From sequence record OP079919.1: a DNA stretch of 64,000 nucleotides; one strand, given 5' to 3'. Below are positions 1 through 64,000 of the stretch, one piece after another. The notes beneath the pieces are model-generated. The model ran no database searches, was not told the origin of the DNA, and saw only the letters and a list, made by a program, of their open reading frames with translations. The translations under genes and the position numbers were made by a program. Position 1 is the first letter of the stretch. The number at the start of each line of letters is the position of its first letter.

Positions 1-93
1 ATGCTCAACCTGTCCGTTAGGGCTTCTCCAGTGAAGTTCTCGGAACTATTGAATTTGATATCCATTATTTATTTCCAAAAAAGAGGAACGACT

Positions 94-1209
94 ATGATCA
101 CCGCTGTGCTGTCCTGGGCATCCGCTATTATTAGCTTAGCTAAGATGCTTAATCCTGACAACAAAAACTACGATGAGAGCAAAAAGGTCATTGATAAATT
201 GGGTAGTGTGGCCGGAATCGTCAGCACGAGTTCCGCAGCTAAGTCAGCGCAACGCGCCATTATCAACCCGATGGTTGTGGTGGAGCGGCCGCTCCTCCAC
301 CAAGAATATATGAATGAACTTTTAACGATCATACAATTACGCGACATCATGAACGTCCTGACCCACCTGAGTTTGCAGGGTGAAGTTGGCGGCGTTAAGA
401 TCGCTAAACTGATCGAAGGCATTAACCCGTCCCGTTCCGGTTTCCTTTCGCTGATGGGCGCCGAGTCTTTTGGTGGAACCAACATTCTTCCACCAGTGGC
501 TGGGACAGAAGCCGATCTGGTTACCGTTAAAGATAAAGACGGTGTGATGATCGACACTAAACTTCAAAATACCCTCAACGAATATTCCCCGCTCGCTCTG
601 GGTAAAGTCGTTGGCGCCGAAGTTATCATCGATGGTAAACGCAACACGTTTCCACTGGTATTCCGCCAGGTACCGGTTCCTGCGGATACCAAACAGCTTG
701 AGAACGTATTCCAGGTAGCCAAGCCTGAAGACGGCCTGCGCATGCGTATCATGATGCTCAAAACAGGCGAAATCACACCTGCCGAGTTCCTTACCGGTAG
801 CGATCTGGTTAAGAAAGAATTCGCCGTTCGTAAGAACGATTTGACCGGGTACTACGAAGAAGCGCAAAAACGTGCGACTCGTAATCGTGCTGAGGCTATT
901 CGCACTGGCGAAGCTTCCATGAACACAATGGCGAACGTCTTCGTTATGTCTTCCGATACCGCTCGTCAGATCGAACTCGAGATCGGCTTACGTTTTGCCA
1001 ACGCCTCTTCTCGTGACCGCATTTTCAGCAAAACCGTTGCTAACACCATTGTGGTGGTCAACGAAGGCCGCGGTATATTTACGTTCTACACTCATGGCCA
1101 GGATATGCCGGAAGTGTACACGCGTTCAGAAATCAAAGTGAAGGCTGCTAAAGATACCTCTTCTAACAGTCTGCAAGATTTGCTTAAACTCTTTAACGGT
1201 GGTGTATAA
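94..1209 (+). CDS. Conserved virion (head) protein of phiKZ-like jumbo phages
   Basis: The ORF track begins at 1, but the ATG at 94 has an AGAGGA Shine-Dalgarno. It is first in a tight run of head genes and carries candidate maturation sites MGAE and AGTE. Confidence 0.55.
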   Translation: MITAVLSWASAIISLAKMLNPDNKNYDESKKVIDKLGSVAGIVSTSSAAKSAQRAIINPMVVVERPLLHQEYMNELLTIIQLRDIMNVLTHLSLQGEVGGVKIAKLIEGINPSRSGFLSLMGAESFGGTNILPPVAGTEADLVTVKDKDGVMIDTKLQNTLNEYSPLALGKVVGAEVIIDGKRNTFPLVFRQVPVPADTKQLENVFQVAKPEDGLRMRIMMLKTGEITPAEFLTGSDLVKKEFAVRKNDLTGYYEEAQKRATRNRAEAIRTGEASMNTMANVFVMSSDTARQIELEIGLRFANASSRDRIFSKTVANTIVVVNEGRGIFTFYTHGQDMPEVYTRSEIKVKAAKDTSSNSLQDLLKLFNGGV

Positions 1210-2084
1210 TGGATCTGGTGAAATACGCTAAAGGCGTAAAGTCGCTTAAAAAGAAAGACGTCTACGATACAATCGCGTTACAGAAAGGCATGGTGAACAC
1301 GATCAAAAACATGCTCGCCCTCAACGCCAGTAACGACGTCGGATACGACCAGTACGCTCAGCGCTGGGCACTGACCAAAGGGATCCTCAAAGATGTTGGT
1401 CGTCGGGTAACGAATCCGACCATGACCGACATTTTTGTCGATTCGATTAAAGGGATCGAATTCATCCTGTCTCGTCTGGAACAACAGGCTAAAGGCATCG
1501 ACGATACCATTGACGGAACAACCCTGACCATCAAAGAAACCAATATCCTGATCATCCTGGATAACATTGGTTTTTGGACAGGTTACACTCTGGACCTGGT
1601 AGAAGTCCTGTCTTCTTTTGCTCTGGAAGGCAAAGAAGATGAGCGCGGAATTAATAAAGCCGACCTGACTTTCCTTAATAAGACTTGGTCTTATTATTCC
1701 GATCTCTCGGTTCAGTTCATGGCTGAGCCCGACCAGATCGTTCGTCGTTTAGAGAAACTCTCTGACGTGCCGGCGGATCAGGATAGCGTGGATATTGTTC
1801 AGAACGCCAAAGGTCGTGACGCTGTTAACGCGATGAGAGGGTTCGGGATTCATACCGTTCTGCCGGCCTACTGGATTCTCGATATTAAGAAAAATATCGA
1901 TCTCGGTCGTATCAAAGCTAATCAGAAGCGCATCGAAATTCACTCGATGAAACTTGAGCAGCTGATGAACAAACGTAATGGTAGCAACGATCCTCACTTG
2001 GATCGCCAGATTGAAATCTACCAAAACGACATCATCAAGGCTAAGGCTAAAATCGAAGATATCGTTGAAAGTTATCAGGTGTAA
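1209..2084 (+). CDS. Virion (head) protein, 291 aa, with C-terminal coiled coil
   Basis: TAATG stop/start overlap with the upstream gene (translational coupling); host-optimised codons; position in the head gene cluster. Confidence 0.5.
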   Translation: MDLVKYAKGVKSLKKKDVYDTIALQKGMVNTIKNMLALNASNDVGYDQYAQRWALTKGILKDVGRRVTNPTMTDIFVDSIKGIEFILSRLEQQAKGIDDTIDGTTLTIKETNILIILDNIGFWTGYTLDLVEVLSSFALEGKEDERGINKADLTFLNKTWSYYSDLSVQFMAEPDQIVRRLEKLSDVPADQDSVDIVQNAKGRDAVNAMRGFGIHTVLPAYWILDIKKNIDLGRIKANQKRIEIHSMKLEQLMNKRNGSNDPHLDRQIEIYQNDIIKAKAKIEDIVESYQV

Positions 2085-2095
2085 GGGAGTCCATT

Positions 2096-2611
2096 ATGCC
2101 GAATTACCGTTCGAGCAAATACGGTATGGTGAGTGCCGATCTTTTGGATCCCTCCCTTACCGCTGTTAACGATCTATTAAAACTCTATCTCAGAAATGCG
2201 GGCCAAGATTTCGAATTCGGCATTGCGCCTAAGAACATTCAGGAAGTGTTCCGGAATGTCAACACTCTGATGGCTAACGATTTCCGTGCTTGGCTGGCGG
2301 CTAACTACAACGATGGCGTTGGGCTACGGTCAGATATGGTCCGTCGGGTGCTGGGTTTTCTTTCTGGTGAGCTGACGGGTCAGCTGGTCGTAGAAGGTAT
2401 CCGGATGGACCAGATCAAGGTCAGACATCTGAAACGCATCGGTGGGGAGGCTAAACCTTATCTCCCCACCCCTACCAAAAGAAATGAAAAATGGCATGAT
2501 GCTCTGAACAATGTCTTGCCTAACGATTTCTACAGTTTGGTAGAGGGTATCGGCTTACAGGCATTGGTTTGTCTAATGCTGACTTTAAGTGGGGAAACAG
2601 GCGATGTCTGA
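2096..2611 (+). CDS. Hypothetical/virion protein, 171 aa
   Basis: GGGAG SD before the ATG; tiles the operon without a gap. Confidence 0.5.
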   Translation: MPNYRSSKYGMVSADLLDPSLTAVNDLLKLYLRNAGQDFEFGIAPKNIQEVFRNVNTLMANDFRAWLAANYNDGVGLRSDMVRRVLGFLSGELTGQLVVEGIRMDQIKVRHLKRIGGEAKPYLPTPTKRNEKWHDALNNVLPNDFYSLVEGIGLQALVCLMLTLSGETGDV

Positions 2612-3899
2612 TATCGATAAGATTTCAAAAGAACTTTCGGAGATCTCTATCACTCACTCCTCTGAGTTAATCGAAGCTGCCGAAGAATCCAACCAGATGG
2701 CTGAATTTGCCGATCGACTTTCTGAGTCGGCTGACAGGGCTTTGGTTATAAAAGAAATGCTTCAGAACGTTAACCCTACCGCGGTAACCGTTTCTTTTGG
2801 CTCAGCCATCGATAAACAGTTAAACCGTATTGGGGTGATGGACGTCATTAATAAGACGTCAACTGACGTTTTAGGCGCAGAAGCGTTGGGAAGAACCCTG
2901 ATGCCTTCGGTCTATCTCCAAAGCCGTATAGCCGGCTGTGAGTCTTTTATCGGCGACGCCTTATCCAAGGCTAAGAAAATGCTGATAGCGGCGTCTGAGG
3001 GCATTAGGGACCGTTATATTCTCATTAAGGAATCTAATCGTTCTTTGGCGAGAAGAATTCTCTTAGTAGAAGAGAAGTTGAGTAAAGCCCCAGGTCCTTT
3101 AGTTCATGGTCAGTTTAAAATTAAACTTGATCGTAATCCTCGGCTTTTCCTGGTTGATGGCGTGGTTAAAGAGCAGTGGGGAGCACAACTTGAGCGAGTA
3201 GATAAATCCATTTCTGCGCTCATGTCGAACTACTACAAAAATAACCGCAGTTCTATCAACGAACTTCTTTCTTATTTCGGTGGGTTCTCCCATCTCGAAG
3301 AAGACCGTGCTATCGAACGTCTTTTGTCTATGCCGAGTATGATCAGCCACTACACCTTCAAGGAATGCTTATATCCCAACCGGGAGCTTTCTAAGGACGG
3401 TGTGAAGGTAATGCAGTCAGTGGAACTTATGGGCGGTCGTCGTTTCCTTAACGCGGTGTATGAGAAGAAACCAAAGCAGCTTGAGTCTCTGGAAGAACTC
3501 TCTCGGTACTTCACCCAGATCCTTGAAAACGAATACGTTAAGTTCGTTGCCACCGAAAAAGTTGAATTGAATAAAGATATTGAGATCTCCAGTCTCTCTA
3601 CTTTAGAAATCAAGGTTATTCTTAAACTCTGTTCAGGTATCCTTGATAAAACAGAAAGCCTGTTCAGCGAAGGCGATCAGTATTCGGTGGAAGGAAAGGA
3701 TTATTTGGAAATGATTAATGTCATTTCTGATAACAACTGGGATGACAAACTCAAGTCTACCGTCGTCAGGTATTTCGAACAGCTCGCTTTGAAATATAAT
3801 AAAGAGATGCTGAACAACCGTGTGGCGGTGGTGGAATACCTGACCCTGCTTATCAATGGACTGTTAAACATCGCTGAACGCAGCATAGACGGCGAATAG
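2604..3899 (+). CDS. Internal head protein (processed type)
   Basis: Likely start is the ATG at 2604 (MSDIDK), after GGGGA/AGG. Acidic N-terminal region, then LGAE and AGCE sites followed by a helical segment, as in the neighbouring head paralogs. Confidence 0.55.
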   Translation: MSDIDKISKELSEISITHSSELIEAAEESNQMAEFADRLSESADRALVIKEMLQNVNPTAVTVSFGSAIDKQLNRIGVMDVINKTSTDVLGAEALGRTLMPSVYLQSRIAGCESFIGDALSKAKKMLIAASEGIRDRYILIKESNRSLARRILLVEEKLSKAPGPLVHGQFKIKLDRNPRLFLVDGVVKEQWGAQLERVDKSISALMSNYYKNNRSSINELLSYFGGFSHLEEDRAIERLLSMPSMISHYTFKECLYPNRELSKDGVKVMQSVELMGGRRFLNAVYEKKPKQLESLEELSRYFTQILENEYVKFVATEKVELNKDIEISSLSTLEIKVILKLCSGILDKTESLFSEGDQYSVEGKDYLEMINVISDNNWDDKLKSTVVRYFEQLALKYNKEMLNNRVAVVEYLTLLINGLLNIAERSIDGE

Positions 3900-3907
3900 G
3901 AGGTATC

Positions 3908-4882
3908 ATGTCGCTAGAGCGCATTATGCTTTCTAAAAAGGCACAGAACCAACATCAGGATTTGATGGATGTGTTGAATCAGTTTAACGTCGTTATGGGA
4001 AACGAAACCCTATTTGACGACGTTAAGCTTATCGGTACAAACGTTTTATCCCGGACTGCTGTGTTGGCTGGAAAAGGTATAACTGAGCTGAACAATCTCT
4101 TTACTGTTGGTACTCGTAAGGCCATGGTGAAGTTTGGGACTAATCGTCAGGCTATCTCTGTTTTATCCAGGGATGTCCCTAAACGAGAGCTCAAAGAAGA
4201 GGTTGTTCTTCCAGCATCTTTTGTCAACAATGTGACCTCAGAGGGTGACCTGGGTACAGTTATCGATGATACTCGAGCCCTCGGCCAAACTCTGGATTTG
4301 TTGGTCCGTCATCTCAATGATATCGACGGATACCTGAAACAGCAACTGGGTTACGTAAAGGACATTGGGAACGTTCGTACTAATGATCAGGGCGTGGCTT
4401 TGATTCAGAAATACGACAAACTATCCTATCCGGCATTACAACTACCTATTCACGCTAATTTTATAGCCTCTTCGCACCCCTTGCCCGGAGGGAAGATTTT
4501 AACTTACGATGATAAACGTCATGTTTATTCTATGTCTGGTAAAAAGCCCCACGGCGAAGCCCAACCTTATCCTGCTCAATTAGATACGGTTGGATGGTTA
4601 CGAGCGGTTAATGGTGTCAACGATCATTTACAGCGCTTAATCAAGTATATGTACGAGTACAATACTTTTGTTAAGAACTGGGCTAGTGCGGTGAAATCAG
4701 CGTACCCTCATCTCGAAAGAGAAGATAACCTGAGTGAGTCCGTTTCTAAGCAGCTCGAAAGAATGCTTGATGGTAACGTCAACATTATGCAATTGTATAG
4801 CGGATTACTCCCTCGTCTTATTGGATACACGGATAAGTATATCCAGGATGTGTTAGGGTCCGTCAACAAACTTCTTAATTAA
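3908..4882 (+). CDS. Internal head protein, 324 aa
   Basis: GGAGG SD; MGNE candidate cleavage site near residue 32; located in the head cluster. Confidence 0.5.
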   Translation: MSLERIMLSKKAQNQHQDLMDVLNQFNVVMGNETLFDDVKLIGTNVLSRTAVLAGKGITELNNLFTVGTRKAMVKFGTNRQAISVLSRDVPKRELKEEVVLPASFVNNVTSEGDLGTVIDDTRALGQTLDLLVRHLNDIDGYLKQQLGYVKDIGNVRTNDQGVALIQKYDKLSYPALQLPIHANFIASSHPLPGGKILTYDDKRHVYSMSGKKPHGEAQPYPAQLDTVGWLRAVNGVNDHLQRLIKYMYEYNTFVKNWASAVKSAYPHLEREDNLSESVSKQLERMLDGNVNIMQLYSGLLPRLIGYTDKYIQDVLGSVNKLLN

Positions 4883-4919
4883 TAAGTTTTACATCAAATC
4901 TCTCTAGAGGATTTAAAGA

Positions 4920-6185
4920 ATGAGTAAATTGTTACTGGATCTGCTGGCTCGTCAGGGCAACGAAAACCTGGAAATCGAACTGGGTAATGGCGATACCGCT
5001 GTGATCGTTCCTGAGTCGGCCGAAGAAATCGCTGAAATGGCTGCTGAAAACGTCCTCGCTGAAACTTCCGAAGAACTGGAAGAACACGCCGACGACGTTG
5101 AAGACCTGTGCGACAAAGTTGAAGAACTGGAAGAGCAGGTTGAAGAACTGCAAGAAGTCGTTGAAGGCGCCGAAGCCCTCCTGCAACCGGGTACCCAGTG
5201 GAACCCTGCTGCGTTCGCCCTGCTGTATACCCGTGGTGAAAAACTGAACGCCAAAATGAGCGATACCGCTGTCCCGGTTATGGGTGCGGAATCTCTGGCT
5301 GACGCGACTACCGCCGAACTGTCTGCTCGTGAAGGCCTGGAAGCCATGGGCGCCACCGTGAAAAAATGGGGCTCTCAGGCGATCGCTTTCATCAAGAAAA
5401 TCTGGGATAGCCTGATCGCTTTCATCAAAGGCCTGTTCTCCAAAGCCACCGCGGTTAAGAACAAAGCGAAAGCTGTTGCCGCTCGCCTGGAAAAAACCGA
5501 AAAACTGAAAGAAACCATCAAGCTGGGCAAATGGAACGCGTTTGTCGGTGTTGGCGAAGGTCAGCCTAAATCTGCAACCGGTCTGTCCACTCTGATCGGC
5601 GCTGCCGGTAAAGTGGTAGCGGGTTCTGAAGCTCTGCTGTCTTCTCCGGGTAACGCCGCTGCGCTGGCAGGTCCGGTTAAAGAACTGAGCTCCGCTGCAG
5701 CTGGCCTGGACTCTGTTTTCGGCCCGGCTAAGAAAGCTGGCGGCGACAAAGCTGTTGCCGCTCACCAGTGGCGTGGTCTGACCATCGCGGTCGGTTATTA
5801 CGCTGGTAAAGTCGAAACCTTCGAAGATGTTGCGAAAGCCGCTAAAGCCATCCGCATCTCCTGGAAAGTTTCCGGCGGTAAAACCTCTGGCGAACACAAA
5901 GTCACCGACGGCAAAGACGCGCTGAAAAAATACATCAGCGACGCCAACGCTCTGGTTGACTCCATCGCTTCTTCTAAAGTTGAAGCGCAGTATGGCGCGG
6001 CTAAACGCGATCGCATCATCGGCCTGCTGAAAGCAGCTGATACCAAAGACGGCGAAGACGTGGGTAAAGCAGTTAACGCAGTGAAAGCTGCTCAGACCGC
6101 TCTGTCCTCTGTAACGACTTCCGCGACCCGTCTGGGCCTGGCTATCGCTAACGGCGAACTCGACTACGTACGTGCTTGCCTGTAA
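4920..6185 (+). CDS. Abundant internal head/ejection protein (phiKZ internal-protein paralog family, PF12699-like)
   Basis: Very strong highly-expressed codon bias; Glu-rich propeptide with GNE, GAE, GAE and GLE sites; amphipathic helix (AMGATVKKWGSQAIAFIKKIWDSLIAFIKGLF) after the last site; Ala/Lys-rich mature part. Confidence 0.7.
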   Translation: MSKLLLDLLARQGNENLEIELGNGDTAVIVPESAEEIAEMAAENVLAETSEELEEHADDVEDLCDKVEELEEQVEELQEVVEGAEALLQPGTQWNPAAFALLYTRGEKLNAKMSDTAVPVMGAESLADATTAELSAREGLEAMGATVKKWGSQAIAFIKKIWDSLIAFIKGLFSKATAVKNKAKAVAARLEKTEKLKETIKLGKWNAFVGVGEGQPKSATGLSTLIGAAGKVVAGSEALLSSPGNAAALAGPVKELSSAAAGLDSVFGPAKKAGGDKAVAAHQWRGLTIAVGYYAGKVETFEDVAKAAKAIRISWKVSGGKTSGEHKVTDGKDALKKYISDANALVDSIASSKVEAQYGAAKRDRIIGLLKAADTKDGEDVGKAVNAVKAAQTALSSVTTSATRLGLAIANGELDYVRACL

Positions 6186-6213
6186 TCCCTCGGGATGGTT
6201 GTTTAAATCAAGA

Positions 6214-6248
6214 GAGGGGAGTCCTTAGGGGCTCCCCTCCCTATTTTG
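6214..6248 (+). terminator. Intrinsic terminator-like hairpin
   Basis: GAGGGGAGTCC-TTAG-GGGCTCCCCTC stem (one G-U pair), followed by CCTATTTT. Confidence 0.7.
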
Positions 6249-6263
6249 CATTTGAGAGGATTT

Positions 6264-7337
6264 ATGTCTACCCCTTACACTCAAAAAGGCATGTCCATGT
6301 CTCTCGCAGAAGAATACGAGGGAGATAAAAAGAAATTAGATCGTTACATTGAAGGTACTCCTGATAACGTAGGGCGGTATAAAAAAGTAGCGTCAGTTAT
6401 TGGTAAAGAGCCCGGCCATCTTACTGTCGATAAAGATACGGGAGACAATACCGCCGGCACAGAAGAGTTTGACATAGACGAAGCTGTTCTTAACTTCCCA
6501 GAAGATGAAAATGTTGCTGGGATGGAAGACTTCGTGGAATTTGCTAAGAAGGCGGTAGTTCGGTTAATGCGGATGATTAAGAATGCCGCTATCTTTATTT
6601 ATGAACTCGTCTTTAACAAGATTAGCCGCATTAAACACATTGCTCGTAAAGCAGAATATCAATTAAGAACACAGAGCCTAATACCCACTACCGCGCCTTA
6701 CCCCAAAGGGACGCGTAAGATATTCATAGGACCGGCTTTACAGCTCAATGCTAACTGGACCCTTAAAAGCATTCAACAGGTCCAACTGTTTTACACCAGA
6801 CTGATGAAAGCGCACGGTAATTTATTGGATGCGGCTAAATCGGGTAATTGGAGAAACAACCCTAATTTCATTTTTGAAACTGCCGCTACCTTCGCTAATG
6901 AAATTTGTCAGAATCATCACAGCGATTATTCTGAAACCCAAGTTCTCCCAGGCGGGAAAATATACAGGGTGAATTATTCCAAAGGCAGTGGAAATAATCG
7001 TCCCGGCGTTTCCCTTACCCAGAAACTCTCTATTCAACTCAAGGATAAGTCCTTTAAACCGGATAGAGCTATTGCCGACGATCTCATGACGGCCCTGCAA
7101 GGATTCGCAGATAAGATCGGTAACGATCACCGTAGTCAAACCAGCACTTCCAGAAAAATGGAAGCGGCGATAAGAGACCTGGAACGTTATTATGTCGATC
7201 CTGAGGCAAAACGCCATGCGGCGGCTTACTTCACTTGGTTGATCGATTTCCAGCGCTCGGTTCTCAGTACCGGTCTTCAATATGTTTTCGGAACTTTGTT
7301 CGGTTACGCTGAATTCATTTCGGCCAATGTTAAGTAG
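6264..7337 (+). CDS. Internal head protein paralog
   Basis: ATG at 6264 with GAGAGGA SD; acidic propeptide with AGTE and AGME sites, then an amphipathic helix (DFVEFAKKAVVRLMRMIKNAAIFIYELVF). Confidence 0.6.
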   Translation: MSTPYTQKGMSMSLAEEYEGDKKKLDRYIEGTPDNVGRYKKVASVIGKEPGHLTVDKDTGDNTAGTEEFDIDEAVLNFPEDENVAGMEDFVEFAKKAVVRLMRMIKNAAIFIYELVFNKISRIKHIARKAEYQLRTQSLIPTTAPYPKGTRKIFIGPALQLNANWTLKSIQQVQLFYTRLMKAHGNLLDAAKSGNWRNNPNFIFETAATFANEICQNHHSDYSETQVLPGGKIYRVNYSKGSGNNRPGVSLTQKLSIQLKDKSFKPDRAIADDLMTALQGFADKIGNDHRSQTSTSRKMEAAIRDLERYYVDPEAKRHAAAYFTWLIDFQRSVLSTGLQYVFGTLFGYAEFISANVK

Positions 7338-7345
7338 AGGTAGTT

Positions 7346-7756
7346 ATGTCAGCGGGTGTTATTAGCAAGAACATGTGGGTGAGTCTACTCTCTAAAGCCC
7401 TCAACGCCGATGCAAGTGTATTAGAATCTCAGACGTTTGTTTTTTCGCCGAGTAGCTCCGACGAGTTAGTTAGAGTTAATGACGTCAGAAGCCCTGACTC
7501 ACCTGTCGTGATGAATAAGTTTGATTTCGGTGAACTCACCTACGGGAGAAAGTTCGACGTTCGGCACATTCTTCAGGATTCTGAAAACAAAACAGCCGAT
7601 GAGATTTTTGATTATTGGAAGAAATTGGTGCGACTAGATGACCTTGATCGCGGCGAGGTTGATTTGGTTAAAGACGGGTCGATCCTTTATATCTATTTCA
7701 AATCTTCATCTATCTGTTTCAAAGGAAGCGTTGAGGTGACGTATGCGGATCGGTAA
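7346..7756 (+). CDS. Small virion protein of a jumbo-phage paralog family
   Basis: GAGG SD. The C-terminal motif FKSSSICFKGSVEV matches ILSSSLMYKGSFGL (9090 gene) and VAKDSLRFTGSFSI (32559 gene). Confidence 0.5.
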   Translation: MSAGVISKNMWVSLLSKALNADASVLESQTFVFSPSSSDELVRVNDVRSPDSPVVMNKFDFGELTYGRKFDVRHILQDSENKTADEIFDYWKKLVRLDDLDRGEVDLVKDGSILYIYFKSSSICFKGSVEVTYADR

Positions 7757-9083
7757 TTATTTATTTCAAAACATACGTACCGCTTTGACCCTATTGGGTA
7801 TTGTGTTTCAGATTCAAACGAGGAAACCTACTCAAGAAGAGTCAGATATTCTCGTTAACGGATTCAGGGAACTTGACGTTTCGCCTGCAGTTTATCAAGA
7901 AAACGCATTACTGGCCTTACAGCTAGTGATTAAACGTTATATAGAGGATCTGGAAGCGTCCTTCTATGAACTTAGTCAATTACACGGATTAGTCCCAAAA
8001 TCTCTTCATAACGTGTTAGGGGAGCTTATAGAGGGAATTAGGAAAACAAACAGCGACGACCTTGTGGAATATTTCGATGAGGGGTTGTTAAAAGAACAAT
8101 CCATTCGTAGTTTGTTTACGCCTATCCCTGAAGATGAACTCGTCAATTCCGAACATTACGAGACGCTCAAAAGCATTTATAACGAAACCGTTACCAATCT
8201 CCTCAACGAATTGGAAGAGACCATTGATCCTTCAATTCTTCCGGTAATAGAAGATGGCGTACGCGATCTTAATTTGATCGAATTTATTTTACAGTATTTC
8301 GAATTGTCTAATTACGACAATGTCTCGGAGGAAGAGATGAAATATAGTCAGGTTAAAGCCAAGCTTGATGAAATCGAAACTGCGGTCATTAGCGGGGCGG
8401 AAGAATTCAAAACCCTCATTAACGATTCTCCAGTATCGGGAATGGAAGCCGGGTTTGTCGATACCGTTAAAGCCGGGATTGCCAAAGTCGTTGACGCCAT
8501 CAAAACCGCACTGAAAACCCTTCTCGATTTCTTTGCTGGACGTAAGAAAGATGCCGCGACTCAGATCGCAGATATCAAAGAGAAGTTCAATAAGCAAATC
8601 GAAGATCTAAAGGCTGCCGGTAACGATAAGCTTGAGATCGATCAAGAGAATATCAAGAAAACCATTGATATGTTGGAGAAGGCTGATCTTAGCGAAGTCG
8701 CCAATCATTTCAAAGGGGTAAACGATGCAACAGGTGCTATCTCAGCATACACCGCGGCATTGTCCGATCTGGAAAAACTCTGCAAGCCAGATGATGCTGA
8801 TAAACAATTGGGGGATACGCAAAGTAAACTCAATGAGCTTTCCGGCACCCAGGTCAACGTGAACAACGACGCCCCAGCAGAAGAGAAGTCAACCCTGAAA
8901 GAGGTCGTTAGCGAGCGCACCAAAGCTCTACAAGAGAAGTTCGCAGAAGCCAAAGAGAGCGTGAAGAATTTTATCAAACCTCTGTCCGCCATGGAGCGTC
9001 TCAATAGCACTCTGGGTAAAGTCATCAAAAAGAAATCAGAGAAGGAAGAAAAAGTCTCTGGTAACGAAGCCTGGATGGAGTAA
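7743..9083 (+). CDS. Head protein with long acidic propeptide
   Basis: GAGGTG SD; SGAE and SGME sites, then an amphipathic helix (AGFVDTVKAGIAKVVDAIKTALKTLLDFF); coiled-coil mature region. Confidence 0.55.
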   Translation: MRIGNYLFQNIRTALTLLGIVFQIQTRKPTQEESDILVNGFRELDVSPAVYQENALLALQLVIKRYIEDLEASFYELSQLHGLVPKSLHNVLGELIEGIRKTNSDDLVEYFDEGLLKEQSIRSLFTPIPEDELVNSEHYETLKSIYNETVTNLLNELEETIDPSILPVIEDGVRDLNLIEFILQYFELSNYDNVSEEEMKYSQVKAKLDEIETAVISGAEEFKTLINDSPVSGMEAGFVDTVKAGIAKVVDAIKTALKTLLDFFAGRKKDAATQIADIKEKFNKQIEDLKAAGNDKLEIDQENIKKTIDMLEKADLSEVANHFKGVNDATGAISAYTAALSDLEKLCKPDDADKQLGDTQSKLNELSGTQVNVNNDAPAEEKSTLKEVVSERTKALQEKFAEAKESVKNFIKPLSAMERLNSTLGKVIKKKSEKEEKVSGNEAWME

Positions 9084-9089
9084 AGAGAA

Positions 9090-9878
9090 ATGATTAATTC
9101 TGCTTTCACTCCCGGATTTTTAGCGGTGCTGGGTTCGCAATACACCCTTACTGACATCCAATCTGTTGACGACGCTACGAGTGAACTCAAAGCAACTTTA
9201 GGGGAAACTCCAAAAACCTTCAGATTCCCAAAAATGGATATTGGGGATATGTTCGTTGGTGCGCCTCTTATCAGCTTCGGTACCTCCGGTGAACTCATTA
9301 ACGACGTGATCGCCAGGGCCATGGACTATCATGAAGCTGGATTAGTTAGCGGTGTGGATTTCGATTTAGGCGAAGAGCAATTAGATTTCCAAGAAGGTAC
9401 AAGCGTTTACCTTAATGTTAAGATACTCTCTTCATCTTTAATGTACAAAGGGAGTTTCGGCCTGACGGTTTATCGTGCTGACTTGTCGCCACTCACCCAG
9501 CCTATTGAACGTGATCTGACATCAACGATTCCTGATTACTCTTCACTGGACTGGATGGTGTATCTCAGTACTCGGATTTTTAATGTCGAGTACGATATTG
9601 AAATCGGCGATGTCATTCCTGAGTCTTGGAAAACCCCGCTGTGGCCATTGCTTTACGCCATGGATCAGGCTTTCAATATCGACGATGTGTTAGACGCCAT
9701 TACGGGTTCCGAAGTGCTGGAAAAATACACGGATGAAATTTCCAACCTGTTGGTGATCAAGTTAGAGAGCGGAGAACTCACCCTTCGGTACACCTTTGAC
9801 AAGACACAGACCGTGACCTACATTACTGATTTTGAACTCCCTGGCGACCCAGCTATCACAGACGCGTTACTCCCTTAA
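9090..9878 (+). CDS. Virion protein containing the same paralog domain as the 7346 and 32559 genes
   Basis: Shared ..D(I/F)G....S(S/L)..(F/Y)xGS motif pattern; operon context. Confidence 0.45.
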   Translation: MINSAFTPGFLAVLGSQYTLTDIQSVDDATSELKATLGETPKTFRFPKMDIGDMFVGAPLISFGTSGELINDVIARAMDYHEAGLVSGVDFDLGEEQLDFQEGTSVYLNVKILSSSLMYKGSFGLTVYRADLSPLTQPIERDLTSTIPDYSSLDWMVYLSTRIFNVEYDIEIGDVIPESWKTPLWPLLYAMDQAFNIDDVLDAITGSEVLEKYTDEISNLLVIKLESGELTLRYTFDKTQTVTYITDFELPGDPAITDALLP

Positions 9879-9883
9879 CAACG

Positions 9884-9912
9884 AGAATCTGGCCCCAGAA
9901 AGGCCAGATTCT
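9884..9912 (+). terminator. Intergenic hairpin (terminator or processing signal)
   Basis: Perfect 11-bp stem AGAATCTGGCC/GGCCAGATTCT with a 7-nt loop. Confidence 0.55.
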
Positions 9913-9915
9913 ATG
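9912..9915 (+). promoter_or_regulatory. Candidate late promoter (TATG)
   Basis: TATG lies directly after the hairpin and upstream of a structural operon. phiKZ late promoters have TATG at the start site. The motif is short, so support is weak. Confidence 0.3.
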
Positions 9916-9947
9916 ACCTTATATTTTTAACAGAAGAGGACGTTATT

Positions 9948-11462
9948 GTGCTCAGAACGTTTGTAAAAGCAGGGGAAACGTACCGTAACGCTCTTTATCC
10001 TGCAATCATCGAATCCCTTCGTCGGGTTTTAGAATTCTACTCACTGACGGGTATTGACAAAGTGTATTTCAACGGGGACGCGGAAGTCTCCAAGCAACTT
10101 TTTTCTGACCTCGAGAGTGGAGTGCGGGCAGATAGACAAACCGATTTCAAATTAATCAATAAACTCTATATCGTTACTGAAGAACAGCCTTCTGTCTTTA
10201 ACAACGGTTACGGGAATGCCCAGAGAACGATAACCAACAGACCGGTGTGGAAAACGGACGACGATAAAGTTATGATCATCCCTACCTACGATGGAAGAGA
10301 GATCACTGTTGATATTAATGCTCACTTCAGGACAAGGCAAGAAGCCCGTAATTTCCGTAACAGTTTAGAGCAGGCTAGAAATCGTCAGGCTAACGACCTT
10401 AATTTCAACGCCCACGTCCATTACCCGCTGAACCTGGAAATTATCTACTTCCTTACCACCATTCACAAACGGTTAGTGAACGCAGGCCAGGTTACCGATG
10501 AGTTTGCCCCATGGTTCTTTAAGAATGCGTGCATGCCATTCACCACGATAACTAACCCGGCCGGGAATAACACTCAGGTCGTTTTACAACAAAGACGTGA
10601 TGAGATTGGGATATTCTTTGAAGAACCCACTATTGCGTTGACCCGTAAATCCAACGAATATCTGGGTCGGTACGAAGTTTCTTTCCGTTATAAGTTCTAT
10701 TGGAACGAACAGACCGATTGGGACTTGCGTTACCCTCTAATGATCTATCAACAGCCGTTAGATCAAATGTACATGCCTAAACCTCAGTTGGGTTACCGGA
10801 ATGGGTTTAACCCCCATGCTTTTGTAGAGTTAGGTATGATTAACTTGTTGCTGAAAAGCAGGACAAAACATTCACCTTACTATCAGCGAATTCCGGAATA
10901 CGACATGTGGGTTCCACCAGGACAACGTTGGTTAGACACGCAGTTAACAATCGCGATTACGGTTCGAGACGAGGCGAACGTCCCTCTTATTAATATCGTT
11001 AATGATATTCCTAATTGGACCTGGGATGACGACTTCTTGGAACACATGTTAAAGTATCGCGAAAACCTCTTCACCCGCCATGAAGACATTTTCCATATTC
11101 AGGTTTATTCTGACGATATCTTAGTCCTCCCAGAACAGCTCAGTATGGATGAGGAAGGGAACATACTTCTTAATCGTAAACCGACGATGGGTAACGTATA
11201 TCGGGTCGTTATTTTTGTCGACTGTAATTTAAAAGAATTCAGCGATCAAAATAACCAAAACATATTGGACGATGAAAATTATCTCTACGTAGTCATCCCT
11301 AAATTATTCCCTTGGTATAAGTGGGATAAGTTCCCGGTGAATACGTCTAACGACCTTGTCAGGATGATAGACGAATCGGGATTAGGCGATATGGGCGGGT
11401 TAAGAGAGCCAGTGCCAATGTATATGATGAATAACAGCCTAGCGGCCTATAGGGAGAATTAA
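9948..11462 (+). CDS. Conserved virion structural protein, 504 aa (tail/baseplate region)
   Basis: GTG start with AGAGGA SD; long ORF in the structural cluster. Confidence 0.5.
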   Translation: MLRTFVKAGETYRNALYPAIIESLRRVLEFYSLTGIDKVYFNGDAEVSKQLFSDLESGVRADRQTDFKLINKLYIVTEEQPSVFNNGYGNAQRTITNRPVWKTDDDKVMIIPTYDGREITVDINAHFRTRQEARNFRNSLEQARNRQANDLNFNAHVHYPLNLEIIYFLTTIHKRLVNAGQVTDEFAPWFFKNACMPFTTITNPAGNNTQVVLQQRRDEIGIFFEEPTIALTRKSNEYLGRYEVSFRYKFYWNEQTDWDLRYPLMIYQQPLDQMYMPKPQLGYRNGFNPHAFVELGMINLLLKSRTKHSPYYQRIPEYDMWVPPGQRWLDTQLTIAITVRDEANVPLINIVNDIPNWTWDDDFLEHMLKYRENLFTRHEDIFHIQVYSDDILVLPEQLSMDEEGNILLNRKPTMGNVYRVVIFVDCNLKEFSDQNNQNILDDENYLYVVIPKLFPWYKWDKFPVNTSNDLVRMIDESGLGDMGGLREPVPMYMMNNSLAAYREN

Positions 11463-11465
11463 GAA

Positions 11466-12761
11466 ATGGGTGTGTTCACTCCAGGTACCGGTGATAATCC
11501 CACCGTAACGACCGCTGAAGGACCTAAGATTTATGCTGATGACTATAAGTCCAGTATCGTCGATTCCGTCTATGTGCACGGGACGAGTTTACTGACTTTT
11601 GTTACAGGTACTCCAGTAAGGACACAATACTACCGCCAATATCTTGGCGCTGATGAAGTTCCTGTCGGACCACAGTTAGACGATATAAACACCTACCAGT
11701 CCTACACTCGAATCAACGACCTCATCATGAAATTCGAGGGTAAGCCGGCGTATTCATTTGACACCGATACCGCCGAATCAACAGAGACGGGTGGAGCTTA
11801 CGTCATTTTTGATCTGAACCCAATTCAGGGTGATGTTTTTATCCGGGATATTGGTGACGGTCGTGCGGGTATTTACGTCGTAGAAGGTCAGCCTGAACTT
11901 CGTAGTTACGCGGCGGATAAAGTCTATTTTATCCAGTTCAAACTCATCGGTTTGATGACCCAAGCTATCGAAGACAATTTTAATAGTAAAGTCGTCAGGG
12001 AATATTACTATTCCAAAGATTCCGCTCTAAACGGCGGGAACGCACTGCTATCTAAAGACCGTTTAGATGGCGTCAAGGAACTGATGCGGCTGTCCTTCGC
12101 CATTACGCAGCAGCTGCTACGTAAGAACTATTTTAACCCTGAAGAAACTATCACGTTTAAGAACGAAGAAGACGGCTTTGTTTATTACGATCCTTACTTG
12201 ACGAGATTCCTTACGTATGTTTTACCTTACCGAGAATTCCTCGGGGTCAAACCGATTAATCTCATCAATACTCAGGTGGGTGTTAAACACAACTATAACG
12301 ACCAGCTTACGGTTTACGACGCGCTTCTCCAAATGAATAAGGATCTGCTCGCCGTTGTACCTCGTAAGATGCACGTTTATTCCCGTCGTCAGTTCTTCGG
12401 AACCCGGACATACGGTTCTCCGTTGATGACGAAAATAGACCGTTTCTATCAGGTGGAGAAACTTGAGTTCGATGGCATTCAGAGACTCAATTTACCCGTT
12501 AACGGTTATATCCTTTATCCTGACCCGGAACCGGGTAGTGAAGAGGATTTCTATTTCAGCAATGGTTTCTTTGACGGCGTTCCGGCTAATGAATTTGAAC
12601 GTTTAACGCTGGACTTTTTCTTTAACAAAGTCAGAGATCGGGACGCGTTGCTGGCGTATGCCAAAACGGTATTAACGTTGCCTGATAAAGATCTGGCTTA
12701 TCAGGGCGGGGTTGTGGTGGCTATGATAGAACTATCCCGCAAAGTTTTAACTGGAGAATAA
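11466..12761 (+). CDS. Conserved virion structural protein, 431 aa
   Basis: Tightly coupled ORF; beta-rich N-terminal half. Confidence 0.5.
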   Translation: MGVFTPGTGDNPTVTTAEGPKIYADDYKSSIVDSVYVHGTSLLTFVTGTPVRTQYYRQYLGADEVPVGPQLDDINTYQSYTRINDLIMKFEGKPAYSFDTDTAESTETGGAYVIFDLNPIQGDVFIRDIGDGRAGIYVVEGQPELRSYAADKVYFIQFKLIGLMTQAIEDNFNSKVVREYYYSKDSALNGGNALLSKDRLDGVKELMRLSFAITQQLLRKNYFNPEETITFKNEEDGFVYYDPYLTRFLTYVLPYREFLGVKPINLINTQVGVKHNYNDQLTVYDALLQMNKDLLAVVPRKMHVYSRRQFFGTRTYGSPLMTKIDRFYQVEKLEFDGIQRLNLPVNGYILYPDPEPGSEEDFYFSNGFFDGVPANEFERLTLDFFFNKVRDRDALLAYAKTVLTLPDKDLAYQGGVVVAMIELSRKVLTGE

Positions 12762-12763
12762 TC

Positions 12764-13426
12764 ATGATCGAGCTCTTTCGTTATAAAGAGATTAGGAAGT
12801 CACTTATTGCCCAACACGACATTATTGTTAATCGCAATTATCGTGTGTCTTTTCCTCGGCAATACTTAATGTCCTTGGATCAATTGGAGAACCGAGAAAT
12901 TGTTCGTATGACGAGTGTGATTGATCCGGATTCGCACACTCGGCCTTCTCCTATGACTGTGACGTTAGAGCGGGTTATCGATATTCTCAAACGACTTCCT
13001 GATAGTAGGATACTCGCGTTTAAACACAGCAGGGACGCTCTGGAGATTTACGAAACTATTCAGGGGTATCTCAACAATTGGATAGAGATCATTTTAGAGG
13101 CCCCCGAATTCTCCTACCCGACGATTCAAGAACTTTATGATTTGGAAAGTGTGGCCAAGTGGGCATTCCCGGTTTATCAACATGAAAAACGCATGATGTC
13201 GTTCAGGGAAAATAGGGATTTCAATAAGCAACAGTTCGCCCATCCTTTGCTAAGCCTGATTGGTGTGTTGAAGTCCGATGACGATGTTCCGTCATTTGTC
13301 TCATTTTTGGATAACCGTCTTCCGGAACACCTTAAAGCCTACCGTAACGAAGAACTCTTCACAGAAGACTTAAAAGAAGTTCTTTCTTTTGATAACTCTT
13401 TATTTGGAATTAAGGGTGGGTTATGA
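12764..13426 (+). CDS. Hypothetical protein, 220 aa
   Basis: GGAG SD; tiles the operon. Confidence 0.5.
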   Translation: MIELFRYKEIRKSLIAQHDIIVNRNYRVSFPRQYLMSLDQLENREIVRMTSVIDPDSHTRPSPMTVTLERVIDILKRLPDSRILAFKHSRDALEIYETIQGYLNNWIEIILEAPEFSYPTIQELYDLESVAKWAFPVYQHEKRMMSFRENRDFNKQQFAHPLLSLIGVLKSDDDVPSFVSFLDNRLPEHLKAYRNEELFTEDLKEVLSFDNSLFGIKGGL

Positions 13427-14769
13427 TACCCGTTAATATTAGTAACGTTTTAGAACAGGCGAAGCAGGTTGCTGCAACCAAACGACCGACCATCTCCACA
13501 CTCGAGTTAACCCTCATAACCCCGGAATTACATTACCCCGTTCCTAACGTTCAGAGACTCTCTAAGAGTTCTAATTTCTTGGAGGACGGGACGGATGTTT
13601 GGGTCATTAACTTCTTGATGCAACCAGGGGTTTTCCTAAAACAGATTCTCCCGTACAAAGACAACTTGCTCGTTGACTTAGTGGAGAGTACAGGAATCAA
13701 TAGAACCCTTCGTCGCCTCCGGGCGACAGTTCCAATGGATGTTAACCCTCAAACCAATTCGGATAACAGCGTCTATATCGATCCCGGTGTGTTAGATCAA
13801 AACATGGTAGTTCCCATCACACTTATCTTGATCGATACGGTATACGAGCAGTTACGTAACCAACCACTGCTCGACAACTATTTGATGGCCACGACCAAAG
13901 ACGTTTTGCATAATGTTTGGAGTCAGCAAGGTCACGCCATCCAATCCAACGGGGTTAATAAGTTTAAAGGGGTCGACATTGAAGAACCCACAGATAACCC
14001 CAGGGTTTATCGGCAGATCATGGTCAAGCATGGCACACGTTTGACTCGCTTTGCCGACTATCTTCAGAACGAAGAAGGTTTAGGTATTTATACGCGTGGA
14101 TGTGGGTCGTTTTATCGAGAAGGGATTTGGTACGTATTCCCTATTTGTAAACCGGAAAGATACGGTACGGTGAAGAAATCCTTAGATATTTATAAGTTCC
14201 CAGAGGATATCCTGCCGGTAACGGAACAGACGTACGGAACGACGGCGAACTCCACGTTAATACTTTCTACCGGGCCGTCTAAATTGCTAGACGGTACCGA
14301 TAACCTGAGGCAGAATTTTGGGGCCGGTCAGCAGATCATTTCTTCGGATGCAATCGCGGGAGAAGTTGGTTCGCACTACAACAACGGAGCGAGCGTCACG
14401 CTACGGGCAGAGAAAGTCACGGAGTACAGAACCACCCAACGTGCCTCAGGGCAGGAGCTTATTGACGTCAACGCCACTCCAACCAATAACGTTTTTAAAG
14501 AGATAACTAAAAACGCCATGAGGGACTGCAAGGTACTGGAATTGAATTGGACTAACTCCAATCCTTTTCTCGTTACCCCAGGCGCCCCGGTTAAGTATTA
14601 TTTCCTTAATGAACAAGGAACACTCACTATTCAGGAAGGAACCGTAATATCGGAGAAAACCACGTATTACTCCGATTCAACCAGGCCCCTTACCCCGTTT
14701 AGAAAGAACTCTATCTTAACCATACTCCTGCTCCCTATTCAAAATACCACGATAACCCCGAACAATTAA
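13423..14769 (+). CDS. Virion protein, probable baseplate hub-like
   Basis: ATGA overlap with the upstream gene. Size (448 aa) and beta-rich composition are compatible with T4 gp27-like hubs; the function is inferred. Confidence 0.4.
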   Translation: MIPVNISNVLEQAKQVAATKRPTISTLELTLITPELHYPVPNVQRLSKSSNFLEDGTDVWVINFLMQPGVFLKQILPYKDNLLVDLVESTGINRTLRRLRATVPMDVNPQTNSDNSVYIDPGVLDQNMVVPITLILIDTVYEQLRNQPLLDNYLMATTKDVLHNVWSQQGHAIQSNGVNKFKGVDIEEPTDNPRVYRQIMVKHGTRLTRFADYLQNEEGLGIYTRGCGSFYREGIWYVFPICKPERYGTVKKSLDIYKFPEDILPVTEQTYGTTANSTLILSTGPSKLLDGTDNLRQNFGAGQQIISSDAIAGEVGSHYNNGASVTLRAEKVTEYRTTQRASGQELIDVNATPTNNVFKEITKNAMRDCKVLELNWTNSNPFLVTPGAPVKYYFLNEQGTLTIQEGTVISEKTTYYSDSTRPLTPFRKNSILTILLLPIQNTTITPNN

Positions 14770-14783
14770 AATTCAACATGGAG

Positions 14784-14814
14784 TTTTTTATAGCACTATA
14801 TAACCGCAGTGTAT
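14784..14814 (+). promoter_or_regulatory. Candidate early (virion-RNAP) promoter A
   Basis: TTTTTTATAGCACTATATAACCGCAGTGTAT aligns with the motifs at 19831, 25846 and 55148. Confidence 0.5.
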
Positions 14815-14856
14815 GAAAAACAAAATGTTATTTTTAATTTAATAGAGGAAATCATC

Positions 14857-15315
14857 ATGAAACGTTTTATCTCTGCGGCTATTCTTTCCGTTATTGCTAT
14901 GAGCGCTACCGCAACTGAAAATACCAACATCTGGGGCTGCGTCACAAATACAGGCAAAGTCGCTAGAGTCGACTTGGTAGAAGGAGCGGGCGGCGTTCAG
15001 GCAGTCTACACGTTCGGTAAGGCCGGGAGCAATCCAGAGCTCTCCGTTGTCAAGAAACCTTCTGACGTTAAGTATACTGAGAAAGAGGCTTACGCCAACG
15101 GTATCTTGCAAACCACGTATTACCAACTGACTTTTAATAACGGACAGTTCAGTTATATCACTGAACAGTTTAACAAGATCGGACGTCTTTATGTGCTCAA
15201 GAACGATAAAGTTATTTCGACCATTGAGTGCGAAGACATTATCGATGCCGGTGTTCTCGATAGCGAAAACATGATCAAGATCTTTCCTTACCATGAAAAG
15301 GTAAAGGATGAATAA
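14857..15315 (+). CDS. Sec-exported periplasmic protein, 152 aa
   Basis: ATG at 14857 with AGAGGA SD; classic signal peptide MKRFISAAILSVIAMSATA; two Cys (GCVT near the N-terminus, IECED near the C-terminus) in a beta-rich mature domain. Confidence 0.7.
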   Translation: MKRFISAAILSVIAMSATATENTNIWGCVTNTGKVARVDLVEGAGGVQAVYTFGKAGSNPELSVVKKPSDVKYTEKEAYANGILQTTYYQLTFNNGQFSYITEQFNKIGRLYVLKNDKVISTIECEDIIDAGVLDSENMIKIFPYHEKVKDE

Positions 15316-15319
15316 ACCT

Positions 15320-15370
15320 CCTACCTCCACCCATAAGGGTGGAGGTAGGGCAACCTAATTTATTTTTTTT
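15320..15370. terminator. Bidirectional terminator between convergent genes
   Basis: 13-bp perfect stem CCTACCTCCACCC-ATAA-GGGTGGAGGTAGG, with a downstream T-run. Confidence 0.75.
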
Positions 15371-16911
15371 TATCCTGCAAAATCAAAATCAGGAACTGAT
15401 TCGCCGTTTTCGTCTAACATGTGTTTAAAGGATTTCTTGCCAGTTGGTTTGGTATTAATATCGTGCACCAATCCTAATACCGGGTCTAACGGATGAATCC
15501 AGAATCTATCCGACATCTGAGGACCCTCCCCGCGGATTTTCCCTGCATAAAAGGTGTGGTACGCTTTATCGTCTATTGTTCTGGCAACGTGTATGGTTCC
15601 TTCGAAATCAACTTCGTTAGTAAGTTTAGTCGATCCTTCTGTCATAGACTTACCACCAACTTCTTTAGCGAAGTTGAGTTCTGCATCGTCGTCTGATTCA
15701 CGCAAGAACCGTTTGGCTTCAGGAGACAACTGATGTGGGGTATGGAAAGAAATACCGTGGTTTACGATAAATCCCCTTATGCGCTTGTAAAGGTCCTGAA
15801 GTTTATCAGAACGAGATTCCCCAGCTGTCCCTTTTAAGTTAGCCATAGCCAAGTAATCGTAAGCCCAAACTATGATCTCATGACCTTTCATCTGTAACTT
15901 ACGAATACGGTCAGTCATCTCATAATAGTTATCGTTGACGGGATCGACTCGGTTAATGATTAAGAACCAACCATTCTTCCTAAATCCGTCTGCGATGACT
16001 TGAGCGATGGTTTCCGGGGCTTCTTCTTTAAAGTCACCCTTATGACCGAATTGGTTAACCATGATAAGGCCGTACATACGCTCTATAATGATGTCTAACG
16101 CATCCTCAGCGGAATCCAGTACGATGGTAGGTATCTTAGACTTATCACGCAGCAGAGGTTTATTGTAGAGCCCTATGGAAGCAATGATGTGACTGAGGGT
16201 AAGAGACTTACCACGGTTCGTTAACGCGTTCCACAAATAAAACTTAGAACGTCTAACACCTTGGTCGGGCCCAAACGCTTTGTTCCATCCCTGCATCCCT
16301 AATTTCATTACCCCTTCACTCGAGGATTCTACTTTAGCCCTATTGATGATGTCGACCATCGAACCCAGGTTATCGGTATTGACCTCTTCTACCAAAGCGA
16401 CGTTCTTATCAGCCAATACGGCTTCCGTCAATTTGGTTTCAATCATGTCGGCTATTTTAGCCCACGTGGTTTTATCCGTTTTACTCGGATCACCAAAATA
16501 AAGTTCTTTAATTTCGTTCTTAAAATCTTTATTGAACTTATCATCCCCTACGGCTTTTTTGACTTCTTGAATATGACGATAAACAATTTGCCGTGTTCTT
16601 TCTTCGCTGGGGTAATCTTCTAATCCTGCTTCAATGGCTTTGGTTAACTCAGGCGCGTCTTTCATAAAGTCCATTACTCGTTGAGTGAGCAATGATTTTA
16701 TGATCGGCTCATCTTCGGGTTGAGCTAAAATCCAGTCGATGGTATCGCGAATAGCGGTTTCTATTTTTTTATCCTGCGTGAACAAATCACCTTTAGAAAT
16801 CGGTATTCCATTCAAAAGATCTTTCGCTTCCCCTAACAGAGTGACGTCTTTTATTTTTTTAATTTGGTACATCGCACTGAGAATCTTAACCAGGATCAGT
16901 AACGTGCTCAT
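15370..16911 (-). CDS. dnaB: Replicative DNA helicase, DnaB family (phiKZ gp118-like)
   Basis: Walker A variant NALTNRGKS, DSAED, Walker B WAYDYL, H3-like HQLS, GKIRG; minus-strand position just before the capsid genes, as in the phiKZ core block. Confidence 0.85.
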   Translation of the reverse strand: MSTLLILVKILSAMYQIKKIKDVTLLGEAKDLLNGIPISKGDLFTQDKKIETAIRDTIDWILAQPEDEPIIKSLLTQRVMDFMKDAPELTKAIEAGLEDYPSEERTRQIVYRHIQEVKKAVGDDKFNKDFKNEIKELYFGDPSKTDKTTWAKIADMIETKLTEAVLADKNVALVEEVNTDNLGSMVDIINRAKVESSSEGVMKLGMQGWNKAFGPDQGVRRSKFYLWNALTNRGKSLTLSHIIASIGLYNKPLLRDKSKIPTIVLDSAEDALDIIIERMYGLIMVNQFGHKGDFKEEAPETIAQVIADGFRKNGWFLIINRVDPVNDNYYEMTDRIRKLQMKGHEIIVWAYDYLAMANLKGTAGESRSDKLQDLYKRIRGFIVNHGISFHTPHQLSPEAKRFLRESDDDAELNFAKEVGGKSMTEGSTKLTNEVDFEGTIHVARTIDDKAYHTFYAGKIRGEGPQMSDRFWIHPLDPVLGLVHDINTKPTGKKSFKHMLDENGESVPDFDFAG

Positions 16912-16934
16912 TTAAAAACTCCAAGGTGATGATA

Positions 16935-17483
16935 ATGAATTTAATTTTTCAAGAGTCTCCTGACCGCCACCAGGTATGGTTATTAACTAATGATATGGTG
17001 AAAGCGGTTGAGAGATCTCGTATAAGATTCGATCAGTTAAATCGAATCCCAGAATATCGAGATCGTTTTGCGGAATCCGATATTATTGCTATTGCTGTTT
17101 TACAATACAGTATGAGCCTTAAATTGGGTCGTCCGCTCCAGGACGTGTTTGATCCAGACGCTTATGTGGGTGACGAGGGCCTGGTCCTCAAGAGTAAGAT
17201 TAGCAATGTATTAGCAGAACTCCCTCGTCTGACTGTAATAGCGGCGCTGAGTAATCCTGCTCGTTATTACATTAAGAAAGTGGGTAATGACATTATTTTA
17301 TGTCAAGGTGAGCTGGTTAAACCAGACACTAGCTGGACTGAGCTAAACGAATCTCTCTTCACTCACGCATTATTAAAAGGGATTTATAGCCAATACGGCT
17401 ACCATCAATTGCATTTCCGAGAATTGAACCGACCGCAACGAGATAGCTTTACGTTAGCCGACGTTCTCCGCGTATTGTCTTAA
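16935..17483 (+). CDS. Conserved small virion protein preceding the major capsid gene
   Basis: AAGGTG SD before the ATG at 16935; synteny with the phiKZ helicase/small gene/MCP block. Confidence 0.55.
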   Translation: MNLIFQESPDRHQVWLLTNDMVKAVERSRIRFDQLNRIPEYRDRFAESDIIAIAVLQYSMSLKLGRPLQDVFDPDAYVGDEGLVLKSKISNVLAELPRLTVIAALSNPARYYIKKVGNDIILCQGELVKPDTSWTELNESLFTHALLKGIYSQYGYHQLHFRELNRPQRDSFTLADVLRVLS

Positions 17484-17510
17484 TCCCTGATGCATAAGGG
17501 GTTAAGTACA

Positions 17511-17517
17511 TTTTATG
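17511..17517 (+). promoter_or_regulatory. Candidate late promoter (TTTTATG) of the major capsid gene
   Basis: TATG in the AT-rich intergenic region about 55 nt upstream of the MCP start; the same TTTTATG occurs at 40790. Confidence 0.45.
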
Positions 17518-17571
17518 TACTAGTGCCGTAAACAAATATTTGTTTAAAGCTTTGAATAAAGGAAATTATCG

Positions 17572-19758
17572 ATGAAGCGTACAATTAACGTCCGCAAAGG
17601 CTCCACCGCTGTAAAACCCCTGAACCTCGCGATGAGCGACATGTTTAGTCAGGGCGGCTTTAAATCTTTTACTGGTGTTGAAAACCTGGATACTGCGACC
17701 GACCAGTTCAACGCCCTGTTTGCTGGCACCGAGTCACTGGCTAACGGTATTAGCCCAGAGTCTTCCAAACTGCTCAGCAACCTGACCAACTCTCAGCGTT
17801 TCGCGACCATCTCCAGCATCGCGTCGATGCAAAATGCATTCCCGACCATTGATCGTCGCCTGGCTGACTTCGCCGGTACCGAAGGTTTCTCAATGGCACA
17901 GTTTGCCGGTGAGTCCGCTAAAGTTAAAGGCGTGAACATCACTCTGAACGCCCTGTCTCACCGTCAGACTGACGCTGCTGAAGCGCTGTTCACCACCGTC
18001 ACCATCCCGTACGCTGAAGAGTACCTGGAGTTCTCCGTGCGTACTGCCGGCCTGGGTCGTTACATCTACGGTGCTGCTGCTGGCGAACGTGCTTCTGAGC
18101 TGGTACCGGTAATGAGCCTGATCCGCAAAGGTAAAGCCTTCATGGCCGATACCCTGCGCATGTATCCGGTTTATCCGACCGACTCGGCTGACCCGAACCG
18201 TAAATACTTCATGGCTGCGTCTATCGCCGCTGCTACCGAAGCGACCTACGATAGCGCCGATCCGCTGAACCGTCAAGCTCACCAGACCCAATACCTGAAA
18301 GTTCCAGTATCCATTCCGAACCTGGTTGGTCTGTCCGAAGCTCCGGGCCAGAACCCGTTCGAAACTTCTGATGAAGTTGAATCCAACTCCATCCAGATGA
18401 CTAACGTTGCACTGACCGCTAACGTCGGCGCTTCTGGTTCTGCTACCGCAGTTGTACTGCGTATGCCGACCGTGAACATGTCTCAGGCGCATTTCGGTAT
18501 CGCTGCAATGGGTGCTTCTTCTGACGATCGTCAGATGGACTTCCAGGTACAGGGTCTGCCGGCGTCTGCACTGTTCAACATGACCAGCGACACGGTCACT
18601 ACCGCTCTGGATGCACTGAAAGCGAATGGCGCTCAGCCGTTCTTCTCTCTGAGCATCACCGGTACTTACCAGCGTCAGACCAACACCCTGAAAATCCAGG
18701 GCGGCTCTTTCGAACTGGAATACATCAAAGATGCGGCTGGCAACAAACATCTGCCGACCACTTCCAGCGCGACCATCAAAGCTCTGTTCGGCCTGTTCGC
18801 TGATGGCGAAATCGCCGGTGTTGAACTGCGTTACAACCACACCAACATCAACCGTGTGAACTTCGGTTACCGTGTTGAAGTGTTTGACGCACGTAAAACT
18901 CTGACCACTCATCGTCAGACTCCGATCTCTGTTCGCTACCCGGTCAGCAAAGAAGATACCAATGAGGAATCTCTGAGCTACGCGATCGATCAGATGGCGA
19001 TTATCCTGAACGCACAGACCACCGCAAACGCGTTTACCAAAGCTGAAGAGCACGTCGAGTACGTGACCTCCATCAACGGTTCTGCGATCGTGGGTAACGA
19101 ACAGGCGTCCAACGTCCTGGCCGGTATGCACTATGCTAACGCTGCGGCGATCAACCGTACCCTGAAACTGGCTGACATCGTGTCTACCCAGGATAGCGTC
19201 GGTGTGGTCGACAACATCTCTGCGGCACTGTGCAACACCCTGAGCGAAATGGCAGCAGCGCTGGCCACTAACTCCGGTCTGGCTGCTATTGCCGAATACA
19301 CCCGTGAAAAACTGAAATGGCAGGTTGTTGCCCATCAGAACATGGGTCGTTACCTGATGCGTTCTGGCGACGCTCGTACCATGGGTGCGTATACCGACTT
19401 CGCGGTTGAACTGACTAACGTCGAAACCATGATCGGTAAATTCTACCTGGTACCGCAGTCCGAAACCGACGGCAACACCATCGACCCGCTGGGTGGCATG
19501 GGTGTCTGCGTTGATAAAGAGCACGTTGTTGTTCAGGGTGACGTAACCCGTACTGATCGTCAGTTCGGTATCCTGATGACCATGCCGATCTTCCAACACC
19601 ACTCTGTATGTCCGATCGTCGGCGTACTGACTGTTGAAGACGCGGTACTGGCTCTGAACGACGAAGGCCTGATCGACGCTCTGGCTAAACAGCGCGTTGT
19701 GGTTAACGGCGTTGTACAGTCTGAAGTCGACGCTGTAGACGACGGTCAGCTGCCGTAA
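17572..19758 (+). CDS. Major capsid protein (phiKZ gp120-like)
   Basis: 728 aa; strongest codon optimisation in the window; propeptide with TGVE, AGTE and AGTE sites (residues 34-37, 51-54, 101-104); core-block synteny. Confidence 0.85.
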   Translation: MKRTINVRKGSTAVKPLNLAMSDMFSQGGFKSFTGVENLDTATDQFNALFAGTESLANGISPESSKLLSNLTNSQRFATISSIASMQNAFPTIDRRLADFAGTEGFSMAQFAGESAKVKGVNITLNALSHRQTDAAEALFTTVTIPYAEEYLEFSVRTAGLGRYIYGAAAGERASELVPVMSLIRKGKAFMADTLRMYPVYPTDSADPNRKYFMAASIAAATEATYDSADPLNRQAHQTQYLKVPVSIPNLVGLSEAPGQNPFETSDEVESNSIQMTNVALTANVGASGSATAVVLRMPTVNMSQAHFGIAAMGASSDDRQMDFQVQGLPASALFNMTSDTVTTALDALKANGAQPFFSLSITGTYQRQTNTLKIQGGSFELEYIKDAAGNKHLPTTSSATIKALFGLFADGEIAGVELRYNHTNINRVNFGYRVEVFDARKTLTTHRQTPISVRYPVSKEDTNEESLSYAIDQMAIILNAQTTANAFTKAEEHVEYVTSINGSAIVGNEQASNVLAGMHYANAAAINRTLKLADIVSTQDSVGVVDNISAALCNTLSEMAAALATNSGLAAIAEYTREKLKWQVVAHQNMGRYLMRSGDARTMGAYTDFAVELTNVETMIGKFYLVPQSETDGNTIDPLGGMGVCVDKEHVVVQGDVTRTDRQFGILMTMPIFQHHSVCPIVGVLTVEDAVLALNDEGLIDALAKQRVVVNGVVQSEVDAVDDGQLP

Positions 19759-19780
19759 GCAACATTAGTACCGTGAAATA

Positions 19781-19814
19781 ATAACCCCCTACCCTTAACG
19801 GGGTAGGGGGTTAT
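19781..19814 (+). terminator. Terminator hairpin after the MCP gene
   Basis: Perfect 14-bp stem ATAACCCCCTACCC-TTAACG-GGGTAGGGGGTTAT; no canonical U-tract. Confidence 0.7.
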
Positions 19815-19830
19815 ATGCCCGATCCTTAAA

Positions 19831-19860
19831 TTTTTTAAGAACTATATTATCTCTGGGTAA
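19831..19860 (+). promoter_or_regulatory. Candidate early promoter B
   Basis: TTTTTTAAGAACTATATTATCTCTGGGTAA; the core resembles the phiKZ early TATTAC element and precedes the nvRNAP subunit operon. Confidence 0.55.
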
Positions 19861-19937
19861 AGGGTTGGTATAAGGGACCGCGCATCCCATACCAGATGAA
19901 GCTCTAGTCTAAAAATAAACCTTAAGGAAATTAACAA

Positions 19938-20960
19938 ATGAGTCTTTCGTCTTACGGCACGCAAAATGCCTTATCTTATCAGTTATTTAATAACACGAGC
20001 AAGGAGCTCTTGCTACGTAATAATGGCGGAATGAACAATATTATATCCGCGTGCCCTAAAAGCGGATATAATAACACTATTGTTCTGCGGGTTACGCTTA
20101 CTGTACATAATGTTCACAATGTATTATTCGATTTGGAAGGCATGACCAACGCTTTGGATAGGGAGATCGCAACTGAATTCATCACTCAGTTAAATGCCCG
20201 TAAGAAGAACGACTTTGTTTATTTAGAAATTAACGATACCATTTGTATGACACACACCGTCACTCTAGGGCAACGTCACGCGAGTGGATTAAAAAATGAA
20301 ATTAAAAGTGACCTGCTCAATTTCACTTTAAGTCAAGAGGTCAATAAGTATAAAGATAGATTCGTTGGTAAGACCGCAACCGCGATCACCCAAGAGATAA
20401 AAAATGATTTAACTGAAGAAGAATCAGAAAACCTCATTGTGTGTATGAGGGTCAATGATCCTCTTTCCATTGTGAATAATCTCTGGACCACAGCGGGCGG
20501 TGAAGCGGTTTTGATACCGAAAACTACCAATGAAGACGAACCAGCAGGCCTGTATATTGTGAAAGGTCGTAACGCTTATAGCCGTGGAAGTGAATATCAT
20601 GATATCTCTAAGTGCAGTAAAGAATTCCTTAACGCACTAGGGGTTTATCACAGTAAACACGAAGCCGATATTGGCGGTAACAGTAAATTGTTACACGACC
20701 TTACATCTAAAGTATCAGAAATGAAGAAATCCACTGAGAAAGCTCAACGGGAACTAAACACCGCAGAAGTTAAAGCAACCACTCTAAATAATCGGTTGGA
20801 GCATGCAAAGATGGTGCAACTGTTCGATAAAGAACGGGCTAAGTTCAAGGAAGATATATCCAAAAGCGCGAATACCGGTAGTGGATGGGGGGACGCATTT
20901 AAATCTGCTGGGGGGTTCTTGTCGACGCTATTCTCGATATTTAAACTCCTTCCCATTTAA
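19938..20960 (+). CDS. Conserved hypothetical protein, 340 aa, with C-terminal coiled coil and amphipathic tail
   Basis: AAGGA SD; heptad region at about residues 255-310; C-terminus GGFLSTLFSIFKLLPI. Confidence 0.6.
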   Translation: MSLSSYGTQNALSYQLFNNTSKELLLRNNGGMNNIISACPKSGYNNTIVLRVTLTVHNVHNVLFDLEGMTNALDREIATEFITQLNARKKNDFVYLEINDTICMTHTVTLGQRHASGLKNEIKSDLLNFTLSQEVNKYKDRFVGKTATAITQEIKNDLTEEESENLIVCMRVNDPLSIVNNLWTTAGGEAVLIPKTTNEDEPAGLYIVKGRNAYSRGSEYHDISKCSKEFLNALGVYHSKHEADIGGNSKLLHDLTSKVSEMKKSTEKAQRELNTAEVKATTLNNRLEHAKMVQLFDKERAKFKEDISKSANTGSGWGDAFKSAGGFLSTLFSIFKLLPI

Positions 20961-20971
20961 CAAGGTGCGAC

Positions 20972-22642
20972 ATGGATCCTAAGTTACTGAAAGCGGTATC
21001 GGCTACGATGCCTAAGTTTAATGAAACGATAGCTTCAGGTTTCCATCAACGAGAATTTGAGCAAATACATAAACGTTATGAATATCTTTTAAGAATGACG
21101 TTTGAACCCATTGAAAAGAAAGGAGTATGGTTTGTTGGCGTCAGGTCGGTACGACCTCATGAAATGTATAACGTCATCGCGAAGAACACACAGCAGAAAA
21201 CCTTTGAAACAAACAAAGAAAGTCTTTATCCGGTTAAGCTCGTCTTTAAATACGGGATGGATAAAAATACTGCCAGGGAGATGGATCCTGTTTACGTACT
21301 CCTTCCGTTCTGTGATCGGTATGGGGACGTTTGGATCAGGGGAAGTCAATACAGCCTACAGATCGTCCTGGCTGACCGAGGATTGAGTGTCACTAAAGAC
21401 GATCAGATCTTCGTAAGACTCCTGGGATATAAATTCAAAGTAGGAACTGAGCAATATGAGTATACTCAGATCCACAATGAAATAAATCCCGTCAGGGAAA
21501 CCAACCTTCCTATTAACCTTCCAGCCAACCGCTTCTACGTGGCCAGTGAAGCACGTCGTCCAAACCCAACTAAAACACCCACACCTTTATTGGCGTGGTA
21601 TGTGTTTGCGGAGTATGGTTTTAGCGAAACCATGCGTAAGTTCGGGGAATGCGATTACGCGATAGGTGATCGTGATGCGATCATTCAGCAATATAGTGAA
21701 GATAAAGGTTGGAAGCTGTTTGGCAGTAAAGGATTGGCGATTGGTAAAAGTATCACGCCATATGTGAATTGCGGGTTAGCTATAGCGGCTAAACCATTAA
21801 ACGAAAAACGAAGAGGGGAAATACCTAACGTTGCACAACAGTATATTGCGGCATTGCTTTATCTGTGTGATGTTGGCGGAGAATTTATTGATTTGGATAA
21901 ACTCGACGATAAATATTTTTGGCGTATGATGGTCGGACACGCCAGTATTAAAGCCGGAGGAAATCTCACCCATTTGGAAAAACAGATGGCGGATCACTTC
22001 GATTCCATGAACGAAGGTTTAGACCAAACAAGTATCCAACGATTCGCTGAGCAACGAATCGTGGTTAAAGATCGTTATGAATTGTTTAATTACATCATAG
22101 CGAACCGGGCTGAAATCGTTAAGACTTCCGATAAAGCCAATATGTTACATAAAGAAATTAGTTCTAGTGAGTTCACATTAGACAAACTGATTACTGCGGC
22201 TAACCGCTTTAAACACGATGTCAAAAACACAACAGAACTCAACTATGAACGTGTTAAGTCATTCATGTCATCTCATTTCAAATTACGCGATATCGAATCG
22301 GCTGCTTGGGAATCTAACATGATCCAAGAAGCTACGCCGACAGATTGCCCTATCGCCGATTATGGCTTTGGGGTGATGTCTCAGGCGAAAGTGTTCGGTC
22401 CTCGTAATAACGGGAGAAACAGTGACTTTAACCCTAACGATCCCGCTAACTGCATACATGGCTCTGTACCTTTTGTGATGAGTTTCCAACGGGTAACTAA
22501 ACCCGACCCAAACGCTTGCGGATTCTTAGCCCCCTGCGTGTATTTGATCAACGACAAATACTTGGGACTCAGACCAGAAGATGTGGAACTGTACGAAGCC
22601 ACTGTGAGCAGACTTACTAAGTCTGAGGTTAAAATTAAATGA
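20972..22642 (+). CDS. Non-virion RNA polymerase beta-like subunit, N-terminal part (phiKZ gp123-like)
   Basis: Beta-subunit-like motifs LPFCDRYGDVWIRGSQYSLQIVLAD and the C-terminal NPANCIHGS...KPDPNACGFLAP; position two genes after the MCP, as in phiKZ. Confidence 0.7.
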   Translation: MDPKLLKAVSATMPKFNETIASGFHQREFEQIHKRYEYLLRMTFEPIEKKGVWFVGVRSVRPHEMYNVIAKNTQQKTFETNKESLYPVKLVFKYGMDKNTAREMDPVYVLLPFCDRYGDVWIRGSQYSLQIVLADRGLSVTKDDQIFVRLLGYKFKVGTEQYEYTQIHNEINPVRETNLPINLPANRFYVASEARRPNPTKTPTPLLAWYVFAEYGFSETMRKFGECDYAIGDRDAIIQQYSEDKGWKLFGSKGLAIGKSITPYVNCGLAIAAKPLNEKRRGEIPNVAQQYIAALLYLCDVGGEFIDLDKLDDKYFWRMMVGHASIKAGGNLTHLEKQMADHFDSMNEGLDQTSIQRFAEQRIVVKDRYELFNYIIANRAEIVKTSDKANMLHKEISSSEFTLDKLITAANRFKHDVKNTTELNYERVKSFMSSHFKLRDIESAAWESNMIQEATPTDCPIADYGFGVMSQAKVFGPRNNGRNSDFNPNDPANCIHGSVPFVMSFQRVTKPDPNACGFLAPCVYLINDKYLGLRPEDVELYEATVSRLTKSEVKIK

Positions 22643-25032
22643 GCAGCATTCGCCCTACCAATCGCGGTAATGGAGTGAGTATTCCTAACGAAGATCCGAG
22701 CATGGGTAATGGTTTCGGTTCACTGGCTACAGGAATGCAACAAAATAGCATGTACGGTCAACCGCAACAAATGTTTGATCCGTCTGCGATGATGAAAATG
22801 ATTTCAACAGGAGGCATGAGCAATAACCCAGCCTCCGGCGGTTGGGATTGGTCGAACGTAGATAGGCCGAAGAACCCTAATGCTGCATTCTTGGATGAGT
22901 TTTTAGGACATCAGGAAGATGAACTCGAGCACGCGTTGAAAATGGAAGCGCAAGCTTACGCAACTAAATTCGCAGCGCGTATTATCAACGACATTAAAAC
23001 GAGAAACACAAGCGGGTATTATAAGTTCTTCCTTAACGCGTATAATATCTTTGCACTGGTCCCCGACGCCCCTCCTATGATGTGTCCTATCAGGGGGCGG
23101 TTCATAGAGGTTATCAAGAATACTCAGGCGGCGCAGTTGCGTATTGCGGGTCGTGGTGTGACATTCGGTGGTCGTGATTTCGCTTTACAGATCATGGCGC
23201 AGAATCCACTTGATCAACGTCTGGTAGAAAACCTCTTCAGTACTGGTATTGCGAACGCCATGTTTTTAGAAATGGTGGATTGGTTTGCTAAAACGGCTGA
23301 TGGCAGAGACGCATATAGCAAGCTAACTAATGAACTTAAGTTGACATTGACTAAATTACCTAAGTTCATTACTTACGCAGCGGAATGCTTCCAGTTCTTC
23401 AATATGGATAGCCCGTATAATGACCTGAGTCCAGTCCCTAAAACTTCCCCAAACCCAGATCAGAACATGAGTCAGTATGTGGTCAGATCGACGTCAGGGA
23501 GCGGAGCGGAGTGGTTAGGGTTCCAGCATTCTACAGAATCTCAACAGCAGAAGGAGATCAGGGAGATCAACGAATGGGTAGCGAATAATCTTCGCCAACG
23601 CCAAGAGTACCAATACCAACAAGCCCAGCAACAAACTCCCGATGCGGCATATTGGTGTGGTCAGCAGGCTCAGCAGCAGTATAGTTTTGGGGAACTTCAT
23701 ACTAAACGTGTTGATTTCGAAAACGTTAATCCCGATAACGTGGCAGATTTCTCTTTAGAGAACTTCAAACGTATCCCGGGGACAGATAAATACGTTGTCG
23801 ATGAAACCACTTGGAGTTATTTCTCCAAGGCGTTCAAACGAGCCTATCGCCCTTATGGTGAACTTTTTGCCGGAACATACGGAATAAGAGTCGTCAAGAT
23901 CAATTTCGAACTCAACGACGGTTGGGTAGACAATGTTCTGTTTATAGAAGGAGTGACTCCAACCATGGCTTTAGCCAACCCAGCGATACTACTCCCTCAT
24001 CTCGAGACAGACCAGCAAGGTAACGTGGTTATCGTCGATGAGGTAGTCCTACCGAAAGAGAAGGACGAAGAAACCGGTGTCGAGATGGTCCCATTACAGA
24101 AAGTTAAAGTGATGGAGCATGCGCCGACAGCAGTTGTTGTTCCAGAAGTCATTACCGGTGACAGTTTCGGGAATATCGAGACCGTAGTCGATACCATGTT
24201 TGAAACCGTTAAACCGTCAACATCAGGATTATTCGGTGTCGCGATCCCGGTAGAGAACTGGAAACGTTTCTTCGTAGAAGACAGTACGATTGTAGAAGAG
24301 ATCTACCTTCGTTTACCTTGGCTGATTAAAGGTAACGGTGGTGGTACTCCACCTACGTTCTTTGATTTCGTTTCCGAGATACAAAAGACGATGGATCATT
24401 ACATCGGCTGTGATGAACTTCGTGGATTTGTTGAAACTCATATCACTGACACGGTTAACCGTTGGTTGGTGGATACGAGAGGTTACGGCGGTAATCGTGA
24501 TGATCAATATCGCTTCAGAATTAATGGGATCTTCAGCAATCTCAGGAATCTGATTAATCACTTAGAGAACAACGACCCTGATACGTTCAGCGTTTTGGTT
24601 GATCCTAAACGGTTTAAGCGACTCTTCACTAAGTGTAAATTGTTTGCACCGCGTGAGACACGTTCAGCGCTCTTGAATGGCGCTCTGCCGAGTTCTCCAA
24701 CTCAGGCCGCGATAGCTAAGGAAAATGATAAGAAAGCTATGGTCGTCCTTACAGACGTCGTAGTGACCCGTATCGGCAATATCCTCGCACCTAATACACA
24801 AAAGACCGTTATCAACGTAAAACGTTCAGCGTTCCCAGAGATGTTCTCTTTAATCGAACGTTCATTTGGGAAAACCTCCGATCTGTTACCAGAAGGTGTT
24901 GAACAGGTACTGTCTTTTGTCAGTGACGATAGTCTTTGGACTTTCAACACATCAGGATTTGATTCCAACGTCGCTGTTATGCGTAAGGTACCCAGAACCC
25001 AAGGCATGCTTAATTTTAAATTAATTGAATAA
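22639..25032 (+). CDS. Conserved hypothetical protein, 797 aa, with Q/N/M-rich low-complexity segments
   Basis: ATGA overlap with the RNAP subunit gene; long ORF. Confidence 0.6.
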   Translation: MSSIRPTNRGNGVSIPNEDPSMGNGFGSLATGMQQNSMYGQPQQMFDPSAMMKMISTGGMSNNPASGGWDWSNVDRPKNPNAAFLDEFLGHQEDELEHALKMEAQAYATKFAARIINDIKTRNTSGYYKFFLNAYNIFALVPDAPPMMCPIRGRFIEVIKNTQAAQLRIAGRGVTFGGRDFALQIMAQNPLDQRLVENLFSTGIANAMFLEMVDWFAKTADGRDAYSKLTNELKLTLTKLPKFITYAAECFQFFNMDSPYNDLSPVPKTSPNPDQNMSQYVVRSTSGSGAEWLGFQHSTESQQQKEIREINEWVANNLRQRQEYQYQQAQQQTPDAAYWCGQQAQQQYSFGELHTKRVDFENVNPDNVADFSLENFKRIPGTDKYVVDETTWSYFSKAFKRAYRPYGELFAGTYGIRVVKINFELNDGWVDNVLFIEGVTPTMALANPAILLPHLETDQQGNVVIVDEVVLPKEKDEETGVEMVPLQKVKVMEHAPTAVVVPEVITGDSFGNIETVVDTMFETVKPSTSGLFGVAIPVENWKRFFVEDSTIVEEIYLRLPWLIKGNGGGTPPTFFDFVSEIQKTMDHYIGCDELRGFVETHITDTVNRWLVDTRGYGGNRDDQYRFRINGIFSNLRNLINHLENNDPDTFSVLVDPKRFKRLFTKCKLFAPRETRSALLNGALPSSPTQAAIAKENDKKAMVVLTDVVVTRIGNILAPNTQKTVINVKRSAFPEMFSLIERSFGKTSDLLPEGVEQVLSFVSDDSLWTFNTSGFDSNVAVMRKVPRTQGMLNFKLIE

Positions 25033-25076
25033 CCCCACCATCCTAGAACCATTTAATCGATTAAGTAGTTACTATC

Positions 25077-25105
25077 GGATATCCTTCCTTAACGGGAGGG
25101 TATCC
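25077..25105 (+). terminator. Intergenic hairpin
   Basis: GGATATCCTTCC-TTAAC-GGGAGGGTATCC (with G-U pairs). Confidence 0.55.
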
Positions 25106-25140
25106 CTTAATAACCATTTCCCACAAAAAAGGAATACGAA

Positions 25141-25776
25141 ATGAATCGTCCAATTTTTAAAATTAGTCAGCACGCGCAGTTGTCGATCCCGGCCCTCATC
25201 GATGTTACAGAAAATGAAGCGGAATGCTCGTCACTTGTTTACGGCCTCCATCCTTCCATGACCGGGGTATTCTCTGAACGCCAGAAGGATTCAATGGCAG
25301 AGAGTCTTTACCTAATGGGTCAGTACGCCGAAATCATTCCCAGGAATAAGCCGGAGTGTACGATTGATTATCATCCCATCACTAACGAGCATTACCTTAA
25401 ATCGTTTAAACATTATTACGAAGCATGGGTTGCTTTGGGTAGAGATGAAGTGGTGATGCAGGGAGCTACTGTTAGGGTTTCGTCGTTTTTATTATTAAGG
25501 ACTATGTTCAATGGGGTCATAGGAATTCTACCTTATCTCGACCCCAAAGGACATCGGATGCAAGCAAAGGAATACGCTAAATTAGACGATTTGGTTAAAC
25601 TGACCTACGGCGTGCCCGCTGGGTCATTCTCGGCGACCCCCGATTACCAGGTTGTTCCTAAAATAGAGGTGCGGGAACAGATCGTGATGAGCTTTACTGA
25701 CAAATACGGTAACGTCATCACCATCACCGGAATCGATAGAGAAAAGATGATCGAACAGATAGAAAAATTAAAGTAA
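25141..25776 (+). CDS. Hypothetical protein, 211 aa
   Basis: AAGGA SD; bounded by hairpins on both sides. Confidence 0.6.
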   Translation: MNRPIFKISQHAQLSIPALIDVTENEAECSSLVYGLHPSMTGVFSERQKDSMAESLYLMGQYAEIIPRNKPECTIDYHPITNEHYLKSFKHYYEAWVALGRDEVVMQGATVRVSSFLLLRTMFNGVIGILPYLDPKGHRMQAKEYAKLDDLVKLTYGVPAGSFSATPDYQVVPKIEVREQIVMSFTDKYGNVITITGIDREKMIEQIEKLK

Positions 25777-25782
25777 TCGTCT

Positions 25783-25814
25783 TCCCTACCACTCCTTAAC
25801 TGGGGTGGTAGGGA
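25783..25814 (+). terminator. Intergenic hairpin
   Basis: TCCCTACCACTCC-TTAACT-GGGGTGGTAGGGA. Confidence 0.65.
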
Positions 25815-25845
25815 GTAAGAAAGCTCTAATTTTTTAACATGAAGA

Positions 25846-25875
25846 TTTTTATAAGTCGATATCATTCAGGTGTAT
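25846..25875 (+). promoter_or_regulatory. Candidate early promoter C
   Basis: TTTTTATAAGTCGATATCATTCAGGTGTAT aligns register-for-register with promoter A. Confidence 0.5.
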
Positions 25876-25918
25876 AAACAACAAGTATTTTAATTCTTAT
25901 TCACTAAAGAGGTCCAAA

Positions 25919-26491
25919 ATGGAAATTCGTAAAGATATGATCAATGAAATCGCCGCTCGTATCATCTCTGGTTGCAACGACGTGGAAGCCAGTGTCCGCG
26001 AAAAGCTGCTGCGTAATTTGGTTAATGGTGAGATCTGGCAGTTCGAGCTCAATGAAACTGAGCAAGCGGAACTGATCGCGATCGTAAGCAAAGAGTTCGG
26101 TATTTCCGATCTGGTCTACGTCGAACCGCAGAAAAACATTTCTGAAGAAGATGTCGCCAAAGTCGCTGCCAGTGTTAACGGGCATGTCGAACACAAATAT
26201 CTGAATCTGCGAAATGCGATGGCGGTCGGCGCAGTACTCGGTGCCGGTGCGGCCATCTTAAAAGAAGGTGCGAACGCAATTAATGCCGGTGCTGGTGTGG
26301 TCGGCGCTGCTGTTTCTTACGGCGTGGGTTATCTGGCTGACAAGAAACAGATCGGTATGGGTAATCAGTACGCTGATGTCGCGGCAGGCATTGTTGCCGG
26401 TGGCGTTATCGGTGGTGGCGCTGTATTTGGCGCGGGCTTTGTCGCCAAACGTTTCTTCAGCGATGAAGAAGTTGAAGTTGTTGCAGAGTAA
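25919..26491 (+). CDS. Glycine-zipper membrane protein 1, 190 aa
   Basis: AGAGG SD; soluble N-terminal domain, then three GxxxG-rich hydrophobic helices; acidic tail; optimised codons. Confidence 0.7.
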   Translation: MEIRKDMINEIAARIISGCNDVEASVREKLLRNLVNGEIWQFELNETEQAELIAIVSKEFGISDLVYVEPQKNISEEDVAKVAASVNGHVEHKYLNLRNAMAVGAVLGAGAAILKEGANAINAGAGVVGAAVSYGVGYLADKKQIGMGNQYADVAAGIVAGGVIGGGAVFGAGFVAKRFFSDEEVEVVAE

Positions 26492-26554
26492 TAAACGCAT
26501 CTGAAATATCCGATGCATCTTAAATTAAACTATCAATAGTAAGGAAATACGATC

Positions 26555-26947
26555 ATGAAAAAAGAAAACATTGAACTGACTGGCACCGAACTCGACGAAG
26601 CTAAAGCAATGCTGGCTGTTGATGCAGAAACTTCTCTGTTCGACGATATCTGTGAAAAACTCGGTGGCTACGTAGCTACCGACAAACAGAAAAGCCACGT
26701 GAAAGCCGCAGTGATCGGTGGCGTCATCGGCACCGCCCTGGGCATGGCGAGCAAACCATCTGTCGGCACGCTGATCGGTGGCGTGGTTGGTACCGCAGGC
26801 GGCGCTTATGTGGGTAGTCGTATCGCTGATGATCTGAGCAATCAGTTCATTGACAAACTGCTCACCGCTGACATTGGCTTCCTGTGCAGCACCATCGGGG
26901 CGTCCATCGGTAGTGCATTAACCCCGAGTAAAGTCGAAGCGAACTAA
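26555..26947 (+). CDS. Glycine-zipper membrane protein 2, 130 aa
   Basis: AAGGA SD; VIGGVIGTALG, LIGGVVGTAGGAYVG and TADIGFLCSTIGASIG segments. Confidence 0.7.
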   Translation: MKKENIELTGTELDEAKAMLAVDAETSLFDDICEKLGGYVATDKQKSHVKAAVIGGVIGTALGMASKPSVGTLIGGVVGTAGGAYVGSRIADDLSNQFIDKLLTADIGFLCSTIGASIGSALTPSKVEAN

Positions 26948-27015
26948 ATCTTCTAGTCCGTTTAAACACTGTTAAATTTTAGGCAACTCAACATCAAAAC
27001 GTAAGAGGTATTATC

Positions 27016-27411
27016 ATGGATATGGCAAACAAACCTGCAGTTAACAAAGCTCCTCTGTCAGAAGAAGAAATTCTGAAAATGCTGGCCGGTCACAAATCCA
27101 CCGATGTCAACTATCGGGTCGGTCGAATCGCCGGTGTACTGGGCGCGGTCGTCGGCGGCGCACATCGCACCGTCACTCAAGGTATCAAACCATCAACTGT
27201 TGTCGGCACAGTCGTCGGCGGATTAGTTGGGTACAAAACTGGCAAACTCGCGGATGGCTTCAGTGACCTGACGGGAACGCATTCCCCGGTCGCGGATGTC
27301 GGCGCATTCACAGCAGGTTACGGCGTGACTCTGGGCATGAGCGCCCTGGCAGCCACCTTCGATCAGTACATCACTCCGCTGTACGAATCAGAAGAAGAAA
27401 CCGAAGAATAA
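27016..27411 (+). CDS. Glycine-zipper membrane protein 3, 131 aa
   Basis: AGAGG SD; IAGVLGAVVGG, VVGTVVGGLVGY and VADVGAFTAGYGVTLG segments; acidic tail. Confidence 0.7.
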   Translation: MDMANKPAVNKAPLSEEEILKMLAGHKSTDVNYRVGRIAGVLGAVVGGAHRTVTQGIKPSTVVGTVVGGLVGYKTGKLADGFSDLTGTHSPVADVGAFTAGYGVTLGMSALAATFDQYITPLYESEEETEE

Positions 27412-27417
27412 GAAAGT

Positions 27418-27470
27418 TAACTCCTCTACCCGTAAGGGTAGAGGAGTTACTTAATTACTTATTTTTTTTT
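27418..27470. terminator. Bidirectional terminator
   Basis: 14-bp perfect stem TAACTCCTCTACCC-GTAA-GGGTAGAGGAGTTA between convergent genes; T-run follows. Confidence 0.75.
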
Positions 27471-30439
27471 TATTCTGGAAGGGTATCGTCAACTTGGAAG
27501 TCGTCTTTCTTATTGCCGTCTTCTTCTGTCTCTGTTTCTTCCTCGGTTTGGGTTTCTTCTTCCTCGGAAGCGTCTGTTCCCGTCTCTTCTTCCTCAGTCG
27601 TTCCACCTTCCCCAGGCAAATCTTCCTCTATTGAGAAATCGTCGTCTGTCTGAGTTCCCTCTTCAGGGGTACCCTCATCAGCAGGTGGGGCGCCGAACTC
27701 ATCCGCCGGAGGCTGTTCCGCAGGCATAATCTTTTCCAAACGTTTAGTCAGTCGATCAGTCTCTTTATTCCAGACCTTCATGAACTGTTCTAAGAACATT
27801 CCACTGTTGTCTACGTACTGAGATATGTTGTGGATTAACGAATAGACCCCGCCCTCTTTACCCTTGTTACCGATAAGATCGAACGGCATAGGGAGGTTGA
27901 ATCGATCATAAAGTTCAATTAGATAAGTACTGCGAATAATGGATTTGACTTTCTCAATATCCAACCCGCCGCTACCATCAGTTTTGTTCATGATCTGTTC
28001 AATCAGACCGGAAGTCCCTGACATTTCAACCCACGAGTTTACAAACTGATTGACCGTATCGATTTTATCTTTCAGTTTGGTTACTGATTCCTGAGTAGCC
28101 GGAGTCGGTAAGGTCACGGTGAGGTTGTTGATAAAGTCAGCCAGGATAACTTCAACGATGTGCTCGTTAGTTCCCTCTATCTCTTCGCCGTTATCAGGTT
28201 TCCACAACGACTTATTCTCGTTAATGGTATCGACCAAACGATTCAACATAACCTGGTTAACTAACAGGTCCTTGCGTTCGATCTCAGCAACAAAGTCACC
28301 CAATACCTTCTGCCAAATCAACGTTTGGTTGCGAAGCATTTCCTGCTCGGCCAATGCCTCGACCTGGAAGTTGGTTCCTTCTTCTTTATCGTCCAACCAA
28401 GTACGTTGGAGTTTAAAAGTGGAGGCGATGTTGTTGAGGAGGTTCTGTCTGGAGGTTTCGTCGATAGCTTTGAAGTTACCGCGTTCAACCGGCTCCAGGG
28501 TTATCTTGGGTCCGACCATCCACGGGTTACCGTTACTATTAACCTCAACGATCAGGGATTGAGTCTTCATTGCTTCAACAATGTCGGGTACTGAAACAGT
28601 ACCGGAGTTTACCACGTTGTGAAGCGTTGGGTTTACCCTGAAGAACTGAGCCCTGGCCATAGCAATGGTTCCATCCGGATCAACGTCGTCTTCTTCCAGA
28701 TCAACCACTAAACGCTGACGAGTTTGAGCCTGATCCAAGTTAGCCAGAATGTCAGCGGTATCCAACGCCGCCAGGCGACCGATATGGAGTTTAGCCTGGT
28801 TGGTTAAAGAAGAACCAATACCAAAGCTATTGTAGTCAAACGCGACGTAGGTGAAGTACTCTGCCGGAATGTAAAGAACCCGAACACCCTGCTGTTTGAA
28901 AGAACGAGCCAGGAAGATCTTCAGGTTAGCTTCGACCAATTCAACAGAAATATTTTTCCCACTCACGCCGGAAGCAATAGCCTGGATAAGGGATTTTTCT
29001 ATTTGATCCTTCGATAACAGGGTGAATTCTGACATATCGAAGTCACAATCGGCACCTTGCTGAACTTTCTTCAGGTTAGCGATAAGTGCGTTGGTTCCAC
29101 TCGTTTTATTAGGTGTGTCGATCTTATCTTTCTGACCCTTAGTGGACTGATAGAAGTTAAAGTCTCTTGTGCTTTTTAAGAACTCACCGTTGGACGGGTC
29201 AAGCAAGGCGAACCCACCAATGAGCTTAGTTCTATCACCTTCCATATGAACAGGAATAAAGGCTTCACTCGGAATATGGTACCGTAAGGGAATGCCATAA
29301 ACTGAGGTGTCGTAAACCCCTGGACTGCGAACACTGATGGTTTGACGATGTGGGTAACTGCGGTGCGGATAAAACTCATTCTGAAGAACTTCCAGTTGGC
29401 TTTCCGACAAGATCTGAGTTTTAGTATCAGCGTTAGGCGTCCCGTTCTTACGTTTAGCCTTAGAGTCGTCAGGTTCTTTATTCGACTTCTTAGGATCTTC
29501 CTTTTTCTTATCCTTGGTCGCCGCAGTCTCTTCTTCGCCTTCCTCACCTTTTTTCTCTAGACGAGATTTAATAAGGGAAGCGAGATCTTCTGTCCCGCCG
29601 ATGTCGTTAACGATCTTCTTCGTTAAAACCTGATTCACGGAACGAAGAGCCAGAACCGCCGGGTTGTCTGTCAAGGTAATCCCGAACCCTTCGCCTTCAT
29701 CATTCTCGATCAATTCGAATTCAGTTGAGGCATCTGGGGCGGAGTGACTAAACAAAGCCTCTAGCCCGTGAACGACGTTATTGAGCTGCTTAGGACCCCT
29801 CACCAATCCTTTGTTGATGGCGAGAAACTTACCGTCCACATTTTTAAATTGCTTCTCAATCTCTGGTTTTATCTGAGTGTTAATGTAACTTTCGTTACCT
29901 GTCACTCCGTCTTCCCCAAACTGTTGACCGTTGATAAGGTGATCCAGCGCAGGTCTAGAGATGTTCAAAAGCACGTAGGACCCTGTGCCGAATAACCCGT
30001 CTTTGATGAACTCCGGTAACAACTTCTCGATTTTATAGTCGCTGGTATAGTAGGTTTCCGTCTTACGGAGCAACTCTTCATGCAGCTTAGTATTTTTAAA
30101 TTGAGACCGCAAAGTATCGTGAGTAAGGATCCTTTCCTGTAATCCGTTCGGGTAGAGGAGAAGCGTCTTCCAGATTAATTCCGCCCGCGAAACATAAGGT
30201 GTGATTTCCCTTAAGTCAGTTGCCGCATTGATATTGTTGGCAATGATATCGCTGATCTTTTTTAATTTGGAAGGTTGGACTTTACGTTCTTTCTCATCCG
30301 TATTTCTGGTATGATCTCTCTCGTCCCGAACGAGGTTCCGAACGACGCTTTTTAACGAGGGGCTGATATTGTTTAAATTACCCCTGAGTTTGGTTTGATC
30401 GAGGTAATCATATCCTCGGGTTGAACGCGTTCTATTCAT
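27470..30439 (-). CDS. Portal protein (phiKZ gp129-like)
   Basis: 989 aa, minus strand and divergent from the baseplate genes, as in phiKZ-like genomes; N-terminal region with TGNE, HGLE and GGTE sites; acidic disordered C-terminal tail. Confidence 0.75.
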   Translation of the reverse strand: MNRTRSTRGYDYLDQTKLRGNLNNISPSLKSVVRNLVRDERDHTRNTDEKERKVQPSKLKKISDIIANNINAATDLREITPYVSRAELIWKTLLLYPNGLQERILTHDTLRSQFKNTKLHEELLRKTETYYTSDYKIEKLLPEFIKDGLFGTGSYVLLNISRPALDHLINGQQFGEDGVTGNESYINTQIKPEIEKQFKNVDGKFLAINKGLVRGPKQLNNVVHGLEALFSHSAPDASTEFELIENDEGEGFGITLTDNPAVLALRSVNQVLTKKIVNDIGGTEDLASLIKSRLEKKGEEGEEETAATKDKKKEDPKKSNKEPDDSKAKRKNGTPNADTKTQILSESQLEVLQNEFYPHRSYPHRQTISVRSPGVYDTSVYGIPLRYHIPSEAFIPVHMEGDRTKLIGGFALLDPSNGEFLKSTRDFNFYQSTKGQKDKIDTPNKTSGTNALIANLKKVQQGADCDFDMSEFTLLSKDQIEKSLIQAIASGVSGKNISVELVEANLKIFLARSFKQQGVRVLYIPAEYFTYVAFDYNSFGIGSSLTNQAKLHIGRLAALDTADILANLDQAQTRQRLVVDLEEDDVDPDGTIAMARAQFFRVNPTLHNVVNSGTVSVPDIVEAMKTQSLIVEVNSNGNPWMVGPKITLEPVERGNFKAIDETSRQNLLNNIASTFKLQRTWLDDKEEGTNFQVEALAEQEMLRNQTLIWQKVLGDFVAEIERKDLLVNQVMLNRLVDTINENKSLWKPDNGEEIEGTNEHIVEVILADFINNLTVTLPTPATQESVTKLKDKIDTVNQFVNSWVEMSGTSGLIEQIMNKTDGSGGLDIEKVKSIIRSTYLIELYDRFNLPMPFDLIGNKGKEGGVYSLIHNISQYVDNSGMFLEQFMKVWNKETDRLTKRLEKIMPAEQPPADEFGAPPADEGTPEEGTQTDDDFSIEEDLPGEGGTTEEEETGTDASEEEETQTEEETETEEDGNKKDDFQVDDTLPE

Positions 30440-30464
30440 AAATGTAGACTCTTAGAGAAGACTC

Positions 30465-32552
30465 ATGGAAAATATTGATTTTAATGCGTATGTGGCGGAT
30501 ACGATAAGTTTGGTCAGAACCATGGTCGTCAAATGTGAAGCCATAGCGACTATAGATAACTCGTTGCTGACCTCCGCTGGTTACCCCGTCAGTGACGATA
30601 AACGCACTTGGCGGTACTACCTTAACTTAAACGGCCAATATCACGCTGCTGATGTAAAGATGTACGTGTCCTCACTGGATACGGGTGAAGAGATTCTTTT
30701 TAGTAAAGAATCCTTAGAGGAACACCTTATTACTAAAAAGGCGTATCTTTCTTCCGGTTATTGGTATAACCGATTGGTAACTGATTATCCCGCGCAACGA
30801 GAGCTAATAAATGGGATATTGGATCCTATCGCGTTAGATGACGCCATTGGAGCCAAGAACTATAAAATCCTTCGGTATAACGAAGACTTAGTTTTGTGGA
30901 ATGAAGATCAGGTTATTCCGAGACTCCAGGATTGGATTGACGCGTTCTGCCATCAGCATTTCGGGACAGAATACTTTTACACAGATAACTTAATGCTCCC
31001 AGTAGTATTGGCTACGCTGTACGGATTAATGCCAGGGGCGTTAATGACGATCCGTGAAGAGGCCATAGGAACGAGGTACGTCCACGACTTCCATATCTGG
31101 GGGCGGTTAAATTCCTACGGTGATTTCACTCAGTATAAAAATGTGCTGAATGGGGTTCAGACTCTTTGGCTTTATCGCAATATTGAATGGTTGGCGGATA
31201 ATGCCGGGAAGAACTACACACTCGGTTTGCTCATTCAAAATCTGCTGACGGTAAGAGGGATACCTATCGCTGAGTTCGAGGTAACCTACAATACTGAAAA
31301 TCAAATTGAAGATCTGTCTCCAACGGTCGCCTTCATTAAGAACAACTTAAACTTACTCGATCGATATACCGACAAGCACAAAATTTATACTGCGGAAGAA
31401 ATCATCGATAAAGAATCTCTTTTGGCTAAAGATAATCCGGCTCAACAAGAAATATATCTGGATGACATCAAAGCCAAGGGTAAGTTCGCGTTATTCTCCA
31501 GCATCCCGTCCAAGTTACTGGAATCGGAAATGGAGGACTATACCACTCGTCACGCTATTACGCTGATGAACTCCGCATATCACCATTGGGTTTATCTTGT
31601 TAAGAACGGTTATTACAACGCCGTGATTGACGTCCCTAACCCTAAAGAGGCGACTACCTTCAGATTGACTGTTAAAGAAGGCTTGATACTCTGGACGTAT
31701 CTGACCAGAAGGATACGTGGCGAGGATCTCTCTTTAATGGAAGGTGTTTTTTATCAGAACGTATTAAAGATCACCCCACCCACTTATTCCGAGTTAAGGG
31801 AAAAGGGTTCAAATTCCTTTTTATACGATTACCAGATAAAAGATGCCATCGAACTTCACGTCCCGTACGAAAAGATAATTTCTACTGATGCTTTTTATCA
31901 AAAAGCAAAAGAGAATTATTTGCTGGCTTGGAAATACCAAAAGTTCTACGCTCAGTACCACGATCAGTTCCGTCAAGCGGTAGTTAAAAACGTAACGGAC
32001 TCTTTCTTTGAGCGGGGCAAATGGGATATCAAAAGTGAAGTAACCTCTTTTGATACCTGGCTGGCTAACAAGGAATTGGATTTCTCTAATTATACTGACG
32101 ATGAGTTATTAGGGCTGGCTTGGGATACGTTCTCGTTAGCAACTGGCTGGGATAGTTCAAACGTAACGTTACGCACGCTGCAATCTAGTCTTATTAAACT
32201 GATGCTGGAACTTTCTAGTTACACCATCCACGTTTACACGACTATTGACGACGGTAATAATACTATTGAAGCAGGTTCCCGTATAGATTTGGGGATCCGT
32301 AAGGATTCCTTCACCTCTACTATGGATAGTAGGGCGGTTCTGCTTCCGGCTATGTTGCACGTCGTACCTAATATCGACATGAAGGGCAAAACAACATCCA
32401 TCGTTGATTTTAATACTTACGGTGGTGTTGACACGGGGTCTGTTGGCGAAGCCACGTTGCCTCTCGATCCCGAGTTAGTAGAGAATACAACAAGGAAATC
32501 CTCTTCCTACGGATTACTCCCCATGTTCTTTACACTCACTAACTCGGAATGA
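30465..32552 (+). CDS. Conserved baseplate/tail structural protein, 695 aa
   Basis: Jumbo-phage-type motifs TWRYYLNLNGQYH, SSLDTGEEILF and LWLYRNIEWL; lies next to the portal gene. Confidence 0.6.
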   Translation: MENIDFNAYVADTISLVRTMVVKCEAIATIDNSLLTSAGYPVSDDKRTWRYYLNLNGQYHAADVKMYVSSLDTGEEILFSKESLEEHLITKKAYLSSGYWYNRLVTDYPAQRELINGILDPIALDDAIGAKNYKILRYNEDLVLWNEDQVIPRLQDWIDAFCHQHFGTEYFYTDNLMLPVVLATLYGLMPGALMTIREEAIGTRYVHDFHIWGRLNSYGDFTQYKNVLNGVQTLWLYRNIEWLADNAGKNYTLGLLIQNLLTVRGIPIAEFEVTYNTENQIEDLSPTVAFIKNNLNLLDRYTDKHKIYTAEEIIDKESLLAKDNPAQQEIYLDDIKAKGKFALFSSIPSKLLESEMEDYTTRHAITLMNSAYHHWVYLVKNGYYNAVIDVPNPKEATTFRLTVKEGLILWTYLTRRIRGEDLSLMEGVFYQNVLKITPPTYSELREKGSNSFLYDYQIKDAIELHVPYEKIISTDAFYQKAKENYLLAWKYQKFYAQYHDQFRQAVVKNVTDSFFERGKWDIKSEVTSFDTWLANKELDFSNYTDDELLGLAWDTFSLATGWDSSNVTLRTLQSSLIKLMLELSSYTIHVYTTIDDGNNTIEAGSRIDLGIRKDSFTSTMDSRAVLLPAMLHVVPNIDMKGKTTSIVDFNTYGGVDTGSVGEATLPLDPELVENTTRKSSSYGLLPMFFTLTNSE

Positions 32553-32558
32553 TAAAAA

Positions 32559-32966
32559 ATGACTAATACACAGCAATGGCCTATCAATCTCGTTAAAAAC
32601 GAATACTTCAAAGACAACGGAATACGTGGAGAAAGATTACAGCAACTCATCTCCTTTATTCCGTTAGGCAGGACAGAAGAAGGCAATTATCTTTATGAGG
32701 TCACCAAATCAGGAAGCTGTCCGAATACTGAACAGTGGGAATTAGAACGATACGATCTTTCTTTTATCTCAAGAAAACATCTGATAAGTGATAGCGAAAC
32801 CGTAAATCATTTGAACATGCTAATCCCTTTTATTAGTAAGGCGACGGGTTATCACTTATTACCGGGTGACATCGGTGGCGTGACCTTTCATAAAACATAC
32901 TGGATTATCGACGTAGCGAAAGACTCGTTGAGATTCACCGGCTCTTTCTCAATCATGAAGAAATAA
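32559..32966 (+). CDS. Small virion paralog-family protein, 135 aa
   Basis: ERYDLSF...PGDIGG...DSLRFTGSFSI pattern shared with the 7346 and 9090 genes. Confidence 0.5.
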   Translation: MTNTQQWPINLVKNEYFKDNGIRGERLQQLISFIPLGRTEEGNYLYEVTKSGSCPNTEQWELERYDLSFISRKHLISDSETVNHLNMLIPFISKATGYHLLPGDIGGVTFHKTYWIIDVAKDSLRFTGSFSIMKK

Positions 32967-32977
32967 GGATTTATTCA

Positions 32978-33883
32978 ATGGCAACTGACACTCAACAATC
33001 TTCCAACTCCAGACTGCCCAGTCAGATTGTTACCGCAACAGCATTTGGTGTGAAGATCGCGATCGCCGCTATTACCAAACAAAACGTGGAAGTCGAACAA
33101 TACACCACGCTCAACGAAATACATTCCGTCCTGGCCGATGAAAGTTTGGGTGTAAAAGCTGGTTCTGACTTTACCCTGAAGTATTATGGGTTAGGTGTTA
33201 AGGGTTCTCAATTCATTGGTAACGACGCCAACGGCATCGCCCGTATGTTGGTTAACCAACATCAGCCGATCGACTGTAACGCGTTCTATCCCATTCCGCT
33301 TGTCGTAAGAGAGCTCTCCGACGACCTCACCGCGGATCAACGTGCTAACTACCGTATGCGTGTTGTTTTTACTAAAGATAGCGTGACTTACGTCGCTTAC
33401 TATCTGCGGGTTATCAGTTTTGCGGCGTTCAGTCCGTCGATTGTAAAAATCACGAAGGATCCTACAACGGGTAACGAAGATCCTGATGTTTACGTTCCGA
33501 CCTCTGACTATCAGCACCCGACTCCGATCACGCCTAATAGCGACGGTACCGTTCCGCTTTCCAATCAGTATGTTTCGGCAACGGGTAAACTGGATCTCAG
33601 TATCGATGCTTCAGGTCTGGCTGAACTTCGCAACGCCTGTTCAATTATGTTCGGCGATGAGTCTTACGCCGCTCCAAACGAATATTACGTTTGCACCGGT
33701 ATCGATACCCCGAGCTCTGGTCAGACGTCCGGTTCCATTAATGTTTCCTATACAGAAGCTGTCAGCGCAATCATCGCTTACTTCATTACGGAAACTCATC
33801 CTCGTGATGCTAATGCGAACGGCGCAATTGAAATGTTCTTTGATATCGGAGCAAGTGCCCCGTTGTTGCTGGCTTCTAGCTAA
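32978..33883 (+). CDS. Conserved virion structural protein, 301 aa
   Basis: AAGGA SD; structural operon; beta-rich. Confidence 0.55.
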   Translation: MATDTQQSSNSRLPSQIVTATAFGVKIAIAAITKQNVEVEQYTTLNEIHSVLADESLGVKAGSDFTLKYYGLGVKGSQFIGNDANGIARMLVNQHQPIDCNAFYPIPLVVRELSDDLTADQRANYRMRVVFTKDSVTYVAYYLRVISFAAFSPSIVKITKDPTTGNEDPDVYVPTSDYQHPTPITPNSDGTVPLSNQYVSATGKLDLSIDASGLAELRNACSIMFGDESYAAPNEYYVCTGIDTPSSGQTSGSINVSYTEAVSAIIAYFITETHPRDANANGAIEMFFDIGASAPLLLASS

Positions 33884-33894
33884 GGAGAAACATC

Positions 33895-34542
33895 ATGCTC
33901 TTTAAAGAGTTATCTCCTACCGGGGGTGTTCTTCAACTCCCTAAGCTGGTCGTTGGTAAGTTATCCACGGATTACTTTGAGACGATTACCGATTTCTATG
34001 AAGTCGTTCTGGATCAAAGTGTTTACAAAGTTTCCCAGGTTTATCTCGGCAGTGATGGCAAGCCCAAACTCGAACTCGTTCCCAATGAAATCAATGTGTT
34101 TAACGACATACTTTATTTCACTGGTAAAGGGGTAACAGGATTAACTTCACAGGATGCCGTTACCACTATCGCTAACCCCATGCAGACCGTCGCTGATGCG
34201 TTTTTGGATCAGTCCCCTGTTTGGGTGCCGGCTATAGAAGAGCTGAGTTTCTTTTCTAATATCGAACTCAATACCCCACGTGACATCTTCACCGTGACCG
34301 ATCAATATCCTCGTAAACTTGCTAATTTGTTGAGCGGGGGAAGGAATCACGTGAAGTGGGGTGTGGGGTCTTTGAACGAGTATTCCACCGCGGGATTCTC
34401 TTTACTGTATTACGGTGATGTGAGTAACGCACCATCGTCTTACGCTTATCCGCCTGCTGCTAAAACAATCGCTATTGTTTCGCTTAATTCAGGCAATAAC
34501 AAAGGAATGGTAATGCTGTGCTCGGACAAAAAGATCGAATAA
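33895..34542 (+). CDS. Hypothetical/virion protein, 215 aa
   Basis: AAGGAG SD; tiles the operon. Confidence 0.5.
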   Translation: MLFKELSPTGGVLQLPKLVVGKLSTDYFETITDFYEVVLDQSVYKVSQVYLGSDGKPKLELVPNEINVFNDILYFTGKGVTGLTSQDAVTTIANPMQTVADAFLDQSPVWVPAIEELSFFSNIELNTPRDIFTVTDQYPRKLANLLSGGRNHVKWGVGSLNEYSTAGFSLLYYGDVSNAPSSYAYPPAAKTIAIVSLNSGNNKGMVMLCSDKKIE

Positions 34543-35117
34543 GAGAAAAAACGATTATTCGGATTATCGGGACCGACCCCAGTACAACGCACATGGGTAA
34601 TGCCGTTATTGACGTCAACATTACGGAAACTCAAAAATTCCAATTACGTTACGTCAATACGGTTATCGGCGACAAGGTCGATTTTTACGAGAAGCTGAAC
34701 TACGCTGAGAGACCTGTTACCAAACGCACATTGGGGATGTCAAGATCGTATAAGGATCTCTTAGAGATCTTTGAGCCTGACATCGCCATTTGCGAGGATA
34801 ACTTCTTAGGGGCTTCTGCGGATACGTATAAACGATTAGTTGAAACCGTCTCTATGTTGCGCGATACTGTTAAAGAGCACAGTAAATCGCTGTTCTTTAT
34901 GAGCGTTCTCCCTAATCTTGCTAAGGCCATTGTTGGAGCCAATTTTAAAGGTACTCAAAAAGAAGACGTGCTGAAGGGTTTAAAGAACTATCCGCACCTA
35001 GATCTTAACGGTATCGATCTTGACACCCTCGATGACCACAGCGTTGACAGTATCGTTATCGCATTGTATCTTTGTGAAATGGTCGCAAAAGACTATAAGG
35101 TATTTCCTCATGACTGA
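34518..35117 (+). CDS. ruvC: RuvC-like Holliday junction resolvase
   Basis: IIGTDPSTTHMG (catalytic Asp strand), AICEDNF (catalytic Glu) and DHSVDSIVIA (C-terminal DxxD); GTG start is probable. Confidence 0.8.
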   Translation: MLGQKDRIREKTIIRIIGTDPSTTHMGNAVIDVNITETQKFQLRYVNTVIGDKVDFYEKLNYAERPVTKRTLGMSRSYKDLLEIFEPDIAICEDNFLGASADTYKRLVETVSMLRDTVKEHSKSLFFMSVLPNLAKAIVGANFKGTQKEDVLKGLKNYPHLDLNGIDLDTLDDHSVDSIVIALYLCEMVAKDYKVFPHD

Positions 35118-35514
35118 ACAAAAAGCACAGGGGGAAGAGGCCGCAGAAGAAGATCCGCTGCTCGAAGTTGAGCATCCTCAGGGATTAGAAGGAAAGGTAT
35201 TCGGTAAATGGACCGTAAGGCTGCGCAATATCTGTGGTGTTGTCGCTTGCCTTTCGGTTTGTTATAACGCCATTAATTATACCGATACCATAAAGAAAGC
35301 CGTTCTAGCAGGATATGGTTATCCTGACAGGACCAGCTTGGGGATCGTTTTTATCGGGCCGATCGTCATCGCTCTCGTTTTCATGAACGCCAGCAAAATT
35401 TTGCAGGTCATCATGAAGATCCCTAGCGTAGCCGAAAAACTACGAAAAGGGACGATCGGGATCCTGACTCGTCCTGGAGATAATCCGCCGCCTCCGCCAC
35501 CTCCACAAAACTAA
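35110..35514 (+). CDS. Small two-TM membrane protein, holin candidate
   Basis: Start reassigned to the ATG at 35110 (overlaps the ruvC stop); acidic N-terminus, two hydrophobic segments, basic/Pro-rich C-terminus; adjacent to the spanin pair. Confidence 0.4.
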   Translation: MTEQKAQGEEAAEEDPLLEVEHPQGLEGKVFGKWTVRLRNICGVVACLSVCYNAINYTDTIKKAVLAGYGYPDRTSLGIVFIGPIVIALVFMNASKILQVIMKIPSVAEKLRKGTIGILTRPGDNPPPPPPPQN

Positions 35515-35520
35515 GAAAGT

Positions 35521-35554
35521 TATACTCCTCCTACCCTAGGGTAGGAGGAGTATA
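35521..35554. terminator. Bidirectional terminator (34-bp perfect palindrome)
   Basis: TATACTCCTCCTACCCTAGGGTAGGAGGAGTATA between convergent genes; T-rich flank. Confidence 0.75.
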
Positions 35555-35566
35555 TTTATTTTATTA

Positions 35567-36100
35567 TTATTTTTGCTCGGTAGTCGTCGAGGAAGTGACT
35601 TTTGTTACAACAGATTTAGTTGCTGCTTTGGCTTTGGTCATTAGGAATTTAGGATCAAAGACATTGACCGTTCCTGAAGCCTGATCGACAATTTGATCAA
35701 TGTTACCGAGTAGGCCCTTGATGGCAACTTGCGAAGCATAAACCAAATCGTTGGCGTTATCTAAATCCCTCGTAGTCGTAATAAGTTTTAAACGAGTGAG
35801 CTTGTAGCATCTAACATAGTCAGTATTCTGATCCAAGCAATCATTTGCCTTAAGCCATTCATCGAGTACGATGAGTTGACTAATAGGCTCTACCGGATTA
35901 TCAGAAACGAGTTCCTTTGGGACGGTATGGGCGGCTTCTTTCAATTGCTGAAGATTGATTCCCATGCTACTGACTTGAGCGGCTTGAGCCTCCACCTGAA
36001 GTTTGGTGTTGGCTTCGCTGACTGTGGTCTTGTGGCTGCACCCCGTCACTAAGATCATCAGCGCCGTAACGGCTAAGCATTTCATTATACGTTTTTTCAC
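35567..36100 (-). CDS. Outer-membrane lipoprotein, probable o-spanin (Rz1-like)
   Basis: Lipoprotein signal MKKRIMKCLAVTALMILVTG-C with Ser at +2 (outer-membrane sorting); 5' end overlaps the i-spanin gene by 134 nt in another frame; two internal Cys. Confidence 0.65.
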   Translation of the reverse strand: MKKRIMKCLAVTALMILVTGCSHKTTVSEANTKLQVEAQAAQVSSMGINLQQLKEAAHTVPKELVSDNPVEPISQLIVLDEWLKANDCLDQNTDYVRCYKLTRLKLITTTRDLDNANDLVYASQVAIKGLLGNIDQIVDQASGTVNVFDPKFLMTKAKAATKSVVTKVTSSTTTEQK

Positions 36101-36359
36101 GATCTTGACCTCGACGATCTAACATAAGAGCAAGTTGAGCGTTAAGTTTAGTTTGGCTGGCTGTGGAGATTTCGATAGCCTCCCGTAAACTCTTCATTTG
36201 GTCAGTGATTTTTGCCATCTGACCCACGGTTTCTTGATCGACTGTATCCTTAGGGAAAAACCGATTAACCCCAAGAATAATCATGATGACCAATAATAAT
36301 AAAATAACGATCCCATCTTTAACTACACTTCCGACATTATCTTTAGTAATAACCGACAT
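35967..36359 (-). CDS. Type II inner-membrane protein, probable i-spanin (Rz-like)
   Basis: Single N-terminal TM (GIVILLLLVIMIILGV), then a coiled coil; GAGG SD; overlapped by the lipoprotein gene. Confidence 0.65.
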   Translation of the reverse strand: MSVITKDNVGSVVKDGIVILLLLVIMIILGVNRFFPKDTVDQETVGQMAKITDQMKSLREAIEISTASQTKLNAQLALMLDRRGQDREKTYNEMLSRYGADDLSDGVQPQDHSQRSQHQTSGGGSSRSSQ

Positions 36360-36370
36360 GACGAATACCT

Positions 36371-37603
36371 CTAAACTAGAGCATGGATTTTGAACACAAA
36401 GCCAGTCACAAGGTCGTCGCTAAAGTAACGGTTACGGAAAGCATGATAGAGATCCCCCCCGTTATCGACGCCCGTGAGGCCATTAACGTAATCCGGGGTT
36501 AACCGGATATCGGTACTCCACAGCATTTGATTACCGCCTCTTTTAGAAATATAAGAGGGGAACAGGCCGTTGCTCAACATAAGAGGATGAGCGTAGGTGT
36601 CGTTAACCAAGAAGACTGTAGGGTAGCGATAGGTGATCAGTGGGGTTATCGTAATCCCGAAGTCTGGATTATCAAACACCACAAAGAAACTGTTTTGATT
36701 TAAAAGAAGCGCTTTAAACGTTTCCGCAGTATAAAGCTTATCTTTAGCAATGACTTTGCGTTCCTTAGGATAAAGGTTACTTAAGTCAACGTAATTAAGA
36801 GATTCGAAAATTCGCTCGGGCCATTTATAATGACGGTAGTCGATACGTAGTCTTTTCTCACCCGTTCTTGTAACCAGAGGAGAACCCGTGACTAATCTTC
36901 CAGCGATAACTAACCAAACCTTCTTATCTTTGATAGGAACGTCTAGTTCGACTTCTAAACCAGTGAATCCATCTTCGTCAATGAACTTTATCATATCTTC
37001 GGTAAATGGACGTGTTTCTAAAGTAGATACTTTAGAGAAGTCATAGATGTCGACGTGACTACTATCATTAATGCGGTAGTTCTTCCCACCGTTTAAAAGA
37101 TAGATTCCGTCTTCCCTATTGATCCCTCTAATGAAATGACCGTTGAGATTAAAAAGACATTTCGTGATAAGGTCGTCGTATTTGCGGGTTGTCACAATGG
37201 TAGTTAGTAACAGATCCGGCGCTTCACTAACACTAACCAGGGCTTGACGATCCACGGACAACAGATGATTAGCCGGAGCGATACGATAGCCGCTTAATTG
37301 AGCGTCACCACGTTGAACATAAACCAACTTCTCTCCCGGGAGTTCCGAAGAGAGAGTAAGCGGATCATTCTCTTTTGTCAGCAGCCAGGCTTCAATGGTC
37401 CCATCGAAAGTTTGAAATTCATACTGATAGTCAAAGGCGTTCAGACAAAGTTGTTTACCTACTAATTCGTCGAGAATAACTATTCGTAATTTACTGTAGG
37501 TTTTGAAGTACTGATTGGTCTTTAAAGTACTTAAATCTACAACGGCTTCTCCAGCGTGCCCTGTGAGAGCAACGCCTACGGCTCGTACATACTGATAAGA
37601 CAT
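36371..37603 (-). CDS. Conserved virion structural protein, about 410 aa
   Basis: Probable start MSYQYV at 37603 with GAGGG SD; divergent from the tail fibre cluster. Confidence 0.5.
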   Translation of the reverse strand: MSYQYVRAVGVALTGHAGEAVVDLSTLKTNQYFKTYSKLRIVILDELVGKQLCLNAFDYQYEFQTFDGTIEAWLLTKENDPLTLSSELPGEKLVYVQRGDAQLSGYRIAPANHLLSVDRQALVSVSEAPDLLLTTIVTTRKYDDLITKCLFNLNGHFIRGINREDGIYLLNGGKNYRINDSSHVDIYDFSKVSTLETRPFTEDMIKFIDEDGFTGLEVELDVPIKDKKVWLVIAGRLVTGSPLVTRTGEKRLRIDYRHYKWPERIFESLNYVDLSNLYPKERKVIAKDKLYTAETFKALLLNQNSFFVVFDNPDFGITITPLITYRYPTVFLVNDTYAHPLMLSNGLFPSYISKRGGNQMLWSTDIRLTPDYVNGLTGVDNGGDLYHAFRNRYFSDDLVTGFVFKIHALV

Positions 37604-37704
37604 AGCGCCCTCTTCCGGAATTCTATGGTTCATTATTTAAATTCATTCATAGGATCGGGCCGCTTAGCGTGGCGAGGTCTTCTAACCGCCAAACAGGATT
37701 CGAT

Positions 37705-40476
37705 ATGTCAGAATATTTATATCCTTGGAATCCCTTCCAAGATGATGATGACGCCCGTATCACTGGAGAGCTCGCGAGTGTACCCGGGGGAACCCGTGTG
37801 CTGGTCGTTCCTAGAGCCGCTCCTTTCTTTTCCGAAAACTTAACTATTGTCAATTCGGATACTAATGCCCCGTTGGTATTAGGTGAAGACTACGTCTTCA
37901 GTTATCCGTTTATGGATTTTATCAAGAATTATTCCAAAAACGTTTATGGTGGGATAATTCTTCTCAAAGCAACCACTGCTTTGAACATCTCAATAAGTTA
38001 TGACACCATTGGCGGGCCGTTCGTTTTAGATGACGTTGCGTACGCTGAAGCTGTGGCCAATATCATCTCATCCGGGAGATTGGCAGATTGGAGTCAGGTC
38101 GTTAATCTCCCTTCTGGTTTCCCAGCCGATCCCCACGACCATCCAGAAAGCCAGACTTATAACTACAACGAGTTCATGGCTAACCTCACTCTGATGATTG
38201 AGGCGATGAACAATGAAACGAATAACCCAACTGTCCAGACACAGCTGACACAGCACAGTGCCGATAACTTAAGAATCGCGCATCCCAACGGCGAGCCAGA
38301 GGATGTGGGATTAAGCAATCTTCACGATTACCCGGTGGCTCAAGAAAGTGATTTCGACGGTAATTCCAACCAGTTATATATGGTTCTTGGTATTACGAAG
38401 AAACTCATCGATAAAATGTTAGCCGAGTTCTTGAACGGATCGTTGCCTGCTGATTTCGAAGAAACGGTTCAAGAAATCTACGATCAAATGAACTCTTACT
38501 TGCAGCAAACGGCTACGCTCGCCGGGCAAGTTGATAACAAGTTGTCGAACACCATCAACGGTTTGGAAACCTTCGATAATGGTGCGACGCTGAAGTCAAC
38601 CAAGGATATGTTATTCCATACCCCAACTAACAGTTGGTACTATTGGGGTGGGGCTTATCCTACTGGCGGTTACGTTGTCAGCGGCGGCGCTTCCCCTTAT
38701 GATGCTTCGGGCAATCTGATAGCCGGTTGGAAAGTAGCGGGTGCAGTTGAGCTTGAAACCAGACTCTCTTCGCAAACCATCGGCCTGGGTGGGGATATCG
38801 TAGGTTATACAGCAGTGGCTGGAGCGATAGCCCGTACTGTGAATGACCGACTCCGGGATGCGATTAGCGTAAGAGACTATTATCAAAGTAGCGATAATGG
38901 TAACTGGGCTTTGGCTTATAATCGAGCCAAAGCGGTCAACCCTAAGGTGTTTTTTCCACGTCAATCCAGTGTATACATGGTTAGCACCACTCTTGTGGTC
39001 GACTCCGGTGGTGCGATTCTTTCGGATGGCGCAATCATAGGGTCGCCTGTTTCGGCTAACGCCGGGGCTACGGCGATCATTACGGTAATCTCGGCAACAT
39101 CCGCGACAGACATAGAGTTAGCCGGATTTACTATCAATGGCGGGGTTAACGATACCCAAACCACGGCTAATGTAAAATCAGCGATCTCCTTAAACTCTTG
39201 TGTTGGGGTGAGGGTTGGTAACATTAAGGTGGTCAACTGTTCTGGACGAGGTATTCATTTCGATACCTGCACCGACATTACGGTGAGTGATTATCGTTTC
39301 CGTAAATTTAATTACGCCACTGCGTCCCTCAACACCTCTCTCGCCACCAATAGGAACGGAATTAAATTTGTCGATTGTTCCGATGTTTATGTTTCTGGGA
39401 CGGATATTGATTCCGATGACACCTGTATACGAATCAGCGCTAAATCTGCCGCAGTTAACAACGTGAATGTGAATGGTGTTAAAGGGGCCTCCACTACAAG
39501 TTCTTTGGTTGGGTTCGCCGAAGAACTTAATTCGGGATCCACTTATTATTCGCAGAACGTAACGGGCATCAGAATAAAGGACGTTCGTTTATTATACGGT
39601 AAAACCGCAAACGGCGTGGTTAGTGTTACTAAATTAGGGTCGACCTCCGTCCTAAAAGATTTTTCAATTGTTGGTGTGTCTGGGAAACCGACCACAGGAA
39701 ACGGAGTGACCGTTAACGGAGTGACAGGAGTTGAATTTGACGATATCAATGTGGAATCAGTAAACGGCCACGGAGTTCATATCGCGTCTTCGACACTCGT
39801 CAAAGGTACTGTCAAGGGAAGAACCGACGCCTCTGCCAGTTATGGGGTTAACCTCAACGCTGTAAGTTTTTCTGAGCTAATTGCTAATTCAGCCAATAGT
39901 TCGGGATACGGCATTAACTTAGATGGGGTGACTTATTCGGTTATCAAGCCATCGGCTTATAACTGCGGGGCCGGATTGTTCTCTACCTCGGCAGGTGGCG
40001 GATGTAGGATGGTGAACTGTACCAACGTGAACATGCCGGAAGGTAATCTCTACGGTACAACCACAGTATCCTATTATGGCTTGAACTACTCCACAGGCAA
40101 CACCGGATGTACGTTTGGCTTGGATCTGATGTTCTATGGTCTGGTTCCGTCTACCCGTCTCCCTACGGCGTATTACCTTAAGACCCCAGCGGTCAGCCTT
40201 AAGTTTAAGGAAGATTCTGCGGGAACATTGAGTACGTATTCCAATATCGGATGTACGTTAACCAGAAACGCCGTGGGCAACTACACTGTTGCTTTTTCAA
40301 GTAACATGAACTCAACTGGGTTCCAATGGGTTCTAGAAGCCTATCACAACGGCGCACGTAGGACGGTCCAATTGTCCTCAGCGGTGACTGTCGGTGGATT
40401 TAGTTTCTTAACTCAGGACGCGGCGGGAACAACGACTTACGCCGATCACGTCAGTCTGGTCGCCTGGAACACCTAA
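37705..40476 (+). CDS. Tailspike / polysaccharide depolymerase with right-handed beta-helix
   Basis: ATG at 37705 with AGGA SD. N-terminal anchor is shared with the downstream fibres. It continues with a TSP/gp66-like module (TFDNGATL...YYWGGAYP...GW), a neck (ARTVNDRLRDAISVRDY), a pectate-lyase-like entry (VFFPRQSSVYMV) and parallel beta-helix repeats (GIHFDTCTDITV, GIKFVDCSDVYV). Confidence 0.75.
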   Translation: MSEYLYPWNPFQDDDDARITGELASVPGGTRVLVVPRAAPFFSENLTIVNSDTNAPLVLGEDYVFSYPFMDFIKNYSKNVYGGIILLKATTALNISISYDTIGGPFVLDDVAYAEAVANIISSGRLADWSQVVNLPSGFPADPHDHPESQTYNYNEFMANLTLMIEAMNNETNNPTVQTQLTQHSADNLRIAHPNGEPEDVGLSNLHDYPVAQESDFDGNSNQLYMVLGITKKLIDKMLAEFLNGSLPADFEETVQEIYDQMNSYLQQTATLAGQVDNKLSNTINGLETFDNGATLKSTKDMLFHTPTNSWYYWGGAYPTGGYVVSGGASPYDASGNLIAGWKVAGAVELETRLSSQTIGLGGDIVGYTAVAGAIARTVNDRLRDAISVRDYYQSSDNGNWALAYNRAKAVNPKVFFPRQSSVYMVSTTLVVDSGGAILSDGAIIGSPVSANAGATAIITVISATSATDIELAGFTINGGVNDTQTTANVKSAISLNSCVGVRVGNIKVVNCSGRGIHFDTCTDITVSDYRFRKFNYATASLNTSLATNRNGIKFVDCSDVYVSGTDIDSDDTCIRISAKSAAVNNVNVNGVKGASTTSSLVGFAEELNSGSTYYSQNVTGIRIKDVRLLYGKTANGVVSVTKLGSTSVLKDFSIVGVSGKPTTGNGVTVNGVTGVEFDDINVESVNGHGVHIASSTLVKGTVKGRTDASASYGVNLNAVSFSELIANSANSSGYGINLDGVTYSVIKPSAYNCGAGLFSTSAGGGCRMVNCTNVNMPEGNLYGTTTVSYYGLNYSTGNTGCTFGLDLMFYGLVPSTRLPTAYYLKTPAVSLKFKEDSAGTLSTYSNIGCTLTRNAVGNYTVAFSSNMNSTGFQWVLEAYHNGARRTVQLSSAVTVGGFSFLTQDAAGTTTYADHVSLVAWNT

Positions 40477-40485
40477 GGAAAAAAT

Positions 40486-40749
40486 ATGCCTGTTACAGCC
40501 GTACTTGCTGCCACTGTTAATCTCACTACTCTGAAAGATAAGAGCTTGGAAAATGAGGTTCTCCAAACCATTAAAGAAAGAATGGCTTACGAGAAACCAG
40601 ACATTGAACTGACCTTATCTAAAGACGACAGTGTTGTTAACAGTTACACCTTTGTTAGTGGCGACGCCCTAACCGTTTCCGATGATTTCAGTTTTGTTTT
40701 TAACGGGATCGTCGCGGACGTAATCAGTAACGTTAATCAAGCAACTTAA
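40486..40749 (+). CDS. Small protein, 87 aa, following the tailspike (possible chaperone/assembly factor)
   Basis: AAGGA SD; co-transcribed with the tailspike gene; function inferred only from position. Confidence 0.45.
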   Translation: MPVTAVLAATVNLTTLKDKSLENEVLQTIKERMAYEKPDIELTLSKDDSVVNSYTFVSGDALTVSDDFSFVFNGIVADVISNVNQAT

Positions 40750-40751
40750 TA

Positions 40752-40783
40752 AGGTAGGGGAGGGCTGACGCCCTCCCCTACCT
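40752..40783 (+). terminator. Intergenic hairpin
   Basis: 14-bp perfect stem AGGTAGGGGAGGGC-TGAC-GCCCTCCCCTACCT. Confidence 0.7.
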
Positions 40784-40789
40784 AGTCGA

Positions 40790-40796
40790 TTTTATG
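40790..40796 (+). promoter_or_regulatory. Candidate late promoter (TTTTATG)
   Basis: Same heptamer as upstream of the MCP gene; lies right after the hairpin and before the fibre genes. Confidence 0.4.
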
Positions 40797-40851
40797 ATTC
40801 AGGCTTAATATTCGTGGAGTGCGATACTCACTCCATCACGAGGTGAGATCA

Positions 40852-43800
40852 ATGAACTATCCTAATATTCCCGAATACCGTTTGGATATCACGGGGAAGA
40901 ACCCAGAAAACTTGATTCCTTTCGAGCATCTTCAAAGGGAAGATAATGATCGAAAAATGATCGTCGTCCCACGTCACGCTCCCTTCTTTATCGACAGCGT
41001 GATTTTGAGCTTCCCTGACGGCACCCCAATGGTTTACGGAACCCATTATGAATTCTTCAACATCATGGGTGAGCTTTCCAGAAGAACCGGTAAGGCGGTC
41101 GGTTGTTTTATTCGCATTCTGGATAAAACCATAACTCGGTTTAACGCTCGCTATCAAACAGTTGGTTCGGTGTCTCTCTTTGATAAGAGTTTCCTGGATC
41201 TCTATAATACCGTCATAGACGATGGCCGGGCCGTCTGGTTCGACGATATCGCTAACAAACCTATATTGTTTGATCCGGAACAACATGGTCATGACGTCAG
41301 GTACGGGGTGTACGCATTTAAAGACCTCGCAGATGCTTTCGAGCAGATGGTGGCGAACACCGTAGGCGGGGAAGGTTATCACGCCCCATACGAAGAATTC
41401 TTCGTTCAGCGTATCAACAACGCCATTAGTTACCTTTCACAAGTACAAAGTCGTTGCATCGCACTCATTAACGAACACGCCGGTAACAAGATCAACGTGC
41501 ATGGGATCGATAATGTTAAAGTGGGATTAGGTAACGTTGATAACATTGGGACTTATACTTCCGATAATTGGGGGGACGCCATCGATGATAAACATCGCAT
41601 AACCCCGGGGTATCTGAAAAAGTTAGCTGAAAACACCACTGTTGATCTTAGCAACTTAGTCCAGCCCGGTGTTCTCCCAATTGCACGCTACGGTGAAAAC
41701 TTTTACATCCCTCCGGTCATCGATGGATCTTTTAAAGGCGTCGGGACCCGCCAACCTTGGCGAGTGGCATGTTTAGAAAGAAACGGTTATTTAGTAGCAA
41801 TAGGTAATTACAAGGATGTCAATACGGACGTTTTGATGTACATGTATAACAAAACACCGTTTGTTTCTCCGGCCAATTCCAGTAATTGGATAAATACACG
41901 TTACGAATATAAACCCACTCGTGCCGTTGAAGATGACGTTAAACTCACCACAGTTATTAAAGGCGGTGATTACCGTTGGATGATCGTAGGTAACGACCAA
42001 ACCAACAAGTGGTATGTAGTTAACTGCAATTCCACATTCAATCCGGTTAGTCACGTTCTCACGCCAATCAGCAATGTGGACTTTTTCTCCAACATTAGCC
42101 ATATCAGAATGTCCGTTTGCGGAGAGAGCATTTATCTGTTCAAGATTACGGATACCCAAGCCGACGGACGTAAATATGTGACGATGAGGAAGATCGACGT
42201 AAGTTCTGTTGACGTTAACACGGAAAGTGTCGCTCTGACTACACCTTCGCTTATTTACACCGATTCATCTAATGCCAGCAAAACATCCACCACCGGGGTT
42301 TTCGATCCTTTCGTTGTTACCAAAGACGGGTCTAATAAAGTCACTAAAGTGTTGGGTAGCTTTAACCCAGTATTGGACTATATTGAAATGGAAAGGGATA
42401 TTCATATTGAAATGATTCCTGATCCAACTAACCCCACAGTAAGTTATATGCGTTGGTGGACCCCCTGTATGCATCATCTGGGGACTAAGGCAGTAACGAC
42501 GACTTACTCCCCGTCCTGGAAATTGCAGGAGAGTGGTGGGTTTACAACGATGACGTGGACAAAAGGACTGGGGTCCGCTACGATGAACATCACTGCGTGG
42601 GATTTAAATTACGCGCCGTGGATGGGTAATCAAAATACAGCGAATACCGACTTCTTCAAGCAAACCTCATCGTGGTTCCACTCACCGGCAATGGGTAACG
42701 GGTTTACTGGTTCGTCTTCAATACTGTCCAATGATGCAAGATTCTCATGCGCGTCGACTCACTGGAACTTCTTCCCGTTATTGACAGCAACGAGCATGTC
42801 GGACTTCTTTACGTCTAGTGACCCTTCCACATTTACGACTGCCGATCCGGCAATAACAAATATGGATGTTAATGAAGCCGGTGGTTATAACCTGAGAACT
42901 TTACAGTGTGGTATTACCAATACCACCGTGTACGGCTCAGCTCCCGCTTCCAGTTGCCACTCTACTTTACCCTTTACTGAGGCGAATAACTCGATAACAC
43001 ATTATGAACTTATTAAGTCAGAAGTTAATGACGATACCTTTGTTCATACGGCTAAATTGAGAACGGGTGATAGAACAACGGCTTCTGTATACGACGCCAA
43101 CACTTATTACCATATGAGTTACACCAACGACATTTATAAAACCAACATCCCTCCAAGGGGTGTACGTGTTTCTTACGTTGATGAAATGAATACGACTAAT
43201 AAGGGAGAGACGTTCTTCTCAGTGACTGGCGGGACGGTTTATAGTCTTGGTACCGGGCTTCAGGATAATCTGTTAACTCACTCTTTCACTACGACCAGAG
43301 ATTCTTCTACCAGGACGTTGTCGTTTAATCCATCTCTGTATGTTCAAATTACTAATGCTTTGGTTTTGTCTTTAGTAACAGCGAACTTCCCAAATGCGGC
43401 GGCTTACTATCAGAAAGCTTGGACTTTGTTATGGGTGCCAGGGAAAGAGAGTATTATAGCTCCTATGCTGATCGTAGAGTGGATGGGTACGGGTTCTGAT
43501 ACTAACGCTTATATCGGCGTGATGACGTTAAACGTGGTTAAAAACCCAACGCTGGCCGCTAACCAAACTGCGACTGTGAATGGTGTAAAAACCTGCGTAA
43601 TGAATGTAGGTGATTTGACAGTAGTCAACAAATATACTGTGGCGAACGGAACCTATTCTGGTGATCGTTCTTGGTTTGATGCGATTGGCAACCACTACAT
43701 CAACTCAGGATATTTTACTGTTTATCGCAATGCGTCTGGCGAAGTCTCTTTCTATTGGGGTTCTACCAACTCTAAGAACTACGGAAGTGCGACCAGTTAT

Positions 43801-44466
43801 GGTGTGGCTAAAACGGCATATCTCTCAGGTAAAATGTCGGGACCGACAGTTATTTCTGCTATTAATAACTACCCTGGCGGAAGAGATATGTTGGGATCCG
43901 TCGTCTACGCGTTAAAAGGTGTCGGTTTATTACTGATTTCCGATACGATGGCTACCGATATCTTTGTGGGCGGCGGCATTACTCCGGCTAAGCTGGCGGG
44001 TAGCACCTACCAGTCAGTTCTGGATGGATATGCTAACACAACGCTGTTAGGATCGTTCTACATCGTTGCCGACATCATCCCGGTCAATCAATGGACGTTG
44101 TTCTTCTCAGCGAGTAAGATCGTTTTGAAAGGAACCTATTTTGAGCTCCCCGTTGGTACTCTGACATTAACAGATTACTTCACCAATGTTCAAAATAAAA
44201 CGTTCTATTTGTTTTTAAAACTCACTGAAGGTAGCCCGGTATATGAGTTGTCATCAACTATGTTGTCGGAAACCTCGACGTGTATGTTGATAGCGACGGT
44301 CACTACCGATGCCTTCAGCATTGTTTCTGTAGATACACAAAAGGTCTTTTCAATGACCGGCTATCGCGTATCGTCTCAAGCTATCGGTTCGATCATACCT
44401 GGGTCGACCGGGGGGATCAACGAATTGGGCGAGACACCGTGGCTGTCGTCTACCTTGGTTGATTAA
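40852..44466 (+). CDS. Tail fibre-like protein, paralog 1 (about 1200 aa)
   Basis: ATG at 40852 with AGGTGA SD; anchor domain, HxxN..H..VGLGNVDN motif, LPIARYGENFYIPPVIDGSFKG box and a shared C-terminal module. Confidence 0.7.
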   Translation: MNYPNIPEYRLDITGKNPENLIPFEHLQREDNDRKMIVVPRHAPFFIDSVILSFPDGTPMVYGTHYEFFNIMGELSRRTGKAVGCFIRILDKTITRFNARYQTVGSVSLFDKSFLDLYNTVIDDGRAVWFDDIANKPILFDPEQHGHDVRYGVYAFKDLADAFEQMVANTVGGEGYHAPYEEFFVQRINNAISYLSQVQSRCIALINEHAGNKINVHGIDNVKVGLGNVDNIGTYTSDNWGDAIDDKHRITPGYLKKLAENTTVDLSNLVQPGVLPIARYGENFYIPPVIDGSFKGVGTRQPWRVACLERNGYLVAIGNYKDVNTDVLMYMYNKTPFVSPANSSNWINTRYEYKPTRAVEDDVKLTTVIKGGDYRWMIVGNDQTNKWYVVNCNSTFNPVSHVLTPISNVDFFSNISHIRMSVCGESIYLFKITDTQADGRKYVTMRKIDVSSVDVNTESVALTTPSLIYTDSSNASKTSTTGVFDPFVVTKDGSNKVTKVLGSFNPVLDYIEMERDIHIEMIPDPTNPTVSYMRWWTPCMHHLGTKAVTTTYSPSWKLQESGGFTTMTWTKGLGSATMNITAWDLNYAPWMGNQNTANTDFFKQTSSWFHSPAMGNGFTGSSSILSNDARFSCASTHWNFFPLLTATSMSDFFTSSDPSTFTTADPAITNMDVNEAGGYNLRTLQCGITNTTVYGSAPASSCHSTLPFTEANNSITHYELIKSEVNDDTFVHTAKLRTGDRTTASVYDANTYYHMSYTNDIYKTNIPPRGVRVSYVDEMNTTNKGETFFSVTGGTVYSLGTGLQDNLLTHSFTTTRDSSTRTLSFNPSLYVQITNALVLSLVTANFPNAAAYYQKAWTLLWVPGKESIIAPMLIVEWMGTGSDTNAYIGVMTLNVVKNPTLAANQTATVNGVKTCVMNVGDLTVVNKYTVANGTYSGDRSWFDAIGNHYINSGYFTVYRNASGEVSFYWGSTNSKNYGSATSYGVAKTAYLSGKMSGPTVISAINNYPGGRDMLGSVVYALKGVGLLLISDTMATDIFVGGGITPAKLAGSTYQSVLDGYANTTLLGSFYIVADIIPVNQWTLFFSASKIVLKGTYFELPVGTLTLTDYFTNVQNKTFYLFLKLTEGSPVYELSSTMLSETSTCMLIATVTTDAFSIVSVDTQKVFSMTGYRVSSQAIGSIIPGSTGGINELGETPWLSSTLVD

Positions 44467-44471
44467 CCCTT

Positions 44472-44497
44472 TAAAAGGAGGGATCCCCCTCCTTTTA
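44472..44497 (+). terminator. Terminator-like hairpin
   Basis: TAAAAGGAGGG...CCCTCCTTTTA followed by a T-run. Confidence 0.65.
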
Positions 44498-44513
44498 TTT
44501 TTATAGGTGTAAT

Positions 44514-47500
44514 ATGTCTGACTTTAAAATCCTATCTTTCGATCCCAGAGGGGATAACGCAGATAATCTGTTAACCGAGCAGGTGACGTTGGATGACACC
44601 ACCCTCGATTACATTAAACCGGATTACAGTCCATTTTATTCTAGTACCGTGGTTATTGCTGATAAAGACGGTCAGGTGAGAAGCGAAGGGACAGATTATG
44701 TTCTGGAAGGTTTAGTCGTCCCACTGGTAAAGACTTCCGGTAAGGACGTGAAGGCTTACATCAGAATCGTCAATACAGAACTCTATGCTAAGTCCCCACT
44801 AAGTATTCAGTATCACTCTTGCGGGATTAACCACTTTCCGAGAGATATGGTTAAGAACACCCCAACTGGGTCAGAAGGTAACAACCTCCCTGTCGATTGG
44901 AATACGCAAGTTTTAGGCAAACCCGATTCTTATCCTTTTAAACCGCATATTCATAACGTTGAGACTGAAATAGCGGCGTGGACTGACTTGGCCGATGAAA
45001 TAGAAGAGATTTATCAATATAGAAAAAATCACATCCTCGCCAAGTATCAGGAATTAAAAGGGTTAAGCGACGCGGTTTGGGCAGCGACCGATATCACCGC
45101 CAAGCAGCTCCGCGATAATGTGATGAACCACGATCGCGATCTTGATAACCCTCATGACGTTGATGCCGCTGACGTTTTACTTGGTAACGTGGATAACTTC
45201 GCTACGGCCACCGCCAATGACGAACTCCTGGGATTAGCCGACAAGTTCTCAACCCCCCTGGGGGCGCAGTCTATACTTAATAATTCATTACAAAGTACGG
45301 ACGGTTATCATCACATTGGTCGGCTCCCTCTTTCTTATTACGGAACTGATTTTTATATCCCCCCTCCGATAGAGGGAGACTTTAAAGGGATGTGGACTAA
45401 CTGTGAAACGGCCGGATTCTGTTTGGAAGATAACGGGACGTTAATGATGCTTGCCAATGCGTCCGATGGGAAGCACAACGGTCTGTTTTACACCACCATT
45501 GAAAATTGGGATAGCACCAATCCAAAAGTCAGATATACCGGTTATCCTTACCAATGGGGGAATTTGGATTACCGTAAACTCAACGCCATTGTTGAAGGCT
45601 CTGGTAAAGACGTGATGATCGTAGGGAACCGTGTTTCTCAGGATTGGTACATTACTCTGACCAAAGGGACCTTCGACCCAGCGAAACACAATCTGCACAA
45701 AATCTCTTTCGATACCACCCCTCCTGGGATGTGGGACAATTATGTCGTTAACGAAAGATTCCCTTGGTTCGATATCAGCAAGGTTTTTGTTGCAGGGAAC
45801 TATGTTTGGCTGATGTATCTCAACCATCAGTATTTTAGCAATGAGTTGAGGATGGCTAAGGATCTTTATTTTTATCGCATCCCTTTATCAGCCTTTGATA
45901 CTGATGGTCCGTTGGTATTCCAGGCGGTAACTCTGACAAGCGCGCATAACGTTTTCGGGACATTATTCTCTAACGTTAAACCGCTTAGAATGACGGATCC
46001 TGTTAAGAAGTCCAACGGGTATTATAACAATAGTTGGTGCAGAACTTCCCTGGATCTCGTCTCGTCTTACCAGTGGATAAAATCAGTCATCATCCCGACA
46101 GATTACGACGCAACGTCCAACAAGAAGCTGATTTATTTAGAAACTAGAATGCATAACTATTATTATAATGGTTCTGTTTATAACTTCTATACTCCGGCGC
46201 TGCAGTTCATTTATATCTTTGATCCCGATAATAACACATTTTTACTCCATCCTGATAGCGGAAGAAACTACCTAATTGATTTGGGGAACACTTCCAATAA
46301 TCCCCAGAGGGTAGAGGGGAGAATGGGTAATGGAGATAACTGGGTTAACATCGGTAGGAGTCAAAGGCCTAGTATCTGTGCGATGAACGGCTACATTGTA
46401 AAATCGGAGATAAATCAGACTTACACCACCTTTAAATTAAAAACTGATTTACTCAGTTGGTTCAAAGACCCTTATTCTGGAGCAACAGGTGGAACAAATG
46501 CATTAACCTACATCAAGAAGTCTTATCCGATGGTAGAGCCTCCTGGAGCCGTCCAATCGAGTTATTTTGATGGCGCGGAGATCTATGGGGTTTATGGCCC
46601 TGATCCGACTAAGGTTAATAATGGCTCGATTAGAATGGGTTTATATCTCAGAACTGGGTTAGGTGATTATTCGAACCATCCGGAGATGCGCTGGGATAAC
46701 ACCAATCTCATGATACGTCTTCCTAGTAACCAGGATTTCAAAATTGCAGGTGGGGGGAACTATGCGAGATGCAGTGTCACCGGTGATGCGGCCGCTTTAA
46801 CCGCCGCCGGGACAACGATAGGTTGGACCGGATTCAGTGTTTATGAGGACCGGGGCATTTTCGATAAATTCACCAACTGGCCCGCTCAGCCAAGTAATCA
46901 GGTGGTTTTACCCGGGAACATCACCTGGGATACAAGTATTCCTGGGGTCGCGACAGCCCAGGTGAATTCTACGGTGAAATACCCAACCACCATTGTTAAC
47001 CAGATTAAAGCGGTGTTGACTAATGGTATCGGGGCGACGAAATATTCATCGTTCACGCTTTACGATTTCACCTATTCCCCGTTTGCGGACGTCTATTCGG
47101 TAGCCACCCTTTTCTATACGAAGCCTGGATCTGCTGGATTGTGGACAAGGTTTATTTTGTTTAAACCTACGGTAACAACGTCCGGTACCGTAAAAACGGT
47201 GACGGGTTATTCGGTTCTGTACAACTCCGGTGAAGTGGTCAACGATGGCTCGAGGTTCTTCGCAAACATAGATATGACTTATTTTAGGGGATATGACACC
47301 TATCCCATAGTAGAAGTTTATGTCAATAAAACCACCGGGATCCATTACTACAACATTTATCCGGGCGTTTGTTTCTATCCGTCAGGAAGTACGACAGCAT
47401 ACGCGGTTTCTTATATCGTCCAATCCCGTATACAGCTGCAGAGAGCGACCTCTAACAACGCTATTACTGTTACCGAAAACACAACAAGACCTACTTGGTA

Positions 47501-48026
47501 TAGTGACGAATTTTACATTACCATGATTCCTAAAGTAGGGAGAGTGACCATTTACGGCATTGATGTGTTAACCGAGATGGCGAATACTGGATCGATCGCA
47601 ACAGTAAACGGGACGCGATATGTGACCGCTCACACTTATCCAGCGGATAACTGGTATGTGTACTTTACCAACGCGATTAACGTAACGATAGAAGGCGGCA
47701 GTTATCTCATGCCGACTGGCAGTATATCGCTTTACGACATTGTAAGTAATCCCGTTGATAAGACGTTCTACGTTTATATCAGGTTGAACGGAACCAAAGC
47801 GGAATATTTCGTTACTACCAAAAAGCTTTACGTTTCTAGCAAAATGTTGTTTGTTGCGACGATAACGACTAACGATAAAGGGATCAGCAGCATCGATCTT
47901 CTCCAACCGATGATGGTGGGAGATTTGGTACTCTCTAACGTTCGTCGTGGTCAAGCAATTCCTGTTGTGGACGGGTCGCTGGGTCAAGAAGCAACTGTGG
48001 TATGGAAACGCAGCCAAGATAATTAA
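44514..48026 (+). CDS. Tail fibre-like protein, paralog 2 (1170 aa)
   Basis: NPHDVDAADVLLGNVDNFATA, LPLSYYGTDFYIPPPIEGDFKG and the C-terminal KTFYVYIRL...ATITTN...GQAIP match paralog 1. Confidence 0.7.
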   Translation: MSDFKILSFDPRGDNADNLLTEQVTLDDTTLDYIKPDYSPFYSSTVVIADKDGQVRSEGTDYVLEGLVVPLVKTSGKDVKAYIRIVNTELYAKSPLSIQYHSCGINHFPRDMVKNTPTGSEGNNLPVDWNTQVLGKPDSYPFKPHIHNVETEIAAWTDLADEIEEIYQYRKNHILAKYQELKGLSDAVWAATDITAKQLRDNVMNHDRDLDNPHDVDAADVLLGNVDNFATATANDELLGLADKFSTPLGAQSILNNSLQSTDGYHHIGRLPLSYYGTDFYIPPPIEGDFKGMWTNCETAGFCLEDNGTLMMLANASDGKHNGLFYTTIENWDSTNPKVRYTGYPYQWGNLDYRKLNAIVEGSGKDVMIVGNRVSQDWYITLTKGTFDPAKHNLHKISFDTTPPGMWDNYVVNERFPWFDISKVFVAGNYVWLMYLNHQYFSNELRMAKDLYFYRIPLSAFDTDGPLVFQAVTLTSAHNVFGTLFSNVKPLRMTDPVKKSNGYYNNSWCRTSLDLVSSYQWIKSVIIPTDYDATSNKKLIYLETRMHNYYYNGSVYNFYTPALQFIYIFDPDNNTFLLHPDSGRNYLIDLGNTSNNPQRVEGRMGNGDNWVNIGRSQRPSICAMNGYIVKSEINQTYTTFKLKTDLLSWFKDPYSGATGGTNALTYIKKSYPMVEPPGAVQSSYFDGAEIYGVYGPDPTKVNNGSIRMGLYLRTGLGDYSNHPEMRWDNTNLMIRLPSNQDFKIAGGGNYARCSVTGDAAALTAAGTTIGWTGFSVYEDRGIFDKFTNWPAQPSNQVVLPGNITWDTSIPGVATAQVNSTVKYPTTIVNQIKAVLTNGIGATKYSSFTLYDFTYSPFADVYSVATLFYTKPGSAGLWTRFILFKPTVTTSGTVKTVTGYSVLYNSGEVVNDGSRFFANIDMTYFRGYDTYPIVEVYVNKTTGIHYYNIYPGVCFYPSGSTTAYAVSYIVQSRIQLQRATSNNAITVTENTTRPTWYSDEFYITMIPKVGRVTIYGIDVLTEMANTGSIATVNGTRYVTAHTYPADNWYVYFTNAINVTIEGGSYLMPTGSISLYDIVSNPVDKTFYVYIRLNGTKAEYFVTTKKLYVSSKMLFVATITTNDKGISSIDLLQPMMVGDLVLSNVRRGQAIPVVDGSLGQEATVVWKRSQDN

Positions 48027-48038
48027 TCGTTTTCACAC

Positions 48039-48057
48039 GGGGGAGTAACCCTCCCCC
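48039..48057 (+). terminator. Short intergenic hairpin
   Basis: GGGGGAG-TAACC-CTCCCCC. Confidence 0.5.
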
Positions 48058-48071
48058 TAAGAGGTCAGATA

Positions 48072-51000
48072 ATGATCATTTTAGATGAAACCATTCCTCC
48101 TAATGGTCAAGAGGATGAGCGCTTCGGTCTTTTACTTTACGCGTTAACCGACTACGGGATTAAAAGGGAGTTACAGCACGTCGCCAGTGTGGCTGTGTTG
48201 ACCGATAAAGTTGCCGAAGCGAATGCTAAGATGACATCGGTCAGCTCAGCGGTAAACGATGCTCTTGACGCCCACATTGCGACAAAAGGCCCTATCCATG
48301 GGGAGACCAAGGAAACGATAGGTCTGGGTCTTGTTGACAATTTACGGACAGCCACGTTAGAAGAACATGTTGACGGCAGTGACGATCTGTTCTGTACTCC
48401 CGCCGGGGTAAAGTACGCGGCTCAGTTTTTGGTTGAACCTGATTACACCGGGTTTATTCCACAGACAGTTCTTCCTATTGCCTATTTCAAAAGACTGACT
48501 GGAGATCTGAGTATTAACTCAATCTCTTTCAGTCCATGGACTCAGAGCAATAAGAAAGGTAACCTGTACATCACAGACGGTGCTTATTACGTCAGTCTGT
48601 TAAGTAAGAATGGCGGTGGAGTCAACTACCTGAGTGATCTTTTAACATCAAGGGATTTGATGTACTTCACACCTAGTGGTGGGACGACGGTACCTAAACT
48701 GGCGTACGGTTGGAACGCTAAGACGGGATACCAAACTCTGAGTGATGGTTCGAAGCAACTTACCTTTTTCGATTACACTCATAATGGCACCGGTGGGGAG
48801 TTCGCTCTTAATTTTTCGGGGTCTGTAACAGGTGACTATCTGTCGACCTTATTCGATCCTTTACTCGACACGTCTTCTTTAATAGGCGGGCTACGCTTAA
48901 CTCAGGCTGGATTAAATGTCAGTCTGACGACCATTACCCAGCCGGATGAGTCGGTCGCAACGCTACTGGTGGATAACACCACTGGGTTCAGTTTTAACGC
49001 TATAGGACCAAAGGGAACGGTCAGAACAGGAACCATTAACAACCTCATTCCTTTAGCTGACTTCATTACTGTAACGGACGCTACGGCGGTTACAATTGAC
49101 CCGACCTACACAGCCATTGACCAAACCCACGGCTATGGGAATATGGAATGGGAAGTTAAGGGAAAATCTGCGATTCTTTACACAGATGCTATCCTGAGGA
49201 CAACATTCCAGGGAGTCGTTAAGAAGATCGTCGCCAGAATAGCGTTAAGGTTGACGATAAGTGGGTCCACTTACACGATCGCTCCCTTGTCTCAAGTGAG
49301 TATGGCGACAATAACTGCTGGCGCTATTGCTGTATCTGGGAACATCCTTTTTGAAGAAGAAATTGATAGCGCTTTACACCCCGTTTACGGAAAAGGTCCG
49401 TTCTTAAGCGAGGGTGGACACGCCACATCAATGGCTTCCAACCAAAGCTTCTTCTTAAGGGCGTTTACTCACGATCTAACCAGCCTCGTTGACCTGGCTA
49501 AAAACTACCATGAAACCCTTTCTCTCTCCGGAGAGTATACAAAGGAATATCCGGGTAGTTTTGCTGCCCCGATAGGGGTGAACATTAAACGCTTCATACC
49601 GTTTAATAGCACTGCTTCGGGGTTAAAGGTTTTGACCTATCCGATGGCCAATACCTCAGAAGATTACTACGGAGTATTAAGTTGGGATAGTCCTCAGATT
49701 CTCCAGTCGTCTAAGAACAAGCCGCTGTATTATCGGTTCAAGCAGGCGAGCTCTTTAACCAACTTTACATTAAGCTCTACCATACCGGCCAGACTGATTG
49801 TTAACTCCGGTGCTGATGGCAGTGTTACTGTGAGGGGGCTGAGTTTCTTACGCAGTGATTATACTGCCGGTACGGGTAAACTGGTCATTACGGAGAATGA
49901 GGTTAAAGCGTCTGAAACTTGGGCGTTGGATGCGGATTCCATTACCACGATGGAATCTATCTTGTCAACATTCTCCACCAGAAGTCACACAGCGTACTCT
50001 TCTGCCGGCGTGGCGTACGACGCAACCAAACAGTCAATGAGCTGGTCTGTTGGGATTTTGACGACCTCTGACGACATTACCGCAGTAACAAGATGTGTTG
50101 TGTTATTATCGGATGGTTGCGGTTATGTGGGGTGTCAAATCGTTCCTACGACACCTAATAGCGGAACAAGAACGTTTACCATCAACAGAGCGTCATTGGG
50201 TACGCTGACATCCATGACTTTTGGGATGGCTGCCGTTCCTGATTTTAGTGCGGCCGAATATCTGACCCCGCCGGCGTACAACGACATAATGGTATTAACT
50301 CGTTCCGATAATTCGTTAGAGATCGCATTTAATAACGCGTTTAAAACGAAATACGGGATGGCGTCATTCTTATATTCCGGAACAACGCTGACACTGGATA
50401 AAATAGAAAATCCAAGAGTCAGTGTAGGGAATTTTCCCATCATCGGGAAACGTGGCTGTTGCCCTATCAGTATTCCTTACTACGGTATTTTCAGGATGAC
50501 GGATAACGAAGAGGAGTTCTTCAACGCCAACCTCAATCGTTATCTTAACCAATATGGCGATTTAACGGACGACGTAGTCACTATGGGGGGGTCGGATTAT
50601 CACCTAATCAGAATCCCTGCCGGGACCAAAGTGTTCTTGGATGGTCGAGAATTCCAAATGATCTCCGGTTTAGTCGTCTATGCTCAGGTAGGAGTGACGT
50701 CGTATATTTATCTCACAGCGGCGGCTGATAACGTGATGGCCGAGGCCAGAACCGTAAAATCAGAACCTGCTGTTGATGAAATCATTTACGCGGTAATGGA
50801 TGAAGCAGGGAATCTCGTTATCAACGACACGTACACCGTCATTGATGGGTTCGCGGTATCCTACACTCGTCAGGGTAGCTCTATCCCGTACACGACGGGT
50901 TACCCTATGGATCTTGGCGAAACACTCTTCTTTAAAACAACCTTTGGGGATCCTGATCTTGATGTAATCATGAACGCCACCATGCCAGAGTTTGGCGGGA

Positions 51001-51287
51001 TGGAGTACATGCCTGATCTTGATGAGGAGATCAACGACATCATTCCTTCTTGGGATAATCTCGAAGATCAAGCCATGGACCTCATGATGAACCAGATTCT
51101 CCCAGAGGATATTGGAACATTAGAGGAAAATATCGATGAGTGCATCAACGAAATTCAACCTGAGTACGTCGAAGACTACAGAGATTCCAACGACATCATT
51201 GTTAACCAATTGATGCCGGAAATCGGTATGTCTCGATTTGTATTGACGGATTATATCGTTAACCAGATCTTACCTGATTCGGAATAA
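48072..51287 (+). CDS. Tail fibre-like protein, paralog 3 (1071 aa), with acidic C-terminal repeats
   Basis: PIHGETKETIGLGLVDNLRTA and FCTPAGV motifs; C-terminal module ...SYTRQGSSIPYTTG; extra tail of about 110 aa. Confidence 0.65.
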   Translation: MIILDETIPPNGQEDERFGLLLYALTDYGIKRELQHVASVAVLTDKVAEANAKMTSVSSAVNDALDAHIATKGPIHGETKETIGLGLVDNLRTATLEEHVDGSDDLFCTPAGVKYAAQFLVEPDYTGFIPQTVLPIAYFKRLTGDLSINSISFSPWTQSNKKGNLYITDGAYYVSLLSKNGGGVNYLSDLLTSRDLMYFTPSGGTTVPKLAYGWNAKTGYQTLSDGSKQLTFFDYTHNGTGGEFALNFSGSVTGDYLSTLFDPLLDTSSLIGGLRLTQAGLNVSLTTITQPDESVATLLVDNTTGFSFNAIGPKGTVRTGTINNLIPLADFITVTDATAVTIDPTYTAIDQTHGYGNMEWEVKGKSAILYTDAILRTTFQGVVKKIVARIALRLTISGSTYTIAPLSQVSMATITAGAIAVSGNILFEEEIDSALHPVYGKGPFLSEGGHATSMASNQSFFLRAFTHDLTSLVDLAKNYHETLSLSGEYTKEYPGSFAAPIGVNIKRFIPFNSTASGLKVLTYPMANTSEDYYGVLSWDSPQILQSSKNKPLYYRFKQASSLTNFTLSSTIPARLIVNSGADGSVTVRGLSFLRSDYTAGTGKLVITENEVKASETWALDADSITTMESILSTFSTRSHTAYSSAGVAYDATKQSMSWSVGILTTSDDITAVTRCVVLLSDGCGYVGCQIVPTTPNSGTRTFTINRASLGTLTSMTFGMAAVPDFSAAEYLTPPAYNDIMVLTRSDNSLEIAFNNAFKTKYGMASFLYSGTTLTLDKIENPRVSVGNFPIIGKRGCCPISIPYYGIFRMTDNEEEFFNANLNRYLNQYGDLTDDVVTMGGSDYHLIRIPAGTKVFLDGREFQMISGLVVYAQVGVTSYIYLTAAADNVMAEARTVKSEPAVDEIIYAVMDEAGNLVINDTYTVIDGFAVSYTRQGSSIPYTTGYPMDLGETLFFKTTFGDPDLDVIMNATMPEFGGMEYMPDLDEEINDIIPSWDNLEDQAMDLMMNQILPEDIGTLEENIDECINEIQPEYVEDYRDSNDIIVNQLMPEIGMSRFVLTDYIVNQILPDSE
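50950..51284 (+). repeat. About six imperfect protein-level repeats, consensus hhN(Q/E/D)hhP(E/D), period about 17-25 aa
   Basis: IMNATMPE, EINDIIPS, MMNQILPE, CINEIQPE, IVNQLMPE, IVNQILPD. Confidence 0.7.
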
Positions 51288-51291
51288 CGTT

Positions 51292-51327
51292 TATAGTGGA
51301 GAGGGGCTCGCGCCCCTCTCCACTATA
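51292..51327. terminator. Bidirectional terminator
   Basis: 16-bp perfect stem TATAGTGGAGAGGGGC-TCGC-GCCCCTCTCCACTATA between convergent genes. Confidence 0.75.
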
Positions 51328-51334
51328 TTTATTG

Positions 51335-52321
51335 TTAACCACCGCCAACTGGCATACCACCTGTACCGCTGCCACCTGAATTGCTATGACGATGCCTCAA
51401 TAGGGATACCGCACCGCCTCCTGCGGTAACGTCGCCTTTGGCATTTATAGATTCTTCTGCGTTAATGGTTCCTGAACACCGCATGGTTCCATCACCGCCT
51501 TCACCCGCAATTGTGGTAATGTTACCCGCCACACCCAGGTTACCAATAACTGATGTGTTAGCCTTTATATTCACCCCTTCTGGAGCAACGACGTTGACAT
51601 CTTGCGCACTAACCAGCATTTGTTTGCAGATTATGCTTAATAGTTTATCGGCACTAATTCCAAATGTGTCCGCGCACTTAATTAAGATGTTCATCTTAGC
51701 CAGTGTAATTTCTGACCCATCCTGATTTCGTACGCTCGTGGTGTGTGACATCGAATCAGTAGCGATAATGTTGCCTTCGCCATCCCCTAGTAGAACAGTA
51801 CCTGCCTGAGCATCTACCTGGAACTGATATTTGGTCTTCTCTCCATTAGCTTGGGATGTCATAAACCCAACCTTACCCGTATGAGTAGAGATCTCAAACG
51901 TGTAATAGTTATCCAGAGAGAATTCAGCATTCTCGTCTAAATTAGGATTGGCGGAAAATCCCCAAACCACTGTCTCCAGTCGTTTAGTCTTCGTATCGAC
52001 CCCATGGAGTGTCCAGAGTAATTGATCTGAATCTCCATACCGATATATGGCAACTGGTGTCCCTTCTCTGACATCCGGAGCTGTCATTCGGTTACCGCCG
52101 TCACCCATCCACTTAGCCGTCACTGAGTTAGATCCCAAAACCTGAGAAGTTTTGTTAGTTCCGTCGGCTGTTTGCGATGTTTGAACAGAGGTTTGGGCTG
52201 TGGCTACTTCCCTACCATCAGCCATCATGTTATACGATGGAAGGGAAACGGTAATTTCTTTTGAGTCAGTTTGTTTAGTCGATGTTACCGTTCCGACACC
52301 TAAACAATTCAGTAAATTCAT
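51335..52321 (-). CDS. Baseplate central spike (gpV/gp5-like; phiKZ gp164-like)
   Basis: N-terminal OB-like region (APDVREGTPVAIYRY), beta-strand repeats, and a C-terminal VSLLRHRH HxH metal-binding tip motif as in P2 gpV/phi92 gp138. Confidence 0.75.
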   Translation of the reverse strand: MNLLNCLGVGTVTSTKQTDSKEITVSLPSYNMMADGREVATAQTSVQTSQTADGTNKTSQVLGSNSVTAKWMGDGGNRMTAPDVREGTPVAIYRYGDSDQLLWTLHGVDTKTKRLETVVWGFSANPNLDENAEFSLDNYYTFEISTHTGKVGFMTSQANGEKTKYQFQVDAQAGTVLLGDGEGNIIATDSMSHTTSVRNQDGSEITLAKMNILIKCADTFGISADKLLSIICKQMLVSAQDVNVVAPEGVNIKANTSVIGNLGVAGNITTIAGEGGDGTMRCSGTINAEESINAKGDVTAGGGAVSLLRHRHSNSGGSGTGGMPVGGG

Positions 52322-52371
52322 ACCCTGTCCCTTTATTTATAAGACTTTGTCATTTAAAAAATGGTTACTAT

Positions 52372-54846
52372 ATGATCGTTAAGCTGATATTAAAAGGTTA
52401 CATTCCTTTGAACACCAAAGGAGTAGAATATTTTGAAACGGATCAATTGGGCTTAATGAATATCCTGATTGGACGCAATGGACATGGGAAGAGTTCCATA
52501 CTCAACGAGGCTTCACCGATGCCTCCTGAAAACGCCGACTATGTAGAAGACGGATATAAATACGTCGAAATAATTAATAAGGGAAAACGGTATTATTTGG
52601 AATCTTTCACGGGATCAAAAAGCAAACACTCGTTTAAAGATTCAGAAGGTAACGAACTCAACTCAGGTGGTACCCAAGCGGTACAAAAAGAACTGGTTAA
52701 ACAGTATTTCGACCTCACCCCGCTGTACTTTAAAGTTCTTACCGCAATCAACGAAAACTATCGTTTCACAGCATTAGGGGTGGCGGAAAGAAAGTTCCTC
52801 TTAATGGACCTCTACCCTAACGATACCAAATACGCGCTGATTGTCTATAACAAAATCAAATCAGCGTATAGCGATACTGTAGGGGCGTTAAAGAACCAAA
52901 GTCAGAGATTGATTGAGGAACAGCAACGCGTAAGTGCCTTAGGAGGAAAAACCAAAGAAGAACTCCTCCACGACATCTCTCAGCTCGATAAACGTATTAA
53001 CGAAATTGTTTACCTGCAAGGAGAACTCAACGGAACGCCTAACGTTAGCGGGGATCTTCGTTTAGAAATTGAGGATTTCAATAGTAAAGTAAAATCCTTG
53101 CTCGTGATGGGGATGACTACAGGGACACTGTCACGTCAACAGTTAATAGCGAGCATCGAGAGTTTAAAAGCTTCGTTGGTTTATCACGAAACCCAGCAGA
53201 AGATGTATCAGACGCAACTGAATGATATTTCCTCTGCGATGAGTGGACTGGAGTTGAAAGACCACGACCCTAAACAATTTGAAACGCAGCTGTTGGATCT
53301 CGAGTATCGTCATGCTGTACTCGAAACGGTATTGAACGACTCGGAAGAACTCATCAAACGAGAACCGTTTATTTCCGAACACCGGGAACGGTTGATTAAT
53401 CTTGCTCCTGGTTTCAGAACCTTGATAGATCGGATAAACTTAATCCCCCTTTGTTCTAATCCAGAGTTAACCACGAGTCAGTACCAAAACTGGTTAGACA
53501 AGTCTGAACAGATTTTTAACGAAGGTAAACAATCCAGAGTTGAGTTGGAACACGTCCAACATCAACTCAAACATTATCGTGATGCTTCAGAAGTCCAGTG
53601 TCCTGAATGCTCTTCTCAGTTTAAACCTGGGTTCGATAAGACCTACGAATCTAAATTGATTAAACAGGAAGATGGATTAAAATCGACCATTGCTCACCTA
53701 ACGAGTAAGTATAAACAATACAAACAAACCCTCGCTTTGGATCAAGAATGGTTCAGCCAAATGAGGGCTTTGGAACAGTACGTAGAAAGCAGTCATGAAG
53801 CGAAATTCTTACTTCATCTGTTAAGCGAATATAAGGTCGGTTATGAGCCAGCCGATAGACTCATAAACGTCATTAAAACGCTCGCTACGACGCTGGATTA
53901 TAAGAAACAACATGATGCCTTGACCGAAGAAATAAACGTCTTAAAAACCCGTATAAACGTGTTTAAAACGAATAATATGGAAGAGGCTCTGGCCGCGTAC
54001 TCACTCAGCGAAGAAAGGCTGGGTGATAGTAATCGTGCAATTCGTCGCTGTATGACGTTGATGAGGGAGCATCAGAAGACCTTAAAGGATTATGACGCTT
54101 ACGAAATAACGATTGACGCGATCAGAGAAGGGCAAGCAAGAATCCTCGACTTATTACGGGATGAGGGTAAAGTAAGTTTGCATAGAAGACTCAACGAAGT
54201 AATGTCAAGTCTTCTCCCTCAGAAAGATGAAGTCATGTCTCTGATGATCAGACAGGAGTCGTTAAAGACTCTGGTCGAGTCTATCGAAGATAACATTGCG
54301 GGTCTTAAGAAAAGACAATCTGATCTTAAGATCTTGATGGACGGACTCTGCCCTAAGAAAGGATACATCGGGGAATTGATGAAGGACTTTATTACCGCAA
54401 TTTGTGCGAACATGAACGCGGTAATACGGGACATATGGAGTACACCTCTCTTTGTTAAACCGTGTGTTAATAAGAAAGGTGAAATGGATTATAACTTCCC
54501 AGTTATTAATGGCGACTCTAGCAGAACAGCTTCTGACGTGGCTAAATGTAGCGGGGGAGAAAAGGAGATTATTAACTTCGCATTTCGGTTAGTTGTCTCA
54601 CGGTACGTGAAATACGACAGTCCTCTTTTCTTGGACGAGGTTGGCGTTAACATGGACGAATACCACCGTGGTCGCTTCTTTGATTATGTCAAACGACTGA
54701 TGGCGACGGGTAAGATCGATCAATGTTTTATGATCAGTCATTACTCTTCACAATACGGACTTATGGACAACGCCAACATTATTGCTTTAAATACAGAAGG
54801 TTTAACGGTTCCCCCTAACGTCAATCTCAGTACAACGATAAGGTAA
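52372..54846 (+). CDS. sbcC: SbcC/Rad50-like SMC-family ATPase
   Basis: Start reassigned to the ATG at 52372. Walker A GRNGHGKS, zinc hook CPEC in the middle of the coiled coil, signature CSGGE, Walker B/D-loop LFLDEVGVNMD. Confidence 0.85.
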   Translation: MIVKLILKGYIPLNTKGVEYFETDQLGLMNILIGRNGHGKSSILNEASPMPPENADYVEDGYKYVEIINKGKRYYLESFTGSKSKHSFKDSEGNELNSGGTQAVQKELVKQYFDLTPLYFKVLTAINENYRFTALGVAERKFLLMDLYPNDTKYALIVYNKIKSAYSDTVGALKNQSQRLIEEQQRVSALGGKTKEELLHDISQLDKRINEIVYLQGELNGTPNVSGDLRLEIEDFNSKVKSLLVMGMTTGTLSRQQLIASIESLKASLVYHETQQKMYQTQLNDISSAMSGLELKDHDPKQFETQLLDLEYRHAVLETVLNDSEELIKREPFISEHRERLINLAPGFRTLIDRINLIPLCSNPELTTSQYQNWLDKSEQIFNEGKQSRVELEHVQHQLKHYRDASEVQCPECSSQFKPGFDKTYESKLIKQEDGLKSTIAHLTSKYKQYKQTLALDQEWFSQMRALEQYVESSHEAKFLLHLLSEYKVGYEPADRLINVIKTLATTLDYKKQHDALTEEINVLKTRINVFKTNNMEEALAAYSLSEERLGDSNRAIRRCMTLMREHQKTLKDYDAYEITIDAIREGQARILDLLRDEGKVSLHRRLNEVMSSLLPQKDEVMSLMIRQESLKTLVESIEDNIAGLKKRQSDLKILMDGLCPKKGYIGELMKDFITAICANMNAVIRDIWSTPLFVKPCVNKKGEMDYNFPVINGDSSRTASDVAKCSGGEKEIINFAFRLVVSRYVKYDSPLFLDEVGVNMDEYHRGRFFDYVKRLMATGKIDQCFMISHYSSQYGLMDNANIIALNTEGLTVPPNVNLSTTIR

Positions 54847-54850
54847 TGCC

Positions 54851-55135
54851 ATGTTGACCTTTACTACCACGGTGCGTAATAAAGCCGACAAGCTCGCAGC
54901 GGAACTCGATAAGGTTATCAGTAACTCATCGACGAACCCTCGTAAAGCGACTTGGTTATTGCGTTACGCCAATGTCATTAACTACGCAAACGTCAATGGA
55001 TTAACATTAGTTGAATTCAATACCAGGGCCGAAACTATTCGCAAATGGATAGCGACGGGGCATGTTTTCTTTGAGGGTAACAAAGCCATCTCTCTTGAAG
55101 AAATCGGTATGGATTTCAATACCGGTCGCCGGTAA
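54851..55135 (+). CDS. Hypothetical protein, 94 aa
   Basis: AAGG SD; directly follows sbcC. Confidence 0.5.
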   Translation: MLTFTTTVRNKADKLAAELDKVISNSSTNPRKATWLLRYANVINYANVNGLTLVEFNTRAETIRKWIATGHVFFEGNKAISLEEIGMDFNTGRR

Positions 55136-55147
55136 AATAAGACAGAT

Positions 55148-55165
55148 CTATATTATCTTAGAGAA
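55148..55165 (+). promoter_or_regulatory. Candidate early promoter D
   Basis: CTATATTATCT core identical to promoter B; lacks the upstream T-run. Confidence 0.45.
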
Positions 55166-55167
55166 CC

Positions 55168-55207
55168 GTGAAGGGTGTCTCATTTTCTCTTACACCCTTC
55201 ACTTTTT
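55168..55207 (+). terminator. Hairpin with U-tract
   Basis: GTGAAGGGTGT...ACACCCTTCAC (11 bp, 13-nt loop) followed by TTTTT. Confidence 0.55.
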
Positions 55208-55225
55208 ACTACGAGGAAATAAAAA

Positions 55226-55894
55226 ATGAAGACCGCATTTGGTTTAATGTTCATTCTTATCATGGGGATAAGTAGCGCATTCGCATCAGTGAGTACATCT
55301 CAGTCGGATTATCACTATTTTAATAAACAGAAAACTTACATTTTCGAAGCATCCAAACTTACGGGGATCTCCCCTGAATTAGTTACCGCAATAGGTTCCA
55401 TAGAAAGTGGCCTGGGGCGTAATAAAGTTAATCGGTATTCTAAAGTCAAAGGTGTGATGCAAACCACCAAGCGGACTTATAACTCTAACCTCAAGAAACA
55501 CCACGAAAGACTTGGGTTATCTCCTAACGCTTCTATCAAAAACGATAGAGCAAATATCTTAGTTGCTACCGCAGCATTAGCAGATAACAAACGTTACTTA
55601 GAGAAAGTCACGAATAAAAAAATCACAGATGGGGATGTGTTCATTTCCCATCTGGTAGGTTTAGGTGGCGCAGCTAAAATAATCAAAGGCAAACCCAACG
55701 CCCCCATAAGCCGTTATATCGCACTTCATAAAGGTAACATGCGACTCTATACTGACAAAGGACGGGTATTGACCGTGGCGCAGTTTAGGAGGAGTATGGA
55801 TCGGCTGGTAAAGAAAGAAAGCGCGAAGTATGCCGTGGTTATCAATCAGAACAAGTTGGATCGTTTGATAACAGCTGTCGCGTATAATCAATAA
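55226..55894 (+). CDS. Lytic transglycosylase (SLT; phiKZ gp144-type catalytic domain) with N-terminal signal peptide
   Basis: Catalytic motif AIGSIES, GVMQ, D-RANIL and SHLVGLGGA; N-terminus MKTAFGLMFILIMGISSAFA is a cleavable Sec-type signal; GAGG SD. Confidence 0.8.
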   Translation: MKTAFGLMFILIMGISSAFASVSTSQSDYHYFNKQKTYIFEASKLTGISPELVTAIGSIESGLGRNKVNRYSKVKGVMQTTKRTYNSNLKKHHERLGLSPNASIKNDRANILVATAALADNKRYLEKVTNKKITDGDVFISHLVGLGGAAKIIKGKPNAPISRYIALHKGNMRLYTDKGRVLTVAQFRRSMDRLVKKESAKYAVVINQNKLDRLITAVAYNQ

Positions 55895-55935
55895 ATTTCC
55901 ACCGATCGAATCCTTTATATAGGAGGATGTTTACT

Positions 55936-55970
55936 GTGGGTTGAGCGTGGTAACTTAACCCACTCTTTTT
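55936..55970 (+). terminator. Terminator-like hairpin
   Basis: GTGGGTTGAG-CGTGGTAA-CTTAACCCAC followed by TCTTTTT. Confidence 0.55.
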
Positions 55971-55984
55971 AAAGAGGCAGTATT

Positions 55985-56242
55985 GTGAACAAGACAATGC
56001 AATTTTCCCTTAACGACAAAGGGGTTTTAGTACAAGACGACAACGGTAACATTCCCGTTCAAATTATTGAAAATCAGACTGAGGACGGGCGTAAAACAGC
56101 CGCTATCGTATTCGGTGGAGAAACCCAAGGTTTCGCTTGTTTCGATTCTAATCAGAATAAACCGATAAGCGTAATCCCCTCCAAACCGTTTCAAGATCCA
56201 AATCTCGATGAATCGCTGTACAATATTTGTAAAGCCATCTGA
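55985..56242 (+). CDS. Hypothetical protein, 85 aa
   Basis: GTG start with AGAGG SD. Confidence 0.5.
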   Translation: MNKTMQFSLNDKGVLVQDDNGNIPVQIIENQTEDGRKTAAIVFGGETQGFACFDSNQNKPISVIPSKPFQDPNLDESLYNICKAI

Positions 56243-56246
56243 TTTA

Positions 56247-56271
56247 ATAGGGGAGGTTCTTCCTCCCCTAT
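56247..56271 (+). terminator. Intergenic hairpin
   Basis: ATAGGGGAGG-TTCTT-CCTCCCCTAT. Confidence 0.55.
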
Positions 56272-56301
56272 CCCTTATACCGCATTTTCGGAATTCTAAG
56301 A

Positions 56302-56712
56302 ATGAATAAAAATGAAATTATTGACCTCCGTTTTGGTCGCAGCGAATTCAAAGTCAATGGGTATTTCGTAGCCTTTACCGCCGGGATGACTAAGCAATTC
56401 GGCAGGGCTGTTAAAATAGAATTTAGAATTAAAAACACCGCCTCTCGTTTTAGATTGGTCGCTCACGCATTGACGGTTATTGAAGAAAGCGATCTTATTC
56501 TTTTGCATGGCGGAGATTCAAATATTATGGAATTTGTGCTCGATGCCTGCGAGCAAAGCAAGGGCATAGTTGAATACGGCGGTGAGCAGTTCGAAGCCTT
56601 TAATGTTTTGGAACGCGCTATCAAAGAAGACCCCGTTAATTGGGAACGGATGTTAAGTAAAGTGCAGTCGTCCCTGTTAACTAATAGTCCTTTGAGACAA
56701 CATTATCACTGA
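56302..56712 (+). CDS. Hypothetical protein, 136 aa
   Basis: ORF tiles the region; weak SD. Confidence 0.45.
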   Translation: MNKNEIIDLRFGRSEFKVNGYFVAFTAGMTKQFGRAVKIEFRIKNTASRFRLVAHALTVIEESDLILLHGGDSNIMEFVLDACEQSKGIVEYGGEQFEAFNVLERAIKEDPVNWERMLSKVQSSLLTNSPLRQHYH

Positions 56713-56731
56713 CTTTAGATGGGAGTGCGCT

Positions 56732-57202
56732 ATGGATACGACGGTTGCTTCAGAGATACCATTAGATCAAACCCCTCAGTACGCAGACGATGTAGAGTGC
56801 ACGGATGCGTATATTTTTGAAACCGACGAAGACGGAGTAGGTTTAGAACTTGCTTTGTTCTCTCCCCTGCCCGATAGCTTTACTCCCGTATTAAGAATGG
56901 CTTTGGTTAAATTGGATACCGCTATGCCTATTGACGGTATAGAGGGTTTATACCGGGATCTTGACCAGACATTTGTCAGTAATTACATGACCGGGTATCT
57001 GGAAGATGACTTCGAACGCTTCTTTATCCATTTAGCAGAGCATCTGGAAAGATATGGCGGGGATACTCACCCGGCGATGATTGCGACGATTGAACAGATA
57101 GCCTGCATGACTGAAATCTACGACCTAAAAGATTTCAGAGAATTCATTTACGGTGTAACCGTTATGGTTAAACTCTTTAATCCAGAACCCACCATCCACT
57201 AA
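56732..57202 (+). CDS. Hypothetical acidic protein, 156 aa
   Basis: GGGAG SD. Confidence 0.5.
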   Translation: MDTTVASEIPLDQTPQYADDVECTDAYIFETDEDGVGLELALFSPLPDSFTPVLRMALVKLDTAMPIDGIEGLYRDLDQTFVSNYMTGYLEDDFERFFIHLAEHLERYGGDTHPAMIATIEQIACMTEIYDLKDFREFIYGVTVMVKLFNPEPTIH

Positions 57203-57210
57203 AGGTTTTT

Positions 57211-57837
57211 ATGGACACCAAATCCCCGGATTTTTATTTTGATTTAGACGACACCCTGACCGGCACCAACCCTTATTTATATCGCCGCGCTAAAACGTTT
57301 ACTAAGCTGAATGGAGAACATGACGTTCACGACGTTCTCGTTCAATCAGAAAAGAATGGATTAACGACCCTACAACTACCTAAACCAATAGGTGATTACA
57401 TTTTTACCAACTTCCTGGAAGACGGTAACTTTATGTTATCTGTTAACCGGTCTCCGTTATTAGAAGGGAATCTGGAAGCTTTTATTTGCTTGCTCAAAAC
57501 AATAAAAGCTAAAGGTGGAAAGGTAGGTGTTTGTACCCATCGCGGGTTTCATCCCAAAGCTAAATCTTACTCCGAATATTGGCTAGATGCTAATATCGGA
57601 ATGAAGCATTTTGACGAAGTCCACGTCCTCGACCCCAAGGTTCATCCTGATAAGTTGAAGTACCTCGAGACCCAGTCAGAATCCTTTAAGTTGGTTGACG
57701 ATAACCCGCTACATGATCTGAATAAGGTTCATGCTAGAGATAGTCGAATTCTGCATTATAACGGCATTTCCGATTACTCCGGTTATCGCCTTCAGCGCAA
57801 GGTTAAATCCGTTTCTGATATCATGCAACTGCTTTAA
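57211..57837 (+). CDS. HAD-superfamily hydrolase (5'(3')-deoxyribonucleotidase-like)
   Basis: Motif I FDLDDTL, motif II CTHR, motif IV LVDDNP. Confidence 0.7.
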   Translation: MDTKSPDFYFDLDDTLTGTNPYLYRRAKTFTKLNGEHDVHDVLVQSEKNGLTTLQLPKPIGDYIFTNFLEDGNFMLSVNRSPLLEGNLEAFICLLKTIKAKGGKVGVCTHRGFHPKAKSYSEYWLDANIGMKHFDEVHVLDPKVHPDKLKYLETQSESFKLVDDNPLHDLNKVHARDSRILHYNGISDYSGYRLQRKVKSVSDIMQLL

Positions 57838-57851
57838 ATTTAAACGATACC

Positions 57852-57881
57852 TACTATCTCTTGGGAAACCAAGAGATAGTA
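57852..57881 (+). terminator. Intergenic hairpin with GAAA tetraloop
   Basis: 13-bp perfect stem TACTATCTCTTGG-GAAA-CCAAGAGATAGTA. Confidence 0.65.
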
Positions 57882-57915
57882 AAACCACTATTTTTGCATT
57901 TAGGAAATTTTTACC

Positions 57916-59820
57916 ATGAGAGAGCAACTAGCTGAACAAATCAGGTATCATAATAAACGTTATTTTTTAGATAACGATCCGGAAATATCCGACGATCAAT
58001 ACGACGAATTAAAACGGCAATACGACGCGTTGGGTGGTAATAAAAGTGCTTCCCCCATCTTGTTAGACATGGAGGGGAGTGCTCTGCACAAGGTAGGGTT
58101 AGACATCCCCATGCTATCTTTATCTAAGAAATTGAACTTATCGGAATACGAAGCCTGGGAATCCGATTACGAAGATAAGGATAAATATCATTCTTACAAA
58201 CTGGACGGTCTGGCGATTGAAGCCTGTTATGAGTTTGGCTTGTTAACTAAGCTCCGTACACGAGGAGATGGGTTAACTGGCGAAGATATCTTAGATAATG
58301 CCGGGGTCTTCTCACCAGATCAGCTCCCTTTAGAAAATCCAGCTTTAAAGGATTTCCACCGAGTTTGGTTACGAGGGGAAGGGTACGTCAGACTGGACGA
58401 TCTGGTTGTTATCAATGAGATCAACGCCAAGAGTTATCCCAATTGTCGTAGTGCGGCATCGGGTCTTATTCGTAGAAATCCAAAAGACAACGTGGATCTG
58501 GCAGGTAAGATCTCTTATAACGTTTATTGGTGTAGTGACCGTTTCGGTTTAGAGACTTACTCCGCCGTTATGGATAAACTCCGTGACTTCGGTTTCAGTA
58601 CTGCGCCGGAATGTCAGTATGAAGACATCGTCAATAATAACCGCCCTCCCCTTCTTCCTACCGACGGAATCGTTTCCGTTATTGATAGTTTTTCTGATCA
58701 AGACGAATTGGGTTCGACTAATGAATACCCTCGCTGGGGCGTTGCTTATAAGTTCCCTCCAGAGCAAGCGGAAACCATTGCTGAAAACGTTTCGTGGGAA
58801 ACGGGTAGAACCGGTCGGGTCACCCCTGTTCTCACCTATAAGGCGGTCACATTAGGTGGCAACACAAATACGGAATGTTCTTTGTTTAATTATCGTCACT
58901 TTATCAAAACGGGTGTGCGTAAAGGAAGCCGGATTATCATTGCTCGTAACGGTGACGTCATTCCTTATTTCGTTAAGGTTGTGGAAGCCGGATTAGGGGA
59001 TGAGTTTAAAACCCCTAAAGTCTGTCCGTCATGTTCGTCTATCCTGATGTATGAAGGGAAAGACGAGAAGAACATCTTCTTAACCTGTAAAAATACCGCG
59101 GATTGTCCAGCGCAGCATATCCAGAGATTCATTAATTTTGTCAGTCGTAAGGGATTGGATATCAAAGGTTACGGCGATAAGATGATGGAGAAGCACGTCG
59201 GGGAAGGGAAAGTCAGTACGCTTTCTGACATTCTTAACTTAGGAGAAATCCTTTCAGGGGAGGGTTTGGATAGGAATACGGAGAAAGTTATTGAGAAACT
59301 TAATAACTTAGGAAGTTACCCGGCGTATAAAGTGCTGGGGGCTTTAGGGATTCCTGGTGTCGCGGAAGGAACAGCTAAACTCATCACTGCTCGAGTCAGT
59401 AGCGTAGAAGATCTGATTGCTCTACTCAAGGACGTTAATCGTTTACTGGAGATTGAGGGCGTTGGGGTGAGTACCGTAAATGAGATCCAGTCGTTTTTAG
59501 GCAATCCCGTTCTCCTTACGGATACTGAAAACGTGCTGAATAAACTAACACTAACGTTTGAAAAAGGGCAAGAGCACGATATCAAAGTGTGTGTTACTGG
59601 CGGGTTGTCTATTCCACGCAGTGCAGCAGAAGAGTTGTTCAATCTTTCTGGGATTGAGTTACTGGACGGGGTAACTAAAAAGATGGATGTTCTCGTCTTC
59701 GCACCTGGAGGGAGTCAGGGTAAGAAAGATAAAGCTATCGCCATGAATAAAGTGGTTATAGAAGCAACCGACGTTCACACTGTAGAACAAATTATCGATC
59801 AAATATTAACAGCCATTTAG
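57916..59820 (+). CDS. ligA: NAD+-dependent DNA ligase
   Basis: Ia domain (YHNKRYF...SDDQYD), adenylation motif KLDG, RGDG..GEDI, RGE, DGIV, PRWGVAYKF, TGRTGRVTP, Zn finger CPSC...C...C, HhH motifs and BRCT (VCVTG). Confidence 0.95.
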   Translation: MREQLAEQIRYHNKRYFLDNDPEISDDQYDELKRQYDALGGNKSASPILLDMEGSALHKVGLDIPMLSLSKKLNLSEYEAWESDYEDKDKYHSYKLDGLAIEACYEFGLLTKLRTRGDGLTGEDILDNAGVFSPDQLPLENPALKDFHRVWLRGEGYVRLDDLVVINEINAKSYPNCRSAASGLIRRNPKDNVDLAGKISYNVYWCSDRFGLETYSAVMDKLRDFGFSTAPECQYEDIVNNNRPPLLPTDGIVSVIDSFSDQDELGSTNEYPRWGVAYKFPPEQAETIAENVSWETGRTGRVTPVLTYKAVTLGGNTNTECSLFNYRHFIKTGVRKGSRIIIARNGDVIPYFVKVVEAGLGDEFKTPKVCPSCSSILMYEGKDEKNIFLTCKNTADCPAQHIQRFINFVSRKGLDIKGYGDKMMEKHVGEGKVSTLSDILNLGEILSGEGLDRNTEKVIEKLNNLGSYPAYKVLGALGIPGVAEGTAKLITARVSSVEDLIALLKDVNRLLEIEGVGVSTVNEIQSFLGNPVLLTDTENVLNKLTLTFEKGQEHDIKVCVTGGLSIPRSAAEELFNLSGIELLDGVTKKMDVLVFAPGGSQGKKDKAIAMNKVVIEATDVHTVEQIIDQILTAI

Positions 59821-59830
59821 GAGAAAAGCA

Positions 59831-60157
59831 ATGCGAATTATTAAAATCGTAACTGTTTTTGTAGATGCGACTATGGAGGAGATCAAAGCGATCGTGAAAC
59901 AACACGTCGATCGTAATTTATACGAAGATCATATCCTCGAATACAAAGAAGGTTCGGCCGTTTTCTTGGTTGCCGAAAACCAAGCTGGATTGGTTGCGAC
60001 CTCTTTGCAAGGCGCTTTCGATAATTCGGAATACATGCCTCGCTCTACGTTAACGGATACTGACAAGGGATTGATCGTATTGCGTTACACCAAACTCACT
60101 GGGGACCTGCGCGCTTCTAACGGTACTCGTAATCAAGCCAAAGCCATGTTTAACTAA
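59831..60157 (+). CDS. Hypothetical protein, 108 aa
   Basis: AGGAG SD. Confidence 0.5.
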   Translation: MRIIKIVTVFVDATMEEIKAIVKQHVDRNLYEDHILEYKEGSAVFLVAENQAGLVATSLQGAFDNSEYMPRSTLTDTDKGLIVLRYTKLTGDLRASNGTRNQAKAMFN

Positions 60158-60172
60158 TTGGATATCGACAAA

Positions 60173-61450
60173 ATGACCAAAGAAACTAAAGTAGAGAACA
60201 AATCCGACGTTACCCTTTCTGCAGATAAACAAAAAGAGGCGAATGGATTTAAAATTCGAGAGAAGCGAGCGCAGGTCGCTAGTCCTAAACGCGATTATAG
60301 TTTGGTAATCGATGGGGAGGATAAAACTTCGGAGCTGGCTGAGGTTGAAGAACCCAAACTCACCGAAATCAAACTCATCCTTGGGGTTGGCGGCGGACGT
60401 TATAAAAATGAAGGTAGCTTAAAAAATCTTTTTGAAAAAGAAGGCGTTGAATTAAAAGAATTTACCTTTAAACATAACGGTAAAGATCTCAGTGTCATTT
60501 TAAGTAAGGGATCGCGCGTAACGCTGAATCTTAATTCTAAAAATCGGATGTACTTCCTCGATGAAGAATACGATAACCGCGAAACGTTCGTCAGAGACTA
60601 TCGATTGCAAGGACTCTTCCATCCGTCTTTTGCTTGGGGTGAACGCAAAGATTTTGACAGTATGTTAGTGGTTCTTAATTCCGTCGTCGAATTGAAATAC
60701 GTCAGAGGCGTCAATCTTGTTATCAACCAAGATATCTCTGAGGGGTCGCTGACTTCTTCTTACATCTATAACAATTGCCAGCGTGAATACATCAAGCTCA
60801 AAAACCCCACCGTCTACTATTCCGAAATAGAAGAAGGAAATCTGGGCGATCATTCATACATCGGAAGAAGTGTGCTGCGCGATAGTTCTGTGAGGGGTAA
60901 ACATATCTCGATCACTAACTCAGCTTTGGTGGAGACAAGGATTGACTCTGAAGCCGGATTGAATGCTTCTCAAATACGTCTGAACCGTTCTAATATCAAC
61001 TGTTTGAAAGGAAAGGTTAACTTTGACGGAGGTTCTTTTAAAGAATACTCCGACCTGAATATTGGGACGGTAAATGACATTTTTATCAAACGCAAAGTTG
61101 ACGTGCTGGAATACTCCATTGGTGATATCACCCTGGTGGGGGTTCGTAAAGGTACCGGCTACCCCCGTTCTATCGATGACGAGAATGGTGTTGAAATGAT
61201 CATTTCGATGCCTTATCGCTACGTCGATAATGCTTCAGAAATCATTGTTAGAGATAAAGATACTCGCAGCGAAATCTCAGCTAAGGTCGCTAAGCTCATT
61301 TTCAATAGAGACGTCGATAAGATCATTTATCAGGGTCCGTTCCAGAGTAACACCGTGGAGTCGACCATCGTAGAATCTTTCTCCGACGCCATTATGTCCC
61401 GTCTTCGTCTGCTGACGATGATTGATGCGGCTTTACACGTAGGAATTTAA
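60173..61450 (+). CDS. Hypothetical protein with central beta-solenoid-like Ser/Ile repeats
   Basis: Start uncertain (TTG at 60158 or ATG at 60173); region SSYIYNN...YSEIEEGNL...RSVLRDSSV...SITNSALVETRI...RSNINC. Confidence 0.55.
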   Translation: MTKETKVENKSDVTLSADKQKEANGFKIREKRAQVASPKRDYSLVIDGEDKTSELAEVEEPKLTEIKLILGVGGGRYKNEGSLKNLFEKEGVELKEFTFKHNGKDLSVILSKGSRVTLNLNSKNRMYFLDEEYDNRETFVRDYRLQGLFHPSFAWGERKDFDSMLVVLNSVVELKYVRGVNLVINQDISEGSLTSSYIYNNCQREYIKLKNPTVYYSEIEEGNLGDHSYIGRSVLRDSSVRGKHISITNSALVETRIDSEAGLNASQIRLNRSNINCLKGKVNFDGGSFKEYSDLNIGTVNDIFIKRKVDVLEYSIGDITLVGVRKGTGYPRSIDDENGVEMIISMPYRYVDNASEIIVRDKDTRSEISAKVAKLIFNRDVDKIIYQGPFQSNTVESTIVESFSDAIMSRLRLLTMIDAALHVGI

Positions 61451-61453
61451 ATC

Positions 61454-62059
61454 ATGTTAAAAATTCGTTTCGAAGAATTAAAGACGTTTAACAAACTCAT
61501 TGTTAACGACTTTACCATTAAGGTCGATAAAGGTCACGAGAACCTCCCAGCCGAGCTTTACGAAGGTAAGACGCTCATCGCTACCATACCGACAACAAAA
61601 TCGTCCTCAGGCGTTCCTATTAAGCCTATGGGGTTATTCCCGTTCGTTACTTTAATGGCCATGGGTGGGGCTATTATCAGTCAACAGAAAGAAGGGGTCT
61701 TTGATAAACTCCAGGGTTTATCCGAAGAGATCTTTTCTCAAGTAATCCATCGACAAACGATGGGAGAGCAGTTCTGCGACGATCCTAAGAATCACAAGTA
61801 CCTTCGTGTGTGCTTGGATAATGGGGCGTGGTCAACTGAGAAGGAAATCCAACCCGGTATTTTTGTGAATAACGAGTTTTACGTGTCGTCCAACGTTAAT
61901 TCGAAAAATCAACGTTTTATGAAGGTTATTTCCATAACCGACGTCGCCTCCCCTAATCGTAAAAATATCGTTAGGCAGGAACTCCGTCAGGTTTACGTCT
62001 TCACCGTACCGTTTGGGGAATTCGGATTTAAACACGAATTGGTCCAATCGATTAAATAA
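61454..62059 (+). CDS. Hypothetical protein, 201 aa
   Basis: AGGA SD; tiles the operon. Confidence 0.5.
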   Translation: MLKIRFEELKTFNKLIVNDFTIKVDKGHENLPAELYEGKTLIATIPTTKSSSGVPIKPMGLFPFVTLMAMGGAIISQQKEGVFDKLQGLSEEIFSQVIHRQTMGEQFCDDPKNHKYLRVCLDNGAWSTEKEIQPGIFVNNEFYVSSNVNSKNQRFMKVISITDVASPNRKNIVRQELRQVYVFTVPFGEFGFKHELVQSIK

Positions 62060-62066
62060 CGTTGAG

Positions 62067-62088
62067 AGGGGAGATTAAGTTCTCCCCT
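62067..62088 (+). terminator. Intergenic hairpin
   Basis: AGGGGAGA-TTAAGT-TCTCCCCT followed by ATTT. Confidence 0.55.
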
Positions 62089-62111
62089 ATTTAACCAACG
62101 AGGATAAGATT

Positions 62112-62633
62112 TTGGATCAAATTACTATTTACACCGATGGTAGTTGTCTTGAAAATAGTTCTGCCGGAGGACCGGGTGGGTGGGCGTACATTATCGTCGG
62201 TAAGGATGAAAAATATTCGATAGAACAAAACAAAGGTTATTTTAAAACCACAAATAACCGAATGGAAATGATGGCGTGTTTAGAAGCGTTATTGGAGTTC
62301 GATTACCCGAAAAGAATTATCATTCATACCGATAGCCAATATCTCATCGACGGGATGACTAAATGGATCTACGGTTGGAGAAAAAGGAATTGGGTGACGG
62401 GTTACGGGGAAGCGGTTAAAAATAAAGACCTTTGGCAGGCGTTGATTGACGCAAGCAAATTTCATAAGGTCACCTACGTGAAAGTTAAAGCGCACAACGG
62501 CGATAAGTATAATGAACGTTGCGATGTTCTCGCTAAAGAAGCAGCGAGAAACCCAGAGCTTGATGACGTAGGATTTGTTCCCGTACACAACCCACCCAAA
62601 ATTAAATATCCTTATTACTTTAGGAAAAGATAA
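62112..62633 (+). CDS. rnhA: Ribonuclease HI
   Basis: IYTDGSC, GPGGWA, TNNRMEM, HTDSQY, VKNKDLW, VKAHNG and NERCDVLA; TTG start with GAGGA SD. Confidence 0.93.
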   Translation: MDQITIYTDGSCLENSSAGGPGGWAYIIVGKDEKYSIEQNKGYFKTTNNRMEMMACLEALLEFDYPKRIIIHTDSQYLIDGMTKWIYGWRKRNWVTGYGEAVKNKDLWQALIDASKFHKVTYVKVKAHNGDKYNERCDVLAKEAARNPELDDVGFVPVHNPPKIKYPYYFRKR

Positions 62634-62635
62634 TC

Positions 62636-63976
62636 ATGGTTTCAATTGATGATGTGCAGAAAAAACTCACCGCTTATTTTGACGACCGTTTAATCGGACA
62701 ACCTGAATTAGTAGAGGGTATCGTAACCAATATCAAACTACGAGAAATCTACCATAACAATTTAGCCTTTGCTAAAGAAACTGGGATTTATATCCCCCCT
62801 TTAAATATGCTGGTTAGGGGGAAATCCGGTAACGGTAAAAGTCATTCAATTAACTTTATCTGCCGATCTTTGGGATTACCTTTCGTCAGCGTCAACGCCA
62901 CGGATTTTACTTCTTCCGGTTATGTTGGGGCTTCGCTGTCAGATATTCCTAAAATGCTGATCGATGAAGCAGAAAGGATTCTTAAAGAAAACGATCAAAA
63001 TAAAGTAGGGTTCGACACATCCACTCCAGCACGGGATGATAAGGATATTGAGGAAGCCGACAATCGTTTTAAAGCGATAGAAAAAGAGTTGGTCGATTTG
63101 GGTATCGGAGTTGATAAATTAGGACCTAAGAGACCCGCCTTTGCCCACTCCATACGTTTGTATGAAAAGGCAAACGCCCACAAAATCAGAGTTTGTTTCC
63201 GTAACAAAATGCCTAAGAAACTTTATGCTGAATTGACGGAAGGAAAAGACTTTACCGGGAAAGAGAAGACGAAGATTAATAGTTTGTTAAATAAACTTTG
63301 TTTACCTCATAAGCCCTACGTCTTTAAATTCGACACAAGTTTCATCGATAAATTCAAGTTAGGGAAAACAAGGGATTCCGACCCTGAGGCTAAAGAGTAT
63401 GCCCAAAATAAGGGCATCGTCATGATCGATGAGATCGATAAAATCCTTATGGGTAAGAACGGACAATACAACGTTGGTACTCATGGGATCATTAGGGAGA
63501 TTTTAGCGTATCTGTCCGGATCGAACATTATGTGCGGAGGGGATATGTTTGATACGTCAAACATCATCTTTATCTGTGCTGGTGCTTTTGACATGGTTGA
63601 CTTTAAAGATATCCCCACCGAACTCTTAGGTCGGCTCCCTACACGTTTAACTGTTAAGGACCCTACTGAAGATAGCCTTTACCGGATGCTGACTTCCCAG
63701 GTAGTCGATCCGTGGGGTATGGTAAAACTCATTCTTCGTAACAAAGGATGTGAGAATTTTATCATTAGTGATGAAATTTCTAGGTATATCGCCAAACGTG
63801 TTATTGAGGACGAAAAGATCAAACCCATTGGGGTCAGACGTTTAATGGCCGTGATTAGCGAAATAGCTAAAATCTATTATCTCATGGACGAGATAGATAA
63901 AGAGATAACTTTATCAGAGTTCGTAGCGGATAAAGCACTTAAAACGATTAGAGACGGTTTATTAGAATCGGTTTAA
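62636..63976 (+). CDS. hslU: HslU/ClpX-family AAA+ unfoldase
   Basis: Walker A GKSGNGKS, pore loop ATDFTSSGYVG, long inserted domain, Walker B IDEIDKI, IIFICAGAF, PTELLGRLP (sensor/Arg finger) and IGVRRL. Confidence 0.75.
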   Translation: MVSIDDVQKKLTAYFDDRLIGQPELVEGIVTNIKLREIYHNNLAFAKETGIYIPPLNMLVRGKSGNGKSHSINFICRSLGLPFVSVNATDFTSSGYVGASLSDIPKMLIDEAERILKENDQNKVGFDTSTPARDDKDIEEADNRFKAIEKELVDLGIGVDKLGPKRPAFAHSIRLYEKANAHKIRVCFRNKMPKKLYAELTEGKDFTGKEKTKINSLLNKLCLPHKPYVFKFDTSFIDKFKLGKTRDSDPEAKEYAQNKGIVMIDEIDKILMGKNGQYNVGTHGIIREILAYLSGSNIMCGGDMFDTSNIIFICAGAFDMVDFKDIPTELLGRLPTRLTVKDPTEDSLYRMLTSQVVDPWGMVKLILRNKGCENFIISDEISRYIAKRVIEDEKIKPIGVRRLMAVISEIAKIYYLMDEIDKEITLSEFVADKALKTIRDGLLESV

Positions 63977-64000
63977 ACTTATATCCTGGGCGGATCCGCC

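Follow-up and report, generated by a model that had tools for sequence, protein, structure and literature searches.

A candidate early unit of three glycine-zipper proteins in the giant Klebsiella phage KPN8

Short helices with a G-x-x-x-G pattern, arranged as a hairpin, characterize the Pfam families Gly-zipper_Omp (PF13488), YMGG-like (PF13441) and glycine zipper 2TM (PF05433). Bacterial members represented in NCBIfam, such as YiaD, CmpA and TagQ, are lipoproteins that carry a signal peptide for export and further domains. The proteins encoded by the phage genes A, B and C (the triad) resemble these families in their helices but lack both a signal peptide and a conserved lipobox, have three helices where those have two and, in A and C, end in an acidic tail. 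The combination of signal peptide and lipobox cysteine that defines lipoproteins of the YiaD or SlyB/Pcp type was found in none of A, B and C. The sequence ISGC in A (residues 16-19) was considered as a lipobox and discarded, since it follows a charged N-terminus and its cysteine is missing in the orthologue of the metagenomic relative L019.

Caulobacter CdzC/CdzD and the two-peptide class IIb bacteriocins are side-by-side glycine-zipper peptides thought to act jointly in the membrane. Their secretion depends on leaders and their targets are other cells, whereas the triad proteins carry no leader, are larger and have N-terminal regions predicted to be cytoplasmic. The original prediction had pointed to CdzC/CdzD; this likeness holds for composition but not for family membership, the Pfam matches to Bacteriocin_IIc (E 0.0093-0.21) and MccV (E 0.23) being far below cut-off.

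Two classes of phage proteins are also comparable. Class I holins with three transmembrane (TM) segments (LydA type) are likewise small, with three helices, a charged C-terminus and a weak fold resemblance to the triad, but the latter comprises three paralogues and its helices are much less hydrophobic. T4 Imm and Sp are early membrane proteins of a virulent phage that confer immunity and superinfection exclusion. Compared by description, they resemble the triad in being small, early, envelope-acting proteins of a lytic phage; however, they are single genes and not three paralogues, and no search returned any sequence or fold relation.

Organization, promoter and codon use of the unit

The DNA analyzed (the window) is a stretch of 64,000 nucleotides from the genome of Klebsiella phage KPN8 (record OP079919.1, 100% identity with the same coordinates), a giant, chimallin-encoding Miamivirus. 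KPN8_265 is a chimallin homologue, matching PhiPA3 PhuN (PDB 8fne) with an E-value of 1.4e-4, and a tubulin-like PhuZ gene is annotated. By its predicted chimallin/PhuN homologue, KPN8 belongs to the Chimalliviridae. The related phage Miami has been taken as a distant relative of RAY in a core-genome study of nucleus-forming phages. The unit runs from a terminator hairpin through a promoter-like site and genes A, B and C, which coincide with annotated coding sequences, to a strong hairpin that the unit has in common with the convergent portal gene:

25782-25815, plus strand: terminator hairpin that closes the preceding unit (KPN8_21) and would insulate the triad from upstream transcription
25826-25879, plus strand: early-type promoter-like element (matrix score and consensus match)
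25919-26491, plus strand: gene A, KPN8_22, 190 amino acids (open reading frame and annotation)
26555-26947, plus strand: gene B, KPN8_23, 130 amino acids (open reading frame and annotation)
27016-27411, plus strand: gene C, KPN8_24, 131 amino acids (open reading frame and annotation)
27414-27472, both directions: predicted terminator, with a hairpin at 27414-27452 and a T-run at 27459-27472, shared with the portal gene

The original prediction had described a self-contained unit with an early promoter, three genes each with its own Shine-Dalgarno (SD) site and a bidirectional terminator, and these elements were recovered in place. SD sites of the AGGA/GAGG type lie 6-9 nt 5' of each gene. The upstream hairpin has a folding energy of -28.1 kcal/mol (z -5.95), and none of 200 shuffled sequences was equally stable. 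The downstream stem is stable on both strands (-27.5 kcal/mol on the plus strand and -26.1 on the minus strand; z -6.3 and -6.8; 0/200 shuffles); the terminator scan flagged it on the minus strand only, and on the plus strand the T-run begins about 7 nt past the stem.

The promoter-like site consists of a core, GATATCATT (25858-25866), an AT-rich upstream part with AATTTTTTAA (25828-25837) and TTTTTATAAG (25846-25855), and a conserved GGTGTATAAAC stretch 3' of the core; position 25846, from which the unit had previously been counted, falls within it. When scored with a matrix derived from 11 further KPN8 occurrences of the early-promoter motif published for phiKZ/EL/OBP, the site reaches 19.2 and ranks 19th among 512,612 KPN8 positions, and 20 first-order-Markov random genomes contained no site of 19.2 or more (best 17.3). 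Compared with the consensus published for early promoters of phiKZ, EL, OBP and N1M2, it has a single mismatch in the core, and this change from the canonical ATATTAT occurs in only two of the other top 28 KPN8 sites. Of these top sites, 27/28 lie on the plus strand, many of them shortly 5' of annotated gene starts. The triad promoter region is identical at 141 of 142 positions in Miami, where coding dS is 0.06-0.28.

Motifs of this phiKZ-like type have proved to be early promoters wherever transcripts were profiled. Promoters of this class have a conserved AT-rich core of ~10 nt, situated about 10 nt 5' of the transcript start and repeated before early operons. Judged by this motif, the triad site is a putative phiKZ-type early promoter, of the kind predicted to be read by the virion RNA polymerase, in agreement with the early class originally proposed. 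In KPN8, copies also precede the chimallin homologue, PhuZ, a chaperonin-like gene, an HTH regulator and RNA polymerase subunit genes. Since the motif is also found before an operon with an RNA polymerase subunit gene (19843) and before a lytic transglycosylase gene (55149), exclusively early expression stays putative. A scan for sigma-70 promoters gave 4 matches against 4.2 in shuffles; this absence of excess fits a phage that relies on polymerases of its own. The short exact motifs TTTTTATARG, AATTTTTTAA and ATTTTATG were individually not significant in the window. The promoter emerged only from comparison across the whole genome. Taken with some reserve, the triad may be an autonomous early transcription unit inside the late head-gene region of KPN8.

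All three genes show high codon adaptation. By frequency of optimal codons (Fop) they rank 4, 11 and 14 among 270 KPN8 genes, and corrected for composition they rank 4 (B), 17 and 20. The composition-corrected excess of optimal codons is +0.23 for B, +0.12 for C and +0.11 for A. The prediction that the triad is as optimized as the capsid gene is therefore right as to high adaptation but overstated as to degree, because the capsid gene reaches +0.315 and only B approaches it. The analysis, which had used a list of E. coli optimal codons, was repeated with a host-independent measure, namely codon similarity to the phage's own top-expressed genes, under which the triad ranks 4, 11 and 12 of 270. 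Gene B, the most codon-adapted of the three, ranks 4/270 under all three measures. The homologue in an EL-like phage ranks 6/194 by similarity to its own top-expressed genes. Codon use thus hints that A, B and C could be abundant proteins, a reading put forward cautiously.

A unit that sits among head genes and is comparable to structural proteins in codon adaptation could encode virion-packaged ejection proteins, which would enter the host membrane while DNA is being delivered, in the manner of the hydrophobic glycine-rich segments of tape-measure and ejection proteins. The PHROG matches of B and C do lie in glycine-rich stretches of tape-measure proteins and of large unknown proteins (E 3.5e-4 to 0.08), but they are weak and compositional. 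Moreover, the promoter is of an early type common to non-virion early genes, the terminators insulate the unit from the head operons, and OBP_131, the counterpart in phage OBP, is annotated as hypothetical whereas neighbouring OBP genes are annotated as virion structural (annotation labels only). Packaging in the virion is accordingly barely credible.

Three paralogous proteins and their relation to the membrane

Gene A encodes a helical acidic N-terminal domain (approximately residues 1-90), which is probably soluble, followed by Gly/Ala-rich helices at residues 97-116, 120-142 and 150-180 and an acidic tail; its AF2 model has seven helices and a mean pLDDT of 64. The B protein begins with a short acidic stretch, which is followed by three Gly-rich helices, and has no acidic tail. 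The C protein has a short N-terminus, Gly-rich helices at residues 35-55, 59-86 and 91-113, and an acidic tail, and its AF2 model reaches a mean pLDDT of 74.7; between residues 31 and 120, blocks of 10 residues have means of 74-92. The net charge of the last 12 residues is -5 in A and -6 in C.

These features bear out most of what had been claimed for the proteins. The helix-2 and helix-3 strings quoted in support of a common core are present as written in the translations of the open reading frames. The three-helix glycine-zipper core with conserved anchors is reflected in the AF2 helices of C and in glycines at i+4 spacing that are invariant in each helix across four lineages only 23-48% identical (in C, G64, G68, G72 and G76). 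Two of the three tails, those of A and C, are acidic as predicted, and the N-termini of A, B and C contain no hydrophobic signal-like segment, in line with the proposed lack of a signal peptide.

Paralogy had also been proposed. In phmmer comparisons of the cores, A and C scored 17.7 bits (maximum among shuffles 11.6) and B and C 16.3 bits (maximum 10.4), and in each case none of 1000 composition-matched shuffles scored as high; the A-B score, 2.3 bits, was not significant. By these similarities A, B and C are paralogous, with A and B linked only via C. The dN/dS values against Miami are 0.04 for A, 0.20 for B and 0.10 for C, which indicate that the three genes are under purifying selection.

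Assignment to known families is limited to gene B. It scores 27.9 bits against PF13488 (E 2.3e-6; cut-off 25 bits), and the family is matched by 5/5 B-type members. A and C reach no Pfam cut-off, so only B is formally a member, and A matches no PHROG family either. NCBIfam scores of 13-21 bits are far below the cut-offs of 99-300. A fold search of the PDB gave best E-values of 0.88 for A and 2.1 for C. PDB sequence matches to reductases and a synthase, with E-values of only 0.049-0.33, were rejected.

On the simple Hessa and Kyte-Doolittle (KD) scales, the hydrophobic windows of A, B and C give +2.5 to +9 kcal/mol and KD means of 0.9-1.9. These windows are weaker than the TM helices of the PnuC-like and spanin proteins of KPN8, and they overlap the most hydrophobic windows of its capsid protein and chimallin. 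The classical TM range is reached only by the third helix of A (residues 158-176, KD 1.88), the remaining windows having KD values of 0.9-1.3. Since this hydrophobicity is marginal, membrane insertion is graded as likely only.

The same values would suit helices that are soluble and do not span the membrane. Such a reading is also favoured by the shortness of some uncharged stretches (in helix 1 of B and C, 13-16 residues), by the lack of a signal peptide, and by the promoter motif and codon adaptation that the triad has in common with chimallin and PhuZ. However, B passes the threshold of a glycine-zipper Pfam family whose closest NCBIfam relatives are envelope lipoproteins; every weak match is to a family of small membrane proteins (DUF456, DUF1269, Transgly_assoc or C19orf12), and the insignificant fold matches are mostly to membrane proteins. 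In addition, near-chargeless helices of 21-28 residues would be hard to keep in solution. On balance, fully soluble helices are unlikely, and sequence features point to membrane association of A, B and C as the probable state.

Small three-helix membrane proteins with charged C-termini could also form a holin/antiholin-like set that times permeabilization of the membrane for an endolysin. Foldseek comparison of the C model with viral predicted structures returned many annotated holins (LydA type III and others) with probabilities of 0.5-0.98, one example covering 88 columns at an rmsd of 4.0, but the E-values of these matches are 0.29-2 and the shape is a generic one of three helices. No holin is annotated in KPN8 or Miami, and no holin family of Pfam, PHROGs or NCBIfam was matched by the triad. 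As regards gene context, spanin genes lie 8 kb off within the same conserved block, and a lytic transglycosylase, KPN8_43, starts with a hydrophobic segment and its gene shares the triad's promoter motif; however, holin genes are expressed late and usually lie beside endolysin or spanin genes, and the triad adjoins neither, the transglycosylase gene being 28 kb away. The tails are acidic, not basic, and both a promoter common to chimallin and PhuZ and very high codon adaptation are unusual for a holin. KPN8 also has several better candidates, small proteins with 2-3 canonical TM segments of strong hydrophobicity, for instance at 93611-93937 and 111781-112203. A lysis-timing role is hence quite improbable.

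Relatives in other nucleus-forming phages

Close relatives are few. For each protein, a word-indexed search of 5.8 billion proteins and a tblastn search of 50,697 phage records (E up to 1) found only relatives of at least 89% identity. A profile of the three cores, run against 1.84 billion representatives, recovered seven genuine clusters; four huge repeat proteins (1131-2103 amino acids, 4-12 matched stretches each) were set aside as spurious, repeat-driven matches. No relative of the triad was found among IMG/VR viral contigs, and the sequence and fold searches returned no characterized relative of A, B or C. The order A-B-C is kept in three metagenomic relatives (L019, L020 and L017), which with KPN8 make four lineages. 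Orthologues of A are 44% identical in P0010/L019, 24% in L020 and partial in L017, while those of B are 32-45% identical.

Complete triads are restricted to Miami-like lineages. In the same block and under the same arrangement of the promoter, one or two look-alike genes are found in VP4B (148 and 160 amino acids), RisingSun/Joad (gp87), OBP (OBP_131), pEt-SU (pEt-SU_070), Aeromonas phage AhC3_1 (ORF192/193) and EL-like phages (EL Q2Z0Z9, 118 amino acids). Like the triad, they occupy the block between a gene for a protein of about 800 amino acids and the portal gene, with a terminator-promoter-gene-terminator layout and a homologous promoter, and they encode Gly/Ala-rich helices, mostly with acidic tails. 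Unlike the triad, they are present in one or two copies, and all are unannotated.

Sequence homology to these look-alikes is weak outside the Miami-like lineages (hhalign probability 23%, P 8.7e-4; jackhmmer E 0.0025-0.008). Fold matches of the C model in BFVD include EL Q2Z0Z9 (E 5e-3) and the RisingSun protein (E 0.05). The EL member was missed by tblastn with Joad gp87 as query and was detected by a local profile scan of the EL-like genome.

A homologous promoter element lies 5' of the corresponding gene in eight lineages (L019, L020, VP4B, Joad, OBP, pEt-SU, AhC3_1 and the EL-like phage). The hairpin-then-promoter layout is present in VP4B, Joad, AhC3_1, L019, L020 and the EL-like phage; in the OBP and pEt-SU spacers the promoter is present, with no clear hairpin upstream of the gene. 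The same downstream hairpin with a conserved T-rich tail separates the look-alike gene from the portal gene in L019, L020, OBP, pEt-SU and Joad, and VP4B and AhC3_1 have a hairpin with a similar T-rich tail at this place.

This recurrent neighbourhood raises the alternative that the proteins form a membrane platform for procapsid initiation, which would tether the portal to the inner membrane or chaperone it there. T4 gp40 is thought to act in this way for the portal protein gp20. The genes are convergent with the portal gene and share a terminator with it in Miami-like phages, Joad, OBP, pEt-SU and AhC3_1, and likewise in VP4B with one extra gene between; the portal protein, moreover, has a long acidic C-terminus. 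Capsids of nucleus-forming phages have been reported to assemble on the membrane (PMC10299810). However, the EL-like member lies 11 kb from the portal gene, beside the gene for the protein of about 800 amino acids, and the spacer between these two genes is a variable insertion zone, so adjacency to the portal gene may be a coincidence. With an early promoter and terminators of its own, the unit stands outside the head operons, and a portal initiator needs no high abundance. Furthermore, the family was not seen in phiKZ-type phages, in which membrane assembly has been described (201phi2-1 portal site; best 50 BFVD matches). A portal platform is therefore very improbable.

At the portal-adjacent site of 201phi2-1 and FishSpeaker no family member was found, 201phi2-1 having a different gene there, and no protein of phiKZ, PhiPA3, 201phi2-1 or Goslar was among the best 50 BFVD matches. 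A search for syntenic triads beside the portal gene, suggested with the original prediction, was thus successful for Miami-like phages and, with one or two look-alikes, for other genera, but gave none in 201phi2-1 or FishSpeaker. From these comparisons, the triad family appears to be confined to a single branch of nucleus-forming phages.

A possible role early in infection

The preferred explanation is an early unit that makes an abundant glycine-zipper membrane complex; as a whole, it is offered tentatively. A, B and C would be made in the cytoplasm without a signal peptide and, as helical hairpins, would become embedded in the inner membrane of the host, where their helices would pack via the conserved small-xxx-small (glycine-zipper) faces. 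The proteins could then assemble into a mixed oligomer that leaves the acidic tails and the N-terminal domain of A free for contacts. Such a mixed A/B/C oligomer, suggested by the fact that the duplicated subunits have been kept in a fixed order, is an even call.

The complex would change envelope properties, either by blocking further DNA entry, in an immunity-like manner, or by changing how permeable or stable the membrane is. Of the roles available to an abundant early membrane complex in a lytic phage, exclusion or permeability is ranked as the most likely one, though by itself it is possible rather than probable. A more specific version, in which an abundant mixed glycine-zipper channel or lattice made within minutes would act on an infection-specific bilayer (that of the early-infection vesicle or, where the phage enters, the inner membrane), is distinctly unlikely. 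In this version the vesicle membrane would eventually give way to the protein shell. Since no family member was found at the portal site of 201phi2-1 and FishSpeaker, a universal early-vesicle role across the family is unlikely.

In nucleus-forming jumbo phages, a membrane-bound stage precedes the protein shell, and capsid assembly begins at the cell membrane. A recent review of these phages mentions no phage membrane protein, and a literature search returned nothing on glycine-zipper proteins in the family. The membrane location of the triad proteins, which we infer from their sequences, limits the weight of the finding, and the family, not seen in the model nucleus-forming phages (201phi2-1 portal site; best 50 BFVD matches), is unlikely to be a universal part of the infection cycle. 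The unit is nevertheless a clearly delimited candidate that has been kept across several genera. Its promoter motif places it under common regulation with the shell protein and the tubulin, whose codon adaptation it also resembles. If the more specific version, with action on an infection-specific bilayer, is true, the triad would be the first phage-encoded early membrane machine described for nucleus-forming phages.

Organization and surroundings of the triad

The window is 100% identical to Klebsiella phage KPN8 (OP079919.1), with identical coordinates (positions 1-64000), and the region is common to six further Miami-group records (94-97% identity). The triad genes A (KPN8_22), B (KPN8_23) and C (KPN8_24) correspond to Miami gp041-043, and all three CDS are annotated as hypothetical. 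The surrounding window genes are mostly devoted to head and tail. KPN8 also encodes a chimallin/PhuN homologue (KPN8_265; PDB 8fne, E 1.4e-4) and a tubulin-like protein, and a core-genome study of nucleus-forming phages uses Miami as a distant relative of RAY.

Features of the window around the triad
4920-6185, internal head protein (phrog_5750)
17572-19758, major capsid gene (our assignment)
20972-22642, polymerase subunit gene (phrog_2943)
5' side of the triad, 797-aa gene (phrog_13213)
25782-25815, upstream hairpin closing the preceding gene (-28.1 kcal/mol, z -5.95)
25826-25879, AT-rich promoter-like element
27414-27452, downstream hairpin (-27.5 kcal/mol on the plus strand, -26.1 on the minus; z -6.3 and -6.8)
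27470-30439, minus strand, portal-like gene (phrog_3004, E 6.6e-212)

The original prediction of a self-contained unit at 25846-27470 is upheld, its coordinates and quoted amino-acid strings being correct when the ORFs are checked in the window. A hairpin and a promoter-like element are followed by three genes, each preceded by a ribosome-binding site of the AGGA/GAGG type, and by a second hairpin and a T-run that adjoin the stop codon of the portal gene, which runs convergently. The spacers measure 63 and 68 nt, with no additional promoter-like site inside them. The A-B spacer, 63/63 identical between KPN8 and Miami, contains a small hairpin (26497-26516); its folding energy (-7.7 kcal/mol, z -1.4) is not significant.

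The terminator hairpins are followed, at a distance of a few bases, by a T-rich tail that is conserved and reads ACTTATTTTTTTT in the portal-adjacent copies. It occurs in the window (27452-27472 and 35515-35566), in the metagenomic relatives L019 (6291-6346) and L020 (7414-7471), and downstream of the portal in L004-L006. This tail is common to several genera and may therefore contribute to the signal at which the phage polymerases terminate. Elsewhere in the window, an unannotated 1.6-kb gap of OP079919.1 holds a 513-aa minus-strand ORF (15370-16911) for a DnaB-like replicative helicase (phrog_3213, E 2.4e-159). Over the region, OR529409.1 (Stenotrophomonas phage BUCTxx100; 14326-16016) shares 96.9% identity with the Klebsiella phages despite its name, and its host label may be questionable.

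Early-type promoter and codon usage

Short exact promoter strings were not significant in the window alone, so the whole KPN8 genome was read for the motif. The recurring element consists of an AT-rich run, a short spacer and a nine-base core, and matches the predicted early-promoter consensus for phiKZ, EL, 201phi2-1, OBP and N1M2 (PMC7058600, Table 2). According to a review, motifs of this kind occur 5' of presumed early operons in every jumbo phage encoding its own RNA polymerases, and turned out to be early promoters wherever transcripts have been profiled (PMC7598289). Using a matrix of 11 canonical KPN8 copies, from which the triad's copy was left out, the triad site at 25858 scores 19.2 (rank 19 of 512,612 positions). 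The real genome has 19 sites reaching this score; 20 first-order-Markov random genomes have none, their best being 17.3. Among the 28 top sites, 27 are on the plus strand, many of them a short way upstream of annotated gene starts. The triad core, GATATCATT, shows one mismatch to the canonical ATATTAT, a change shared by two other top-28 sites. KPN8 and Miami agree at 141 of 142 positions of the element, against a synonymous divergence of 0.06-0.28 in the adjacent genes.

Motif copies also precede the chimallin (219092) and tubulin (211848) genes, as well as chaperonin-like, HTH regulator and polymerase subunit genes. Motif homology and these accompanying genes suggest that the triad promoter, proposed originally as 'early promoter C', is of the early type. 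However, exclusively early expression is not established, since copies are also present at 19843, in front of the operon with the polymerase subunit gene, and at 55149, in front of a lytic transglycosylase gene.

The first of these (19829-19851; score 38.2) is among the best copies and separates the major capsid gene from the KPN8_18 operon, which is located among head genes and also holds the polymerase subunit and 797-aa genes. Given this copy, the operon may likewise be transcribed early. The putative lytic transglycosylase KPN8_43 (55149-55894), with its early-type copy just 5' at 55149, carries an N-terminal hydrophobic segment (residues 4-22, KD 2.09) that resembles a signal or signal-anchor-release sequence. 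For KPN8_15, the annotated GTG start (14809) falls within a promoter-like copy (core 14797; window 14797-14860), and its true start looks like an internal Met preceding a signal-peptide-like stretch.

With an E. coli-type list of optimal codons, the optimal-codon fraction is 0.77 for B, 0.67 for A and 0.66 for C (ranks 4, 11 and 14 of 270; genome mean 0.51, sd 0.077), and 0.85 and 0.81 for the capsid and chimallin genes. The composition-corrected excess is +0.23 for B (rank 4), +0.11 for A (20), +0.12 for C (17) and +0.315 for the capsid gene. Thus, the claim that the triad is as optimised as the capsid holds approximately for B, but not for A and C. By a host-independent measure, which compares codon use by log-ratio with the four most biased genes of the phage itself, the triad ranks 4, 11 and 12 of 270, and a homologue in an EL-like phage ranks 6 of 194. 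It is reasonable to infer from codon usage that the triad is highly expressed, and this appears to be a family trait.

Three related glycine-zipper proteins

Each protein contains three Gly/Ala-rich helices separated by short loops, and A has an additional acidic helical N-terminal region of ~90 residues. The conserved anchors are a Tyr and an Ala-Asp where helix 2 ends and an Ala-Asp where helix 3 begins; aligning the three cores leaves 14 invariant columns. As predicted, signal peptides are absent and two C-termini, those of A and C, are acidic. The AlphaFold2 model of C, based on a small family alignment, has a mean pLDDT of 74.7 (10-residue block means 74-92 across residues 31-120), with helices at 35-55, 59-86 and 91-113; that of A is of lower confidence (mean 64).

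Pairwise BLASTP similarities are weak (E 0.002 for A-C, 0.024 for B-C, 3.6 for A-B). In core-only phmmer comparisons, A-C (17.7 bits) and B-C (16.3 bits) exceed all 1000 composition-preserving shuffles (maxima 11.6 and 10.4), but A-B (2.3 bits) does not. The proposed paralogy is therefore supported for two pairs, C being the link between A and B. An iterated profile search of all genome ORFs found no fourth copy in KPN8.

The dN/dS values against Miami are 0.04 (A), 0.20 (B) and 0.10 (C). Orthologues from the four Miami-like lineages (KPN8, L019, L020 and a third metagenomic relative, L017) share 23-48% identity, and their invariant residues are mostly i+4 glycines: G104/G108 and G161/G165 in A; G55/G59, G75/G79 and G115/G119 in B; G64, G68, G72 and G76 in C. 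The glycine zipper is therefore conserved as such, rather than arising from the composition of the proteins.

Of the three, B alone exceeds a Pfam cut-off (Gly-zipper_Omp, 27.9 vs 25 bits). All matches below the cut-off are small membrane-protein families, and the nearest NCBIfam families, far below theirs, are glycine-zipper lipoproteins. On simple hydrophobicity scales, the best 19-residue windows range from +2.5 to +9 kcal/mol (Kyte-Doolittle means 0.9-1.9), compared with +0.7 to +4.6 for a PnuC-like transporter, -2.1 for a spanin anchor and +5 to +6.5 for the capsid protein and chimallin, all of KPN8. This marginal hydrophobicity makes a soluble helical bundle a serious alternative. Nevertheless, membrane insertion seems fairly probable, since long helices devoid of charge do not readily stay in solution and families with glycine zippers are those of membrane proteins. 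Lacking a signal peptide, the proteins would insert from the cytoplasmic side.

Distribution and possible functions

A three-core profile search of 1.84 billion representative proteins yielded seven genuine clusters (two A-type, two B-type and three C-type); four giant repeat proteins were discarded. In L019, an ~800-aa gene and a ~200-aa gene are followed by A, B, C and the convergent portal. L020 has the same order with a shorter B (98 aa), and the short L017 contig carries a partial A, then B and C. The expected portal-adjacent triads are found in L019 and L020; other genera have one or two look-alike genes, or none at that site. These genes for Gly/Ala-rich helices with mostly acidic tails lie in the same interval, from the ~800-aa gene to the convergent portal, two each in Vibrio phage VP4B and Aeromonas AhC3_1 and one each in Erwinia Joad/RisingSun, Pseudomonas OBP and Edwardsiella pEt-SU. 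This site has none in Shewanella FishSpeaker. In the EL-like phage GXNNA8 the portal neighbour is a soluble-looking protein, and a genome scan with the local family profile gave one match (E 8.8e-5), a 118-aa protein encoded directly after the ~800-aa gene, 11 kb from the portal.

A homologous promoter precedes the first gene of the group in every case. Its core varies among lineages (canonical in OBP, pEt-SU, AhC3_1 and L019), but the following stretch (...GTGTA... type) is conserved, and an upstream hairpin is evident in VP4B, Joad, AhC3_1, L019, L020 and the EL-like phage. Cross-genus sequence similarity is weak (jackhmmer E 0.0025 and 0.008, yet the best non-self matches among 883 ORFs; hhalign probability 23%, P 8.7e-4, 49 columns). 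Foldseek comparison of the C model with viral predicted structures retrieved EL Q2Z0Z9 (E 5e-3, probability 1.0), a RisingSun protein (E 0.05, probability 0.99) and an Aeromonas PS1 protein, with N1M2, pEt-SU and Vibrio phage proteins ranking lower. Position, regulatory sequence, architecture and fold together, rather than sequence alone, indicate that the look-alikes are probably distant homologues, one unit having been duplicated to three copies in Miami-like lineages. In phiKZ-type phages the family was found neither at the portal-adjacent site of 201phi2-1, occupied by an unrelated 428-aa virion protein, nor among the top 50 viral fold matches, which counts against a universal function at that early-vesicle stage of infection.

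No search retrieved a characterised relative: PDB searches gave nothing credible by sequence and best E values of 0.88 and 2.1 by fold, PHROG matches were restricted to glycine-rich segments of tape-measure-like proteins, and literature searches turned up no work on membrane or glycine-zipper proteins of these phages. Proximity to the portal and the reported membrane assembly of capsids (PMC10299810) would suit a portal or procapsid platform, a reading weakened by the EL-like member 11 kb away, the variable spacer region and the unit's own regulation. Virion ejection proteins are a poor fit, matching the promoter type badly; moreover, OBP_131 is labelled hypothetical and its neighbours virion proteins. 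The early motif, acidic tails, high codon adaptation and distant lysis genes make a holin-like role less likely, and KPN8 has several better candidates with canonical transmembrane helices. Its early-gene regions encode a set of unannotated small proteins, each containing two or three segments of canonical, strong hydrophobicity, and the likeliest holins would be among them:

Small hydrophobic proteins of KPN8
93611-93937
111781-112203
108414-108818
118333-118677
138250-138438
140775-141572

Our preferred reading is that the three paralogues would form an abundant early inner-membrane complex that alters envelope properties. In virulent phages, small membrane proteins made early usually block DNA entry or alter permeability or stability; hence, the likeliest role would be an immunity-like block against the entry of further DNA, or a change in permeability or stability.

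The glycine-zipper motif is a known helix-packing device, and B formally belongs to a Pfam family built on it. What appears to be new is an early, highly codon-adapted, terminator-insulated cassette, apparently conserved with its promoter over several genera in one branch of nucleus-forming phages and triplicated, in fixed order, in Miami-like lineages. The mechanism is inferred, and the unit is a good, cheaply testable candidate.
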